Positions 1-24,654 of a stretch of DNA of 24,654 bases are shown piece by piece. Position 1 is the first letter of the stretch; every line of letters begins with the position of its first letter. The translations under genes and the position numbers were made by a program. This DNA comes from a virus. Where the stretch lies: the UHGV virus genome UHGV-1451352. The stretch is one strand, 5' to 3'. Below the pieces are notes generated by a model, which saw only the letters and a program-made list of their open reading frames with translations, was not told the origin of the DNA and ran no database searches.

Positions 1-55
1 TAACGAGCCCCTCCTAAGGGCTAATTGCAGGTTCGATTCCTGCAGGGGACACCAT
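1..55 (+). tRNA. argW: 3' 55 nt of a tRNA-Arg(CCU) gene, truncated by the window start; likely prophage attachment site
   Basis: Read directly: anticodon stem-loop AGCCC-CTCCTAA-GGGCT (anticodon CCT), variable TAATT, T-arm GCAGG-TTCGATT-CCTGC, acceptor 3' strand AGGGGAC, discriminator A, CCA ending at 55. Matches my recollection of E. coli argW. The 5' half lies outside the window. Confidence 0.85.
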
Positions 56-149
56 TTATCAGTTCGCTCCCATCCGCACCAGTCCGCAAAATCCCCTGAA
101 TATCAAGCCTTCCGTAGATTTACAGTTCGTCATGGTTCGCGTCAGATCG

Positions 150-179
150 TTGACAGCCGCACTCCATGACGGGTAAAAA
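150..179 (+). promoter_or_regulatory. Candidate sigma70 promoter upstream of the integrase
   Basis: Perfect -35 TTGACA at 150-155, 17-18 bp spacer, weak -10 GTAAAA/TAAAAA at 173-179. Sequence only; no expression evidence. Confidence 0.3.
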
Positions 180-215
180 GTGGATAAAATAATTTTACCC
201 ACCGGATTTTTACCC

Positions 216-1373
216 ATGCTCACCGTTAAGCAGATTGAAGCAGCAAAGCCGAAAGAAAAACCATACCGCCTTCTCGATGGTAATGGCCTGTACCTTTATG
301 TTCCTGTATCCGGGAAAAAGGTATGGCAGCTTCGCTACAAGATTGACGGTAAGGAGAAAATCCTGACCGTCGGAAAATATCCGCTTATGACTTTGCAGGA
401 AGCAAGGGATAAGGCATGGACTGCGAGGAAAGACATCTCGGTTGGCATCGATCCGGTAAAGGCGAAAAAGGCTTCGTCTAACAACAATTCATTTAGTGCG
501 ATTTACAAGGAATGGTACGAGCACAAGAAGCAAGTCTGGTCAGTAGGCTATGCAACTGAACTTGCCAAAATGTTTGATGACGACATTTTACCCATCATCG
601 GCGGTCTTGAGATTCAGGATATTGAGCCGATGCAACTGCTGGAAGTAATCCGCAGATTTGAAGATCGCGGTGCAATGGAGCGAGCCAACAAAGCCCGCAG
701 AAGATGCGGCGAGGTTTTTCGTTACGCTATTGTCACCGGAAGGGCTAAATATAACCCGGCACCTGACCTTGCAGACGCCATGAAAGGATACCGCAAGAAG
801 AACTTCCCGTTCCTTCCAGCAGACCAGATGCCTGCATTCAACAAAGCACTGGCAACATTTTCAGGAAGTATCGTATCGCTCATTGCGACCAAAGTTTTAC
901 GCTACACAGCCCTAAGAACGAAAGAGCTTCGTTCCATGCTATGGAAGAACGTCGATTTTGAAAACAGGATTATCACCATCGACGCCAGTGTGATGAAGGG
1001 ACGCAAAATTCATGTGGTCCCGATGTCAGACCAGGTGGTTGAACTTCTCACTACGCTAAGCTCCATCACCAAACCAGTATCAGAGTTTGTTTTTGCCGGA
1101 CGCAACGATAAGAAGAAGCCAATCTGCGAGAACGCGGTATTGCTTGTGATCAAACAAATCGGCTATGAAGGTCTGGAAAGCGGTCACGGATTCAGGCATG
1201 AATTCAGCACGATTATGAACGAGCACGAATGGCCTGCTGACGCTATTGAAGTGCAGCTGGCACATGCCAACGGCGGATCTGTGCGCGGTATTTACAACCA
1301 TGCTCAGTATCTCGATAAGCGCAGGGAGATGATGCAGTGGTGGGCGGACTGGCTTGATGAAAAGGTGGAGTGA
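216..1373 (+). CDS. int: P4-type tyrosine integrase (IntS-like, 385 aa)
   Basis: ORF 180..1373. N-terminal DUF4102-like region (LTVKQIEAAKPKEKPYRLLDGNGLYLYVPVSGKKVWQLRYKIDG) and C-terminal catalytic region (HGFRHEF ... RGIYNHAQY). Lies immediately 3' of the tRNA fragment. The ATG at 216 (MLTVKQ) gives the family-typical N-terminus; the GTG at 180 is the alternative start. Confidence 0.9.
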   Translation: MLTVKQIEAAKPKEKPYRLLDGNGLYLYVPVSGKKVWQLRYKIDGKEKILTVGKYPLMTLQEARDKAWTARKDISVGIDPVKAKKASSNNNSFSAIYKEWYEHKKQVWSVGYATELAKMFDDDILPIIGGLEIQDIEPMQLLEVIRRFEDRGAMERANKARRRCGEVFRYAIVTGRAKYNPAPDLADAMKGYRKKNFPFLPADQMPAFNKALATFSGSIVSLIATKVLRYTALRTKELRSMLWKNVDFENRIITIDASVMKGRKIHVVPMSDQVVELLTTLSSITKPVSEFVFAGRNDKKKPICENAVLLVIKQIGYEGLESGHGFRHEFSTIMNEHEWPADAIEVQLAHANGGSVRGIYNHAQYLDKRREMMQWWADWLDEKVE

Positions 1374-1404
1374 TCCACCTTAACCCATATCGAATAGAAC
1401 AAAG

Positions 1405-1446
1405 TCTTGCAATCCAGTGCAAAGCTTTGTGTGCATCAGTTTTTTA
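1405..1446. terminator. Possible terminator region between the convergent integrase and tailspike genes
   Basis: Short palindromes (TTGCA-ATCCAG-TGCAA; CAAAGCTTTG) followed by a T-run at 1440-1446 on the + strand. The stems are weak. Confidence 0.25.
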
Positions 1447-1450
1447 TAAG

Positions 1451-3700
1451 TTAATATGATACAGATATCTCACCTGTTGAGAAGTTCCCTGCGGATCCCT
1501 CTCTACTGCAAAGGGCATATTTTTTATCAACAACATCCCTTGAGTCAGTTGCCACTATCTCATGGCATATATTATTTGCCGACCTATGTACATACGTATT
1601 TACTATCGGCTTAGATGAAGATGAACCCTTAGCTCTCGAACCATCGATAAGACAGTCAGACACTGACATAAATCCTGAAACAAGGTTGTTACTCACATCC
1701 CAATCTATGGCCATTTTGTCAAAACAAACACTGCCAAGCATATATGTGTTTCCACCAGAATAGCCTACAAACCTACGTAATACACCACCATCATGCTTGA
1801 TGTAGCTCCTTGTCATTCCTGATGTGATATTCATATATGCAATATCCATATTGCACTCAATTCCGTAAAGGCAAGATGCATATTCTTGCCTGTATCCAAC
1901 ATAACATACAACTTTACATCCAGTTGATTTAGCTGGAGTCAATTTAATTACAGGAATATCTCTTGTAGATGCATCATGATATGAAATTGCTAACTCAAAT
2001 CTTGCGTCTTTACCATTAAAAGTGCTACCAGTAAAATCTATCAATGACGGCATTTTAAAGTCACGCAAAGGTGATGGCTGTGTTTTAAAGTTATTTTTAA
2101 ATGATAAAATATTGAGTGTTACCTCAGAAGGCCAGTATATATTCGTCTGTACAATTATATTCTTCGGAAGATGTAAAGTGCGCGGCTGGACAGGGTTCCC
2201 GGACGCGATAACATTGTCTGAACGACACAAAATCATATCCACCAAACCGGATGAACCCTCTGGAATACGAACGGATCCACCACGGACTATGAAATCACCT
2301 TTATGTTCACCGTAATCCGTACGTACTCCAAACGGCCCTATGTGAGAATTGATGATCTGTGTGGCCTCGTCGAACGCCCCAGTACCAACCATGACGCCTC
2401 CAGGTATCAGGCAATTATCAACAAGAATCTTTGAGCACCCATAGTGCATGTGAAAGCTATAAAGATTACTGTCTCTCACAACCACATCCCTGCAATAGTT
2501 GCCATCAATAGACCTCCACCCCTTACCCACTTCGCAGCCGATAAAAGTATGTTTAAGGGTGTACTCCATAGCTACGGTATAACGAGAATTATTATCCGTC
2601 TGCGTAATACCCGCACTCGTTAATCTCCAGTTAACTCCGTAGGTGGTAGAGCTACCAAAAATATTAGAATCTGTAGCTGTCATCCCCATGTCATTAAAGT
2701 AAACAACCTCAACATCAACTAAAGAACGTTGGATATCAAAAGCATAGCGTGAAAATTGACCAGTGAAACGCGGCAATACAATTTTATTACGCTTATTTGG
2801 TAGCTTAAATAACGTACAAGTTACGGGGTCGTTGTAAGTATTTTTAAGACTGTAAGCCAATTCCCCTGACTTAGTCATAAAGTTCACTTCACCTTTATAT
2901 TTTGGGCTGAATACACCACCAAGCAACCTATAGAGATCAACCTCTGTTGGACTTATTATTTTGACGATCGAATTACCCCACCCTGTTAAATCCTCAACAC
3001 AAGAAAAAACTGAGGTTAATTCGTTCAATGGGTATGTTGATATATTAACTTCCTTTATATAACTATCATCATCCCTTTCATCTTTATACACAACCTTTCC
3101 GTTTGTTAAGTGGAAAGTACAATTACTCAAATCAAAATCACCATATAGATGTGTTTCTTTATCTATGGTGAAAGTTAGTGGCACGCTTGAGTAGATTTTC
3201 ACTGGATTTCCTTTAAACTCAGCAAAAACAGAATTCAACTGATCGCTATTTCTTTCACCATCAGCAGCAGCTATATCGTATACAGAAAGCCTGACCTCTA
3301 ACCCCCCTATTATTTTGTAACCGTCTGGCGAACTAATTTCATCCATGAACCTTTGCTCAAACTGGTCAGGGTCATACTTCAGCACATTCGGAAAATAGAA
3401 CTGCTGAGAACCGTACGCATCGTATACAGCCATAGAATGGCCTTGCACAGTTACGAATTTGGCAATCTGTCCGTTATATACAGGATACCCGCCAGCGTTA
3501 ATGATGATTGGCTGTGCAACAGGAACGAGAGAACCGTCTTCGTTTTCCACATAAACCTGAATCCGGTTTTCAGGATTTACCGGGTCAGTGTCAATTTTCC
3601 CGATATAAATTTTTCCATTGGCTACGGCTTTAAAAGAACGAGCCATAGTGAAGAGTTGCGAAGGCATCGATACGATCACATTGGCTGTAATGTCTGTCAT
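1451..3700 (-). CDS. Tailspike (P22 gp9-like N-terminal head-binding domain joined to a divergent receptor-binding body), 749 aa
   Basis: The first ~115 aa ([17 protein letters not shown]...[19 protein letters not shown]...[15 protein letters not shown]...NVLKYDPDQ) match the P22 tailspike N-terminal domain as I recall it. The remainder is AT-rich and unrelated to the P22 body. GGAG ribosome-binding site 9 nt upstream of the ATG. Confidence 0.85.
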
Positions 3701-3756
3701 TTAATTTGCTCCAGATACAAGGAAACGTCGCTGAGTGGCTACGGTGAATTTTGGGC

Positions 3757-3781
3757 ATAAAAAAACCCAGCCGAAGCTGGG
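3757..3781 (-). terminator. Intrinsic terminator between ant and the tailspike gene
   Basis: On the - strand RNA: CCCAGC-UUCG-GCUGGG hairpin followed by UUUUUUUAU. Same position as the ant terminator of P22. Confidence 0.6.
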
Positions 3782-3800
3782 TCGTTGCGTTGGTTATCTG

Positions 3801-4679
3801 TCAGTAGTTATGTACTGAAGGAGGTAATTCTTTATTCTTGAGTCTCATCCATGCGGAAAGATTCGTTGGTCCATCTGGCTCATTAATATCAACATCTCGT
3901 GTGTGGTTTATTAAAACGTCTCTCGCCATTCCGATAACATACGAGAATTCATGACCGTAGTCGTAGCATCTGCCGGAATAGTTCGATTGAATTTGTTTTA
4001 ATGCCGGATACAGTTCGCGGAATAATGCCTGTGAGCGGTTGGCATAATCCCATAACCATACAAGGCTGTTTTCTTCTTTTGCAGAAAGCTCGTTGGTTTT
4101 CTTCTCTTGTTTGCCGATGAACTCACCTTCAAGCACTACCCTGTGGATGTACTCTACGGCCAGCGGGATTTGTTCAATTGAAAGTTCATCAATGCTGTCA
4201 ATACCAAAACGCTGATGAACCATATTGTATGCATCGTCATAGCGAAGTCCTTTCTTTCCTACCAGCATGTTTACTGCATCGCGTAGCGGCGTTCTTTCCT
4301 CAACAGTGGTTTTCTTGCCTTTCACATACTCGCCATGTTTGCGAATTGAAGGTAGAACTTCTGCTGTTACCCACTTGCGGAATTTGTGCGGGACCGAACC
4401 TTTATTGACAGCATCGCGGCAGCGCAGAACCAATGTATACATACCTGATTCGCTAACAATGCTTAGATTCTGCTCACCACCAAGGGTGTAACTTAAAGTT
4501 ACTCCCTTTTCATCGTCATCAAGTGCAGTAAGCGCCTTGCGTGAGTTAGTCAGGGTTAAAGCATCACAAACATCTTTTGCTACAAACCACGGCTCACCGC
4601 ATTTGTTGATGACGCGGATTTCACTGTCGCCGAATTTGAAGATGGTGAAATCGTTTTGTGCCTTTGCTATACTTTTCAT
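3801..4679 (-). CDS. ant: Antirepressor Ant (Bro-N/KilA-type N-terminal domain), ~292 aa
   Basis: ORF 3801..4745. Bro-N-like motif [16 protein letters not shown]. Sits in the P22 immI position downstream of arc. The ATG at 4679 has an AGGAAA ribosome-binding site; the longer frame to 4745 would run up to the arc stop and is unlikely. Confidence 0.8.
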
Positions 4680-4747
4680 GTCAATATTTCCTAATCCGAT
4701 TTGTTGATACCGAAGCCCTGACTGTTCCCGCAGTTGGGGCTTCAACT
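4679..4747 (+). ncRNA. Candidate sar-like antisense RNA covering the ant ribosome-binding site
   Basis: From established P22 biology: a ~68-nt antisense RNA starts at the ant start region and ends near the arc 3' end. Here a TATACT -10-like hexamer sits at 4668-4673 and a GAAGCCC...GGGGCTTC hairpin at ~4711-4742. Endpoints are not verified. Confidence 0.3.
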
Positions 4748-4909
4748 TTACGCGCCAATGCGCCCTTCCTTCTTAAAGCTTTCCATTACTCTCTGATAAA
4801 TCTCAGAGTTAACAGACCGACCATTCTCTTCCGCCACCTTGCGTACCAAATCCAATACTTCTTTAGGCCACCGCAAATTGAACTGCGGCATCTTGCTCAT
4901 TCCTTTCAT
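4748..4909 (-). CDS. arc: Arc repressor (53 aa)
   Basis: [53 protein letters not shown] is essentially the P22 Arc sequence. The listed ORF 4748..4972 has a 21-aa extension that is the translation of the Arc operator itself. GAGGTGA ribosome-binding site before the ATG at 4909. Confidence 0.92.
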
Positions 4910-4925
4910 ATTCACCTCACAATAT

Positions 4926-4942
4926 AGGTCCACGGTGGACCT
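4926..4942. promoter_or_regulatory. Mnt operator (Omnt), 17-bp palindrome
   Basis: Exact palindrome AGGTCCACGGTGGACCT read in the sequence; matches the P22 Mnt operator as I recall it. Positioned at the Pant start site. Confidence 0.85.
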
Positions 4943-4943
4943 A

Positions 4944-4977
4944 TTGAGAATATAGTAGAGTGCTTCTATCATGTCAA
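4944..4977. promoter_or_regulatory. Divergent Pant / Pmnt promoter pair
   Basis: - strand: -35 TTGACA (4977..4972), 17-bp spacer, -10 TATATT (4954..4949), driving arc-ant. + strand: -35 TTGAGA (4944-4949), 17-bp spacer, -10 TATCAT (4967-4972), driving mnt. Confidence 0.7.
4952..4972. promoter_or_regulatory. Arc operator (Oarc)
   Basis: ATAGTAGAGTGCTTCTATCAT read in the sequence; matches the P22 Arc operator as I recall it. Lies between the -35 and -10 of Pant. Confidence 0.85.
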
Positions 4978-4999
4978 TACACTAACTTGGAGTGATGGC

Positions 5000-5251
5000 A
5001 TGGCTAGAGATGATCCGCACTTTAACTTCCGTATGCCTATGGAAGTAAGGGAGAAATTAAAATTCAGGGCGAAGGCGAATGGGAGATCAATGAACTCCGA
5101 GTTGTTACAAATCGTCCAAGATGCTCTATCAAAACCATCGCCTGTGACTGGATATCGCGACGATGCAGAACGACTCGCTGATGAGCAGTCAGAGCTTGTT
5201 AAGAAGATGGTGTTTGATACGCTGAAGTATTTGTACAAAAAACCCACCTGA
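5000..5251 (+). CDS. mnt: Mnt repressor (83 aa)
   Basis: MARDDPHFNFRMPMEVREKLKFRAKANGRSMNSELLQIVQDALSK... is near-identical to P22 Mnt as I recall it. GGAGTG ribosome-binding site upstream. Confidence 0.92.
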   Translation: MARDDPHFNFRMPMEVREKLKFRAKANGRSMNSELLQIVQDALSKPSPVTGYRDDAERLADEQSELVKKMVFDTLKYLYKKPT

Positions 5252-5270
5252 AGGTGGGTCCTATTTATTA
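5237..5270. terminator. Bidirectional intrinsic terminator between the convergent mnt and lipoprotein genes
   Basis: CCCACC-TGAA-GGTGGG hairpin (the mnt stop codon is in the loop), flanked by an A6 run on the + strand (U-run for the - transcript) and a T-rich tract downstream on the + strand. Confidence 0.6.
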
Positions 5271-5687
5271 GTCTTGCTTTGTTGATGGTATAAGAGATGC
5301 GTTTGCCTCTTTTGGCTTCAAGGTATACATCCCACCATTAAAAGGATCTACAGCAAGCCAACCAATTAACCCACCAAACACAAGGTTTCCACCAATATAC
5401 CAACCATTAGCATTGGCTTTGATTGGCAGGGTAACTGGTTCGTACCCATCCTTTTCCATAGTGATCTGGTAGCTCTTTTTGCCAAAATAACTACCATCTG
5501 ACTTGGCAAGAGTTACTCCTTGCGGGGTCTTGCCTTGCGCAACAATCACGCCTGATTCGTCTTTTACTTTAAAGCTCGCACCGGAAGGATTGCTGTTCAC
5601 TTGCACGAGCTGTGTTTCGTCACCAACAATAGTTGCGCACCCAGATAACAATATAGCGCCAGCAACAACGCCGATAATCCTCTTCAT
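5268..5687 (-). CDS. Putative lipoprotein (signal peptide plus lipobox), moron in the sieA-equivalent position
   Basis: ORF 5268..5720. MKRIIGVVAGAILLSGC has a type II signal peptide with an L-S-G-C lipobox. Start taken at the ATG at 5687. GC content is lower than the flanking structural genes. No family recognised. Confidence 0.6.
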   Translation of the reverse strand: MKRIIGVVAGAILLSGCATIVGDETQLVQVNSNPSGASFKVKDESGVIVAQGKTPQGVTLAKSDGSYFGKKSYQITMEKDGYEPVTLPIKANANGWYIGGNLVFGGLIGWLAVDPFNGGMYTLKPKEANASLIPSTKQD

Positions 5688-5805
5688 ATCAATTTCCATA
5701 TTTGAAAAAACCGGAAACATCCTAATGACAAACCATTCAAATGTGAAGTAGGCAAAAGATGTTTACTTTTTTCATGGTATCCTGCTCAAAACTAAGGAGG
5801 TTGGT

Positions 5806-6129
5806 GTGTATACAACAGTTATCGTGATAGCTATCGCACTCATTGTGGTTCAGTACCAACTGGCATCTTTAAAACAAAAGATATCTGACCTCAAGACTGA
5901 GAACGAAGCACTTAAAAACTCAATAAAAGATGAGAAGAACAAACTATCATTCACTATATCTGATATTGAGCAATCCATTGAAATTATTGAGAATAATATT
6001 AACAGACTAAAAAAAGAAGATATTCATGAAATCAATGACAATATCAAGGATTTGAAATCTTGGCTTAGGAATGTAGGACAAATCGCCACATCAACACGAG
6101 ATAAGCTCAATCCATCCATGGATGATTAA
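5806..6129 (+). CDS. Small membrane-anchored coiled-coil protein (107 aa), AT-rich moron
   Basis: GTG start 5 nt after a strong AGGAGG ribosome-binding site. N-terminal hydrophobic helix (TVIVIAIALIVVQY) followed by a K/E-rich heptad-like region. About 30-35 percent GC by eye versus roughly 50 percent in neighbours. On the opposite strand to the late operon. Confidence 0.55.
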   Translation: MYTTVIVIAIALIVVQYQLASLKQKISDLKTENEALKNSIKDEKNKLSFTISDIEQSIEIIENNINRLKKEDIHEINDNIKDLKSWLRNVGQIATSTRDKLNPSMDD

Positions 6130-8256
6130 TTACTCCTGTGCTATTCCGCTTAGCGACGCTACAATGCCAGCCCTCGCTAAGCGATTGAACTCTTCGTTTC
6201 CAACTGCATCACGTATTGCTTTTACGGCGGCTTTATTTGCCATAAATCTGCGTTCCGCCGCCGCTAATGCTTCTTTACTTCCGCCAGCTCTTACTGCTTT
6301 CGTGGCTTCCTGAACTGCTTTCTCTATCGCATATCGACCGCTACGCGTGGTGGCAATTTTAGATACAGCACCTTTTAACCCGGCGCCAACTAAAGCACCT
6401 GCGGCCGCGCCTGCAATGCCCCCACCTGCTCCACCAACAATGGCACCCGACGTTGAGTTTGCAATTGCATTTAATACTGTTGAGGTAACGTTGGATAAAC
6501 CAGCGTCAAGATCACGTAGAACATTGGCTGTTCTCCCTGTTCTTTCAATATACTGCTGAGGCTTCACTGCCGCTCTTGCAAGAGTGCCATATGCATCAGC
6601 AATTCTTCCAAGTTCTGAGGAATATCTGCTAATGGCTTTTACATTTTGTGGGGTAAGTATCCCTGCGATATGGTTAATTCCTGCTGCATCAGATTTGCCA
6701 CCACGTACACCATGCGAGATAGCATCCTGCAACATTGATGATATAGCAGGAACACGCTCTGATTCTGGCAGCGCGCGGATCATAGAATGGAATCCAGCAG
6801 GACCATTAAGACCTTTAGCTGACGATGATTGAAGAGATTTTACTCCATTCGTAATCAGTGCATCTGTTGCCAAATCACGCCCAAAAACAGACTCTGCACT
6901 CTCTTGTGCGGATAGCCTCGCTTTAGACAGATCATTAGCTTTTTGCCAGTCATCAAGAAATCCGCCGTTTTCCGCCATTGTGCGCATATCATCAGTAATT
7001 GCCCGGCGTATTTCCCCTGCTCTCCTTGCCGCATTTGCCTCTCCGCTACGCTTATATTTTTGCTCAGCATCAGCAAATTTCGCTCTCCATGCTTTCATGC
7101 CATCAAATGTTACTCCACCTTGATTGTTTGCCTGAACAAACTGTTTCATTTCAGGAGTAAGCGGTATGCCAGCAGATCGCTCTGCCTGAATAACGGCATT
7201 ACCATTTAGCATTCTTGCTTTTTGATTTGGCATTGTTGACCGCACGTCATCCCATGCCGCGCGCTCGGCATCCTTCATCTGATCAAGATTTTGAAGAATC
7301 CTTTGTTTTATAGCCGCACTTTTTTCTGATGCCGTTCCAGATGCGGCCCCAAATTCATCAAGGTTTCGACTTAACTTTGATGATATTTCGTTAAATGCTG
7401 CCTGATGGGCATCCTGAACAATTCCTGGTGTTGATGCCAATGCGCCTTCGGCTTGTGCAATTCCACGACTTCCAGATCGCATTCCTGGTGTTAATGCGTT
7501 TATATCAATTCCAGCAGACTCAGCCGCTTTTGCTACATCTTCGGACACATTAGCGGCCTGACTGGCAATTGACTGACGCCCAGCACCTGACTTTGCCATC
7601 CTGGAAACATCATTAGCAGAATTCAGTGCTGCACCACCAAGAGCCTGTGAAACTCTTGGCGCAATAACGCGCCCGACACCTGAAAGAACGCCTTGAGCAC
7701 CAATATTGATACCACCGTTAATGGCAGCATTTTGTGCAAAGTCGCCCTCCTGATTTGCAGCATCAGCAAGAGAACCTGCAATCATGTTTCCTGCGGAACC
7801 GATATCTCCAGCGAGCTTTGCTGTCGCTCCAACAGCTTTTGCCGCTGTGCCAATTGGCAGGAGATACCCACCAATTGTTTCACCGGCTTGTGCGTAAGGG
7901 TCTGTCGGTCGATCGACAGGGCGATAAACATCATCCAAAACCTTGGGGCCACCAAGCCCCTGACTGATTGCATTAATCAGACTTGCGCCACCCTGCAATA
8001 CGTCAAATGGTATGTTTACCAGACCACGACCAGCCTGTTCTGCAATTTGCCCTGCACTTTGACCACCAGTGAGCCAATCGCCAGCTTGTTGCATCAATGA
8101 TGGTTCTTCCCGTGTTGGTGCATTATTGGCCTGATTAACTGTTTGTTGCTGAACAGCCTGACCAGCAAAATACTCATCAATGGCGGTGCCAATATCTTCG
8201 GTGCTCGTACCATCAGGAAAGGTAAATGTCTTACCGTTTGCAGTTACTTTCATCAT
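6130..8256 (-). CDS. Ejection (injection) protein, P22 gp16-like, 708 aa
   Basis: Position and order match P22 (7-20-16). Gly/Ala-rich low-complexity protein. N-terminus [16 protein letters not shown] matches my recollection of gp16. Confidence 0.8.
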
Positions 8257-9632
8257 TCCACCGTAAATTGAATGCCTGATTTTGACGTGTAGCTACCTCC
8301 TGCTGATTGCTGAGTAGGCGGCTGTTGCATTGATGATTTCTTCCCTCCATTACCGACATTAACGTTATATTGCTGGTTGTAATTGTCGGTATATTGCTGA
8401 ATGTCGCGCATTGATTGTTGCAGTGCTTCAGGGCTTGAGAAATCAACCTGTGGCATACCTTGAAAATACATCTTTGCTTCTGCAACGGTGTTGATACCGG
8501 ATGCCCCCATGTCTCTGGCTGCTGCAATGCCCTGATTCTGCATCTTTCCTTGGATTCGCTGTGCAGCGTTGTATAGTTTCCTCTGATCACCACCAGATGC
8601 ACGGCTACGAATATCTGCACCAAGAGCAGGAGAACCTGAAGAGCCTGTAATGCCAGTCATGAAGCCAAGATCGTCAATTGATGCACCAGAAATTGCATCA
8701 AGATCTTTCTTCATTGCGTAATTCTGCGCGCTTGCTGCCGATGTAGCCGGAGCGGCAATAGAGCCAGCAGGGACGCGAACCATATTCCCCTCGTTGTCGA
8801 TACCTTCGTAGAACGCATTAGCCCCAGCGCCGTGAAGCTTCCCGCCTACCGTTACAGTTCTGCCATCTGCTAACTGAACTGTACGCTCATTATTCCCAAC
8901 CGACCCTTTCATTGATGCTCTCTGCATCGATAAATCCTGACCGCGCATCGTGATATTCTGACCACGCGCTGTTAGCGCCTCGCCAGCCTGATTGCTGCGG
9001 ATTGTCTCTGCCAGTCTGCCTCGGTCAATTTCACGACCAGCCATCTTGTCCTGAACAGCAAACGCCTTTTCTGGTCCAAGCGCACCGAGAGACATAGTAG
9101 TCAGCATGTGTGATAGCTGCTCTGGATTCTGGATACCTGTCTGAATCATCCAGTCAGCATTCGCACCCACACGATTTAACCTGTCCTTGTTGTCAGTAAT
9201 GAATTTACTGTAGGCTTCCGGTCCCTGAGAAAGAGCGACGTTAGCCCTCATGGCTAAATCGCCCATATCGTTGCGTTGCTGATCATTAAGACCGGAAAAC
9301 GCCTGTTGTGCCTGTGCAACAAACGCTGGATTTTCCTGGGCAAACTTAAATAGTCCCGATGGATCACCAGAAGCCCATGCATCAGCGTGAACCTTATTGA
9401 ACGCACTAATAGCTTTCTGTTGCTGTTCCTGATTGTAAATATCAGCAACTCCAGCCAGACCACGTAACGCGGTCAGGCCAACGTTATTTGCACCTGAGCG
9501 AGCCAGTTCATTGTTTTCGCGGATCAGACCAAGCGTTGCGTTAATGTCGCTTGCCTTTGGCGCATTCTCATTTTGCGTACCGATGCCAGCCAGAAAACCA
9601 CCAGAATTAATACCCTGTTGCCACGTAGCCAT
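8253..9632 (-). CDS. Ejection protein, P22 gp20-like, 459 aa
   Basis: Synteny between gp7 and gp16; size close to P22 gp20; 4-nt overlap with the downstream gene. Confidence 0.8.
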
Positions 9633-9641
9633 GATTACCCC

Positions 9642-10334
9642 TTAAAACAACGAGCCAAGCAGACCAAGACCGCCGCCGATCGCAGCCCCCCACGGAGTTG
9701 ATGAACCAATTAATTTCGCAAGTCCAGCCCCAGCAATAGCACCAGACGCACCTCCGCCAATAGCAGATTGCATTGCTGATGGTCTGTTGGCATTTGCCGC
9801 TGCAAGAGCCGCACTTTGCTGCGAAATCTGACTCATGTTGTTGGCATATGTCTGCCCGGCGTTTGCCTGACCTTGCAGTGCGCCAAGACCAATGTTTGCC
9901 AGATTCTGGTAGTTGTTCATCTGACCAGACAGCCACTGCTGACCAAGCGTTGGTGCGATTGTTGCTAACTGATTACCGGTTGCAGTGGAACCCAATCCAC
10001 CTGTTGCTTCCGCTGCCGCCAGACTCTGATAGCGAGCCTGACCAGCAAGATCTTTGTACTGCTGAGAGTTGTAATACTGGTTAAGTGCCTGACCTTGCCC
10101 TTCCAGAGACGATAAGTTCTCGAGGCTGCCGACATACATATCAGCCAGAGGAGTAAACGGCTTCAGGTTGTTCATGATGGTGTTGAACTGCTGATTTTGC
10201 AGGTCTGCGGCATACTTCTGGGCTTCTGCTGCATACTTTGCGCTTTTATCAGAACTGCCACCTTTCCCGCCTTTTTCAGGGCAATAAGGTTCCTCGCCGC
10301 GCAGTTTTCTGCCCAGCTTAAATGCATATAACAT
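9642..10334 (-). CDS. Ejection protein, P22 gp7-like, 230 aa
   Basis: Synteny and size (P22 gp7 is ~229 aa); Gln/Ala-rich with a C-terminal Gly-rich hydrophobic segment. Confidence 0.8.
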   Translation of the reverse strand: MLYAFKLGRKLRGEEPYCPEKGGKGGSSDKSAKYAAEAQKYAADLQNQQFNTIMNNLKPFTPLADMYVGSLENLSSLEGQGQALNQYYNSQQYKDLAGQARYQSLAAAEATGGLGSTATGNQLATIAPTLGQQWLSGQMNNYQNLANIGLGALQGQANAGQTYANNMSQISQQSAALAAANANRPSAMQSAIGGGASGAIAGAGLAKLIGSSTPWGAAIGGGLGLLGSLF

Positions 10335-10336
10335 GG

Positions 10337-10792
10337 CTATCTCCCGTGATTCAGAAATTCGATTAGTTCTTCGCGTGTAGCACTGTAAAATGTCACGTCA
10401 TCCACGCCTTTGAAGTATTTCTTGATGGTTCCTACACGATTAAGGCCAATCATTGCGCAGTACATCTGCCCGTGGCGGAATTTGCGCGCAGCGAACGATG
10501 TGACACACTGAACAGTGGTGTTAGTCAGAATGTATCGCCAGAACTCCAGCCCGATTTCCTTGCTGAAGCCACGAACCTCTGGCAGGTACATGGCGTGGCA
10601 ATCGAATGTAAGCGGCTGAATCTCCTGATAGTAAACAATGCCGCCGAACTGCCCGTGCACGTTCACCTCAAAGTAACGGCAATCAGGTTTGTAGTCGTAT
10701 CCATCACCGTTGTTGCTTCCGGCAATAATGTCAGGGTGATTTCCGACTGCTTCGATCAGGTCGATGTTTCGCGTTGGTTTGAATGTAATCAT
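10337..10792 (-). CDS. P22 gp14-like protein (head completion or ejection-associated), 151 aa
   Basis: Synteny between the tail needle and gp7. Start is translationally coupled to the gp26 stop. Confidence 0.7.
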   Translation of the reverse strand: MITFKPTRNIDLIEAVGNHPDIIAGSNNGDGYDYKPDCRYFEVNVHGQFGGIVYYQEIQPLTFDCHAMYLPEVRGFSKEIGLEFWRYILTNTTVQCVTSFAARKFRHGQMYCAMIGLNRVGTIKKYFKGVDDVTFYSATREELIEFLNHGR

Positions 10793-11493
10793 CAGTCAAT
10801 CAACCCATGAGTCCGTAATGCATCTTCCAGAGCTTTGATACGCTGCCGCGCCTGCTGCAATCCTGTAGCCATAGCCGACACCTCAGACCGTGTGTATGTG
10901 GCACTTACCGTGTATGTCTGGTTAGCGTTGAATGAGCCGCGAAGAGCCGTACCTGTAGCCGCTGTCCACCCTGTCTGACGAGCACCAATAACCTTGGTGC
11001 CGCCGACCGAATAGGATGTTGTTACATTGAGGGGAGATGCCAGCGATTGTGTTGCAGTGGCTGTTTTCGATACATAGTCGTCCTGTAATGCAGAAATGTT
11101 GCTCTCAGCAGTCGTAACCCGGCCATCAAGAGCGCTGACGTCAGCCTGTAAAGTGACTATTTCTCCTTCAGCCGTGGTTAGTCTGACATCCAGCGCTGCA
11201 ATTGCCGCAGTATTCGCAGCAATACGGATTTCATGGTCATCTACTTCAATGCGGAGCTGACGAATTCTTTCTTCGTGATCGACCAGAATCACATCCTGCT
11301 CATCGTTCCTGACTTGTGCGTCATAAGCACCATGTCCGGCCTCGTTGGCCTTGTTCGCCACGTTACCAACATCAGCACCCTGTGCAATAACGTACAGCAG
11401 ATATGACTGCGAGAAGATATTGCGTGGAAGGATTGATGTATCGAGCCGCGTCGCCTGCACAATAACAGGGGTGTTGAGATTCGAATCAGCCAT
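10792..11493 (-). CDS. Tail needle (P22 gp26-like), 233 aa
   Basis: [37 protein letters not shown] ... ALRTHGLID aligns with P22 gp26 as I recall it; central coiled-coil heptads. Confidence 0.9.
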
Positions 11494-12911
11494 TACTCAA
11501 TCCTTATCTGGCAACCAGACAGGGTGACAGGTGACTTAGTGATAACGCGCAATTTGAAGCCGACATTTTTCCTGATGCGCCCGACACGCTTCCACAAAAC
11601 GCGTTTGTCGTAAACGAACGGTTCATTCTGCTCAATCATCTGCTCACGCCCATAATTTATGCCGTCAGTGGTTGCAGAGAGGAACAGGCGGTCGGCGTAC
11701 TGAGCTACGCCAGTGGATGATTCCACCTCCAGATCGAAGCATCTGGCGTTATCCGCTTTGAACAGTGGAGTAAACAGCAGGTGTTCCTGTTGAAGCCCAT
11801 ACTGACTGCTGATATCGAACTGCAATTTCCCGGTCACCGATTCCAGCTTATCGCCGCACGTTATCTGATTTCCTTCGTAAATGAAGTCGATAGCGCGGTA
11901 CACATCGTCATACAGACCTGTTTTCAGCACACACCATTGCGGACCATTGGCACTTGAAGATGCGTCGTATACCAGGACATGGCGCGGAAGGTGGATAATC
12001 AGCAACTCATGCGCATCAAATCGCAGAGACTCCATCACGCCATCAGCCAGTTCATCAGCAGTGTAGGAGCGGAGGATTTTCTCAATGCTCGCGCTGGCGA
12101 TTGGTGAAACCTGACCGGATCCGATGATGTATACAGACGGAGCACCTGTTGCCGGATTGCTGATGAACGCATACGAATCAGCAAACGGCGTTTTGCAGTA
12201 AGTCCCGGCAATGCCTTTTTGCACCATCAGCGATGGCTGTGCGACATACAAAGCGGCACCAACGGTGGTTGCCCCAGTCAGGGAGAAATATTCAATCGTC
12301 GATGAACCAAAACAGACGATGAAATCTCGCCATGTGCCGATACCTATGATGCCGTCCGGCTGAGATTCTGCGCGATATTGAGCACTGTAACGGTCAGGGT
12401 GCGATTCGTCTTCAAGGTCAGTGATAAACCATGAATCAGTACCGTCTTTTGACCACGCATAACGCCCACGTAAGCGCGTAATGTCGCGGACTGAGCCTAA
12501 CTCATACTGCGTGAATCCGCTGTCTGTAGGCCAGTTTGAGACGGTTTTAACCGTGCCATCATAGCGATACTCGACCAGTTGACCATTAACGCCTACCGCC
12601 TGTGATGTCCGACCATGCGCCATTGATACGCGACCACTTCCGGCAACATCACCGACTTCGCTTTCGCCTTTGTAGAGCTTGCCGCCACACACACGATAGA
12701 CAGCATTCTGCGCCATGTTGTACTCGACGCCGCGAGATACACCATTCACATCAGAACGTTTGGCAATGCCCGGGAATGAGCGAAGATATCCCGATGAATT
12801 CAACACCTCCTTGGGCGTAGCTAAAAGATTGACTGGAAGTTGGTCTATATAATCAGCATTAACCGCACTTTTCCCTAATCCCTTCATTAGTGGTAGTTGT
12901 TGTATTGCCAT
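11493..12911 (-). CDS. Tail hub / head-completion protein (P22 gp10-like), 472 aa
   Basis: ORF 11493..12920, whose listed start is a TTG. The ATG at 12911 ([11 protein letters not shown]...) gives the P22 gp10 N-terminus and the same length as P22 gp10. The C-terminus ...[11 protein letters not shown] matches my recollection. Confidence 0.9.
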
Positions 12912-13443
12912 TGGAATCAACCTTTATATGAACCCAGTTAGCATCACGCTTTAGCCTACTTGCCCAGGTCTTAGATATCCCGTACTTAGCCGCAATTACT
13001 GACAAGCTTTCTTTTGATGACTTGATTGCAAGAACATCGTCATCACTCAACTTGTGTTTTGGGTGCTTGGTTCCGAAAAACTTGATTGGTTTCTTTAATC
13101 CTGTGGCGTATGCATGTTTGATGTTTTCGCTTTGAGTGCACCACTCAAGATTATTGACGTTATTATTGAGTGGATTGCCATCAATATGATTTACCTGAGG
13201 CTTGTTTTCAGGATTTGGCAGGAATGTAATTGCAACGATTCGATGGGCAAAAGTCCATTTTGCTCCGATATTATAAAGCACCCTTCCCTGATTTATTTTA
13301 GGCTTTAACCAGCGCCCCTTTCTGAGTTGCGTGCTGCCATGCGCAGCCTTAACAACACGTGAGTGAGAATACACCCTGCCATCTTCTGTTACGGCATAAA
13401 CACCTTCAAATCCAGGTATATCTTTAGCATTCTCAGAAAGCAT
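12859..13443 (-). CDS. Free-standing HNH homing endonuclease (NUMOD4-like N-terminus, HNH core, C-terminal helix-turn-helix-like region), 194 aa
   Basis: IPGFEGVYAVTEDGRVYSH (NUMOD4-like), QVNHIDGNPLNNNVNNLEWCTQSENIKHA (HNH), SDDDVLAIKS...LSVIAAKYGISKTWASRLKR (NUMOD1/HTH-like). AAGGAG ribosome-binding site; AT-rich. Inserted between gp4 and gp10, which are adjacent in P22. Its 3' end overlaps the gp10 start by 53 nt. Confidence 0.85.
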   Translation of the reverse strand: MLSENAKDIPGFEGVYAVTEDGRVYSHSRVVKAAHGSTQLRKGRWLKPKINQGRVLYNIGAKWTFAHRIVAITFLPNPENKPQVNHIDGNPLNNNVNNLEWCTQSENIKHAYATGLKKPIKFFGTKHPKHKLSDDDVLAIKSSKESLSVIAAKYGISKTWASRLKRDANWVHIKVDSNGNTTTTTNEGIREKCG

Positions 13444-13479
13444 ATCTACTCCTTAAAGTTTCGATTTTTCATGTACTTA

Positions 13480-13584
13480 TTATATCAAAATTGCCAGCAT
13501 ATTCACTGGCAGATAGTCGATATAGTCGGCGTTTCGAAAGTCTTTGCCGACACCTTTCATAAGCGGAAGTTGCTGAATCGGCAT
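13480..13584 (-). pseudogene. Orphan 5' fragment of an ancestral gp10 gene (34 codons), left by the endonuclease insertion
   Basis: My translation of the - strand from the ATG at 13584..13582 (overlapping the gp4 stop as TAATG) gives [31 protein letters not shown] followed by ILI-stop. This matches the P22 gp10 N-terminus for 31 residues, then diverges into the AT-rich endonuclease leader. Confidence 0.75.
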
Positions 13585-14084
13585 TATTCGCTCCCGTTAT
13601 CGCAAGGTTCCTTTCGGTGGAAGTAATTCCAACCGTTCCACTTCGCCAACTGGTTTCCACTGCCAACAGGCATACGGTTTGGATAACCGGACTTACATTT
13701 AGCGGCTTTTGCTCTGTCCATTGCAGACAGTTTGACGAGTCGCTCTTTCCCGTATCTGGCAGTGGTTATAAGTTTTGCTGACGCTTCCAGCGCATAATCT
13801 GGAGCAATGCGGCAGGCAAGGTTGAAAATGACGGCATTTATAGCGTTATTTGATAATCCGTGCTCATCTCCCGGATCTGGAGCGACATCTGCATCAGCAA
13901 AAATGTAGCCAACGTTGATACCAGGTGACACATCACCGCCAAGCCATTCAGCCATCATCATTTCAAGGTCGTTGACGCCATCTTCCATGGACTGCGGTTC
14001 GACATCGGTTAACGTGGCATTTGATGCCACACCGAGCTTACGTAATGCCGCAAGAACTAAATCACCCTTCGTTGTCAGGTTCAT
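13584..14084 (-). CDS. Head completion / tail accessory protein (P22 gp4-like), 166 aa
   Basis: ORF 13584..14153. From the ATG at 14084 ([33 protein letters not shown]...) it matches the P22 gp4 N-terminus and length as I recall them. Confidence 0.85.
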
Positions 14085-14292
14085 CTGCTGCCGCCTTAGG
14101 TTTTCGACCAGGCTTTTTACGCTGTTTTTCTTCTGGCTCTGGCTCTGCAACATCCTTCAGAAGATCATCAGGATGTGCAAACCAGCCAGCATCCAGATAT
14201 TCCTGAAGCTCTTCGGCTTTCACGATTTCAAAGTCGTATCCAACGCCTTTCCACTTCTTCATGTCTCCATGACGAAAGATCATGTGTGTCAT
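14062..14292 (-). CDS. Small hypothetical protein between coat and gp4 (76 aa, Lys/Glu/Pro-rich tail)
   Basis: ORF 14062..14340. The ATG at 14292 follows a GGAG ribosome-binding site and begins after the coat terminator hairpin. Overlaps the gp4 start by 23 nt (translational coupling). Confidence 0.5.
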
Positions 14293-14303
14293 GCTTGTCT
14301 CCA

Positions 14304-14328
14304 GATAAAAAAGGGAGCCGAAGCTCCC
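14304..14328 (-). terminator. Intrinsic terminator immediately downstream of the coat gene
   Basis: On the - strand RNA: GGGAGC-UUCG-GCUCCC hairpin followed by UUUUUUAUCU, starting 9 nt after the coat stop codon. Confidence 0.6.
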
Positions 14329-14336
14329 TCTGGTTA

Positions 14337-15632
14337 TCACGCGGTCTGGTTAGGCAGACCAACACCAATTGCCTCTGGTCGTACAGCACATGCTGAATAC
14401 CACACAGCAATACGGCACTTGCCAGACAGAGTGTTGATATCCCCCTGCGTTGCGAAGATGCCGTTAACACCAATACCTGGAATGCTGAAGGAAGAAGTTT
14501 TCATGCCAGCAAACAGTTCATGGGTTACCGGAATCGGCTGAGACAGCAGGCGGATTGAGTCATCAGCCCAGAACACGTTAGCGGTGGTTGTTGCCACGTT
14601 CAGAACGTTTACCGGAGTGGTATCAGCAAGAGAGGTGTTTACGTTAGCGTAAGCCTTCTCTTCTTTTGTCAGTGACGCGTCATCCAGCGCAATCGGCTTC
14701 GGCGTGATTTCGATGTGAGTACCATCTATCACACGGGTGATTGAGAAAGTCGCATCATCAGTCAGCACGTTCTTCGCCATCTGAGACAGGAATTTCACAC
14801 CAGTGAAGCTGATTTTGTCGCCGCGCTTAAATCCGGTGGTGGAGGATACGGTCACCGTTGCAACACGGTTGTCGACGTTCTCTTTGTTACCATCGGTATC
14901 AAGGGTGTATGCCTGCGGCTTAAACTTCTGCGCACCAGAAACAGTTACACCAGTAGCGGTTGACTTGGTAACTGCCGGAAGTTTCGGTGAGCGAAGAATT
15001 TCATCAAAGCCAGCAATCTGACGCTGAATAGTACCGTTACGATACGCTTCTTCAGGAACGCGCCCAAAGATGTCACCATCTACCAGGTTGCGGCCTGCTT
15101 TGCGGTAATCGTCAGGGTTCAGGAAGTAACTGATGCCCATATCGCGGTTTAGCTCACGGGAGAACATCAGGCGCTCTGCATCAGACACAAAATCCCAACC
15201 AGACAGGCCAGTAGATGGACCAATTGCGCGGGTATCGTGAACAACAAGTGAGCCCATTTCAGTTGCCTGTTTGGCAATTGCTGACTCAATGTTATTCGCC
15301 AGTTTTTTGGCGGATGCCTGGATGCGGCGACGGTAAGAACGCTCATCACGCAGATCATCTGCACGAAGCTCGAAGAAATCGTTATCCGGATCGCCCATGT
15401 TGCATTTCACGGAGAGTTCCAGAATCCCGGTTGCGTTGCCAGTTAAATCCCAGCCAGTCTGGGTTGGCGCTTCCTGCTCAACAGGCATCCACACGGTGTT
15501 GCTTGAACGCTGCATGGATTCTGCCGGAGGGGTGTATTTTGTCACTTTGGACGCCATTGGCGTCAGGTTCTGGACGGTTTCGATGATTTCATCCAGAGCA
15601 TACGTGACCAGTTGACCTTCATTTAATGCCAT
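14337..15632 (-). CDS. Major coat protein (P22 gp5-like), 431 aa
   Basis: MALNEGQ.VT.A.DEIIET ... GVGLP.QTA aligns along its length with P22 coat protein as I recall it. Confidence 0.92.
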
Positions 15633-16543
15633 TATCGAATTCCTTTATTCAGTTGCGCCTTAAGCTTGCGGTACGTCTCTACATCCCCTTTGTTTGCTGC
15701 CGCTTCCATCTGCTTTTCAATCGCAGAGATATTTGCAGCAACAGCGTGCCCCTGAATGGGTTCATCAGGTAACGGGGCTTCTGAAACAGGCTTGGCTCGA
15801 GGCTTGAGAGTTAAACGTTCTGACAGTCGAGTGAGTTCAATCAGCGCGGATTGCCCGTCCATCGCCAGCAACTGGCGTGTTTTCTCAGGATTAGCACCAA
15901 GGTGATACATGAGAGCGGCGGATTTCTCCGGGAAGAGGCGCATGATGTCGGCACCGACTGCTGGCGGCACCAGTTGCATGAATGCATCCTCTTTCTCCTG
16001 ATAGTCAGGGATATTGAGCTTTTCCGCTGCGTCGTAGTGCTTACGGGCTGCCTCGACGTATTGCGCTGATTGCTGGGTGAACTCCTGAGTTTTGCGACCC
16101 TGCTCGGCGACAGCCTGGCTTCGTGCGTCCATAGCCTTGATCTGCCATTCACTGTTTGCCTGCTGGAAGGCAGCCAGTGCGCGGCTCTGGTCATAGTCGT
16201 ACTTAGCCAGTGCATCTTCGGAAAGATAATCGTTAGGGTCTGGTTGTTTTGGTAACTCAGGGTTCACCCGCAGGTGCTCCGGCAACTCTCCACGCTTAAC
16301 CGCTTCCATCTGCTGCTCAAGCTCACGCTGGCGTTTGCGTTCAATGCGGCGACGGGCAAATTCAGCATTAGTTGCCGGGTCTTGTTTTGGTTTCTCATCG
16401 TCTTTCAGGACAATCTCGAAGCCTTCTTCCTGACCTGCGTTGTCGTTGGCATTATCGACAACTAAGCCATCAGCAGATGCCGCTGCATGATTGCCGGGCA
16501 GGGTTAATTCTTCAGAAGCCTGAATGTCGGTGGTTTGGTCCAT
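15632..16543 (-). CDS. Scaffolding protein (P22 gp8-like), 303 aa
   Basis: Synteny between portal and coat; same length as P22 gp8; highly charged helical composition. Confidence 0.85.
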
Positions 16544-16556
16544 GATTAACTCTCTC

Positions 16557-18722
16557 TTATTGAGGTGTCTCGGCTACTCCGCCGGAGGGGATTTGAACTT
16601 GACGCATAAGATTCGCGAAATCCATGCGTTGTGAATGAGTCTGGTCTGCATCTTTAAGAAGCAGCTCAGCGTTAGCACGAGCATCTTTGCTGCGCTGTTG
16701 CTGGAATTGACCTACGAGCTTGAGGTACTCACGCAGTTCTGCCTGCTTGTCGAGGTCCATATTGTTGAAGATTTCTGCAATCTTCGCGGCGTTGAGTTGG
16801 TTTTGGGCTTCAACCTTGGCAGCTTCAACCTGAATCTGCGCCTGTTGGTTCTCTGCCTTGAGCAATTCAGCCTGACCTTGCAGAAGGATACCCTGCGCCT
16901 GAATTTGCTCTGCTGATGGCTGCTGCGGCTGTTGTTGTGCCTGCTGCACCATCTCCATCTCTTCAGGTGTTTCTGGTTTCTTCAGCCCCATCATCACCAG
17001 TTGCTTGTTCGCGTACTCTCGCATCATCTCGACGCCTTTACCGTCAAGCAGCGTGAAGTATTGCAGCATCAGCATCTGGAACTCTGGAGTACCTTGCGGA
17101 ACCTTGGTGAGTAACTCCTGAATCTCTGCGCGGTTCTGTTCCTTCATACTCTGGAAGGATGGTCCAACGTCTGTATAGCACTCATAGCGACCGCGAATGT
17201 CGTTGAGTGTGACCACATTGCCAGACTGGTAATCTACAACTTGCGCATAGAGTTGAATGTCTTTCTCGCTTCCATCTTCAAGTGTCAGCGTTACATGGCG
17301 AGGAACGTCATAAATATCGTTGACCATTGAGGCATAAATCTCGCCATCACGTCGCATTGCGGTAGCCAGGTTATCCTGAAACACGTATGTCTCAAGGTCT
17401 GCCCGCATGTTCAGTTGATTGACGGTATCGAAAGCGACCTGACCATTTGCCTCCTGCGCATCCACGCCAAGACTAGCCACCTCTTTCACTGCGTTGGTGG
17501 CAGCCTCAAGCATGTAAGCGTTGGCTTGCGGCACTTCAGGGTTTTCCATGTAGGAGATTGGACCAATCGGCAGGTCGTTACCGTTTTCATCGGTCCTGTT
17601 CTGCAGATAGTACGGATAGTCATCATTTCCACCGTACATGTATTCGTAGCCTTCGATTTGCTCAGGGAAGAAGGTAGGTTTCTTCTTCGGTGAACGAGCA
17701 ACAATATCGGCGTTGAACGACATGATCATGTTACGAAGGCGTTGACCGTCTTTCGTCAGCCTTACCACTCCTTCGTAGCACTCCTTGTCACCAGCGAATG
17801 ACCATTCGCCATACACTGGAACGATTGGAATATGCTCTCCGGCTATCTTCTCGCGGTCTTTCAGTATCTGCGTGCAGGTGATGATCGACTTATACACACG
17901 CCGACGCTTCAACTTGCGCTCTGCTACCTTAATGAATCCACGATTAGCCAGGTCGTCGATGACGTCTTTGATATCCTGCTGGTAATAGCTGACCGGCTCA
18001 CCTGTCAGCGGGTCGCGGTAGATGAAGACTTTCTCTTTCTTCTCTTCTACCTCGTAATACTCAGCGACGTAGACGACATCATTCGATACCCACGGAAACA
18101 GCCATGTGTCGTTCGGATTCTGGAAAGATGGCAGGGTGTCCGGATCAATACCGTAATCCTCTGCGAACTCTTTCCAGCCATTGCGTGACAAAGCGTTAAT
18201 CACCGTGCAGTGCTTAGCGTCGCTCTTATCCATCTGCTTGCTGTTGGCGTCCCATATGACGTGTGAGCAGGCTTCATGGATTGGCAGGCGTCGGATTACC
18301 TGATTGTTGCTTGTTGGGTCGTTGTCTTCGTACTGTGTGACCAGACGCCATGCACCAACGCCGGACTCTATCTGCTCACGAACGCCAACGTTAACGGCAA
18401 TCTTTGCCGTGTTATGGCGCATATCAGTACGATACATCCCCATCAACACATCGGCTGCCTCAGGATTAGCGCCGTCTTTGGGTCGGAAGAGAACGTCGAT
18501 AGGGTTCCGGCGCATCTCTGCGACCAGTTTCCTGACCACTGGGCGGACAACATCGAATTGTCCGCGATATTGCAGGGTGGTGTAGTTTGATAGCCAGTCA
18601 TCCCATTGCGACACTCGGCTAAAATACAGGTCATTTGTCGCCTCGGTTCTGGCTTCATCGCTCGCCATCCAGTCCGCGTCAAACTTACACAGAATGGAAT
18701 TGAGTCTGTTTTCGTCGGCCAT
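16557..18722 (-). CDS. Portal protein (P22 gp1-like), 721 aa
   Basis: [37 protein letters not shown] and the rest align with P22 portal as I recall it, including the long C-terminal Gln-rich helical barrel region. Confidence 0.92.
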
Positions 18723-20222
18723 TTAAGTTCTCCGTGCGATGGGCCTGATTGGGGCTGGTATCTTTTTCTCTTTTGGTTTTTTGATGTCGCGCATCATTTT
18801 TGCGAAGCGGCGCATCATGTATGCATAGCGAACGGCTGAGAGAACGTCGTCGTTAAGCTTGACGATTTTCCCGTTTTCATCACGGTGATAGAGGCGGAAC
18901 TCCTCAAAGAATGGCTCACAGGTGTTGAATACTTTGAAGCGACCATCGAGCATCATGTCGCGCAATTCAGTGATGCCAGGCTCAACAGCATTACCGCCAT
19001 CAGGCCATGTCGCATGCTCCTGTAACATCATAAATCCAGCGTCTGCATACTGCCCTTTGAGCTGCTCACCGCCGCCCTTCTCATGCTGGTTTCCGTCATG
19101 AGGCCATGCGGTTGGCACTTTATGCGCCCATGATTTAACAGCCCCCCATGCCTGAACAGCTGTTTTTTCTTTCGCCTTCCACACGCGTGAAACGTAGATT
19201 GTGTCTGCGTCCTTATCCCACCAAAGCTGAACCTGAGCCTGTGGGTGATCCCATCCGAAATCCATCCCGCCAATCACGTAGAAGTGATCAGGACACTCGA
19301 ACGGCTGACACTTAATAGTCTCTTCCGGTATCTGGAAGATTCGACCACTACCCATCGTAGGAATACCGCGAGCACGCGCCTCTCTCTCATGCTCAGGATA
19401 AGATGCGATGATTTGCTCTTTCTGTTCGTCTGTGTAGTGCTCAGCGTCGTAGATGGTCATGTTGACCACTTTCTGCGACTTGCTGGGATTCTTCAGGAAC
19501 TTGGTAACAACGTCAGACATCCCCATCAGCGGGGTAAACGTCAGAATTGAGAATTGACCGTATTTGTTGGTACGGGTAAGACCTTCGCCATAAATGCTGT
19601 ATGGTGGCTCTTCGTCAAACCACACGCCGTGGATTGTGTCACCCTGCCAGCGAGCACGGCCTTGCGAGTATGGTTTGAAGTAGCAGATTGAAATGCCATC
19701 TTCAACGCCATCAGCCGTGTGATGCTTAACCAGAAGGTGATCAACAAGGTTCGGAAAGAAAGGAGACTTCTTCCAGCTAATGATGTCATCTTTCGGTATT
19801 GAACCGTAGCCCGGTTCATCATTCTCTTCAATACGACCGCACAGGATGCGTTGAGTCGTTTTGGTTACCGTCTCGTTTGTCTCGCCGCCAATCCAGAAGA
19901 CAACAGGCTCATAGAAACGCCTACCTTTCCACTCACCGCCATATTTACCATCAGCAGGATAGCCTTTTGTGCCCGGATAACGCCCGGTAAGGTGAAACGC
20001 GACTTCAGCAGCACCAGTAAATGACTTACCAATCTGGTTACCAGCCATAAAACAGCGCTCTGGATAGTCATGCCCGGCGTCGATGAACTCACGCTGTTTG
20101 CTGTATGGCGTAAATTCATATAGCAGGTGTGTGTTCCGGTAGTTCTCTTCTTCTTCGAGTAGCTCGAGCAATTCGATTTGCTCTTCGTCGCTCAGGTTAT
20201 CAAGAATCGCGTCCAGTTCCAC
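18723..20222 (-). CDS. Terminase large subunit (P22 gp2-like), 499 aa
   Basis: Same length as P22 gp2; N-terminal ATPase region with a Walker A-like GNQIGKS motif; start overlaps the small terminase 3' end. Confidence 0.9.
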
Positions 20223-20688
20223 GGTTGAATAGCTCCTTGATACGAGAGCGTCGCTTATCGCGATCTCCCTTATCAGGTGTCACGTCTTCAACTTGCGACT
20301 GCTCTTTGAGGCCCAAATCACGGGCGATGATGTTAGCGTTGAGAAGGTCAGCGGCTGCGCCAGAGAATTTCTGGTCGTAGATGACCTGCTCTGCTCGCGT
20401 AACGACTTCAGATAAATCTTCTCGCAGGCGATATGTGCGCCATGTTTCAAGCGTCACATCAATGAAAAGAGTGAGGCCTGTAATGGTCATCGCTCGCATC
20501 TTGGCGATAGGCTCTTGTATCACTTCACCCTGATACGAGAACGCCTTCATCTCCCATAGCGGGTTAGCTTCCACCCACTCGAAGTATTCACAACAAGCAG
20601 CCCACAGCGCCTCAGGCGATTCGAATTTAGGATTTCGCCCATGACTACTGCGGGCCTCCCAAAATCGGTTGCCCTTTGGTGCTGCCAT
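20200..20688 (-). CDS. Terminase small subunit (P22 gp3-like), 162 aa
   Basis: Same length as P22 gp3; contains the pac sequence within its coding region. Confidence 0.9.
20400..20421 (-). other. pac site (headful packaging initiation) inside the small terminase gene
   Basis: The - strand reads GAAGATTTATCTGAAGTCGTTA, which matches the 22-bp P22 pac site as I remember it, within 1-2 positions. It encodes ...EDLSEVVT... of the small terminase. Confidence 0.65.
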
Positions 20689-20693
20689 ATTGA

Positions 20694-21182
20694 TTATTTC
20701 CCTTCTGCTTGCTTCCCAGTGGTGAACGAATCAACGCTGCCGCCGGAATAGCAGTCAAGATCAATTGCGACTTGTACCGCTTCTCTCGCATTTTTGCCAC
20801 AGTGCATGGCAGTGCGAGCAATCAGCCCACCACTACCAATGGCGTATGGTTCAACCTGTGGCGAAATACTCGCCCGCGTTTCGCCTTTCTCTTTTGAGAT
20901 GATGTAAGCACGACCAGCACCGATGATAGCAAGCGCTGTGAAAGAGAATGTCGGGAGAAATTCTGATGCATACGTCAGGTTGTTCTTAAGCAGTTCCTGC
21001 AATTCCATCTCCGCGCCGCAATCACCAGAACAACCTAATGCAACCACTTTACTGCCGCAAACCTCCCACCCAGATTCTGGCGGTGTGTAAATCTTTTGTT
21101 CTGTATACGAACACACAACATCACCAGATGTTGCCTGGGTGTCAGATGCCAGGGTCTTTCCATCCCATGCAATAGTGGTCAT
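20694..21182 (-). CDS. HslV-like N-terminal-nucleophile threonine peptidase (proteasome beta-type fold), 162 aa
   Basis: Begins Met-Thr-Thr-Ile (Thr1 after Met removal). Aligns by eye with E. coli HslV through D.QAT.G, KV.A.G..G.....L.EL and the AIGSGG motif. No HslU-like ATPase gene is adjacent. Confidence 0.65.
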
Positions 21183-21183
21183 A

Positions 21184-21426
21184 TCATGCTCCGGTGGTGA
21201 ACAGGTCTAACGCTTCCTTCGATTTACGCACCGCTTCGATAGTGCGGGTCGTGATATCTGAATTAGCGCCGCCTGACTGGAAGTGAATTTTAAATAGCTC
21301 AAGCTTCAGCTCGTCAGTGCCAATGAATTGAAATGCTTCCTCTGCGGCTGCGTTCTGGTTCATGACCAGTTTGTAAATCTCTAACTGGAATTTCTGTTCT
21401 TCAGTCATGGGAATAATCTCTGCCAT
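21184..21426 (-). CDS. Small hypothetical protein (80 aa) translationally coupled to the HslV-like gene
   Basis: GGAG ribosome-binding site 8 nt before the ATG; its stop is 1 nt before the HslV-like start. Predicted helical, acidic. Confidence 0.55.
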   Translation of the reverse strand: MAEIIPMTEEQKFQLEIYKLVMNQNAAAEEAFQFIGTDELKLELFKIHFQSGGANSDITTRTIEAVRKSKEALDLFTTGA

Positions 21427-21529
21427 TGTTGGCTCCGTTTATCCGTTAAAAGGGATATCAGTTAATTTATCCCGTGTAGGGTATAAGCCATTATCAAAGC
21501 CACTCTGTAGGGAATGGCTTTTGTAATAA

Positions 21530-21891
21530 CTACTGTTCGCTTAGCTTCTGCTTCAGCAAGTAACCTTCCAGCATCCAGATTTTATTCACCGCATTTTCGC
21601 GGGCGATCTTACGCCCGATCTCCTGGTCAAAGTTCTCCGGGCTGGCGCACGCAGACTCGCCGGTTACGGTAAAGCCGTTCTCCAGCACAAGAACGCAGAA
21701 GGTCAGCAGTTCGAGTGATTGCGGGCCGGTTCAGGCTCTTCCTGCTTCAGCCACAACGGTGAGCTGCGATATCCGTCCGCGCCGGTAAAGTAAAACTCGC
21801 CTGAGATAACAGCTTCAATGCGTTCCGGGGTAACACGCGCGGCCGTTTTGCCTTTCTCAACGATTTCTTTTTCGATTTGCTGTTCGTTCAT
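21530..21891 (-). pseudogene. Frame-disrupted conserved phage gene (about 116 codons if restored)
   Basis: Listed ORF 21703..21891 (MNEQQIEKEIVEKGKTAARVTPERIEAVISGEFYFTGADG...) stops at 21700. A second frame stays open to a TAG at 21530-21532 and reads ...LTFCVLVLENGFTVTGESACASPENFDQEIGRKIARENAVNKIWMLEGYLLKQKLSEQ. This is consistent with a single indel near 21715-21740, or a sequencing error. Confidence 0.45.
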
Positions 21892-22173
21892 AATTATGAC
21901 CCTGTGGAGTGGTTGCTTGATTAGGATGTCTTTCCATCAGTCCGCCACCACAAAGAATCTTTTTTGCCATAAGGCAGGAGGTTCATCTTTCAGTGGCTGC
22001 CAGTGTTATTTCCCCACTTACTGGCTTGGGTTGCTTCGTGGCACTGCCGTAACTGGTGGTGCACAGATTTAGTTAAATCTGTTCTCGCCTGAACTATCTT
22101 TTACATACCCGGATTGTGGGGTGTAAATCACGGTTTCATTATCAAGCCCACCCGTAGATGTGCTTTGGAATGG

Positions 22174-22374
22174 CTACTGGCGGTCATTATGCTCGTAACG
22201 AGATACCGTCTTCCCGTTCTGGTTCATCACGTAGGCGACCTCGCCAGGTTTCAGGAATACATTTTTGTCCATTCCCGATACCGCGATGCTCTGCTGCCCC
22301 GGATTGAACCCTACACTCAACCCGCAATGAATCTCTTCACCGCCACCTGGCGACATTACTTTTACTGTTAACAT
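22174..22374 (-). CDS. Small hypothetical protein (66 aa) downstream of Rz
   Basis: AGGAGAA ribosome-binding site 7 nt upstream of the ATG. Gly-rich, beta-like composition. Followed by ~280 nt without a credible ORF. Confidence 0.5.
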   Translation of the reverse strand: MLTVKVMSPGGGEEIHCGLSVGFNPGQQSIAVSGMDKNVFLKPGEVAYVMNQNGKTVSRYEHNDRQ

Positions 22375-22401
22375 GCTTCTTCTCCTGCTTCTTCTGGGAA
22401 T

Positions 22402-22426
22402 AAAAAAGCCCGACAGAAGTCAGGCT
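22402..22426 (-). terminator. Intrinsic terminator after the spanin genes
   Basis: On the - strand RNA: GCCUGAC-UUCU-GUCGGGC hairpin (one G-U pair) followed by UUUUUUAUU. Confidence 0.55.
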
Positions 22427-22445
22427 CTGTTATTTGGGTGACGAA

Positions 22446-22919
22446 TCACTTAAGACACTGCTCTTTGATGTAGTCCTGCATGCCGCGAATCATTTTGTCA
22501 GCGGTTGCGATTCCGTCCCGGTGATCGAAATAATTCCGTCGAGCGTCTGGAGTAAGTTCGGGGGCTCCTGCATCATCCACGCCGGTGGAGGAGGTGGCTT
22601 TTGGCACTCCAGGGCAGGTTGCGGCGATGCGCAGCCGTTTAGCGCCAGAATCGACATCACGACGCAAATCGTTAATGGTCTTTTTCGCATCGGACAATTC
22701 CTTCGTGTATTTGGCATCCAGTGCAGCGACATCACGCTGGCGGGTCTGCATGTCTTTAATGGTGGCGGTCGCCAGGAGGAGTTTCTCAGTGGCCTTATCG
22801 CGCTGGTCTCTGTAAGTGATGGCGTTGTCGCGGTAGTGGTTCACGAAGAAAGCCAGTGCGCCGATTAACGCCAGCACCAGCAACTGCAGCCAGTAACGCT
22901 TAACCAGTGCGCTAATCAT
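22446..22919 (-). CDS. rz: i-spanin Rz (P22 gp15-like), 157 aa
   Basis: N-terminal transmembrane segment then a charged coiled-coil periplasmic domain. Follows lysozyme with a 4-nt overlap. Carries an embedded Rz1 frame. Confidence 0.85.
22490..22690 (-). CDS. rz1: o-spanin Rz1 embedded in the +1 frame of Rz (66 aa lipoprotein)
   Basis: ORF 22490..22735. From the internal ATG: [20 protein letters not shown]... with a lipobox Cys and the PPPPPAW proline run, as in lambda Rz1. Confidence 0.75.
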
Positions 22920-23365
22920 GACAGGAACAGAGCTCGCTCTGCCTTGCGGCGATTCGTGAGCCCCGGCATCACCTTTCCGCCTGATTTATTCCAGCGCAGA
23001 AATTCATCTGCCGCGCCTTTTATATCGCCAGCATTCAGCTTTTTCAGCAGTGTAGATGTGGAAAGAGCACGCGACCCAACGTTGTAAGCGAACGACACCA
23101 GTGCGTCGAACTGGCCTTGTGTCAGCTTCACCCTGACAACTTTCAGCACGTCATTCTCATAACCAACAAGCCCTGTTTTCAGAAGCCTGTCAGCGGTTTG
23201 CTGGTCGATAGTCATACCGCGCTTTACTGGCTTTCCGTCAACCGGATGGGTCCAGCCATAGCCGATGGTCCACGGCGCATCTCCCGTTCCGGGGTCTGGG
23301 TAAGCAGTCAGCCGACAACCTTCAAATTTTTTTATCAGAGCAATTCCGTCAGGACTGGTTTGCAT
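22916..23365 (-). CDS. Endolysin, T4-type lysozyme (P22 gp19-like), ~149 aa
   Basis: ORF 22916..23437. C-terminus ...[11 protein letters not shown] matches P22 gp19 as I recall it. The ATG at 23365 has a GGGAG ribosome-binding site and overlaps the holin 3' end. Confidence 0.88.
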
Positions 23366-23672
23366 CGTCAACTCCCGCCTTTTTTGCTGCAAGTTTTTTA
23401 ATAAGATTGCCGATCGAATCGGTGCCGATGTATCCAATAAAGACGCTGGCTATGTAGGCGAGGTTGCTGCTCAGGCCGATAAAGTCCAGAAGGTCACGAA
23501 CGAACCAGGCAATCATCGCGCACATCAGCGCATCAATTAGCGTTTTTGTTACCGCGCCGCCGTTATAGCGACCACGCAGATACGCCATGATAAAAGCCAG
23601 CATTGCACCAATACCCTGCTCCTTGGCGGCAAGTAGCGCAGCGATGAAATCTTGTTTGTATGGCATTTTCAT
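23349..23672 (-). CDS. Holin with lambda-S-like dual start (P22 gp13-like), 107 aa
   Basis: ORF 23349..23750. From [39 protein letters not shown]... it matches P22 holin as I recall it. Met-Lys-Met dual start at 23672/23666, preceded by GGAGGTGA. Confidence 0.88.
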
Positions 23673-23780
23673 AGGCCTCACCTCCGATTTTTCGGATGGC
23701 GCTGTGTGTGTATGAAAAGGATCAGGCTTCACTGGCTGGATTTTCAACAAAGCACGTAGTGATTGATTCCCGTGAGCCTG

Positions 23781-23805
23781 AAATAAAAAACCCGCTCAAG
23801 GCGGG
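23781..23805 (-). terminator. Intrinsic terminator between the tRNA pair and the holin (tR'-like position)
   Basis: On the - strand RNA: CCCGC-CUUGA-GCGGG hairpin followed by UUUUUUAUUU. Confidence 0.65.
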
Positions 23806-23861
23806 AATGTTAGGGTGTGGCAATGTCAGCTCTGCGGCTGAAGATACCCTGGCTGGGTTTT

Positions 23862-23937
23862 TGGTGCCGGTTAACGGATTTGAACCGCTACCTATTCACT
23901 TACAAGGCGACCGCTCTACCATTGGAGCTAAACCAGC
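23862..23937 (-). tRNA. Predicted tRNA-Thr (anticodon TGT), 76 nt
   Basis: Cloverleaf folded by hand: acceptor GCTGGTT/AACCGGC (one G-U), D-arm GCTC-CAATGGTA-GAGC, anticodon arm GTCGC-CTTGTAA-GTGAA (4 of 5 pairs), variable TAGGT, T-arm AGCGG-TTCAAAT-CCGTT, discriminator A, encoded CCA. Confidence 0.65.
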
Positions 23938-23942
23938 ATGTT

Positions 23943-24017
23943 TGGCGGGACAGCGTGGACTCGAACCACGATAAGAAGGTTAACAGCCTTCCGTAATGAC
24001 CTTTATACGACTGACCC
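23943..24017 (-). tRNA. Predicted tRNA-Asn (anticodon GTT), 75 nt
   Basis: Cloverleaf folded by hand: acceptor GGGTCAG/CTGTCCC (one T-T mismatch), 3-bp D-stem, anticodon arm GAAGG-CTGTTAA-CCTTC (perfect), T-arm CGTGG-TTCGAGT-CCACG, discriminator G, encoded CCA. Five nt from the tRNA-Thr. Confidence 0.6.
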
Positions 24018-24080
24018 AAATAAAAAAAGCCACCGTTGCAACTTAAGAGTCACTAACGGCAGCTTACCCTCTAATTATGG

Positions 24081-24599
24081 CTAAATGGCTAATTGCATGT
24101 CAAGGCTTTTAACAGCAACATGCTTAACTTTCTCAACACGTTTACGCATTTTGAAAGCATTTTGCATTGGCTGGTATAAAACAAATAATGACGCTTTCAG
24201 GATGTCGTCAATTTCGTTTCTACAGGTTGCCAGTGAAGGTTTTCTCCATCCCTCGCCACCACGTCCACACATCTTGCGTGGCTTTGCAGTCGCGTGATAG
24301 TAGGATGCAATTGCTCGCTTAGATGAACCATGAGCGTAGTAGCTGAGGAGGATGCCAAAGGCTTTCTTGTCAATGTACATGACGGAATCGACGACCTGAG
24401 AAATCAACATTCCATCATCATCATTACACATTGGCCTTGTCATAATTCTTCCCGGCTCTACGCTCTCCATGAACTTCGCTATTACGCTGCTCATGCGCTT
24501 TTCCAGACGACCTGAATAAACCCATGCGCCCCACAGTTCAAGCCAGCCATTCAGCCACTCGTGCTGCTCTTTGGTGAGGTTTAGTTCTCTTATGCCCAC
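24081..24599 (-). CDS. Late-gene antiterminator Q (QuuD/phage-82-type Q family), 172 aa from a GTG start
   Basis: LELWGAWV and RPMCNDDDGML motifs are typical of this Q family as I recall it. Start codon at 24599 is GTG with a GGAG-containing ribosome-binding site. The frame stays open upstream to the window edge (24654), so the true start could lie outside the window. Confidence 0.75.
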   Translation of the reverse strand: MGIRELNLTKEQHEWLNGWLELWGAWVYSGRLEKRMSSVIAKFMESVEPGRIMTRPMCNDDDGMLISQVVDSVMYIDKKAFGILLSYYAHGSSKRAIASYYHATAKPRKMCGRGGEGWRKPSLATCRNEIDDILKASLFVLYQPMQNAFKMRKRVEKVKHVAVKSLDMQLAI

Positions 24600-24654
24600 G
24601 CGCCTTCTCCCTGTACCTGAATCAATGTGAGGTTTCCGCAGAACACTGCGCCGG

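What the first reader, a model, noticed from the sequence alone, without database searches (positions are those of the whole stretch)
5268..6129. Two small moron genes wedged between the ejection genes and immI (the sieA-equivalent slot)
Between the gp16 stop (6130) and mnt there are two genes unrelated to virion assembly. One is a 139-aa lipoprotein (signal peptide and LSGC lipobox) on the - strand with its own bidirectional terminator. The other is a 107-aa membrane-anchored coiled-coil protein on the + strand with a strong AGGAGG ribosome-binding site and conspicuously low GC. Opposite orientation to the late operon, private regulatory signals and atypical composition mark them as independently expressed lysogenic cargo. 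In P22 this slot holds the superinfection-exclusion gene sieA, so both are candidates for exclusion or abortive-infection functions acting at the envelope. I do not recognise either family.
Basis: partly seen in the sequence, partly recalled or inferred. Interest (0 to 1): 0.6.

Follow-up and report, generated by a model that had tools for sequence, protein, structure and literature searches.

The report
Two prophage envelope-protein cargo cassettes
Two small accessory genes of a P22-like prophage are real: one is a membrane protein sitting in the same expression slot as the known phage-exclusion gene sieA, the other an outer-membrane lipoprotein that hops between phages, and neither has a tested function.

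Summary
Window 5268-5687 (-) encodes a 139-aa lipoprotein. Window 5806-6129 (+) encodes a 107-aa protein with one transmembrane segment followed by one long helix. Both lie between mnt and gene 16 of a P22-like prophage. The region is 97.7% identical to Salmonella phage epsilon34 genes 15 and 14, published in 2008 as 'ant moron' genes of unknown function; gene 14 is an hkcB homologue.

New here:
- hkcB, not the lipoprotein, is the true sieA equivalent. It shares P22 sieA's 48-nt leader with 2 mismatches, its orientation, and its convergent position against gene 16.
- That leader precedes at least 13 unrelated cargo families in viral contigs. Eleven have a clear hydrophobic segment, and one is SieA itself.
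- The lipoprotein is a separate gene-plus-terminator cassette, with a promoter-like site upstream. It sits on the late-operon strand, where P22 has hkcC and orf59a.
- Homologues of the lipoprotein sit at several sites in siphovirus tail clusters, including the HK97 gene-15 moron slot. Others are ordinary chromosomal genes in many Gammaproteobacteria.
- The two genes assort independently: both occur together in 10 of 5,426 E. coli genomes.

An exclusion function is plausible, more so for hkcB, but untested. No known defence or Pfam family matches either protein.

The parts
5242..5259 (.). GC-rich hairpin terminator. It overlaps the mnt stop codon (5249-5251). On the - strand it is followed by U6 and ends the lipoprotein transcript.
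   Evidence: 7 pairs, 5 GC. (-14.5 kcal/mol on the - strand, -12 on the + strand). The P22 match ends at 5259. Equivalent hairpins follow the homologous gene in E. coli and Proteus siphovirus prophages.
5268..5687 (-). 139-aa lipoprotein, equivalent to epsilon34 gene 15 and PHROG 6823. The mature protein is 123 aa: a transthyretin/PEGA-like beta-sandwich followed by an invariant Gly-rich C-terminal motif.
5637..5687 (-). Signal peptide plus lipobox (MKRIIGVVAGAILLSG|C). Ala at +2 predicts sorting to the outer membrane.
   Evidence: Read directly from the sequence. Cys17 and Ala18 are invariant in 61 homologues. The sorting prediction rests on the +2 rule (established knowledge) and was not tested.
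5313..5408 (-). Most conserved part of the lipoprotein, residues 94-125: NGWYIGGNLVFGGLIGWLAVDPFNGGMYTLKP.
   Evidence: invariant and near-invariant columns. Low model confidence here (pLDDT 52-67). KD19 is about 1.3, below the usual transmembrane threshold.
5719..5747 (-). Sigma-70-like promoter candidate for the lipoprotein (TTCACA, 17 nt, TAGGAT).
   Evidence: 9 of 12 matches, not above chance. The hexamers and their spacing are kept in phage Gally although the spacer has diverged.
5737..5775 (-). 12-codon remnant (MKKVNIFCLLHI*) of the 5' end of hkcC. It marks one joint of the replacement that brought in the lipoprotein cassette.
   Evidence: P22 hkcC starts MKKVNIGNVPK....
5761..5808 (+). 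Conserved sieA-type leader. It contains TGGTATCCT (5775-5783, resembling an extended -10), AAGGAGG (5794-5800) and the GTG start (5806-5808).
   Evidence: 2 mismatches in 48 nt against the sequence upstream of P22 sieA. The 21-nt core precedes 13 unrelated ORF families. It recurs on its own in other E. coli genomes.
5806..6129 (+). 107-aa hkcB-family protein, equivalent to epsilon34 gene 14 and PHROG 5962. It has an N-terminal transmembrane segment (residues about 2-22), a continuous helix to residue 101, and a conserved C-terminal tail W..NVGQIATSTRDK.NPS.D.
   Evidence: (E 1.4e-58).
6130..8256 (-). Gene 16 (ejection protein), the fixed right-hand border of the cassette. Its stop codon abuts the hkcB stop (TAA|TTA).
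   Evidence: gp16 is convergent and directly downstream in 62 of 62 hkcB loci. The gap is 0 nt in 20 of 20 loci.
6147..6183 (+). 10-bp-stem hairpin inside the 3' end of gene 16, 18 nt after the hkcB stop. It may form the 3' end of the hkcB transcript.
   Evidence: -19.3 kcal/mol, z -3.5. The arms are not conserved in HK620, so its role is uncertain.
5000..5251 (+). mnt, the left-hand border. The immI region (mnt, arc, sar, ant) is complete.
   Evidence: Arc and Repressor_Mnt domains. (sar RNA at 4681-4747, 71.6 bits).

Best explanation
The interval holds two independent accessory ('moron') cassettes of a P22-like prophage. Each encodes a small envelope protein.

(A) hkcB, 5806-6129 (+). This single-pass inner-membrane protein with one long helix occupies the same expression cassette as P22 sieA. 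It has the same 48-nt leader, the same strand, and the same convergent position against gene 16. That cassette is a swap site carrying many unrelated small membrane or exported proteins. I infer that hkcB is expressed from the prophage as sieA is. Its most likely role is as an alternative superinfection-exclusion determinant that interferes with DNA delivery by P22-like phages at the inner membrane. In all three transmembrane-plus-coiled-coil families of this slot, the N-terminal side of the membrane segment is acidic or neutral and the C-terminal side is rich in Lys and Arg. By the positive-inside rule the helical domain is therefore probably cytoplasmic.

(B) The lipoprotein, 5268-5687 (-). 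This is a gene-plus-terminator cassette with a promoter-like site upstream, derived from a large family of chromosomal gammaproteobacterial lipoproteins. It replaced hkcC and orf59a in this phage lineage. Homologues have entered tail and DNA-delivery gene clusters of siphovirus prophages at several sites, always co-oriented with the late genes. It is predicted to be anchored in the outer membrane. It most likely alters the envelope, either blocking incoming phages from the periplasmic side as Cor and Llp do, or acting as a host-fitness factor.

Shown: the anatomy, the homologies, the cassette boundaries, the distribution and the selection. Inferred: expression, location, topology and function.
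For: Identity of the region:
- 97.7% identical over 1,692 nt to epsilon34 genes 13-18.
- Described as the 'ant moron' with genes 14 and 15 of unknown function (PMC2629481).

hkcB as the sieA allele:
- In P22 the order is mnt(+), orf59a(+), sieA(+), then gene 16(-).
- The leader is shared: 46 of 48 nt, including TGGTATCCT, AAGGAGG and GTG.
- HK620 hkcB carries about 100 nt of the P22 sequence upstream of sieA.
- 85 bp upstream of sieA, with the putative PsieA promoter, were enough for exclusion when placed at an ectopic site (PMC10883804).
- 62 of 62 hkcB loci lie against gene 16, and none of them carries sieA.
- The leader precedes 13 unrelated cargo families. One is SieA, and 11 of the 13 have a strongly hydrophobic segment.
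- dN/dS is 0.27-0.29, and the C-terminal motif is kept despite synonymous changes.

Lipoprotein as a mobile cassette:
- Homologues of 68-71% identity lie between the tail chaperone and tape-measure genes in E. coli and Proteus siphovirus prophages. That is the slot of the HK97 gene-15 exclusion moron (PMC3594210).
- Other insertion sites occur between TMP and M, between K and I, and after I.
- A terminator follows the gene in every context.
- 74 of 80 IMG/VR loci are at least 96% identical and lie in the P22-like slot, with varied neighbours.
- dN/dS is 0.011 between the E. coli and Salmonella copies.
- Chromosomal copies with no phage genes nearby occur in Pantoea, Photorhabdus and Pasteurellaceae.
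- The family has 5,106 clusters at 50% identity.

Independence of the two genes:
- Both occur together in 10 of 5,426 E. coli genomes, while the lipoprotein occurs in 126.
- The same lipoprotein (99% identical) is paired with a 60%-identical hkcB in Salmonella.
Against: - There is no functional evidence of any kind.
- PADLOC has no match to the lipoprotein and only coiled-coil noise for hkcB.
- hkcB shows no similarity to SieA (E 0.047 over 18 residues) and has one transmembrane segment against at least three in SieA.
- No consensus sigma-70 promoter was found upstream of hkcB by the scan. The window shares only the proximal 45 of the 85 bp used for sieA, so promoter identity is not established.
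- The lipoprotein's promoter-like site is at chance level.
- Widespread chromosomal homologues suggest a housekeeping envelope role that may have nothing to do with phages.
- HK620, which carries hkcB, has never been reported to exclude other phages through it.
- Topology and membrane sorting were inferred by rule, not predicted with dedicated tools.
Confidence: 0.5

Rival explanations
1. The lipoprotein is a lysogenic-conversion or host-fitness factor in the manner of lambda Bor or Lom, affecting envelope robustness, serum or stress resistance, or colonisation. It would not be an anti-phage protein. The phage copy would simply supply a function that other Gammaproteobacteria encode on the chromosome.
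For: - The family is large and mostly chromosomal: 5,106 clusters at 50% identity.
- Phage-free neighbourhoods occur in Pantoea, Photorhabdus and Pasteurellaceae.
- Purifying selection is extreme (dN/dS 0.011), as expected for a protein with a conserved cellular partner.
- E. coli has no chromosomal copy detectable by DNA similarity: the gene occurs in 126 of 5,426 genomes. A prophage copy would therefore add a new function.
- There is no PADLOC match.
Against: - In phages it sits repeatedly beside DNA-delivery genes (gene 16, or the tape-measure gene), including the slot of a proven exclusion moron.
- The neighbouring position in the P22-like slot is filled by alternative envelope proteins, one of which is SieA.
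- None of this excludes a fitness role.
Confidence: 0.3
2. The two genes form one two-part system that spans the envelope: an inner-membrane coiled-coil protein plus an outer-membrane lipoprotein, built like a spanin. Together they would bridge the periplasm to block the ejection-protein conduit or to act in lysis.
For: - The genes are adjacent and divergent, 118 bp apart.
- One is predicted to sit in the inner membrane and the other in the outer membrane.
- There are weak matches to Rz-like spanin PHROGs (E about 1e-3).
- The pair recurs in epsilon34 and in a Salmonella prophage.
- A Leclercia prophage has hkcB next to a different lipoprotein.
Against: - Both occur together in only 10 of 5,426 E. 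coli genomes, while each is far commoner alone.
- Only about a fifth of the hkcB loci also carry the lipoprotein.
- In IMG/VR the lipoprotein is paired with at least six different neighbours, or with none.
- It occurs alone in siphovirus prophages.
- The prophage has its own Rz gene in the lysis cassette (22446-22919, PF03245, E 6.6e-40).
- The charge distribution predicts that the hkcB helix is cytoplasmic (inference).
- The Rz matches are coiled-coil noise, alongside SMC and Rad50 matches.
Confidence: 0.08
3. hkcB serves the phage's own gene 16 or late operon, not the host. It could be a membrane partner or chaperone for gp16 during assembly or ejection. Alternatively its convergent transcription could tune gene 16 and tailspike expression, with the protein itself secondary.
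For: - There is zero spacing between the hkcB and gene 16 stop codons in 20 of 20 loci.
- A continuous block of conserved DNA spans the 3' ends of both genes.
- A hairpin lies just inside gene 16.
- The 'ant moron' has been proposed to modulate read-through into the tailspike gene (PMC2629481).
Against: - Most P22-like phages lack hkcB and carry unrelated genes or nothing at this position.
- hkcB alleles recombine freely with different gp16 types, from 72% to 99% identity.
- Its orientation is opposite to the late operon.
- The protein is under purifying selection, with synonymous changes in the conserved tail.
Confidence: 0.07
4. hkcB is an abortive-infection or toxic membrane effector that kills or arrests the infected cell. 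It would not block DNA entry.
For: Small single-pass membrane proteins with coiled coils are common effectors. The slot also carries very small proteins with two or more transmembrane segments (62, 75 and 116 aa) that resemble holin-like effectors.
Against: There is no sensor partner, no toxin or antitoxin signature, and no PADLOC match. The only characterised occupant of the slot, SieA, blocks DNA entry and does not kill (PMC10883804).
Confidence: 0.1

Closest known systems
Salmonella phage epsilon34 genes 14 and 15, part of the 'ant moron' (Villafane et al. 2008, PMC2629481)
   Same: Same two genes in the same order and orientation, between mnt and the gene 16 homologue. Nucleotide identity is 97.7%. 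The proteins are 99.1% and 97.8% identical.
   Different: Nothing of substance; this is the same element in an E. coli-type prophage. The paper left both functions unknown. It did not note the shared sieA leader or the siphovirus copies of gene 15.
P22 SieA, an inner-membrane superinfection-exclusion protein (Leavitt et al. 2024, PMC10883804)
   Same: hkcB shares the genomic cassette: the same 48-nt leader and GTG start, the same strand, and the same convergent position against gene 16. Both are small proteins predicted to lie in the inner membrane.
   Different: There is no sequence similarity. hkcB has one hydrophobic segment and a long helix; SieA has at least three hydrophobic segments. 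hkcB lacks the FxRYPxEAxxFNK motif. Exclusion by hkcB is untested.
HK620 hkcB (Clark et al. 2001; PHROG 5962)
   Same: Homologous: about 51-56% identity, the same length class, the same C-terminal motif, and the same position against gene 16.
   Different: The window carries the epsilon34-type allele, with a different sequence in the N-terminal transmembrane segment. Neither allele has a known function.
HK97 gp15 moron (Cumby et al. 2012; review PMC3594210)
   Same: Homologues of the window lipoprotein occupy the same slot, between the tail-chaperone and tape-measure genes, in HK97-like E. coli prophages. Both are small envelope proteins carried as self-contained insertions.
   Different: gp15 is an inner-membrane protein unrelated in sequence. 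The window protein is a predicted outer-membrane lipoprotein. A shared slot does not mean a shared function.
Cor (phi80, N15, HK022) and T5 Llp, which are exclusion lipoproteins
   Same: Small phage-encoded lipoproteins predicted to sit in the outer membrane, able to act on incoming phages from the periplasmic side.
   Different: The only similarity is in the signal peptide (PHROG 1119 E 0.0034 over residues 1-20; NCBIfam Cor E 0.19). The fold and size differ. There is no evidence for FhuA or any other receptor as a target.
PEGA / transthyretin-like beta-sandwich domains (Pfam PF08308, the transthyretin clan)
   Different: The match is below the Pfam gathering score (17.6 against 20.8 bits). 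The invariant Gly-rich C-terminal motif, the most conserved part of the protein, is not part of any described domain.

Membership tests
hkcB family (HK620 hkcB / epsilon34 gp14 / PHROG 5962) | Full-length sequence homology | tested here: met
   PHROG 5962 E 1.4e-58 over residues 1-107. 99.1% identical to epsilon34 gp14 and 56.5% to HK620 hkcB. 21 clusters at 90% identity; the full-length calls among them are 107 aa.
hkcB family (HK620 hkcB / epsilon34 gp14 / PHROG 5962) | Position: convergent with the gene 16 homologue and directly against it | tested here: met
   62 of 62 IMG/VR loci. The gap is 0 nt in 20 of 20 loci. In the window the stop codons are at 6127-6129 and 6130-6132.
SieA (P22 superinfection exclusion A, types A-C) | Sequence homology, including the FxRYPxEAxxFNK motif | tested here: not met
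   BLASTP E 0.047 over 18 residues. The motif is absent from the hkcB sequence.
SieA (P22 superinfection exclusion A, types A-C) | Inner-membrane protein with several transmembrane segments | tested here: not met
   hkcB has one hydrophobic segment (residues 1-23). SieA has three or more by the same measure.
SieA (P22 superinfection exclusion A, types A-C) | Locus: between genes 16 and 9, behind the sieA leader, opposite to the late operon | tested here: met
   46 of 48 nt of the leader are identical to P22, with the same strand and the same neighbour.
SieA (P22 superinfection exclusion A, types A-C) | Blocks DNA injection by P22-like phages; escape mutations map to genes 16 and 20 | not testable with these tools
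   Needs plating, K+ efflux and escape-mutant experiments like those in PMC10883804.
Moron (Juhala/Hendrix sense) | Present in some genomes and absent from otherwise syntenic relatives | tested here: met
   P22, CUS-3, SEN22 and Gally differ at exactly these positions. 13 cargo families occupy the hkcB position. The lipoprotein is inserted at several sites in siphovirus tail clusters.
Moron (Juhala/Hendrix sense) | Own terminator | tested here: met
   Lipoprotein: a hairpin plus U-tract lies directly downstream in four independent contexts. hkcB: only a hairpin inside gene 16, and it is not conserved in HK620.
Moron (Juhala/Hendrix sense) | Own promoter, with expression from the repressed prophage | tested here: inconclusive
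   Lipoprotein: TTCACA-17-TAGGAT is at chance level but is kept in Gally, and the Proteus copy has TTGTAA-16-TATCAT. hkcB: it shares the proximal 45 nt of the 85 bp that carry the putative PsieA promoter. No expression data were available.
Moron (Juhala/Hendrix sense) | Composition unlike the flanking genes | tested here: met
   hkcB is 33.3% GC against 48.1% for gene 16 and the window. The lipoprotein is 44.8% GC and is not atypical. The feature is therefore met for hkcB only.
Bacterial lipoprotein (signal peptidase II substrate) | Positively charged N-terminal region, hydrophobic region, lipobox L-[AS]-[GA]-C | tested here: met
   MKRIIGVVAGAILLSG|C. Cys17 is invariant and Gly16 is at least 90% conserved in 61 homologues. 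Lipidation itself cannot be tested here.
PEGA domain (PF08308) | Pfam HMM match above the gathering score | tested here: not met
   17.6 bits against a cut-off of 20.8, E 0.0037. Ten distant relatives gave no PEGA match at E 0.01 or better. The fold is compatible with the clan.
Cor / Llp exclusion lipoproteins | Sequence homology beyond the signal peptide | tested here: not met
   PHROG 1119 matches residues 1-20 only (E 0.0034). NCBIfam Cor scores 11.7 bits against a cut-off of 31.
Spanin pair (Rz/Rz1) | Homology to Rz, and location in the lysis cassette with an embedded or adjacent lipoprotein gene | tested here: not met
   Only coiled-coil-level matches to Rz PHROGs (E about 1e-3). A bona fide Rz lies at 22446-22919, next to the lysozyme gene. 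The two genes assort independently.
Known anti-phage defence systems (PADLOC-DB 2.0) | A match to any defence protein model | tested here: not met
   The lipoprotein matches no family. hkcB matches only coiled-coil regions of LmuB, JetC and PbeC, at E 6e-4 or weaker. Note that SieA itself is also absent from PADLOC.

The most novel reading that the evidence does not exclude
The conserved sieA leader together with the end of gene 16 defines a swappable 'exclusion cassette' in P22-like prophages. At least 13 unrelated small envelope proteins, hkcB among them, would each block DNA delivery with a different specificity towards ejection-protein variants. That would make the site an arms-race hotspot comparable to the P2/P4 defence hotspots, but made up of single small membrane proteins. 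Separately, the lipoprotein would be a broad exclusion factor acting at the outer membrane or in the periplasm. Its presence in both podovirus and siphovirus prophages would then point to a host target rather than a phage-specific one.
Probability: 0.25. Interest if true: 0.7.

Novelty: new member of a known kind. Interest (0 to 1): 0.4.

Why it matters
SieA is the only characterised occupant of this slot, and only about a third of sequenced P22-like phages carry it (PMC10883804). If hkcB and the other leader-linked cargo genes are alternative exclusion determinants, they would explain how the remaining P22-like prophages defend their hosts against relatives. They would also provide a panel of small, unrelated proteins for probing how the gp7/gp20/gp16 conduit crosses the envelope. 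The lipoprotein belongs to a very large bacterial family with no Pfam model and no known function. A phenotype for the phage copy would give that family its first functional handle. If neither gene has a phage-related phenotype, the finding is ordinary prophage cargo that has been catalogued since 2008.

Tried and rejected
- Pfam, NCBIfam and PADLOC scans of both proteins gave nothing above threshold. hkcB gave only coiled-coil noise, and the lipoprotein only a sub-threshold PEGA match.
- A PDB sequence search with the lipoprotein profile found nothing meaningful.
- The hkcB model is a single helix, so no fold search was attempted.
- The spanin idea was rejected because the prophage has its own Rz and the two genes assort independently.
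- The obligate two-gene system idea was rejected on co-occurrence counts.
- I tested whether the 134-aa ORF next to hkcB in Leclercia is the same lipoprotein. It is not (19% identity), although it is also a lipoprotein.
- I tested whether the third transmembrane-plus-coiled-coil family (109 aa, MLEIVVLALG...) is homologous to hkcB. The result was inconclusive (hhalign probability 71% over 27 columns).
- Literature searches for hkcB, 'ant moron' and PEGA lipoproteins found no functional work. The primary HK97 gp15 paper was not held, so I cited the review instead.
- The cargo families of the slot were scanned against Pfam and PADLOC, with no matches.
Full report
**What is in the window**

The window is a P22-like (Lederbergvirus-type) prophage with its late operon on the - strand.
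- An integrase lies at 180-1373 (+).
- The tailspike lies at 1451-3700 (-), with a P22-type head-binding domain.
- ant, arc, sar RNA and mnt follow at 3801-5251.
- The ejection-protein genes 16, 20 and 7 lie at 6130-10334 (-).
- Further on are Rz (22446-22919), lysozyme and a Q-type antiterminator.

**Check of the observation**

The lipoprotein features are in the sequence. The N-terminus reads MKRIIGVVAGAILLSG|C. Cys17 and Ala18 are invariant across 61 homologues, all of which begin at the equivalent MK(K/R) start.

The + strand ORF has a GTG start, an AAGGAGG Shine-Dalgarno sequence 5 nt upstream, and one strongly hydrophobic segment at residues 1-23. AlphaFold2 models residues 2-101 as one continuous helix (pLDDT 80). 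Its GC content is 33.3%, against 48.1% for gene 16 and for the window. The lipoprotein gene, at 44.8%, is not atypical.

The hairpin at 5242-5259 is a good intrinsic terminator on the - strand (-14.5 kcal/mol, then U6). It is weaker on the + strand.

Both genes evolve as proteins. dN/dS is 0.011 for the lipoprotein between this copy and a Salmonella copy, with dS 0.275. It is 0.27-0.29 for the 107-aa gene.

Three points in the finding need correction.
- The lipoprotein is on the same strand as the late operon, not the opposite one.
- The terminator overlaps the mnt stop codon and lies in the block shared with P22, whose match ends at 5259. It is therefore not private to the lipoprotein.
- The promoter-like site upstream of the lipoprotein is no more than chance gives (4 sites found, 4.0 expected).

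**Already described**

The region 4709-6400 is 97.7% identical to Salmonella phage epsilon34. There the two ORFs are genes 15 (lipoprotein) and 14. The epsilon34 genome paper calls the region between gene 16 and the tailspike gene the 'ant moron'. It states that genes 14 and 15 are of unknown function and that 14 is a homologue of HK620 hkcB. It notes ten types of this region in sixteen genomes (PMC2629481).

Both proteins have PHROG families of unknown function: 5962 (E 1.4e-58) and 6823 (E 6e-86). Among isolated phages, hkcB occurs in epsilon34, CUS-3, SEN22, HK620 and vB_EcoP-611R6. The lipoprotein occurs in epsilon34, Gally and vB_EcoP-720R6. Every copy is annotated as hypothetical.

**hkcB is the sieA allele**

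In P22 the order is mnt(+), orf59a(+), sieA(+), then gene 16(-). The sequence upstream of P22 sieA is GTTAACTTTTTTCATGGTATCCTGCACAAAACTAAGGAGGTTGGTGTG. Window 5761-5808 reads GTTTACTTTTTTCATGGTATCCTGCTCAAAACTAAGGAGGTTGGTGTG. That is two mismatches in 48 nt, ending at the GTG start of each gene. HK620 hkcB has about 100 nt of the P22 sieA upstream region.

Leavitt et al. showed that sieA with 85 bp of upstream DNA, containing the putative PsieA promoter, is sufficient for exclusion from an ectopic site (PMC10883804). The shared segment contains TGGTATCCT, which resembles an extended -10 element. Whether the whole promoter is shared is not established. The scan found no consensus sigma-70 site upstream of hkcB.

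In 62 of 62 IMG/VR loci with an hkcB homologue, the gene is convergent with gene 16 and directly against it, and none of these loci carries sieA. Where measured exactly, the gap between the two stop codons is 0 nt in 20 of 20 loci.

**The slot is a swap site for small envelope proteins**

I scanned IMG/VR for the 21-nt core of the leader. The ORFs starting at the GTG fall into 13 families with no detectable similarity to each other.
- hkcB: 20 loci.
- A 129-aa protein with a signal peptide: 16.
- A second transmembrane-plus-coiled-coil protein of 109 aa: 14.
- A 62-aa protein with two transmembrane segments: 12.
- SieA: 11.
- Eight further families make up the rest.

Eleven of the 13 have a hydrophobic segment with KD17 of at least 1.6. 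A twelfth has a signal-peptide-like N-terminus, and one looks soluble. Almost all are convergent with gene 16 within 0-71 nt. None matches Pfam or PADLOC, and SieA itself is not in PADLOC either.

The upstream neighbour (lipoprotein, hkcC or neither) combines freely with the cargo type. This is the strongest argument, though a positional one, that hkcB is prophage-expressed and acts at the envelope. It is not evidence that hkcB excludes phages.

**hkcB anatomy**

The two hkcB alleles are about 50% identical: the epsilon34 type, carried here, and the HK620 type. They share the tail W-L-x-N-V-G-x-I-A-T-S-T-R-D-K-x-N-P-S-x-D. In a Leclercia copy this tail is kept despite five synonymous changes, so the constraint is on the protein.

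In both hkcB alleles and in the third transmembrane-plus-coiled-coil family, the N-terminal flank of the membrane segment is neutral or acidic and the C-terminal flank carries two or three Lys or Arg residues. By the positive-inside rule the helical domain would be cytoplasmic. This is my inference; no topology predictor was available.

hkcB shows no similarity to SieA. It has one hydrophobic segment against at least three in SieA.

**The lipoprotein is a separate, mobile cassette**

P22 homology stops at 5259 and resumes at 5761. The 501 bp between replace P22's orf59a and hkcC. A 12-codon remnant of the hkcC start (MKKVNI...) survives at 5775-5737 (-).

The same lipoprotein, at 96% identity or more, is found in 74 IMG/VR contigs in this slot. 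There it is combined with hkcB, with four other genes, or with nothing between it and gene 16.

Copies of 68-81% identity lie in siphovirus prophages of E. coli, Proteus and other Enterobacterales. The sites include the gap between the tail chaperone genes and the tape-measure gene, between the tape-measure gene and M, between K and I, and after I. In every case the gene is co-oriented with the tail genes and followed by its own hairpin terminator. The chaperone/tape-measure site is where HK97 carries its gene-15 exclusion moron (PMC3594210).

More distant relatives (54-66% identity) in Pantoea, Photorhabdus and Pasteurellaceae have ordinary chromosomal neighbours. By my reading of the N-terminal sequences these include a permease, a speG-like acetyltransferase, murJ, accC and panF. 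No phage markers lie within 7 kb.

A profile search finds 5,106 clusters at 50% identity. Ten representatives gave no Pfam family except an OmpA barrel fused to one of them. E. coli has no detectable chromosomal copy, and the gene is present in 126 of 5,426 complete genomes.

**Lipoprotein structure**

AlphaFold2 (pLDDT 78.8, pTM 0.69) gives a confident beta-sandwich for residues 25-93 and two confident terminal strands. Between them lies a low-confidence segment, residues 95-120, which is the most conserved part of the sequence: NGWYIGGN.VFGGLIGWL.VDPFNGGMY.

**Are the two genes a system?**

No. Both occur together in 10 of 5,426 E. coli genomes. A Salmonella prophage has a 99%-identical lipoprotein beside a 60%-identical hkcB, and a Leclercia prophage has hkcB beside an unrelated lipoprotein. 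The prophage has its own Rz gene.

**Most likely mechanism**

For hkcB I commit to this reading: a prophage-expressed inner-membrane protein that interferes with DNA delivery by P22-like phages. It would be analogous in role, but not in structure, to SieA. I put the probability at about 0.4-0.45.

For the lipoprotein I favour an outer-membrane lipoprotein facing the periplasm that changes the envelope. Phage exclusion (about 0.35) and host fitness (about 0.3) are nearly level.

Because the lipoprotein lies on the late strand, with only gene 16 and the antisense hkcB upstream of it, late antiterminated transcription should also express it during lytic growth. This is an inference. The epsilon34 paper notes that late transcription reads through this region into the tailspike gene.

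**Verdict**

The finding is real and correctly located. Its interpretation is reasonable but partly mis-assigned, and the genes have been catalogued since 2001 and 2008. The added value is threefold: the nucleotide-level link of hkcB to the sieA cassette, the polymorphism of that cassette, and the promiscuity and chromosomal origin of the lipoprotein. Function remains untested.

Noticed in passing
window 5761-5808; also L240 3687-3734 and E. coli genomes H63-H67: The leader of about 48 nt (..CATGGTATCCTGC.CAAAACTAAGGAGGTTGGTGTG) behaves as a portable junction. It precedes 13 unrelated ORF families. On the opposite strand it also carries the ribosome-binding site and ATG of hkcC-type genes. Its 34-nt core occurs at 100% identity in E. 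coli genomes that have neither window gene, once under a feature annotated 'replication protein'.
   Followed up: partly
L240 3322-3700 (-), the P22 hkcC gene; remnant at window 5737-5775 (-): P22/HK620 hkcC (121 aa, function unknown) contains an HExxH motif (IAHECAHM), suggesting a small metallopeptidase. It has no Pfam match. The window keeps only its first 6 codons.
   Followed up: partly
window 6147-6183 (+), inside the 3' end of gene 16: A 10-bp-stem hairpin (CGCTTAGCG / CGCTAAGCG arms; -19.3 kcal/mol, z -3.5) lies 18 nt after the hkcB stop. It is conserved in four of five aligned loci but broken in HK620. It could be the 3' end of the hkcB transcript, or a by-product of the gp16 C-terminal peptide sequence.
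   Followed up: partly
window 4681-4747 (+): sar antisense RNA (Rfam RF00262, 71.6 bits, E 3e-14). The immI region (mnt, arc, sar, ant) therefore looks complete and P22-like.
   Followed up: yes
L005, L007 and L009 at 10261-11424; L008 at 10270-11343: The E. coli HK97-like prophages that carry the lipoprotein homologue also carry a porin gene (PF00267/PF13609) inserted between the tail genes M and L. This is a second envelope-protein moron in the same tail cluster.
   Followed up: no
L014 5514-5918 (-), a Leclercia prophage; L004 3640-4155 (+), phage Gally: Two further lipoproteins, unrelated to the window one, occupy this region in other P22-like phages. One is a 134-aa protein at the window lipoprotein's position, with a lipobox-like N-terminus (...LLTTGGC). 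The other is a 171-aa protein (lipobox LLAGC) between the lipoprotein gene and gene 16, on the sieA strand. The region repeatedly collects lipoproteins.
   Followed up: partly
proteins P0121-P0126: Database gene calls of 131-179 aa for hkcB are probably wrong starts. Their N-terminal extensions read through the leader (..KTKEVGV-YTTV..). The window has a stop codon upstream, and the remaining homologues are 107 aa apart from one shorter 88-aa call.
   Followed up: partly
window 1451-3700 (-): The tailspike has a P22-type head-binding domain (residues 1-113, PF09008). The rest has no Pfam match and very low GC (31-41% around 3000-3400), which suggests a recently acquired receptor-binding module. 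The integrase gene lies directly beyond it.
   Followed up: no
L011 6001-6411, a Proteus prophage: One Proteus variant carries the lipoprotein next to a CI-like repressor (HTH_3 plus Peptidase_S24) and a Bro-N gene, rather than directly before the tape-measure gene. This is another independent context for the cassette.
   Followed up: no

Follow-up and report, generated by a model that had tools for sequence, protein, structure and literature searches.

How a free-standing endonuclease gene can lie inside an essential phage gene and leave that gene functional is the question raised by this locus. To our knowledge, homing endonuclease genes have been thought to survive in essential genes only within introns or inteins. 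A sequence-only reading of the window (the whole 24,654-nt stretch of virus genome UHGV-1451352 that was analysed) had proposed that an HNH homing endonuclease was inserted between gp4 and gp10, leaving a duplicated gp10 5′ end as a scar. The results reported here, from a P22-like prophage, are probably best explained by a free-standing I-HmuI-like HNH homing endonuclease gene that forms a 701-bp cassette inside gp10, the essential tail-hub gene of P22-like phages. As judged from sequence comparison, the cassette appears to spread among related phages through putative cutting of cassette-free copies.

Organization of the gp4-gp10 locus

All genes of the locus are on the minus strand, in the order gp4, a 92-nt orphan 5′ end of gp10 (copy A), a 49-nt AT-rich leader, the HNH gene and a complete gp10 (Table 1). 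The limits of the cassette are the break points of homology with Louie, IME10 and HZ41, and the net size difference between occupied and empty sites is 673 bp. The Pfam match of gp4 begins at residue 25, which makes M24 (14084) its probable true start. As read from the sequence, the gp4 stop overlaps an ATG (TAATG, 13586..13582). The gp10 that follows the HNH gene (12911..11493) was found to be complete as claimed, covering positions 1-469 of the 469 in Phage_stabilise (E 1e-297), and the overlap of the HNH ORF with it is indeed 53 nt (12911..12859). An HNH insert near the gp4/gp10 junction was correctly recognized; however, it lies not between the two genes but inside gp10 after nt 92, since the homology of the orphan ends at that point (13493) and the recoding spans nt 1-120 (12911..12792). 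Identity to gp10 of phage Louie, an empty-site allele, rises abruptly at GGATATCTTCGC (12791), from 67% over nt 1-120 to 93% from nt 121 onward. The hairpin at the left junction was treated as incidental because its stem is not kept in lineage L090. Annotation of such loci calls for caution: pipelines call the orphan a pseudogene, and gp10 of Salmonella phage UPF_BP1 is annotated from a later start.

Table 1. Features of the locus (positions in the window).
Feature	Position	Strand	Basis or remark
gp4 (head-tail adaptor)	13584..14153	-	Pfam P22_Tail-4, E 2e-58; PHROG 637
Terminator-like hairpin TGCCAG..CTGGCA then ATTTTGATAT, left junction	13492..13511	-	Probably incidental
Orphan gp10 5′ end (copy A), gp10 nt 1-92, resident type	13493..13584	-	Homology to empty-site gp10
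Mobile cassette (leader, HNH gene, recoded gp10 nt 1-120), 701 bp	12792..13492	-	Comparative limits
Extended -10 TGATATAAT, left end of cassette	13479..13487	-	Perfect TGnTATAAT
Translation-initiation leader: AATCGAAAC (13466..13458) and Shine-Dalgarno AAGGAG (13454..13449)	13449..13466	-	Conserved
HNH homing endonuclease gene, 194 aa	12859..13443	-	Pfam, PHROG 59, PADLOC, fold
Recoded gp10 nt 1-120 (copy B), start of functional gp10	12792..12911	-	Carried by cassette
Rest of functional gp10, nt 121-1419, resident type; proposed right homology arm	11493..12791	-	93% identity to Louie

The endonuclease

The 194-aa ORF had been read as a NUMOD4/HNH endonuclease, and Pfam detected both domains, NUMOD4 with E 1.3e-8 (35.4 bits, cut-off 23.4) and the catalytic HNH_3 with E 3.8e-10 (39.7 bits, cut-off 24.8). 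The NUMOD1 domain that had also been envisaged was not found by Pfam; a C-terminal helix-turn-helix is seen in the structure model only. The protein matched PHROG 59 'HNH endonuclease' (E 1e-52) and was labelled 'HEase' by PADLOC; no NCBIfam model matched it. The only relative in the PDB identified by sequence was I-HmuI (1U3E, E 4e-9). The protein aligns to the DH..N..N core of I-HmuI, and residues N85, H86, N98 and N107 are invariant across 38 homologues.

The AF2 model (pLDDT 84.9) places beta strands at residues 16-65. A Foldseek search of the model against the PDB returned 1u3e_M as the sole match at E≤0.001 (E 1.7e-6, prob 1.00), aligned over the full length with 190 aligned columns and a TM-score of 0.46-0.50, and weak matches to resolvase helix-turn-helices fell on the C-terminal helices. 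The protein consists of a NUMOD4 beta-sheet domain, the HNH_3 catalytic domain and, towards the C-terminus, an HTH-like domain of three helices; residues 178-194, which are encoded by the overlap with gp10, form a disordered tail. I-HmuI, from Bacillus phage SPO1, is a strand-specific nickase encoded in a self-splicing group I intron. It has the same order of N-terminal beta-sheet DNA-binding domain, HNH core, helical linker and C-terminal HTH; the cassette differs in having no detectable intron, and the sequence identity is only ∼26%. By domains and modelled fold the protein is of the I-HmuI type (NUMOD4 plus HNH_3), with putative cleavage activity.

The two copies of the gp10 5′ end

The upstream 34-codon ORF (13584..13480), which had been read as the native gp10 N-terminus, on its own matched Phage_stabilise positions 1-28 (Pfam, E 7e-11), and the orphan is identical to the empty-site gp10 of Louie at 90 of 92 nt. 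Its frame terminates at TAA TAA within the leader, and it is present and open at every cassette locus examined. The duplication of the gp10 5′ end reflects real homology, copy B matching the orphan at 59 of 92 nt with a longest identical run of 5 nt. The type of the orphan follows the local resident gp10: that of lineage L094 is the same as the N-terminus of gp10 in phage MS2 LVA, whereas UPF_BP1 has one of the P22 type. Since it is always of local resident type, the orphan behaves as a left recombination arm.

Each resident gp10 type tested shows 61-68% identity to copy B, the value for the resident type being only ∼62%. Comparison with Louie over 40 codons showed 10 identical, 22 changed synonymously and 8 changed non-synonymously, with a GC3 of 35% in copy B against 57.5%. 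The Shine-Dalgarno-like AAAGG of the functional gp10 lies inside the 3′ end of the HNH gene (within TAAAGG, 12926..12921), and copy B co-diverges with the HNH gene across lineages. A blastn search of phages for the source of the copy B DNA returned, beyond UPF_BP1, only a 70% match to CUS-3. The idea that the recoding was 'designed' was rejected, the differences between orphan and copy B being not convincingly more even than chance (P 0.04-0.79 in five lineages) or than those between naturally distant gp10 genes. Louie and Brookers, one such natural pair, are 61% identical with a longest identical run of 9. As the spacing of differences is near chance, only its consequence, namely that long identical runs are missing, is claimed here and not intent; the recoded tract may owe its divergence to nothing more than an old foreign origin.

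The leader and a candidate promoter

The AAGGAG ribosome-binding site reported from the sequence stands 5 nt before the HNH ATG (13454..13449). Across lineages conservation is strongest in the leader, with 78-92% nucleotide identity compared with 70-81% for the HNH gene. At the left end of the leader, all six of the compared cassette loci, which represent five HNH lineages, retain TG(A/C)TATAAT. TGNTATAAT occurs once in the 24.6-kb window, where 0.82 occurrences are expected by chance. The leader was not flagged by a scan for two-hexamer promoters, which missed the extended -10 because it is without a good -35. Its conservation suggests that the extended -10 is likely a promoter belonging to the HNH gene itself. 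Folding of the leader revealed nothing unusual (z -1.7).

Distribution among P22-like phages

Among complete E. coli genomes with a P22-like gp10, 18 of 915 carry the cassette. The survey bore out that the insert is variably present in relatives, which are mostly insert-free, 885 of the 915 genomes having an intact single gp10 5′ end. The cassette was also found on 28 IMG/VR contigs. All matching phage records (n = 123) are insert-free except those of UPF_BP1 (two, in GenBank and RefSeq); E. coli MS 115-1 (NZ_CP146665) is another sequenced carrier. Presence or absence concerns one precise site, the left junction being identical in 28 of 28 IMG/VR loci and UPF_BP1. Salmonella phage NM-3, considered as a second place of insertion, was rejected on finding an ordinary single gp10. 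An HNH alignment scan of 100,044 species-representative genomes yielded no relative.

Diverged HNH lineages with 83, 82, 71 and 69% amino acid identity occur in distant P22-like phages, and all keep the layout of gp4, orphan, leader, HNH gene and recoded gp10. The left junction falls after gp10 nt 92 in four of five lineages; in L094 it is at nt ∼75 and the right exchange edge is beyond gp10. A donor having the HNH gene and no orphan was sought and none was found, every HNH relative of at least 69% identity having the orphan. Stages of decay are represented by frameshifted or truncated HNH copies in E. coli ES5 and in clusters P0006 and P0007. The retention of the layout down to 69% amino acid identity argues for a working design rather than an accident, and judged from these sequences the design of the cassette is old. 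The sequence-only reading had interpreted the duplication as a scar of invasion with co-conversion of flanking sequence; the co-conversion pattern was observed (see below), but a one-off, recent scar is not compatible with a layout kept across lineages 69-83% identical. No prior description was found in the literature on P22-like phages, where the HNH genes that came up, among them the epsilon34 gene 31 fusion, were all unrelated, and no cleavage, nicking or homing assay was found there for this protein or its close relatives.

An island of low diversity with co-conversion edges

Across several backgrounds the cassette is far less diverse than its flanks. The density of polymorphic sites is 0.94 in the 3′ end of gp4, 0.25 in the orphan, 0.04 in the leader, 0.03 in both the HNH gene and copy B, and 0.22 in gp10 nt 121-312. 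Polymorphism falls approximately 7-fold right at the cassette edges and resumes at 12774, and the profile of pi agrees with this island. When clustered at ≥97% identity, the cassette forms one cluster in 28 loci, compared with 4-6 clusters for gp4 and 10 for gp26; gp4 is highly variable among carriers (pi 0.18-0.37). The window and UPF_BP1 differ at 8 positions in the 701-bp cassette and at 102 in downstream gp10; the 15 differences between their orphans all fall within gp10 nt 13-61. The same pattern of break points was found for L090 versus L091. The near-invariance of the cassette in mosaic flanks, with edges exactly where the orphan meets the leader and at gp10 nt 120, is the co-conversion pattern that had been proposed, and the island resembles the outcome of a selective sweep.

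The predicted target site

All six empty sites compared read AAY-ATG-YTG-GC, whereas all cassette copies, from five lineages, read AAT-(CTT/TGC/CTG)-TTA-GC with codons 30-31 changed; copy B of the window has AAT-CTT-TTA-GC (12830..12820) where empty sites have AAT-ATG-CTG-GC. With the orphan truncated at nt 92 and codons 30-31 of copy B altered, the predicted target is destroyed or altered in carriers. The single HNH-less gp10 of E. coli AVS0578 is of resident type over nt 1-57 and identical to copy B over nt ∼58-120, a tract centred on nt ∼89. Such a chimera is the expected product of break repair without HNH capture, or of cassette loss leaving an immune allele. It was found once, and an exact-pattern scan of IMG/VR revealed no more HNH-less chimeric alleles. 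From the insertion point, the invariant change of ATG-YTG to NNN-TTA and the AVS0578 chimera, we infer that the target lies at gp10 nt ∼88-93, with AAY-ATG-YTG-GC (nt 85-95) as the predicted recognition core. The changes in codons 30-31 are predicted to block cleavage and confer immunity. Copy B and the AVS0578 chimera would be natural alleles resistant to the enzyme.

A model for spread of the cassette

The cassette carries a likely promoter of its own, a strong ribosome-binding site, the endonuclease gene and the recoded gp10 nt 1-120. Because it supplies these 120 nt with their own start signals, gp10 remains functional without an intron or intein. The enzyme would recognize a cassette-free gp10 and nick or cut it near nt 88-93 (AAY-ATG-YTG-GC). 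For repair of the break a cassette-bearing genome, that of a co-resident prophage or of a co-infecting phage, would then serve as template, with the left end pairing with orphan nt 1-92, the putative left homology arm for homing, and the right with gp10 from nt ∼121. As both ends pair outside the cassette, with the orphan and with downstream gp10, the whole of it would be copied in. Immunity of carriers would follow from interruption of the site in the orphan and from its altered form in copy B (M30 to L or C, with TTA as the codon for Leu31). Between the two copies of the gp10 5′ end no identical run exceeds 5-8 nt, so recombination that deletes the cassette would not be easy and copy B would be a poor HNH-less template for repair.

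Alternative explanations

Several points weigh against homing. A neutral gene moved among mosaic P22-like phages by ordinary homologous recombination might, in principle, also come to lie in such an island, and an occupancy of ∼2% is low for an efficient homing element. The near-chance spacing of the differences between orphan and copy B, the extended -10 without a -35 partner, the deviating edges in L094 and the single occurrence of the chimeric allele count on the same side. Recombination and low occupancy would suit the view that the cassette is a passive passenger ('moron'), in which an inactive or otherwise-employed HNH gene entered once by illegitimate recombination and was moved thereafter by ordinary homologous recombination, with the orphan a neutral leftover. 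The strong mosaicism of P22-like virion modules (gp4 pi 0.2-0.37; gp26 in 10 clusters) and the statistically ordinary divergence between orphan and copy B suit this view. It nevertheless leaves unexplained the ∼7-fold drop in polymorphism exactly at the cassette edges, the intact ORF, invariant catalytic residues, leader and insertion point kept by lineages 69-83% identical, the alteration of codons 30-31, common to all cassette copies and absent from the empty sites, and the AVS0578 allele, which carries just the recoded tract around the junction. We regard passive carriage as unlikely. Somewhat less unlikely, though still doubtful, is that the cassette serves primarily as a weapon, the endonuclease being expressed in a lysogen from its own sigma-70 promoter and cutting gp10 of superinfecting cassette-free P22-like phages to the benefit of prophage or host (exclusion or competition), with spread as a by-product. 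The conserved extended -10 stands directly upstream of the HNH gene, independent of the late operon, and the target is essential and highly conserved, gp10 nt 1-400 being 90-97% identical in 885 E. coli genomes. PADLOC counts a homing-endonuclease model among defence-associated proteins, and I-HmuI-type enzymes reportedly favour their own phage in mixed infections, a result attributed to Goodrich-Blair and Shub in 1996. The promoter is, however, a consensus match only, a weapon is compatible with homing rather than exclusive of it, and the HNH-less converted allele and the co-conversion edges show that repair from a carrier occurs.

The remaining explanations have very little probability. A role as a packaging-associated HNH protein, a terminase helper as in cos phages, would agree with the position of the gene within the late/structural operon, but the terminase genes are at 18723..20688, ∼5 kb away, P22-like phages package by headful, ∼98% of relatives are without the HNH gene, and the NUMOD4, HNH_3 and HTH architecture is like that of I-HmuI; such a role is highly improbable. 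Still more so is an insert spliced out at the RNA or protein level to join the orphan to gp10. Although orphan nt 1-92 and copy B from nt 93 onward would join in frame and I-HmuI is intron-encoded, no Rfam family matched at E≤1 on either strand of 12600..13800, and the non-coding stretches on either side of the ORF, 49 nt upstream and ∼39 nt downstream, fall far short of a group I core. Translation of the orphan frame ends within the leader, which excludes an intein; the HNH gene also has its own Shine-Dalgarno sequence and ATG, and downstream of it stands a complete gp10 with an ATG and Shine-Dalgarno sequence of its own. The window is an IMG/VR metagenome contig and might as such be chimeric, but the same arrangement recurs in independent assemblies, namely 18 complete chromosomes of E. 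coli, the genome of one isolated phage and 27 further contigs, and this excludes an assembly artefact with near certainty.

Relation to other mobile endonuclease genes

The homing interpretation invites comparison with the intronless homing genes SegF, SegB and MobE of T4, which like the cassette gene are lone genes of variable presence with co-converted flanking markers and with protection of the own genome by differences in the target sequence. The cleavage site of a free-standing enzyme usually lies hundreds to thousands of bp away from the gene that encodes it, and such genes are usually intergenic (PMC2988022). The cassette, by comparison, is inside its predicted target gene, at the putative site or no more than a few nt from it, in the manner of an intron endonuclease, and it compensates with a replacement 5′ gene end and leaves an orphan. 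Endonuclease-linked duplication of a gene end has as its classic example atp6 of Allomyces, said to have been described by Paquin and colleagues in 1994. C-terminal duplications flanked by free-standing GIY-YIG or LAGLIDADG ORFs are found in fungal mitochondrial atp6 and cob (PMC6279837). These share with the cassette a mobile endonuclease ORF with a partial duplicate of the host gene end, the intact copy standing beside an orphan fragment, but they concern 3′ ends, organelle genomes and other enzyme families; the cassette concerns the 5′ end of a phage structural gene and has translation signals inside the endonuclease gene and a promoter-like leader.

The nearest relative in the same phages is the HZ41-type HNH gene between gp10 and gp26, whose product is 55% identical overall with the first 47 aa nearly identical. 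Both types have the translation-initiation leader (AATCGAAAC..GGAGTAGATATG) and are variably present, and the HZ41-type gene also lies beside a diverged AT-rich gp10 end, but the 3′ end. It differs in being truly intergenic, without an orphan and without the extended -10. Three loci carry both genes, bracketing gp10. This bracketing resembles the 'HEG islands' around essential genes of ICP1-like phages (PMC10448857).

Implications

A further proposal, which goes beyond homing and is put forward tentatively as rather less probable than not, is that the cassette is an 'end-replacement' element, a third route besides introns and inteins into an essential phage gene that includes a prophage-expressed weapon. 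The displaced resident 5′ end would be kept as a built-in homology arm, so that each repair event would be forced to copy the nuclease gene, and the sigma-70-type promoter of the cassette would make expression from a prophage possible. If this is true, the tail-hub gene of superinfecting P22-like phages would come under attack in lysogens, and those phages that survive would be converted.

For the P22-like phages, the cassette marks a recombination boundary in the virion module and helps to explain the mosaic joints of gp4 and gp10. It would represent a route into an essential gene different from that by introns or inteins, in which the gene enters at the predicted target inside gp10 and the damage is mended by a new 5′ gene end.

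Structure and boundaries of the insertion

The window (IMG/VR contig UViG_3300045988_114786), which carries genes for integrase, tailspike, ejection proteins, gp26, gp10, gp4, coat, scaffold, portal, terminase, lysis proteins and Q, is a P22-like prophage late region. All features that the sequence-only reading had described for the insertion locus were found, all on the minus strand (see table): the gp4 stop overlapping an ATG; a 34-codon frame matching the first 28 positions of the Pfam gp10 family (E 7e-11); a ribosome-binding site in the AT-rich leader that follows; an ORF with NUMOD4 and HNH_3 domains, both over Pfam thresholds, which also matched PHROG 59; and a complete gp10 (Phage_stabilise, 1-469 of 469) starting 53 nt ahead of the HNH stop. 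The mobile insert proposed by that reading was upheld but its placement between gp4 and gp10 was not, since alignment to the insert-free phages Louie, IME10 and HZ41, by which the edges were set, puts the unit within gp10. The orphan is nt 1-92 of the resident gp10 (90/92 nt identical to Louie), with homology ending at 13493 (..CTGGC/AATTTTG). The first 120 nt of the functional gp10, termed copy B, differ from Louie at 46 nt (10 codons identical, 22 with synonymous changes and 8 replacements) with a GC3 of 35% versus 57.5% for Louie, and from nt 121 (GGATATCTTCGC, 12791) there is an abrupt switch to 93% identity. These two boundaries therefore define the inserted unit. The net length difference between occupied and empty sites was 673 bp, in agreement with the BLAST geometry.

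Features of the insertion locus and of related loci (window coordinates unless a comparison locus, L, is named)
Feature	Position	Strand	Description
gp4 stop/ATG overlap	13586..13582	minus	TAATG
Orphan frame	13584..13480	minus	34 codons
Hairpin at orphan end	13511..13492	minus	TGCCAG-N8-CTGGCA then ATTTTGATAT; scan call terminator-like
Inserted unit	13492..12792	minus	701 bp: leader, HNH gene, replacement for gp10 nt 1-120; within gp10
Extended -10 element	13487..13479	minus	TGATATAAT; sole consensus match within the window
Ribosome-binding site	13454..13449	minus	AAGGAG
HNH ORF	13443..12859	minus	194 aa
Functional gp10	12911..11493	minus	complete
gp4, longest ORF	13584..14153	minus	189 aa
ORF upstream of gp4	14062..14340		92 aa
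GCCAGA repeat	14132..14147	minus	2.7 copies
GCCAGA repeat, phage HZ41	L002 around 830..870		several more copies than window
Q-holin interval	about 23750..24081		empty, no HNH gene
gp10, Proteus/MS2 LVA-like	L094 5560..7353; L097 1478..3259		593-597 aa
gp10 of UPF_BP1, GenBank	L001 2283..3593		1311 nt instead of 1419
Orphan, PGAP	L005 3917..4009		'packaged DNA stabilization protein, incomplete'
Chimeric gp10, E. coli AVS0578	L126 1450..1630		NZ_CP124374.1
Second HNH gene	L002 2857..3402 (phage HZ41); L036 3001..3546		between gp10 and gp26; about 17 E. coli genomes
Third-site HNH relatives	L007 2501..3022 (phage N7); L008 1407..1925 (phage 29485); L006 (ST-35)		between Q and holin gene

The hairpin stands directly ahead of the extended -10; empty gp10 already has its stem (GCCAG..CTGGC), which cassette lineage L090 does not keep. 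The longest gp4 ORF matches Pfam from residue 25 and annotated relatives start at MNLTTKGD (166 aa); the true start is probably 14084, overlapping the upstream ORF. The hexanucleotide GCCAGA (coding strand) is a length-variable microsatellite in overlapping frames, read as (PE)n where the small upstream ORF ends and as (SQ)n in the part by which the gp4 ORF is extended upstream.

Distribution and diversity of the cassette

The presence/absence survey called for by the sequence-only reading showed most relatives to be empty: a P22-like gp10 5' region was found in 915 E. coli genomes, intact and uninterrupted in 885, and the cassette (leader, HNH gene and copy B) in 18 of 5,426 complete genomes, an occupancy of ~2%. 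Salmonella phage UPF_BP1 was the only carrier among 123 phage records matching the locus, and IMG/VR contained 28 carrier contigs. Across 23 distinct carrier sequences the density of polymorphic sites was lowest within the cassette, at 0.04 for the leader and 0.03 for both the HNH gene and copy B; outside it was 0.94 for the final 16 nt of gp4, 0.25 for the orphan and 0.22 for gp10 nt 121-312. The pi profile had the same pattern. The cassette formed one cluster at ≥97% identity, upstream gp4 4-6 clusters and gp26 10. Between the window and UPF_BP1 the cassette has 8 differences, the orphan 15 (each within gp10 nt 13-61) and downstream gp10 102; their gp4 genes are essentially different alleles, and their orphans are of E. 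coli type and P22 type (MPIQQLPMMKGMGKDFKNADYIDY..), respectively.

The HNH gene is frameshifted in E. coli ES5 (NZ_CP133871.1, hit H45) and truncated in two protein clusters, P0006 (140 aa) and P0007 (108 aa); such copies fit the decay phase in the life cycle of a homing element. The annotation of decayed copies reads 'hypothetical protein' plus 'NUMOD4 domain-containing protein', and that of the gene itself in RefSeq 'HNH endonuclease'. The GenBank record of UPF_BP1 starts gp10 from a later ATG and leaves the orphan unannotated.

Diverged lineages share the layout

A large protein database yielded four diverged HNH clusters (P0002-P0005; 83, 82, 71 and 69% identity), all from contigs of distant P22-like phages and all ordered gp4, orphan gp10 5' end, leader, HNH gene and overlapping full gp10. 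The cassette layout is old. The nearest cultured relatives of contigs L092 and L094 are Proteus phage Brookers, and Salmonella phage MS2 LVA with APSE phages. In each lineage the orphan matches the local resident gp10 type; that of L094 (MPQVKIPLARGLRKDPHTADYIDGL) is the MS2 LVA gp10 N-terminus, and its gp4 is 90-100% identical to that of MS2 LVA. Contigs L090 and L091 have a common cassette, with 4 differences; their gp4 backgrounds are distinct and their orphans differ slightly. Copy B and the HNH gene co-diverge between lineages. Conservation is highest in the leader (78-92% identity), which retains TG(A/C)TATAAT, AATCGAAAC and GGAGTAGATATG, and an SD-like element for gp10 inside the HNH 3' end is present in every lineage. 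The gp10 tail-hub protein of Proteus/MS2 LVA-like phages has a ~120-aa C-terminal extension relative to the 472 aa in E. coli/Salmonella phages.

The HNH protein

The sole solved relative of the HNH protein, by sequence (E 4e-9) and by fold, was I-HmuI (1U3E), an intron-encoded nicking homing endonuclease. Foldseek with the AlphaFold model (pLDDT 84.9) aligned 190 columns to I-HmuI (E 1.7e-6) with no other match below E 0.2. Residues N85, H86, N98 and N107 are invariant across 38 homologues, and by family the protein is an I-HmuI-type HNH homing endonuclease. Since residues 178-194, encoded by the gp10 overlap, are predicted to be disordered in the model, the overlap seems to reflect read-through into gp10 and not a domain with a function of its own.

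Probable cleavage site and proposed homing

Three independent clues from sequence comparison converge on a probable cleavage site at gp10 nt ~88-93. The insertion point follows nt 92 in all but one of the five lineages. Six empty sites from phages of E. coli, Salmonella and Proteus were compared and all have AAY-ATG-YTG-GC, where the five cassette lineages all have AAT-(CTT/TGC/CTG)-TTA-GC, changing Met30 to Leu or Cys and Leu31 to TTA. Finally, in E. coli AVS0578 one gp10 is present, with neither HNH gene nor orphan; it is of resident type from nt 1 to 57 and again downstream of a tract (nt ~58-120, centre ~89) that is identical to copy B. Such a putatively immune allele is the expected product of a break near nt 90 mended from copy B without HNH capture, or of a repeat exchange losing the cassette. 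It occurred once in 5,426 genomes, and an exact-pattern scan of IMG/VR for HNH-less chimeric gp10 found none.

In the proposed mechanism the enzyme would cut or nick empty gp10 near nt 90. The left end (gp10 nt 1-9x) would find near-perfect homology in the carrier's orphan and the right end from gp10 nt ~121 onward, and repair synthesis between these arms would necessarily copy the leader, HNH gene and copy B. Efficient RecA-type exchange needs a stretch of ~25 bp. Identical runs between copy B and the orphan reach at most 5-8 nt in every lineage, far below that length, so that repair without the HNH gene and deletion through the repeats are both expected to be rare, in line with the finding of one chimera only. 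Since gp4, with a pi of 0.2-0.37, varies too much to act as an arm and these runs are short, the orphan would be the effective left arm. Expression of gp10 would be rescued by the SD-like element. Recoding of copy B beyond old divergence was not detected: the spacing of differences did not depart significantly from random, and distant natural pairs of gp10 were similar.

That the gene is a passive accessory one, carried along by ordinary mosaic recombination, is improbable, as this leaves unexplained the drop in diversity at the exact cassette edges, the conserved design and the codon 30-31 signature. Somewhat less doubtful, though still unlikely, is that the HNH protein is a prophage-expressed weapon against superinfecting relatives; the promoter-like element upstream of the gene is compatible with such a role, which does not rule homing out. 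An intron or intein, a packaging HNH protein and an assembly artefact are excluded or very unlikely. An Rfam scan of 12600..13800 on both strands (E≤1) returned zero matches, thus no detectable intron, and an intein is excluded by the stop codons after the orphan.

Comparison with known elements

The cassette is a free-standing ('intronless') element. According to a T4 review, the cleavage sites of free-standing enzymes usually lie hundreds to thousands of bp away from the enzyme's own gene (PMC2988022), whereas the cassette sits at its inferred site within the target gene, a trait in common with intron endonucleases. The nearest analogue found is in fungal mitochondria, where C-terminal duplicates of atp6 and cob adjoin free-standing GIY-YIG or LAGLIDADG ORFs (PMC6279837). 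No description of the element or its design was found in the literature on P22-like phages.

Related HNH genes occupy other sites. Those between the Q antiterminator and holin genes of P22-like/lambdoid phages are 46-48% identical. A second gene (181 aa, 55% identical), found in other P22-like phages, goes with a gp10 whose 3' end is diverged and AT-rich; the first 47 aa of this second gene and its AATCGAAAC..GGAGTAGATATG leader nearly match those of the window's gene, but it lacks the orphan fragment and extended -10. Three IMG/VR prophages (L024, L030 and L031; leader motifs at 2977 and 4950) carry both genes, one at each gp10 end, so that two endonuclease genes flank an essential gene, an arrangement resembling the 'HEG islands' described in ICP1-like phages (PMC10448857). 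The comparison suggests a family of endonucleases with a common N-terminal module and translation leader that may have different ends of gp10 as targets.

Follow-up and report, generated by a model that had tools for sequence, protein, structure and literature searches.

A frame-disrupted Gp49-family gene and a conserved non-coding module between the lysis and packaging genes of a P22-like prophage

Introduction

What lies between the Rz gene and the DUF2560 gene in the late operon of a P22-like prophage, where gene finding gives a broken frame and, upstream of it, a long stretch of apparently empty DNA? The question is raised by positions 21427-22374 of a viral sequence of 24,654 nt (UHGV-1451352), the whole of which is referred to below as the window. 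A sequence-only reading of this region had described it as decayed, with a frame-disrupted gene, about 280 nt devoid of open reading frames, and a palindrome that might control an HslV-like gene pair. Our analysis indicates that the region is very probably an accessory-gene junction of a P22-like prophage of the Sf6/HK620 type, located in its late operon where the lysis cassette gives way to the packaging genes. With equally high confidence, it holds two different things, a broken accessory gene and a conserved non-coding module. A role of this module at the RNA level is put forward with less assurance, and we consider it somewhat short of an even chance.

Results

Organisation of the locus

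The late operon runs on the minus strand, which carries the Q-like, holin, lysozyme, Rz and terminase genes as well as the conserved core. The features of the region and of its immediate surroundings are, in the order of the operon:

22405-22428, minus strand: terminator-like GC-rich hairpin with a T-run just after Rz, at the end of the lysis cassette (terminator scan: 10 pairs, 5 GC, tail TTTATTCCCA)
22174-22374, minus strand: 66-aa accessory ORF, phrog_3909 (exact protein on at least 1000 contigs)
22137-22171, minus strand: stem-loop A, first copy of the junction hairpin (covariance model, 53.2 bits, E=4e-11)
22063-22082, minus strand: 8-bp hairpin ACAGATTT-AACT-AAATCTGT inside a spacer of roughly 55 nt (sequence and alignments)
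21925-22050, minus strand: 126-nt non-coding core, ultraconserved and sharing homology with the body of the P22 small RNA candidate P22G (conservation, borders, indels, diversity)
21892-21924, minus strand: short leader CTAATCAAGCAACCACTCCACAGGGTCATAATT specific to the Gp49-family cassette (comparison of core flanks)
21530-21891, minus strand: gene of the Gp49/Sf6 gene 66 family with a 1-nt deletion (PF13876, phrog_322, alignment)
21723-21725, minus strand: frameshift site, CCC as against CCCC in the intact allele (alignment and sequence)
21489-21527, minus strand: stem-loop B, the other copy of the junction hairpin, lying just past the Gp49 stop codon (covariance model, 47.8 bits, E=9e-10)
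21440-21473, minus strand: palindrome GGGATA-N10-TATCCC (21452-21473) and an overlapping hairpin (21440-21457) (sequence, fold, conservation)
21184-21426, minus strand: DUF2560 gene (P22 orf80, HK620 hkbM, Sf6 gene 67) (PF10834, E=1e-43)
20694-21182, minus strand: HslV-family-like protein of 162 aa, between DUF2560, which it adjoins, and the small terminase gene (phrog_1040 'peptidase HslV family', E=4e-38)

The order of the module is stem-loop A, variable spacer, 126-nt core, inserted Gp49 cassette, stem-loop B, palindrome leader and DUF2560 gene. The slot of the 66-aa ORF is variable, being occupied by gene 65, KilA-N or Rha genes in other phages, and homology with Sf6, Z142-1 and OZ040950 begins exactly at the end of the variable upstream gene. 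The roughly 55-nt spacer is found in Sf6 and OZ040950 and is absent from Z142-1, L, P22 and HK022. The 162-aa HslV-like protein gave no match in Pfam or NCBIfam. Comparison of 21350-22450 with Rfam returned no family at the gathering threshold, and the best matches at a permissive threshold had E=2.4 or worse, so that the core, the hairpins and the leader have no Rfam family at either threshold; at 22405-22428 the weak sub-threshold matches were to generic terminator ends only. A promoter scan gave no sigma-70-like site on the minus strand in or near the module.

The frame-disrupted gene

It had been proposed from the sequence that two frame pieces in this region form one gene split by a single frameshift, and the comparison with homologues bears this out. 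The N-terminal piece is a minus-strand ORF starting with MNEQQIEKEIVEK (21703-21891), which runs for 62 codons and then stops, and the C-terminal piece, ending in LENGFTVTGESACASPENFDQEIGRKIARENAVNKIWMLEGYLLKQKLSEQ and a stop codon, is open in another minus-strand frame down to 21530. Alignment with E. coli Z142-1, which carries the intact gene, shows GGCCCG in the window against GGCCCCG, that is, one C missing from the C-run, and places the indel at 21723-21725, inside the interval 21700-21745 that had been suspected. Restoring the C gives a protein of 120 aa that is 100% identical over 120 aa to the Z142-1 protein (L002:2731-3090), a Gp49 family protein by annotation. For the C-terminal piece the match to PF13876 has E=5e-31 (107.5 bits, cut-off 27) and covers profile positions 22-82 of 82, and the repaired protein matches phrog_322 with E=8e-59.

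The gene holds the same position as Sf6 gene 66, a member of the PF13876 family (Phage_gp49_66, N4 Gp49/Sf6 gene 66). The frame breaks after codon 56 of 120, leaving no intact ORF of about 120 aa, and in contrast to the family the 62-aa product made from the start codon here is without the conserved domain. Apart from the missing base there is no difference at the protein level from the intact allele. Judged from this alignment, the locus carries a Gp49/Sf6-gene-66 family gene which appears to have been inactivated very recently by the loss of one C from a CCCC run, and in annotation the 62-aa and 52-aa ORFs should be treated as the two parts of a single gene of the Gp49 family.

A sequencing or assembly artefact, with the gene intact in the real phage, is an unlikely origin of the frameshift, yet one to be kept in mind. 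It is favoured by the fact that the difference is one base in a homopolymer within a gene otherwise identical in product to the intact allele, and also by the origin of the truncated product, for which the only place shown is a contig from a human gut metagenome that does not differ from the window over 5952 nt. On the other hand, the exact 62-aa product occurs in JGI/IMG, Logan and ENA on 5-6 contigs, which need not come from independent samples, and the designation k127 of the contig points to short reads joined by a de Bruijn assembler, in which case indel errors in 4-base runs would be uncommon.

Spread and constraint of the 126-nt core

The core was found in 165 phage records at an identity of at least 80% (about 93-99% given) and in 1120 of 5426 complete E. 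coli genomes, about a fifth, and nothing is annotated under it in any of the 10 E. coli matches listed. It is kept in Sf6, HK620, P22, L and HK022 and in about 120 IMG/VR contigs, and the P22 copy is 93.0% identical to that of the window over query positions 124-249. The borders are sharp, and in the IMG/VR contigs no fewer than five different sequences flank the core on the left and no fewer than five on the right, the Gp49-cassette leader being one of the latter.

Nucleotide diversity was estimated from 46 distinct contiguous core-to-DUF2560 loci, and the 20 of the 126 core positions that were fixed by the search pattern are excluded from the values:

Core, 3' 87 nt: 0.013
Leader, 102 nt: 0.017
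DUF2560, codon positions 1 and 2: 0.033
DUF2560, codon position 3: 0.117

The core is accordingly about 9 times less diverse than the third codon positions of DUF2560, a part of which could be explained by recent spread through recombination in a highly mosaic gene pool.

No sign of a stable fold accompanies this constraint. The core folds no better than shuffled sequences (z=-0.71), and no covariation was detected inside it by RNAalifold, mutual information or a stem-by-stem listing of 105 distinct sequences, among which the variation is too small to speak against a structure. The only linked columns in the alignment are flank haplotypes, and about half of the rare variants in predicted stems break pairs. 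Within the window, the longest perfect complement to the core measures 11 nt, a length that shuffled cores reach as well, and inspection of the core by eye gave no Chi site and no LexA, IHF, CRP or sigma-54 motif.

Stem-loops A and B

Stem-loops A and B belong to a hairpin family with an outer ATTNC/GAYAAT stem, two bulged A and an inner stem of 7 bp. Searched with the covariance model of this family, the window yields two copies and no more, each on the minus strand, and 100 related loci yield 164. Over the 12 pairs of the family 97.5% of the cells are paired, and 4 of the 12 pairs are changed on both sides (42 cells); this covariation score was reached in 0 of 500 shuffles, and only 27-48% pairing is seen in slid controls. 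Where just one side of a pair is changed, the outcome read on the late-sense strand is G-U or U-G in all 12 cases. The covariation shows that A and B are real structures, and the wobble pairs fit the sense strand. For B, the fold of the leader (z=-3.92) is further evidence. Neither of them is an intrinsic terminator, as the terminator scan lists only the hairpin after Rz and one plus-strand site. Stem-loop A is followed by GAAACC and stem-loop B by GGCTTA, and B, itself an inverted repeat, has a direct-repeat copy of CCCTACA in its loop.

Published boundary sequences of lambdoid phages, interpreted in terms of modular evolution, offer another way of reading these elements. According to it, the core and the hairpins would be recombination linkers of the lambdoid mosaic, similar because they are crossover points and having no RNA function. 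Boundary sequences, and morons with their own terminators, are likewise conserved short stretches at module joints, and in the Sf6 record a 'boundary sequence' ('bsq') is annotated elsewhere in this operon. The sharp borders and the many alternative flanks on both sides of the core are in line with this, and so are three features of the hairpin: three unrelated genes have it directly behind their stop codon (AGTAG-NN-ATT), in one contig it is a chimera whose 5' and 3' arms are of two different types, and in some contigs junctions fall inside its outer 5' arm. However, exchange driven by homology fails to account for compensatory changes by which a stem is preserved, and a diversity about 9 times below that of neighbouring third codon positions over 87 nt is left unexplained. 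Compared with boundary sequences, the elements described here are much longer (hairpins of 35-39 nt and a core of 126 nt), covarying and strongly constrained, and they are not annotated as such in Sf6 or HK620. We therefore regard a pure linker as rather unlikely, bearing in mind that linker and RNA roles are not mutually exclusive.

The palindrome and the DUF2560 leader

The palindrome GGGATA-N10-TATCCC is located exactly at 21452-21473 and is followed by TTTTAA on the minus strand, as the sequence-only reading had noted, and the repetition of CCCTACA that it reported is also correct (minus strand 21475-21481 and 21506-21512, and once on the plus strand). Three copies of CCCTACA are not significant alone, since 11 of 100 shuffles reach this number. 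In 100 shuffles of the window the palindrome pattern did not occur once (0 matches); what gives it weight is that other phages conserve it, because a generic 6-bp inverted repeat is not rare by chance. It is present exactly or with a single substitution in 43 of the 46 distinct leaders. An alternative hairpin, TATCC-N8-GGATA (21440-21457), shares its TATCC arm with the palindrome, and in the fold of the DUF2560 leader (z=-3.92) the minimum free energy structure takes this alternative pairing. The ribosome-binding site GGAG of the DUF2560 gene is at 21433-21436, just upstream of the start.

The palindrome, which had been proposed to control the HslV-like pair, is not peculiar to that pair, as in Sf6 it stands before DUF2560 and the next gene is gene 68, which is HK620 hkbN-like and not HslV-like. 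From such gene neighbourhoods the conserved palindrome leader is assigned to the DUF2560 gene, which it also precedes in phages that have no HslV-like gene. With a 10-nt loop, 3 G-C pairs and only UUUU, the palindrome does not have the make-up of an intrinsic terminator.

The module might also be a cis-acting leader that sets translation or read-through of DUF2560, the HslV-like gene and the small terminase gene, with the palindrome and its overlapping hairpin as an attenuator-like switch or the palindrome as a protein-binding operator, as the sequence-only reading had suggested of the palindrome. The low diversity of the leader (0.017) is consistent with this, as is the arrangement of two mutually exclusive hairpins which share the UAUCC arm, the downstream one ending 3 nt before GGAG. 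The UUUUAA after the palindrome and the retention in P22 of three arms (GGATA, TATCCC and GGGGATA) with different spacers point in the same direction. Against it, both hairpins are weak, with 5-6 bp and at most 3 G-C pairs, the palindrome was not called by the terminator scan, there are no compensatory changes in its arms, and in P22 no DUF2560 gene follows the arms. Furthermore, the core is found upstream of at least five different downstream sequences, and the core itself is therefore not tied to one gene. Taken together, this makes a cis-acting leader an improbable account of the module.

Decay and coding capacity

Stop codons are indeed present in all three minus-strand frames of 21892-22173 (282 nt), as had been claimed. 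The headline of the sequence-only reading, that the whole stretch is decaying DNA with a dead gene remnant upstream and a pseudogene downstream, could further draw on the true frame disruption of the Gp49-family gene and on the two mismatched pairs in stem-loop A of the window. It is nevertheless highly improbable. The ORF-free stretch is kept, nearly identical, in the functional, plaque-forming phages Sf6, HK620, P22, L and HK022, it is more conserved than the adjoining coding sequence and less diverse even than the first two codon positions of the gene beside it, and the pseudogene is one base away from an intact allele.

A small protein encoded in the ORF-free stretch, by a sense mini-ORF (MNLLPYGKKDSLWWRTDGKTS or MAKKILCGGGLMERH) or by an antisense ORF (MSFHQSATTKNLFCHKAGGSSFSGCQCYFP), has even less to commend it and was rejected, since the core tolerates homopolymer indels (G4/G5, A3/A4 and A5/A6/A7, the A-run variants changing the frame) and, in 7 of 105 distinct sequences, a TTAT-to-TTAA variant that stops one sense mini-ORF and removes the ATG of the other. 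Short ORFs do exist on both strands, an antisense ATG is placed at the very edge of the conserved block, and orf118 is extended into the core in the phage L record, but the +2 indel of P22 alters the antisense frame after residue 30 and sequence inspection gave no usable ribosome-binding site ahead of any ORF.

Discussion

The explanation as a whole, a broken accessory gene next to a conserved non-coding module with an RNA role, is one that we favour by a narrow margin, this estimate being a blend of the well-founded descriptive part and the more doubtful RNA mechanism.

The RNA role is suggested in the first place by P22. Small-RNA sequencing of P22 infection has given a late-strand small RNA candidate of 204 nt, P22G (Naaz et al. 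2026, Noncoding RNA 12:21, PMC13397905), and its sequence in Table 2 of that paper contains the 126-nt core, about 93% identical to the window copy. The support for P22G consists of read pile-ups, as the RT-PCR of the authors covered P22F and P22H and not P22G (PMC13397905). By sequence match, then, the core is already known as a part of this P22 small RNA candidate of 2026. A full-text literature search with the core sequence found the P22G paper alone, and the element is not described in the phage L genome paper, the pid-locus paper or the BTP1 transcriptome paper. P22G and the window core are on the same late-operon strand, P22G being on the late (+) strand of P22 downstream of rha, and they have the same place, after the lysis cassette and accessory genes and before the packaging genes. 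The arrangements differ in that in P22 the core adjoins rha, stem-loop A being absent, and leads straight into stem-loop B, orf25 and the pid moron, whereas in the window stem-loop A and the spacer precede the core and a Gp49-family gene is inserted after it. P22G could also be a decay intermediate of the late mRNA.

The mechanism that we propose starts from P22, where the module is transcribed within the late transcript and gives the P22G read pile-up on the late-sense strand; the same transcription would hold for the window. The stem-loops may serve as processing boundaries or as barriers to 3' exonucleases which delimit segments of the long late mRNA, so that a core-containing RNA fragment would accumulate. 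The core itself would act by its primary sequence, through base pairing or protein binding, because it is nearly invariant, is not unusually stably folded and has its common polymorphisms in predicted loops. One predicted loop would expose ACCUCCU, which equals the anti-Shine-Dalgarno tail of 16S rRNA, and given this identity the loop could be the seed of a pairing with ribosome-binding sites.

Intercistronic stem-loops such as the REP-type 3' barriers stabilise upstream mRNA segments in polycistronic operons. Stem-loops A and B are comparable to them in that a stable hairpin without a U-tail stands right after a stop codon on the transcribed strand of a long operon. In sequence they are unrelated to REP elements, and the likeness is an analogy of mechanism only.

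It is tempting to go one step further and to see in the core a functional phage ncRNA, freed from the late transcript between two covarying stem-loops and acting in trans via its invariant sequence. This is a tentative suggestion to which we attach a rather low probability, and the same caution applies to its possible partners, for example host or phage mRNAs contacted by the ACCUCCU loop, or an RNA-binding protein. The core is carried by roughly one in five complete E. coli genomes and by numerous phages of Salmonella and Shigella. Late operons might carry a regulatory or processing RNA of their own. A constrained core, a small-RNA match in P22 and covarying hairpins together offer a defined and cheap target for work in P22, Sf6 and HK620. 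It is also of importance that in every fifth complete E. coli genome a non-coding block of 126 nt has gone without annotation. For annotation, the post-lysis gap of P22-like and several lambda-like phages should not be recorded as junk or decay.

In a bolder variant, the hairpins at the 3' ends of accessory genes would guide gene-cassette exchange in lambdoid late operons. A and B resemble the attC sites of integrons, which are likewise imperfect hairpins situated 3' of exchangeable cassettes; in both, the outer stem is conserved, some bases are extrahelical, and the inner stem and the loop vary. No integron integrase was seen nearby, where the called genes are those for lysis, accessory functions and terminase. 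The outer stem consensus of A and B, ATTRC...GRYAAT, differs from the attC boxes RYYYAAC...GTTRRRY, and the wobble pairs of A and B, in contrast to attC, fit a sense-strand RNA, so that the similarity between the two is one of resemblance only.

Setting of the region

The studied region (21427-22374) is an accessory-gene junction in a lambdoid late operon, where a Gp49-family gene, freshly broken, sits together with a conserved non-coding RNA module. The window, a human gut metagenome contig, is a P22-like prophage (Lederbergvirus, Sf6/HK620-type), and ENA contig ERR1018197 k127_50865 is 100% identical to it across a 5952-nt overlap. The late operon, on the minus strand, starts with a Q-like antiterminator, tRNA-Asn, tRNA-Thr, holin, lysozyme and Rz, and continues with a 66-aa ORF, the studied region, the DUF2560 gene, the HslV-family-like gene and the small and large terminase genes.

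Several neighbouring elements were also recognised. A full-length sar antisense RNA (4681-4747, +; Rfam RF00262, 71.6 bits) indicates a P22-type immI (ant/arc) region in the prophage, and a 3' partial tRNA at the extreme start of the window (1-51, +) is probably an attachment-site remnant. The holin and Q-like genes are separated by two intact tRNAs, tRNA-Thr(TGT) and tRNA-Asn(GTT) (23862-24017, -). The 81-aa ORF nested in a different frame of Rz (22490-22735, -), with a lipobox-like motif (...LALNGC...) and a proline-rich segment, looks like the Rz1 o-spanin. After Rz, a terminator-like hairpin (22405-22428) stands ahead of the 66-aa ORF (22174-22374, -), which belongs to phrog_3909, function unknown; the exact protein occurs on at least 1000 contigs, and near relatives are frequent in Enterobacter and the Klebsiella/Raoultella group. 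The 162-aa HslV-family-like protein matches phrog_1040 ('peptidase HslV family', E=4e-38) and gave no match in Pfam or NCBIfam; its gene fills the slot of the small hkbN / gene 68 ORF of HK620 / Sf6.

The broken Gp49-family gene

The sequence-only reading had proposed that a 62-codon ORF (21703-21891, -) and a continuation open in another frame down to 21530 are one gene split by a single frameshift, and this is borne out in both respects. When the region was aligned to its counterparts in Sf6 and in E. coli (Z142-1 and OZ040950), GAACCGG-CCCGCAATCAC in the window stood opposite GAACCGGCCCCGCAATCAC in Z142-1, which has an intact 120-aa allele; this places the indel at 21723-21725, in a CCCC run that is short by one C in the window. 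Restoration of this C yields a 120-aa protein with 100% identity to the Z142-1 protein, annotated as Gp49 family protein. The C-terminal piece matches PF13876 (N4 Gp49 / Sf6 gene 66, E=5e-31), the N-terminal piece by itself has no profile match, and the full length of the repaired protein matches phrog_322. The repair and the family matches indicate that both frames belong to one protein, a disrupted member of PF13876 as its closest known family, and that the gene was broken once and very recently, or else only by an error. Three sources record the exact 62-aa product, on 5-6 contigs in all, the sole place shown being the window's own contig. We consider the frameshift to be quite probably a real mutation; an artefact is unlikely, though hardly negligible.

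The conserved core

As stated in the sequence-only reading, 21892-22173 has stop codons in all three minus-strand frames; its view of these 282 nt as decayed did not stand up. The stretch is near-identical across Sf6, Z142-1 and OZ040950, carries no annotation in any of these records, and is followed by much more diverged Gp49 coding sequence. Homology starts precisely at the stop codon of a variable upstream gene (the 66-aa ORF in the window, gene 65 in Sf6, KilA-N plus a small ORF in Z142-1, Rha in OZ040950). Searched against a phage collection, the 282 nt matched 165 records, each at 80% identity or more, including P22, L, ST64T, HK620, Sf6, the siphovirus HK022, the mEp phages and, partially, ES18-like phages. 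Comparison of seven phages and about 120 IMG/VR contigs resolved its anatomy, listed here with the downstream features:

22137-22171: stem-loop A
variable spacer with an 8-bp hairpin at 22063-22082; missing in many phages
21925-22050 (-): core, 126 nt, ACGGCAG...GGAAAGACATC, with sharp borders
33-nt leader, part of the Gp49 cassette
21489-21527: stem-loop B
21452-21473: palindrome
21184-21426 (-): DUF2560 gene
20694-21182 (-): HslV-family-like gene

The core has at least five alternative unrelated flanks upstream of ACGGCAG and at least five downstream of GACATC. Stem-loop B and the DUF2560 leader come directly after it in HK022, HK620 and roughly half of the contigs; the arrangement in the window, Sf6 and others has the Gp49 gene inserted between core and stem-loop B. 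One compared locus (L074) and the ES18-like phages keep stem-loop A and roughly the first 47 nt of the core (to GGGGAAATAAC) and diverge beyond, so the core may comprise two separable sub-blocks. In IMG/VR contig 2667527666_000002 the core is broken about 80 nt in, after GGCAAAAA, by a sequence beginning TGAACCGCCCCGGGAATCCTGGAGAC, which we take to resemble the terminal inverted repeat of an insertion sequence of the IS3 family.

Rfam gave no family for the core. It is present in 1120 of 5426 complete E. coli genomes, nearly always at full length, with no annotation beneath it among the 10 E. coli matches listed; the exact pattern found few matches in species-representative genomes (E. coli, Shimwellia and metagenome bins of unlikely assignment). 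A full-text search with the core sequence had as its sole match a small-RNA sequencing study of Salmonella infected by P22 (Naaz et al. 2026, PMC13397905), whose Table 2 lists P22G, a 204-nt late-strand candidate of no known function that lies downstream of ORF201 (rha). P22G is based on read pile-ups, RT-PCR checks being limited to P22F and P22H (PMC13397905). Since its printed sequence includes the core, the window carries a homologue of a reported, uncharacterised small-RNA candidate, the closest known relative of the core.

The core shows constraint. In 46 distinct loci with core, leader and DUF2560 gene contiguous, nucleotide diversity was 0.013 in the 3' 87 nt of the core, 0.017 in the 102-nt leader, 0.033 and 0.117 at DUF2560 codon positions 1+2 and 3, and 0.096 in the first 18 nt of the core, values that omit the 20 positions fixed by the search pattern and come from segments differing in mosaic history. 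A wider set of 74 loci differed in the same direction.

The fold of the core was no better than that of shuffled sequences (z=-0.71), and no covariation was found within it. A long hairpin is predicted (GCCACU/GGUGGC, AAAGA/UCUUU, GCC/GGC); rare variants keep and break its pairs about equally, and all frequent polymorphisms fall at predicted unpaired positions, which is compatible, if weakly, with this hairpin. By inspection, one predicted internal loop would expose ACCUCCU, which is also how the anti-Shine-Dalgarno tail of 16S rRNA reads, and may offer a lead. Complementarity to the core elsewhere in the window did not exceed chance. A mid-core hairpin of nine pairs, four of them G-U, with a U-rich tail (21960-21981, +), which could form antisense to the late operon, scanned as terminator-like; the phage L record has a leftward terminator annotated at the homologous place, and a T/A polymorphism weakens the hairpin in half of the natural variants.

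Stem-loops A and B

Stem-loops A and B are real, and are copies of a single hairpin type: the outer stem is ATTRC/GRYAAT, the inner stem has 7 bp and varies in sequence, two A residues are bulged, and the loop is 8-12 nt long. The hairpin starts two bases past the TAG stop (AGTAG-NN-ATT) of three unrelated genes. Among 36 distinct copies, 97.5% of cells were standard pairs and two-sided changes occurred in 4 of 12 pairs (42 cells), a covariation reached by none of 500 shuffles; slid controls paired at 27-48%. All 12 one-sided changes were G-U or U-G when read on the late-sense strand and would be A-C mismatches on the opposite one, pointing to an RNA within the late transcript. The covariance model derived from the 36 copies found exactly two across the 24.6 kb of the window, each within the studied region, and 164 in 100 related loci; where flanks sufficed (90 loci), a copy lay upstream of the core in 63 and downstream in 69. 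Neither stem-loop has a trailing U-run, which rules them out as intrinsic terminators. They resemble intercistronic mRNA-stabilising stem-loops, and are like integron attC sites in form only, the defining attC sequence features being absent. A hairpin variant in another compared locus (L056:4044-4079) has lost both bulges and forms a perfect 13-bp stem. One IMG/VR contig has a chimeric stem-loop B (5' arm of AAAGCCA type, 3' arm of TGGTCTC type), which suggests a crossover within the loop.

Most likely, the hairpins would serve as processing or exonuclease boundaries in late mRNA, and the core would be a sequence-specific RNA element accumulating as a P22G-type fragment, which may act in trans or in cis on a putative target. 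We are highly confident of what the pieces are and hold the RNA mechanism tentatively; as an explanation of the whole, this one seems to us somewhat probable. The sharp borders and exchangeable flanks of the core could also be those of recombination linkers without RNA function, an unlikely reading, against which stand the constraint on the core and the compensatory changes in the hairpins.

The palindrome and the DUF2560 leader

The palindrome GGGATA-N10-TATCCC, followed by TTTTAA, is present as first described and is part of the DUF2560 gene's conserved leader (102 nt). Two minus-strand CCCTACA copies also exist, a count that is not significant. The palindrome had been proposed to control the HslV-like pair; it also precedes the DUF2560 gene in HK022 and in Sf6, whose DUF2560 gene has no HslV-like gene after it, and is thus not a control element specific to that pair. 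The leader folds beyond shuffles (z=-3.92), mostly owing to stem-loop B. Its predicted optimum has a UAUCC/GGAUA hairpin and leaves GGGAUA/UAUCCC unused; as the middle arm is shared, the two would be mutually alternative, and P22 retains three such arms with different spacers. The palindrome is kept in nearly all contigs, the entire leader is conserved likewise, and no compensatory change was seen in the palindrome among the contigs compared; it may be an RNA switch, a protein site or neither. Such alternative hairpins might suit a cis-acting leader or attenuator, which we think rather improbable for the module.

Decay of the whole stretch, to which the broken gene might lend itself, is very improbable beside the conserved 282 nt. 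Least probable of all is an encoded small protein: sense mini-ORFs and an antisense ORF exist, and the core was rejected as coding sequence on account of stops in all sense frames, length variants in its G-run and A-runs (compared phages and IMG/VR contigs), a +2 indel in P22 (independently sequenced several times), a common TTAT-to-TTAA change in 7 of 105 distinct sequences that interrupts one mini-ORF with a stop and costs the other its ATG, and an altered antisense frame in P22.

The region holds no new kind of system. Our data add the extent of conservation of the core, the evidence that it is non-coding, the measurement of its constraint and the covarying hairpin family bracketing it; the interest would be greater if the core were a functional trans-acting phage RNA. 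In P22, the 600-nt orf25-orf80 gap is without annotation and contains the opposite-strand pid moron, at 1767-2081 (-) of the compared P22 locus (PMC3573128, PMC8835761), which marks this same junction as a hotspot for accessory-gene insertion.

Follow-up and report, generated by a model that had tools for sequence, protein, structure and literature searches.

Organisation of the Q-to-holin interval

The window analysed here, a stretch of 24,654 nucleotides from the virus genome UHGV-1451352, carries on its minus strand a gene for a Q antiterminator of the phage 21 type, a predicted late promoter at the end of that gene, a terminator, two tRNA genes, a second terminator and the gene of a lambda-S-type holin, in that order (Table 1). 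The first-pass annotation had placed two tRNA genes (Asn-GTT and Thr-TGT, with encoded CCA ends) between Q and the holin, in the interval that holds the late promoter and its leader, and both the identity and the position of these genes were borne out. The Q protein is 85% identical to phage 21 Q and is matched by the Q21 chains 6JNX and 6P18 of the PDB at E 2e-92, while the holin has a dual start, Met1-Lys2-Met3 (MKM), beginning at the ATG at 23672. A locus 100% identical to that of the window was found in E. coli NZ_LR536431.1, and 369 of 5426 complete E. coli genomes carry the tRNA cassette. The tRNA pair is already known at this position, being annotated in phages 21, Sf6, BTP1 and Kapi1 and in many prophages, and its presence in P22-like phages was discussed in print in 2004, 2008 and 2020. 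P22 itself is without tRNA genes (PMC8022706), in line with the first-pass annotation.

Table 1. Features between the Q gene and the holin gene, in order of predicted late transcription
Feature	Position	Strand	Evidence and details
Q antiterminator gene, phage 21 type, 172 aa	24081-24599	-	ORF; Pfam PF06530 (Phage_antitermQ), 89.8 bits
Late promoter PR' (predicted)	24074-24103	-	TTGACA (24103-24098), 18-nt spacer, CATAAT (24079-24074); 11/12 consensus
Putative Q-binding element (QBE)	24079-24094	-	Direct repeats AATTAGCC / ATTTAGCC in promoter spacer
Predicted late transcript start and sigma-dependent pause element (SDPE)	24060-24067	-	Start G 24067, SDPE TAAGCTG 24066-24060; alignment to annotated phage 21 start site and SDPE
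Terminator tR'	24018-24065	-	17-bp bulged hairpin (24065-24027) and U7AUUU tract (24026-24018); ends at the first base of tRNA-Asn
tRNA-Asn, anticodon GTT	23943-24017	-	ARAGORN and Rfam RF00005; G73 discriminator, encoded CCA
tRNA-Thr, anticodon TGT	23862-23937	-	ARAGORN and Rfam RF00005; G1-C72, C2-G71, A73, encoded CCA
Small conserved hairpin in spacer after tRNA-Thr	23818-23848	-	-11.3 kcal/mol, z -3.2
Second intrinsic terminator t2	23781-23805	-	CCCGC-CTTGA-GCGGG then TTTTTTATTT; 5 G-C pairs and T6ATTT; -8.4 kcal/mol
Non-coding leader of lambda-S-type holin	23673-23790	-	Conserved; hairpin over Shine-Dalgarno sequence (fold)
Holin gene, 107 aa, first late protein gene	23349-23672	-	Pfam PF05106 (Phage_holin_3_1), 103.5 bits

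Both tRNA cloverleafs are maintained by selection

ARAGORN called these two tRNAs and no other in the window, the Rfam tRNA model RF00005 matched them with 55.3 and 55.4 bits (E ~7e-11; gathering score 29), about 26 bits over its threshold, and NCBI PGAP annotates both at the identical locus in NZ_LR536431.1. The two genes are separated by 5 nt. Both anticodon loops consist of seven bases with U33 and a purine at position 37; their sequences, CUGUUAA (Asn) and CUUGUAA (Thr), are those of K-12 asnT and thrU, and the remainder of each tRNA has diverged. The elements named by the established identity rules for the cognate synthetases are present in the sequence, namely GUU and G73 in tRNA-Asn, and G1-C72, C2-G71, G35 and U36 in tRNA-Thr.

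Irregular pairs occur in both molecules. The U4.U69 acceptor mismatch of tRNA-Asn is kept in 18 of 20 variants and its non-Watson-Crick 13:22 pair in 20 of 20, while tRNA-Thr has a G.A pair at 27:43. Covariation was evaluated with about 20 variants per tRNA gene. For tRNA-Asn, whose variants were gathered with a pattern fixing parts of the D and anticodon arms, 90.5% of cells were paired against 34-53% in slid controls, compensatory double changes were present in 11 of 21 pairs, and the observed score was reached by none of 500 shuffles. For tRNA-Thr, 94.7% of cells were paired (23-47% in slid controls), double changes were present in 4 of 21 pairs, and again no shuffle out of 500 reached the covariation score. 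Both cloverleafs are maintained by selection, and the mismatches of tRNA-Asn are conserved features rather than decay. The acceptor mismatch and the weak D-stem pair pointed out in the first-pass annotation are thus real, but the degeneracy read from them is not borne out by a gene with this many compensatory changes, which phages 21, Sf6, BTP1 and L share at 100% identity. The tRNA-Thr of the window is a minority allele (4 of 130 loci) with five differences from the Sf6/21 allele, all of which preserve structure.

A phage-21-type promoter and terminator precede the tRNA genes

The predicted PR' overlaps the last codons and the stop codon of Q; the Sf6 annotation places PR' at this very site, and the -35 and -10 hexamers of phage 21 align with it. 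A position within the 63 nt after Q, as proposed before, does not agree with a -35 hexamer inside Q, and those 63 nt are taken up by the -10 hexamer, the start site, the pause element and tR'. Within the promoter spacer, two direct repeats occupy the position of the phage 21 QBE and constitute a putative QBE; the equivalent repeat of phage L has been proposed as that phage's QBE (PMC8022706). A phage-21-type Q cassette is made up of a gene for a Q21-family protein, a promoter whose spacer holds two tandem 8-bp subsites for Q and which a -10-like pause element follows, and an intrinsic terminator a short way beyond the pause site; judged by its sequence the window contains such a cassette.

The fold of tR' is strong (-20.2 kcal/mol, z -4.6; as good a fold in 0 of 200 shuffles) and tR' is invariant in phage 21, Sf6, BTP1, L and CUS-3. 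Phage 21 (PMID 1704887), Sf6, L and Nil2 each have a homologue that their annotation names as the late terminator. On alignment, it is this hairpin and U-tract upstream of the tRNAs that is the homologue of phage 21 tR'. Given that tR' lies between PR' and tRNA-Asn, the tRNAs come after tR' and would be part of the late transcript that depends on Q, outside the constitutively terminated leader in which they had been placed. Neither the terminator at 24065-24018 nor the overlap of promoter and Q had been noticed in the first-pass annotation.

The same Q-PR'-tR' arrangement occurs without tRNAs in CUS-3, where homology stops exactly at the T-tract of tR'. Among 130 loci with this tRNA-Asn, about 85 have a 21-type tR' adjoining it and about 16 a lambda-type tR', and in the Klebsiella-type array a strong terminator lies 93 nt upstream of the tRNAs. 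The terminated leader of about 47 nt was also considered as a trans-acting small RNA like StxS and set aside, almost all of it being within the hairpin.

The second terminator belongs to the holin leader

That a terminator exists at 23781-23805, as first proposed, is supported by the retention of its structure and T-tract, despite different stem sequence, in Mulock, Kp ST101phi6.1, Louie and mEp237. By contrast, its designation as tR' was not sustained: the terminator that precedes it is stronger (-20.2 versus -8.4 kcal/mol), and t2 is linked to the holin leader rather than to Q and PR', being present in Louie and mEp237 without tRNAs. In 84 of 118 related arrays, those of Sf6, 21 and BTP1 among them, no canonical terminator follows the last tRNA within 250 nt, as counted with a strict rule-based finder that was used only downstream of arrays and misses bulged 21-type and lambda-type tR' hairpins; t2 therefore cannot be a general Q target. 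A permissive energy-based finder gave many matches in coding sequence, and its summary was discarded. In terms of sequence, t2 is the 5' edge of a holin-leader module and travels with the holin leader, also where a phage has another Q gene and lacks tRNAs.

Conservation of the holin leader exceeds 90% in Louie and mEp237 and is about 70-75% in Klebsiella phages. The stem of the small hairpin after tRNA-Thr is kept with altered bases in the Klebsiella phages Mulock and ST101-KPC2phi6.1. When the spacer between tRNA-Thr and t2 was searched for a relic tRNA or another RNA family, Rfam returned no match at E<=1 besides the two tRNAs.

Codon usage of the prophage genes

When 22 ORFs of the window were compared with 33 K-12 genes, ACA amounted to 16.3 per 1000 codons in the prophage versus 5.2 in the host genes (odds ratio 3.2, p 1e-14), and Asn codons to 51 versus 38 per 1000 (odds ratio 1.38, p 6e-6). 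Enrichment of ACA was seen in most late genes, across the late operon, and in the coat gene AAC accounts for 22 of 24 Asn codons. The anticodons had earlier been linked to the AT-rich acquired genes of this window; the over-representation of their codons in prophage genes was confirmed, but it is not specific to AT-rich morons. Because AGG, AGA, ATA and TCA are enriched more than ACA, and AAC/AAU are not rare codons, codon supplementation by the tRNAs is plausible but not specific. The codon-supply argument for Asn in the coat gene has already been made for phage L (PMC8022706), and the literature searched contained no experiment on late protein synthesis or on a burst-size gain from this tRNA cassette.

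A probable tRNA insert in the late transcript

The anatomy of the interval, its homology to known phages, the selection on tRNA structure and the codon bias together make it likely that the window is a P22-like (Lederbergvirus) E. coli prophage in which a standard phage-21-type late regulatory cassette is followed, directly downstream of tR', by a two-gene tRNA insert. The main yield is a corrected map, with the promoter overlapping Q, a presumed Q-controlled terminator before the tRNAs, and a downstream terminator that is part of the lysis-gene module.

Synthesis of the tRNAs would then depend on Q. RNA polymerase would initiate at the near-consensus PR' overlapping the end of Q, pause at the SDPE and, without Q, terminate about 45-50 nt further on at the tR' hairpin and U-tract. 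Once made, Q would bind the repeats of the promoter spacer and be loaded onto the polymerase during its pause, forming a nozzle at the RNA exit channel, after which terminator hairpins would be ignored and transcription would read through tR', tRNA-Asn, tRNA-Thr, the weaker t2, the holin gene and the rest of the late operon. The Q21 mechanism has been described (Yin et al. 2019, bioRxiv 10.1101/651190), Q-dependent read-through was shown for phage 21 (PMID 1704887, cited in the phage 21 annotation), and the same arrangement and reasoning have been published for phage L (PMC8022706). As to the processing route, host tRNA-processing enzymes would excise the tRNAs from the 5' end of the late transcript, RNase P acting at the U-rich leader (the tail of tR') and 3' trimming proceeding to the encoded CCA. 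Any benefit to translation would come from a raised capacity for decoding ACA and AAC/AAU while the ACA-rich and Asn-rich late genes are translated. Leakage through tR', stopped at t2, may give low tRNA expression in lysogens.

Constitutive expression was the model of the first-pass annotation: were the tRNAs inside a PR' leader ending at t2, the lysogen would make them at all times, and the only effect of Q would be to carry transcription on into the lysis genes. A near-consensus PR' that needs no activator and a real, conserved t2 agree with this model, and if tR' leaks, the read-through transcripts would contain the tRNAs and end at t2. The two tRNA genes of BTP1 also appear among the highly expressed loci in lysogen RNA-seq, in which late genes have a TPM of 10-20 (PMC7067206); this signal fits tRNA stability and also fits Q-independent expression. 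However, we regard the model as unlikely, given that the much stronger terminator, homologous to phage 21 tR', lies between the start site and tRNA-Asn, that most related arrays have no canonical terminator shortly after the last tRNA, and that t2 is found in tRNA-free phages as well. Transcription of the tRNAs from a Q-independent promoter of their own, outside the PR' transcript, appears very unlikely. For Stx phages, the tRNAs have been reported to be driven from a start site located after tR' and ahead of the tRNA genes (PMC7547250), and this possibility was left open in the phage L paper (PMC8022706). In the window, by contrast, tRNA-Asn begins right after the T-tract of tR', which leaves no space for an additional start site, and a promoter scan revealed PR' only, with no promoter-like site between tR' and tRNA-Asn; the 93-nt gap in Klebsiella phage Mulock likewise yielded no promoter. 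In addition, dRNA-seq commonly gives rise to artefactual start sites at the 5' ends of mature tRNAs.

Another question is what the tRNAs are for. Their main benefit could be anti-defence rather than codon matching, with the phage genes refilling tRNA-Thr and tRNA-Asn destroyed by anticodon nucleases of the host or of prophages. Colicin E5-type nucleases cleave tRNA-Asn, and the first member of the array is always Asn while the others vary (Thr, Phe, Arg, Gly), as expected of arms-race cargo. In Salmonella, the Gifsy-1 nuclease HepS cuts tRNA-Thr(GGU, UGU, CGU), tRNA-Ile and tRNA-Ser (PMC13043305). Yet HepS is triggered by siphovirus tail-tip proteins and not by P22-like phages, the anticodon loops of the phage tRNAs are those of host thrU and asnT, with the consequence that the phage tRNAs would probably be cut too, and the enrichment of ACA offers a simpler reason; we consider this explanation quite unlikely. 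The notion that at least one of the tRNAs is a non-functional relic in decay could draw on the irregular pairs described above and on the second slot of the array, which has decayed in phage L/ST64T and JLK-2012 to the point of giving no ARAGORN call. It is scarcely credible for the window, in view of irregular pairs that are conserved across diverged homologues next to pairs with compensatory change, allele differences in tRNA-Thr that all preserve structure, and scores well over the Rfam threshold.

The window is a minority recombinant in which the tRNA pair is bracketed by the strong tR' ahead of it and t2 behind it. There is a small chance that leakage from the very strong constitutive PR' produces a short tRNA-only transcript in uninduced lysogens, with the lysis genes untouched, and that the prophage in this way gives its host extra tRNA-Thr(UGU) and tRNA-Asn. 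If this were true, the capacity of the host for translation would be changed by a form of lysogenic conversion, or the host would be buffered against anticodon nucleases that attack tRNA-Thr or tRNA-Asn, HepS being an example. How and when the tRNAs come to be expressed, and whether the phage gains by them, is a question raised explicitly by the phage L authors; a lysogen of the window's prophage would be a handy test case for it, with the second terminator separating tRNA read-through from lysis-gene read-through.

Comparison with known systems

One of the nearest relatives is the late regulatory region of phage 21 (OL657228; PMID 1704887; Yin et al. 2019), in which promoter, QBE, start site, SDPE and terminator were annotated from experiments. 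The DNA of the two is 97.6% identical over the stretch that runs from the transcript start through tRNA-Thr, with the same part order and identical SDPE (TAAGCTG), tR' hairpin and tRNA-Asn. By contrast, the Q of the window exceeds that of phage 21 by 10 residues and diverges from it beyond about residue 94, its promoter overlaps Q whereas that of phage 21 follows Q, the spacer repeats are AATTAGCC/ATTTAGCC as opposed to ATTGAGCA/AATGAGCA in phage 21, and the -10 hexamer is CATAAT rather than AACACT. The lysis cassettes are unrelated, with a lambda-S-type holin in the window and a pinholin in phage 21.

The window's Q variant, PR', qut region, tR', tRNA-Asn and tRNA-Thr are all found at 97-98% identity in the interval between genes 59 and 60 of Shigella phage Sf6 (AF547987, Casjens et al. 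2004) and in Salmonella phage BTP1. All these parts are annotated in Sf6, and there, as in phage 21, tR' is placed before the tRNAs. Homology ends at the 3' end of tRNA-Thr; past this point Sf6 and BTP1 have a lambda-type S leader without a canonical terminator, whereas the window has a different leader with t2, in addition to a different tRNA-Thr allele. Salmonella phage L / ST64T shares the Q type and the idea of a QBE-like repeat, and the tRNA-Asn of L starts 46 bp after the putative late start (PMC8022706). In its second slot, phage L has an annotated tRNA-Leu(TAA) with an anticodon arm shorter by 4 nt, for which ARAGORN gives no call, while the tRNA-Thr of the window is intact. The tRNA array is found behind three unrelated Q families, and lambda has unrelated filler where Sf6 has tRNAs.

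The lambda leader is 194 nt long, and the tRNAs of Stx phages decode rare codons for Ile and Arg. The PR'-6S RNA-tR' region of lambda and its counterpart in Stx phages follow the same logic as the cassette proposed here, with a constitutive promoter, a short terminated leader and Q-dependent read-through, and in Stx phages tRNA genes are likewise positioned after tR' and before late or toxin genes (PMC7547250). The window differs from them in its Q family and in a leader of about 47 nt, as against 258 nt in Stx phages (PMC7547250).

Late promoter, pause element and tR' ahead of the tRNA genes

The 63 nucleotides between the antiterminator gene Q and tRNA-Asn are fully occupied, as they accommodate the −10 hexamer, the start site, a pause element and a strong terminator. 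A promoter scan recovered the late promoter PR' (TTGACA, 18 nt, CATAAT) with an 11/12 consensus match, its −35 hexamer lying within Q and its −10 hexamer just past the Q stop codon, and alignment of this −10 with that of phage 21 places the transcript start at G 24067. The following 51 nucleotides (24068-24018) fold into a bulged 17-bp hairpin with a U7AUUU tail (−20.2 kcal/mol, z −4.6; 0/200 shuffles fold as well), with the U-tract running up to the first base of tRNA-Asn. The first-pass annotation listed the tRNAs, Q, the holin and a terminator, all of which are present, and its tRNA call and its boundary for Q were right. However, it put PR' after Q and tR', the terminator on which Q acts, after the tRNAs; this placement is wrong, because the −35 hexamer is inside Q and the strong terminator precedes tRNA-Asn.

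Features of the Q-to-lysis region of the window
Feature	Coordinates	Strand	Basis
Q ORF	24081-24599	minus	Pfam Phage_antitermQ; solved Q21 structures at E 2e-92
PR'	24103-24074	minus	promoter scan
Spacer direct repeats	24079-24094	minus	position of phage 21 QBE
tR'	24065-24018	minus	folding
tRNA-Asn(gtt)	23943-24017	minus	ARAGORN; Rfam tRNA covariance model
tRNA-Thr(tgt)	23862-23937	minus	ARAGORN; Rfam tRNA covariance model
Spacer hairpin	23818-23848	minus	GGUA..UCAGC-CGCAGA-GCUGA..UGCC; −11.3 kcal/mol, z −3.2
t2 (second terminator)	23805-23781	minus	stem of five G-C pairs, then TTTTTTATTT; −8.4 kcal/mol
Holin leader	23673-23790	minus	non-coding, ~110 nt
Holin	starts 23672	minus	Pfam Phage_holin_3_1
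Rz-like gene	22446-22919	minus	
81-aa ORF	22490-22735	minus	other frame within Rz-like gene

The sigma-dependent pause element (SDPE) TAAGCTG, the entire hairpin and tRNA-Asn are invariant in an alignment of the window with Sf6, BTP1, L and 21. Q is 85% identical to Q21, the differences falling mostly after about residue 94 (residues ~94-172, 24081-24320), and direct repeats, AATTAGCC/ATTTAGCC, occupy the promoter spacer at the position of the phage 21 Q-binding element (QBE). Variant repeats together with a divergent C-terminal part of Q suggest that DNA specificity has changed; the same point about the repeat has been made for phage L, where the variant repeat was proposed as QBE and the first tRNA begins 46 bp past the putative late start (PMC8022706). 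Q21 has been reported to load at QBE and SDPE and to form a nozzle at the RNA exit channel, blocking terminator hairpins (Yin et al., bioRxiv 10.1101/651190).

Two tRNA genes with conserved structure

ARAGORN called two tRNA genes and no others across the 24.6-kb window, and with the Rfam covariance model they reach 55.3 and 55.4 bits (gathering score 29), confirming the pair proposed from the sequence; no other RNA family was found at E<=1 in 23300-24654. Both genes encode CCA and are separated by a 5-nt gap. Among 20 tRNA-Asn variants, 90.5% of cells were paired compared with 34-53% when partners were slid, both-sided changes occurred at 11 of 21 pairs and no shuffle reached the observed score, although variation in two arms is under-sampled here because the set was gathered by a pattern fixing parts of them. 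The suspicion that tRNA-Asn is degenerate did not hold: the U4.U69 mismatch is present in 18/20 variants and the non-standard 13:22 pair in all 20, indicating that they are family traits rather than decay. For tRNA-Thr (19 variants), 94.7% of cells were paired against 23-47% in slid controls, with double changes at 4 pairs. Five differences set the window gene apart from the common allele; they fall in loops or replace G-C by G-U and U-A by U-G. Asn identity depends on G73 with GUU and Thr identity on G1-C72, C2-G71, G35 and U36; the window genes carry all of these elements.

The tRNA pair at this place is a feature already known. Asn(GTT) and Thr(TGT) tRNA genes were recorded in P22-like prophages in 2008 (PMC2629481) and discussed in 2020 (PMC8022706), and the pair is annotated in Sf6, 21, BTP1, Kapi1, JLK-2012 and others. 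Of 5426 complete E. coli genomes, 369 contain the 156-nt pair, and PGAP annotates the two genes as tRNA-Thr and tRNA-Asn in almost all of 30 listed matches.

The second terminator belongs to the holin leader

The terminator that had been called tR'-like (t2) is genuine, with five G-C pairs and a T-tract, but it is part of a holin-leader module rather than tR'. Klebsiella phages match the window at 70-75% from 23858 to the holin, whose proposed start was upheld, and the E. coli phages Louie, mEp237 and HK225 match at 91-94% from about 23796 onward. In the alignment, the stem bases differ phage by phage (CCCGC/GCGGG in the window, GCCCG/CGGGC in Mulock, GCCCGC/GCGGGC in Kp ST101-KPC2phi6.1, GCCGC/GCGGC in Louie and GCCCCG/CGGGGC in mEp237) while the T-tract and the next ~110-nt leader are conserved. 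That the structure is kept also in Louie and mEp237, whose Q-to-holin interval has no tRNAs, assigns t2 to the leader. Of 118 related arrays, 84, among them those of Sf6, 21 and BTP1, gave no canonical terminator within 250 nt past the last tRNA with a rule-based finder, and a separate terminator scan of Sf6 gave the same outcome.

Among the matches listed, 4 of 130 loci carrying the window-type tRNA-Asn combine a t2-type leader with the tRNA-Thr allele of the window. This allele, 5 positions off the common Sf6/21 allele, is always accompanied by the window-type leader (other loci L005, L051 and L127) and the tRNA-Asn upstream of it is the Sf6 sequence, which suggests a mosaic junction at or inside tRNA-Thr. 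tRNA genes may thus act as recombination joints.

Between tRNA-Thr and t2, the inner stem of the spacer hairpin is kept with other bases in the Klebsiella phages Mulock and ST101-KPC2phi6.1; this hairpin could be a processing site. The holin leader itself is >90% conserved in Louie, mEp237 and HK225 (~70-75% in Klebsiella phages) and ends in a hairpin, UCCGA-AAAA-UCGGA, over the Shine-Dalgarno sequence just ahead of a Met-Lys-Met dual start, an arrangement similar to lambda S sdi. With its lipoprotein-type signal (…LALNGCAS…) and proline-rich tail, the 81-aa ORF is what would be expected of an embedded Rz1 o-spanin.

Expression and possible roles of the tRNAs

Stx phages have been reported to start a transcript between tR' and their tRNAs (PMC7547250). 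In the window, no DNA separates tR' from tRNA-Asn and a scan found no promoter between them, so that co-transcription of the tRNAs with the late operon, dependent on Q, is rated most likely from the sequence. Some leak through tR' that ends at t2 may contribute as a minor mode. A study of BTP1 lysogens that listed loci with TPM>100 set the pair of tRNA genes apart from them, gave late genes at TPM 10-20 and had the late operon begin right after the tRNAs (PMC7067206). tRNA stability and processing would explain this pattern; leak or independent transcription would also be compatible with it.

Codon supply had been tentatively linked to AT-rich acquired genes. In 22 ORFs of the window (7114 codons), ACA stands at 16.3 per 1000 codons versus 5.2 in 33 K-12 genes (13440 codons; odds ratio 3.2, p 1e-14; 29% versus 10% of Thr codons), and Asn codons stand at 51 versus 38 per 1000 (p 6e-6). 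AAC makes up 22 of 24 Asn codons in the coat gene, whose Asn codon use was likewise remarked on for phage L (PMC8022706). Enrichment of ACA and Asn codons therefore stands, but ACA is enriched across most late genes and not just the AT-rich tailspike, and AGG, AGA, ATA and TCA are enriched more. Codon supplementation is compatible with these data and is not singled out by them. An anti-defence role is conceivable, as tRNA-Thr species are substrates of the Gifsy-1 nuclease HepS (PMC13043305). However, the anticodon loops are exactly those of K-12 asnT and thrU, the remainder of both tRNAs having diverged, which argues against phage tRNAs resisting cleavage.

A tRNA module placed after tR' in related phages

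The tRNA cassette is a separate module positioned after tR'. A sequence pattern built on the D and anticodon arms of tRNA-Asn matched at least 120 stretches in IMG/VR. Among the matches listed, 97 of the 130 loci have an Asn-Thr array, the others being Asn-Gly, Asn-Phe-Thr-Arg etc.; a 21-type tR' adjoins tRNA-Asn in ~85 and a lambda-type tR' in ~16, with the same TTTTTTATTT junction, and in about a dozen loci of Klebsiella type a strong terminator lies 93 nt before tRNA-Asn. Three unrelated Q families precede the arrays, PF06530 (window), PF03589 (Kapi1) and PF06323 (a Klebsiella phage), and the first terminator precedes the tRNAs in every context examined.

The array is expandable, to Asn-Phe-Thr-Arg(TCT) in Klebsiella phages (L007 1501-1820, L013 1103-1422), to Asn-Thr-Gly(TCC) in JLK-2012-like phages (L009 1249-1482) and to seven tRNAs in one IMG/VR contig. 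In some lineages its second slot seems to have decayed or changed, with tRNA-Asn always kept. ARAGORN made no call for the annotated tRNA-Leu(TAA) of phage L/ST64T (L002 1413-1484) or the annotated tRNA-Thr of JLK-2012 (L009 1329-1404); the phage L second-slot sequence keeps the acceptor, D and T arms of tRNA-Thr with an altered anticodon arm 4 nt shorter. In one IMG/VR contig (L131), a chimeric tRNA-Thr 80-155 nt downstream of the tRNA-Asn start matches phage tRNA-Thr in its first 25 nt, equals E. coli K-12 thrU in its last 51 nt and is followed by a glyT-like tRNA-Gly, which points to recombination of the phage array with the host thrU-tyrU-glyT-thrT operon.

Sf6, BTP1, vB_SosS_Oslo, SPN9CC and many other phages are 97-98% identical to the window over the interval bounded by the ends of Q and tRNA-Thr, and phage 21 is 97.6% identical from the transcript start onward; homology of Sf6, 21 and BTP1 to the window ends at the tRNA-Thr 3' end. 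The Sf6 record gives the order PR', qut site, tR', tRNA-Asn, tRNA-Thr and labels tR' a putative late mRNA leader terminator, likened to the phage 21 late terminator. The phage 21 record, with literature references, marks the −35, QBE (ATTGAGCA/AATGAGCA), −10, start site, SDPE and terminator, and the same two tRNAs come after the terminator. By contrast, CUS-3 has Q, PR' and tR' as in the window without the tRNAs, its similarity to the window stopping in the tR' T-tract, and where Sf6 has its tRNAs, the DNA from tR' to the S leader is unrelated filler in both lambda and CUS-3.
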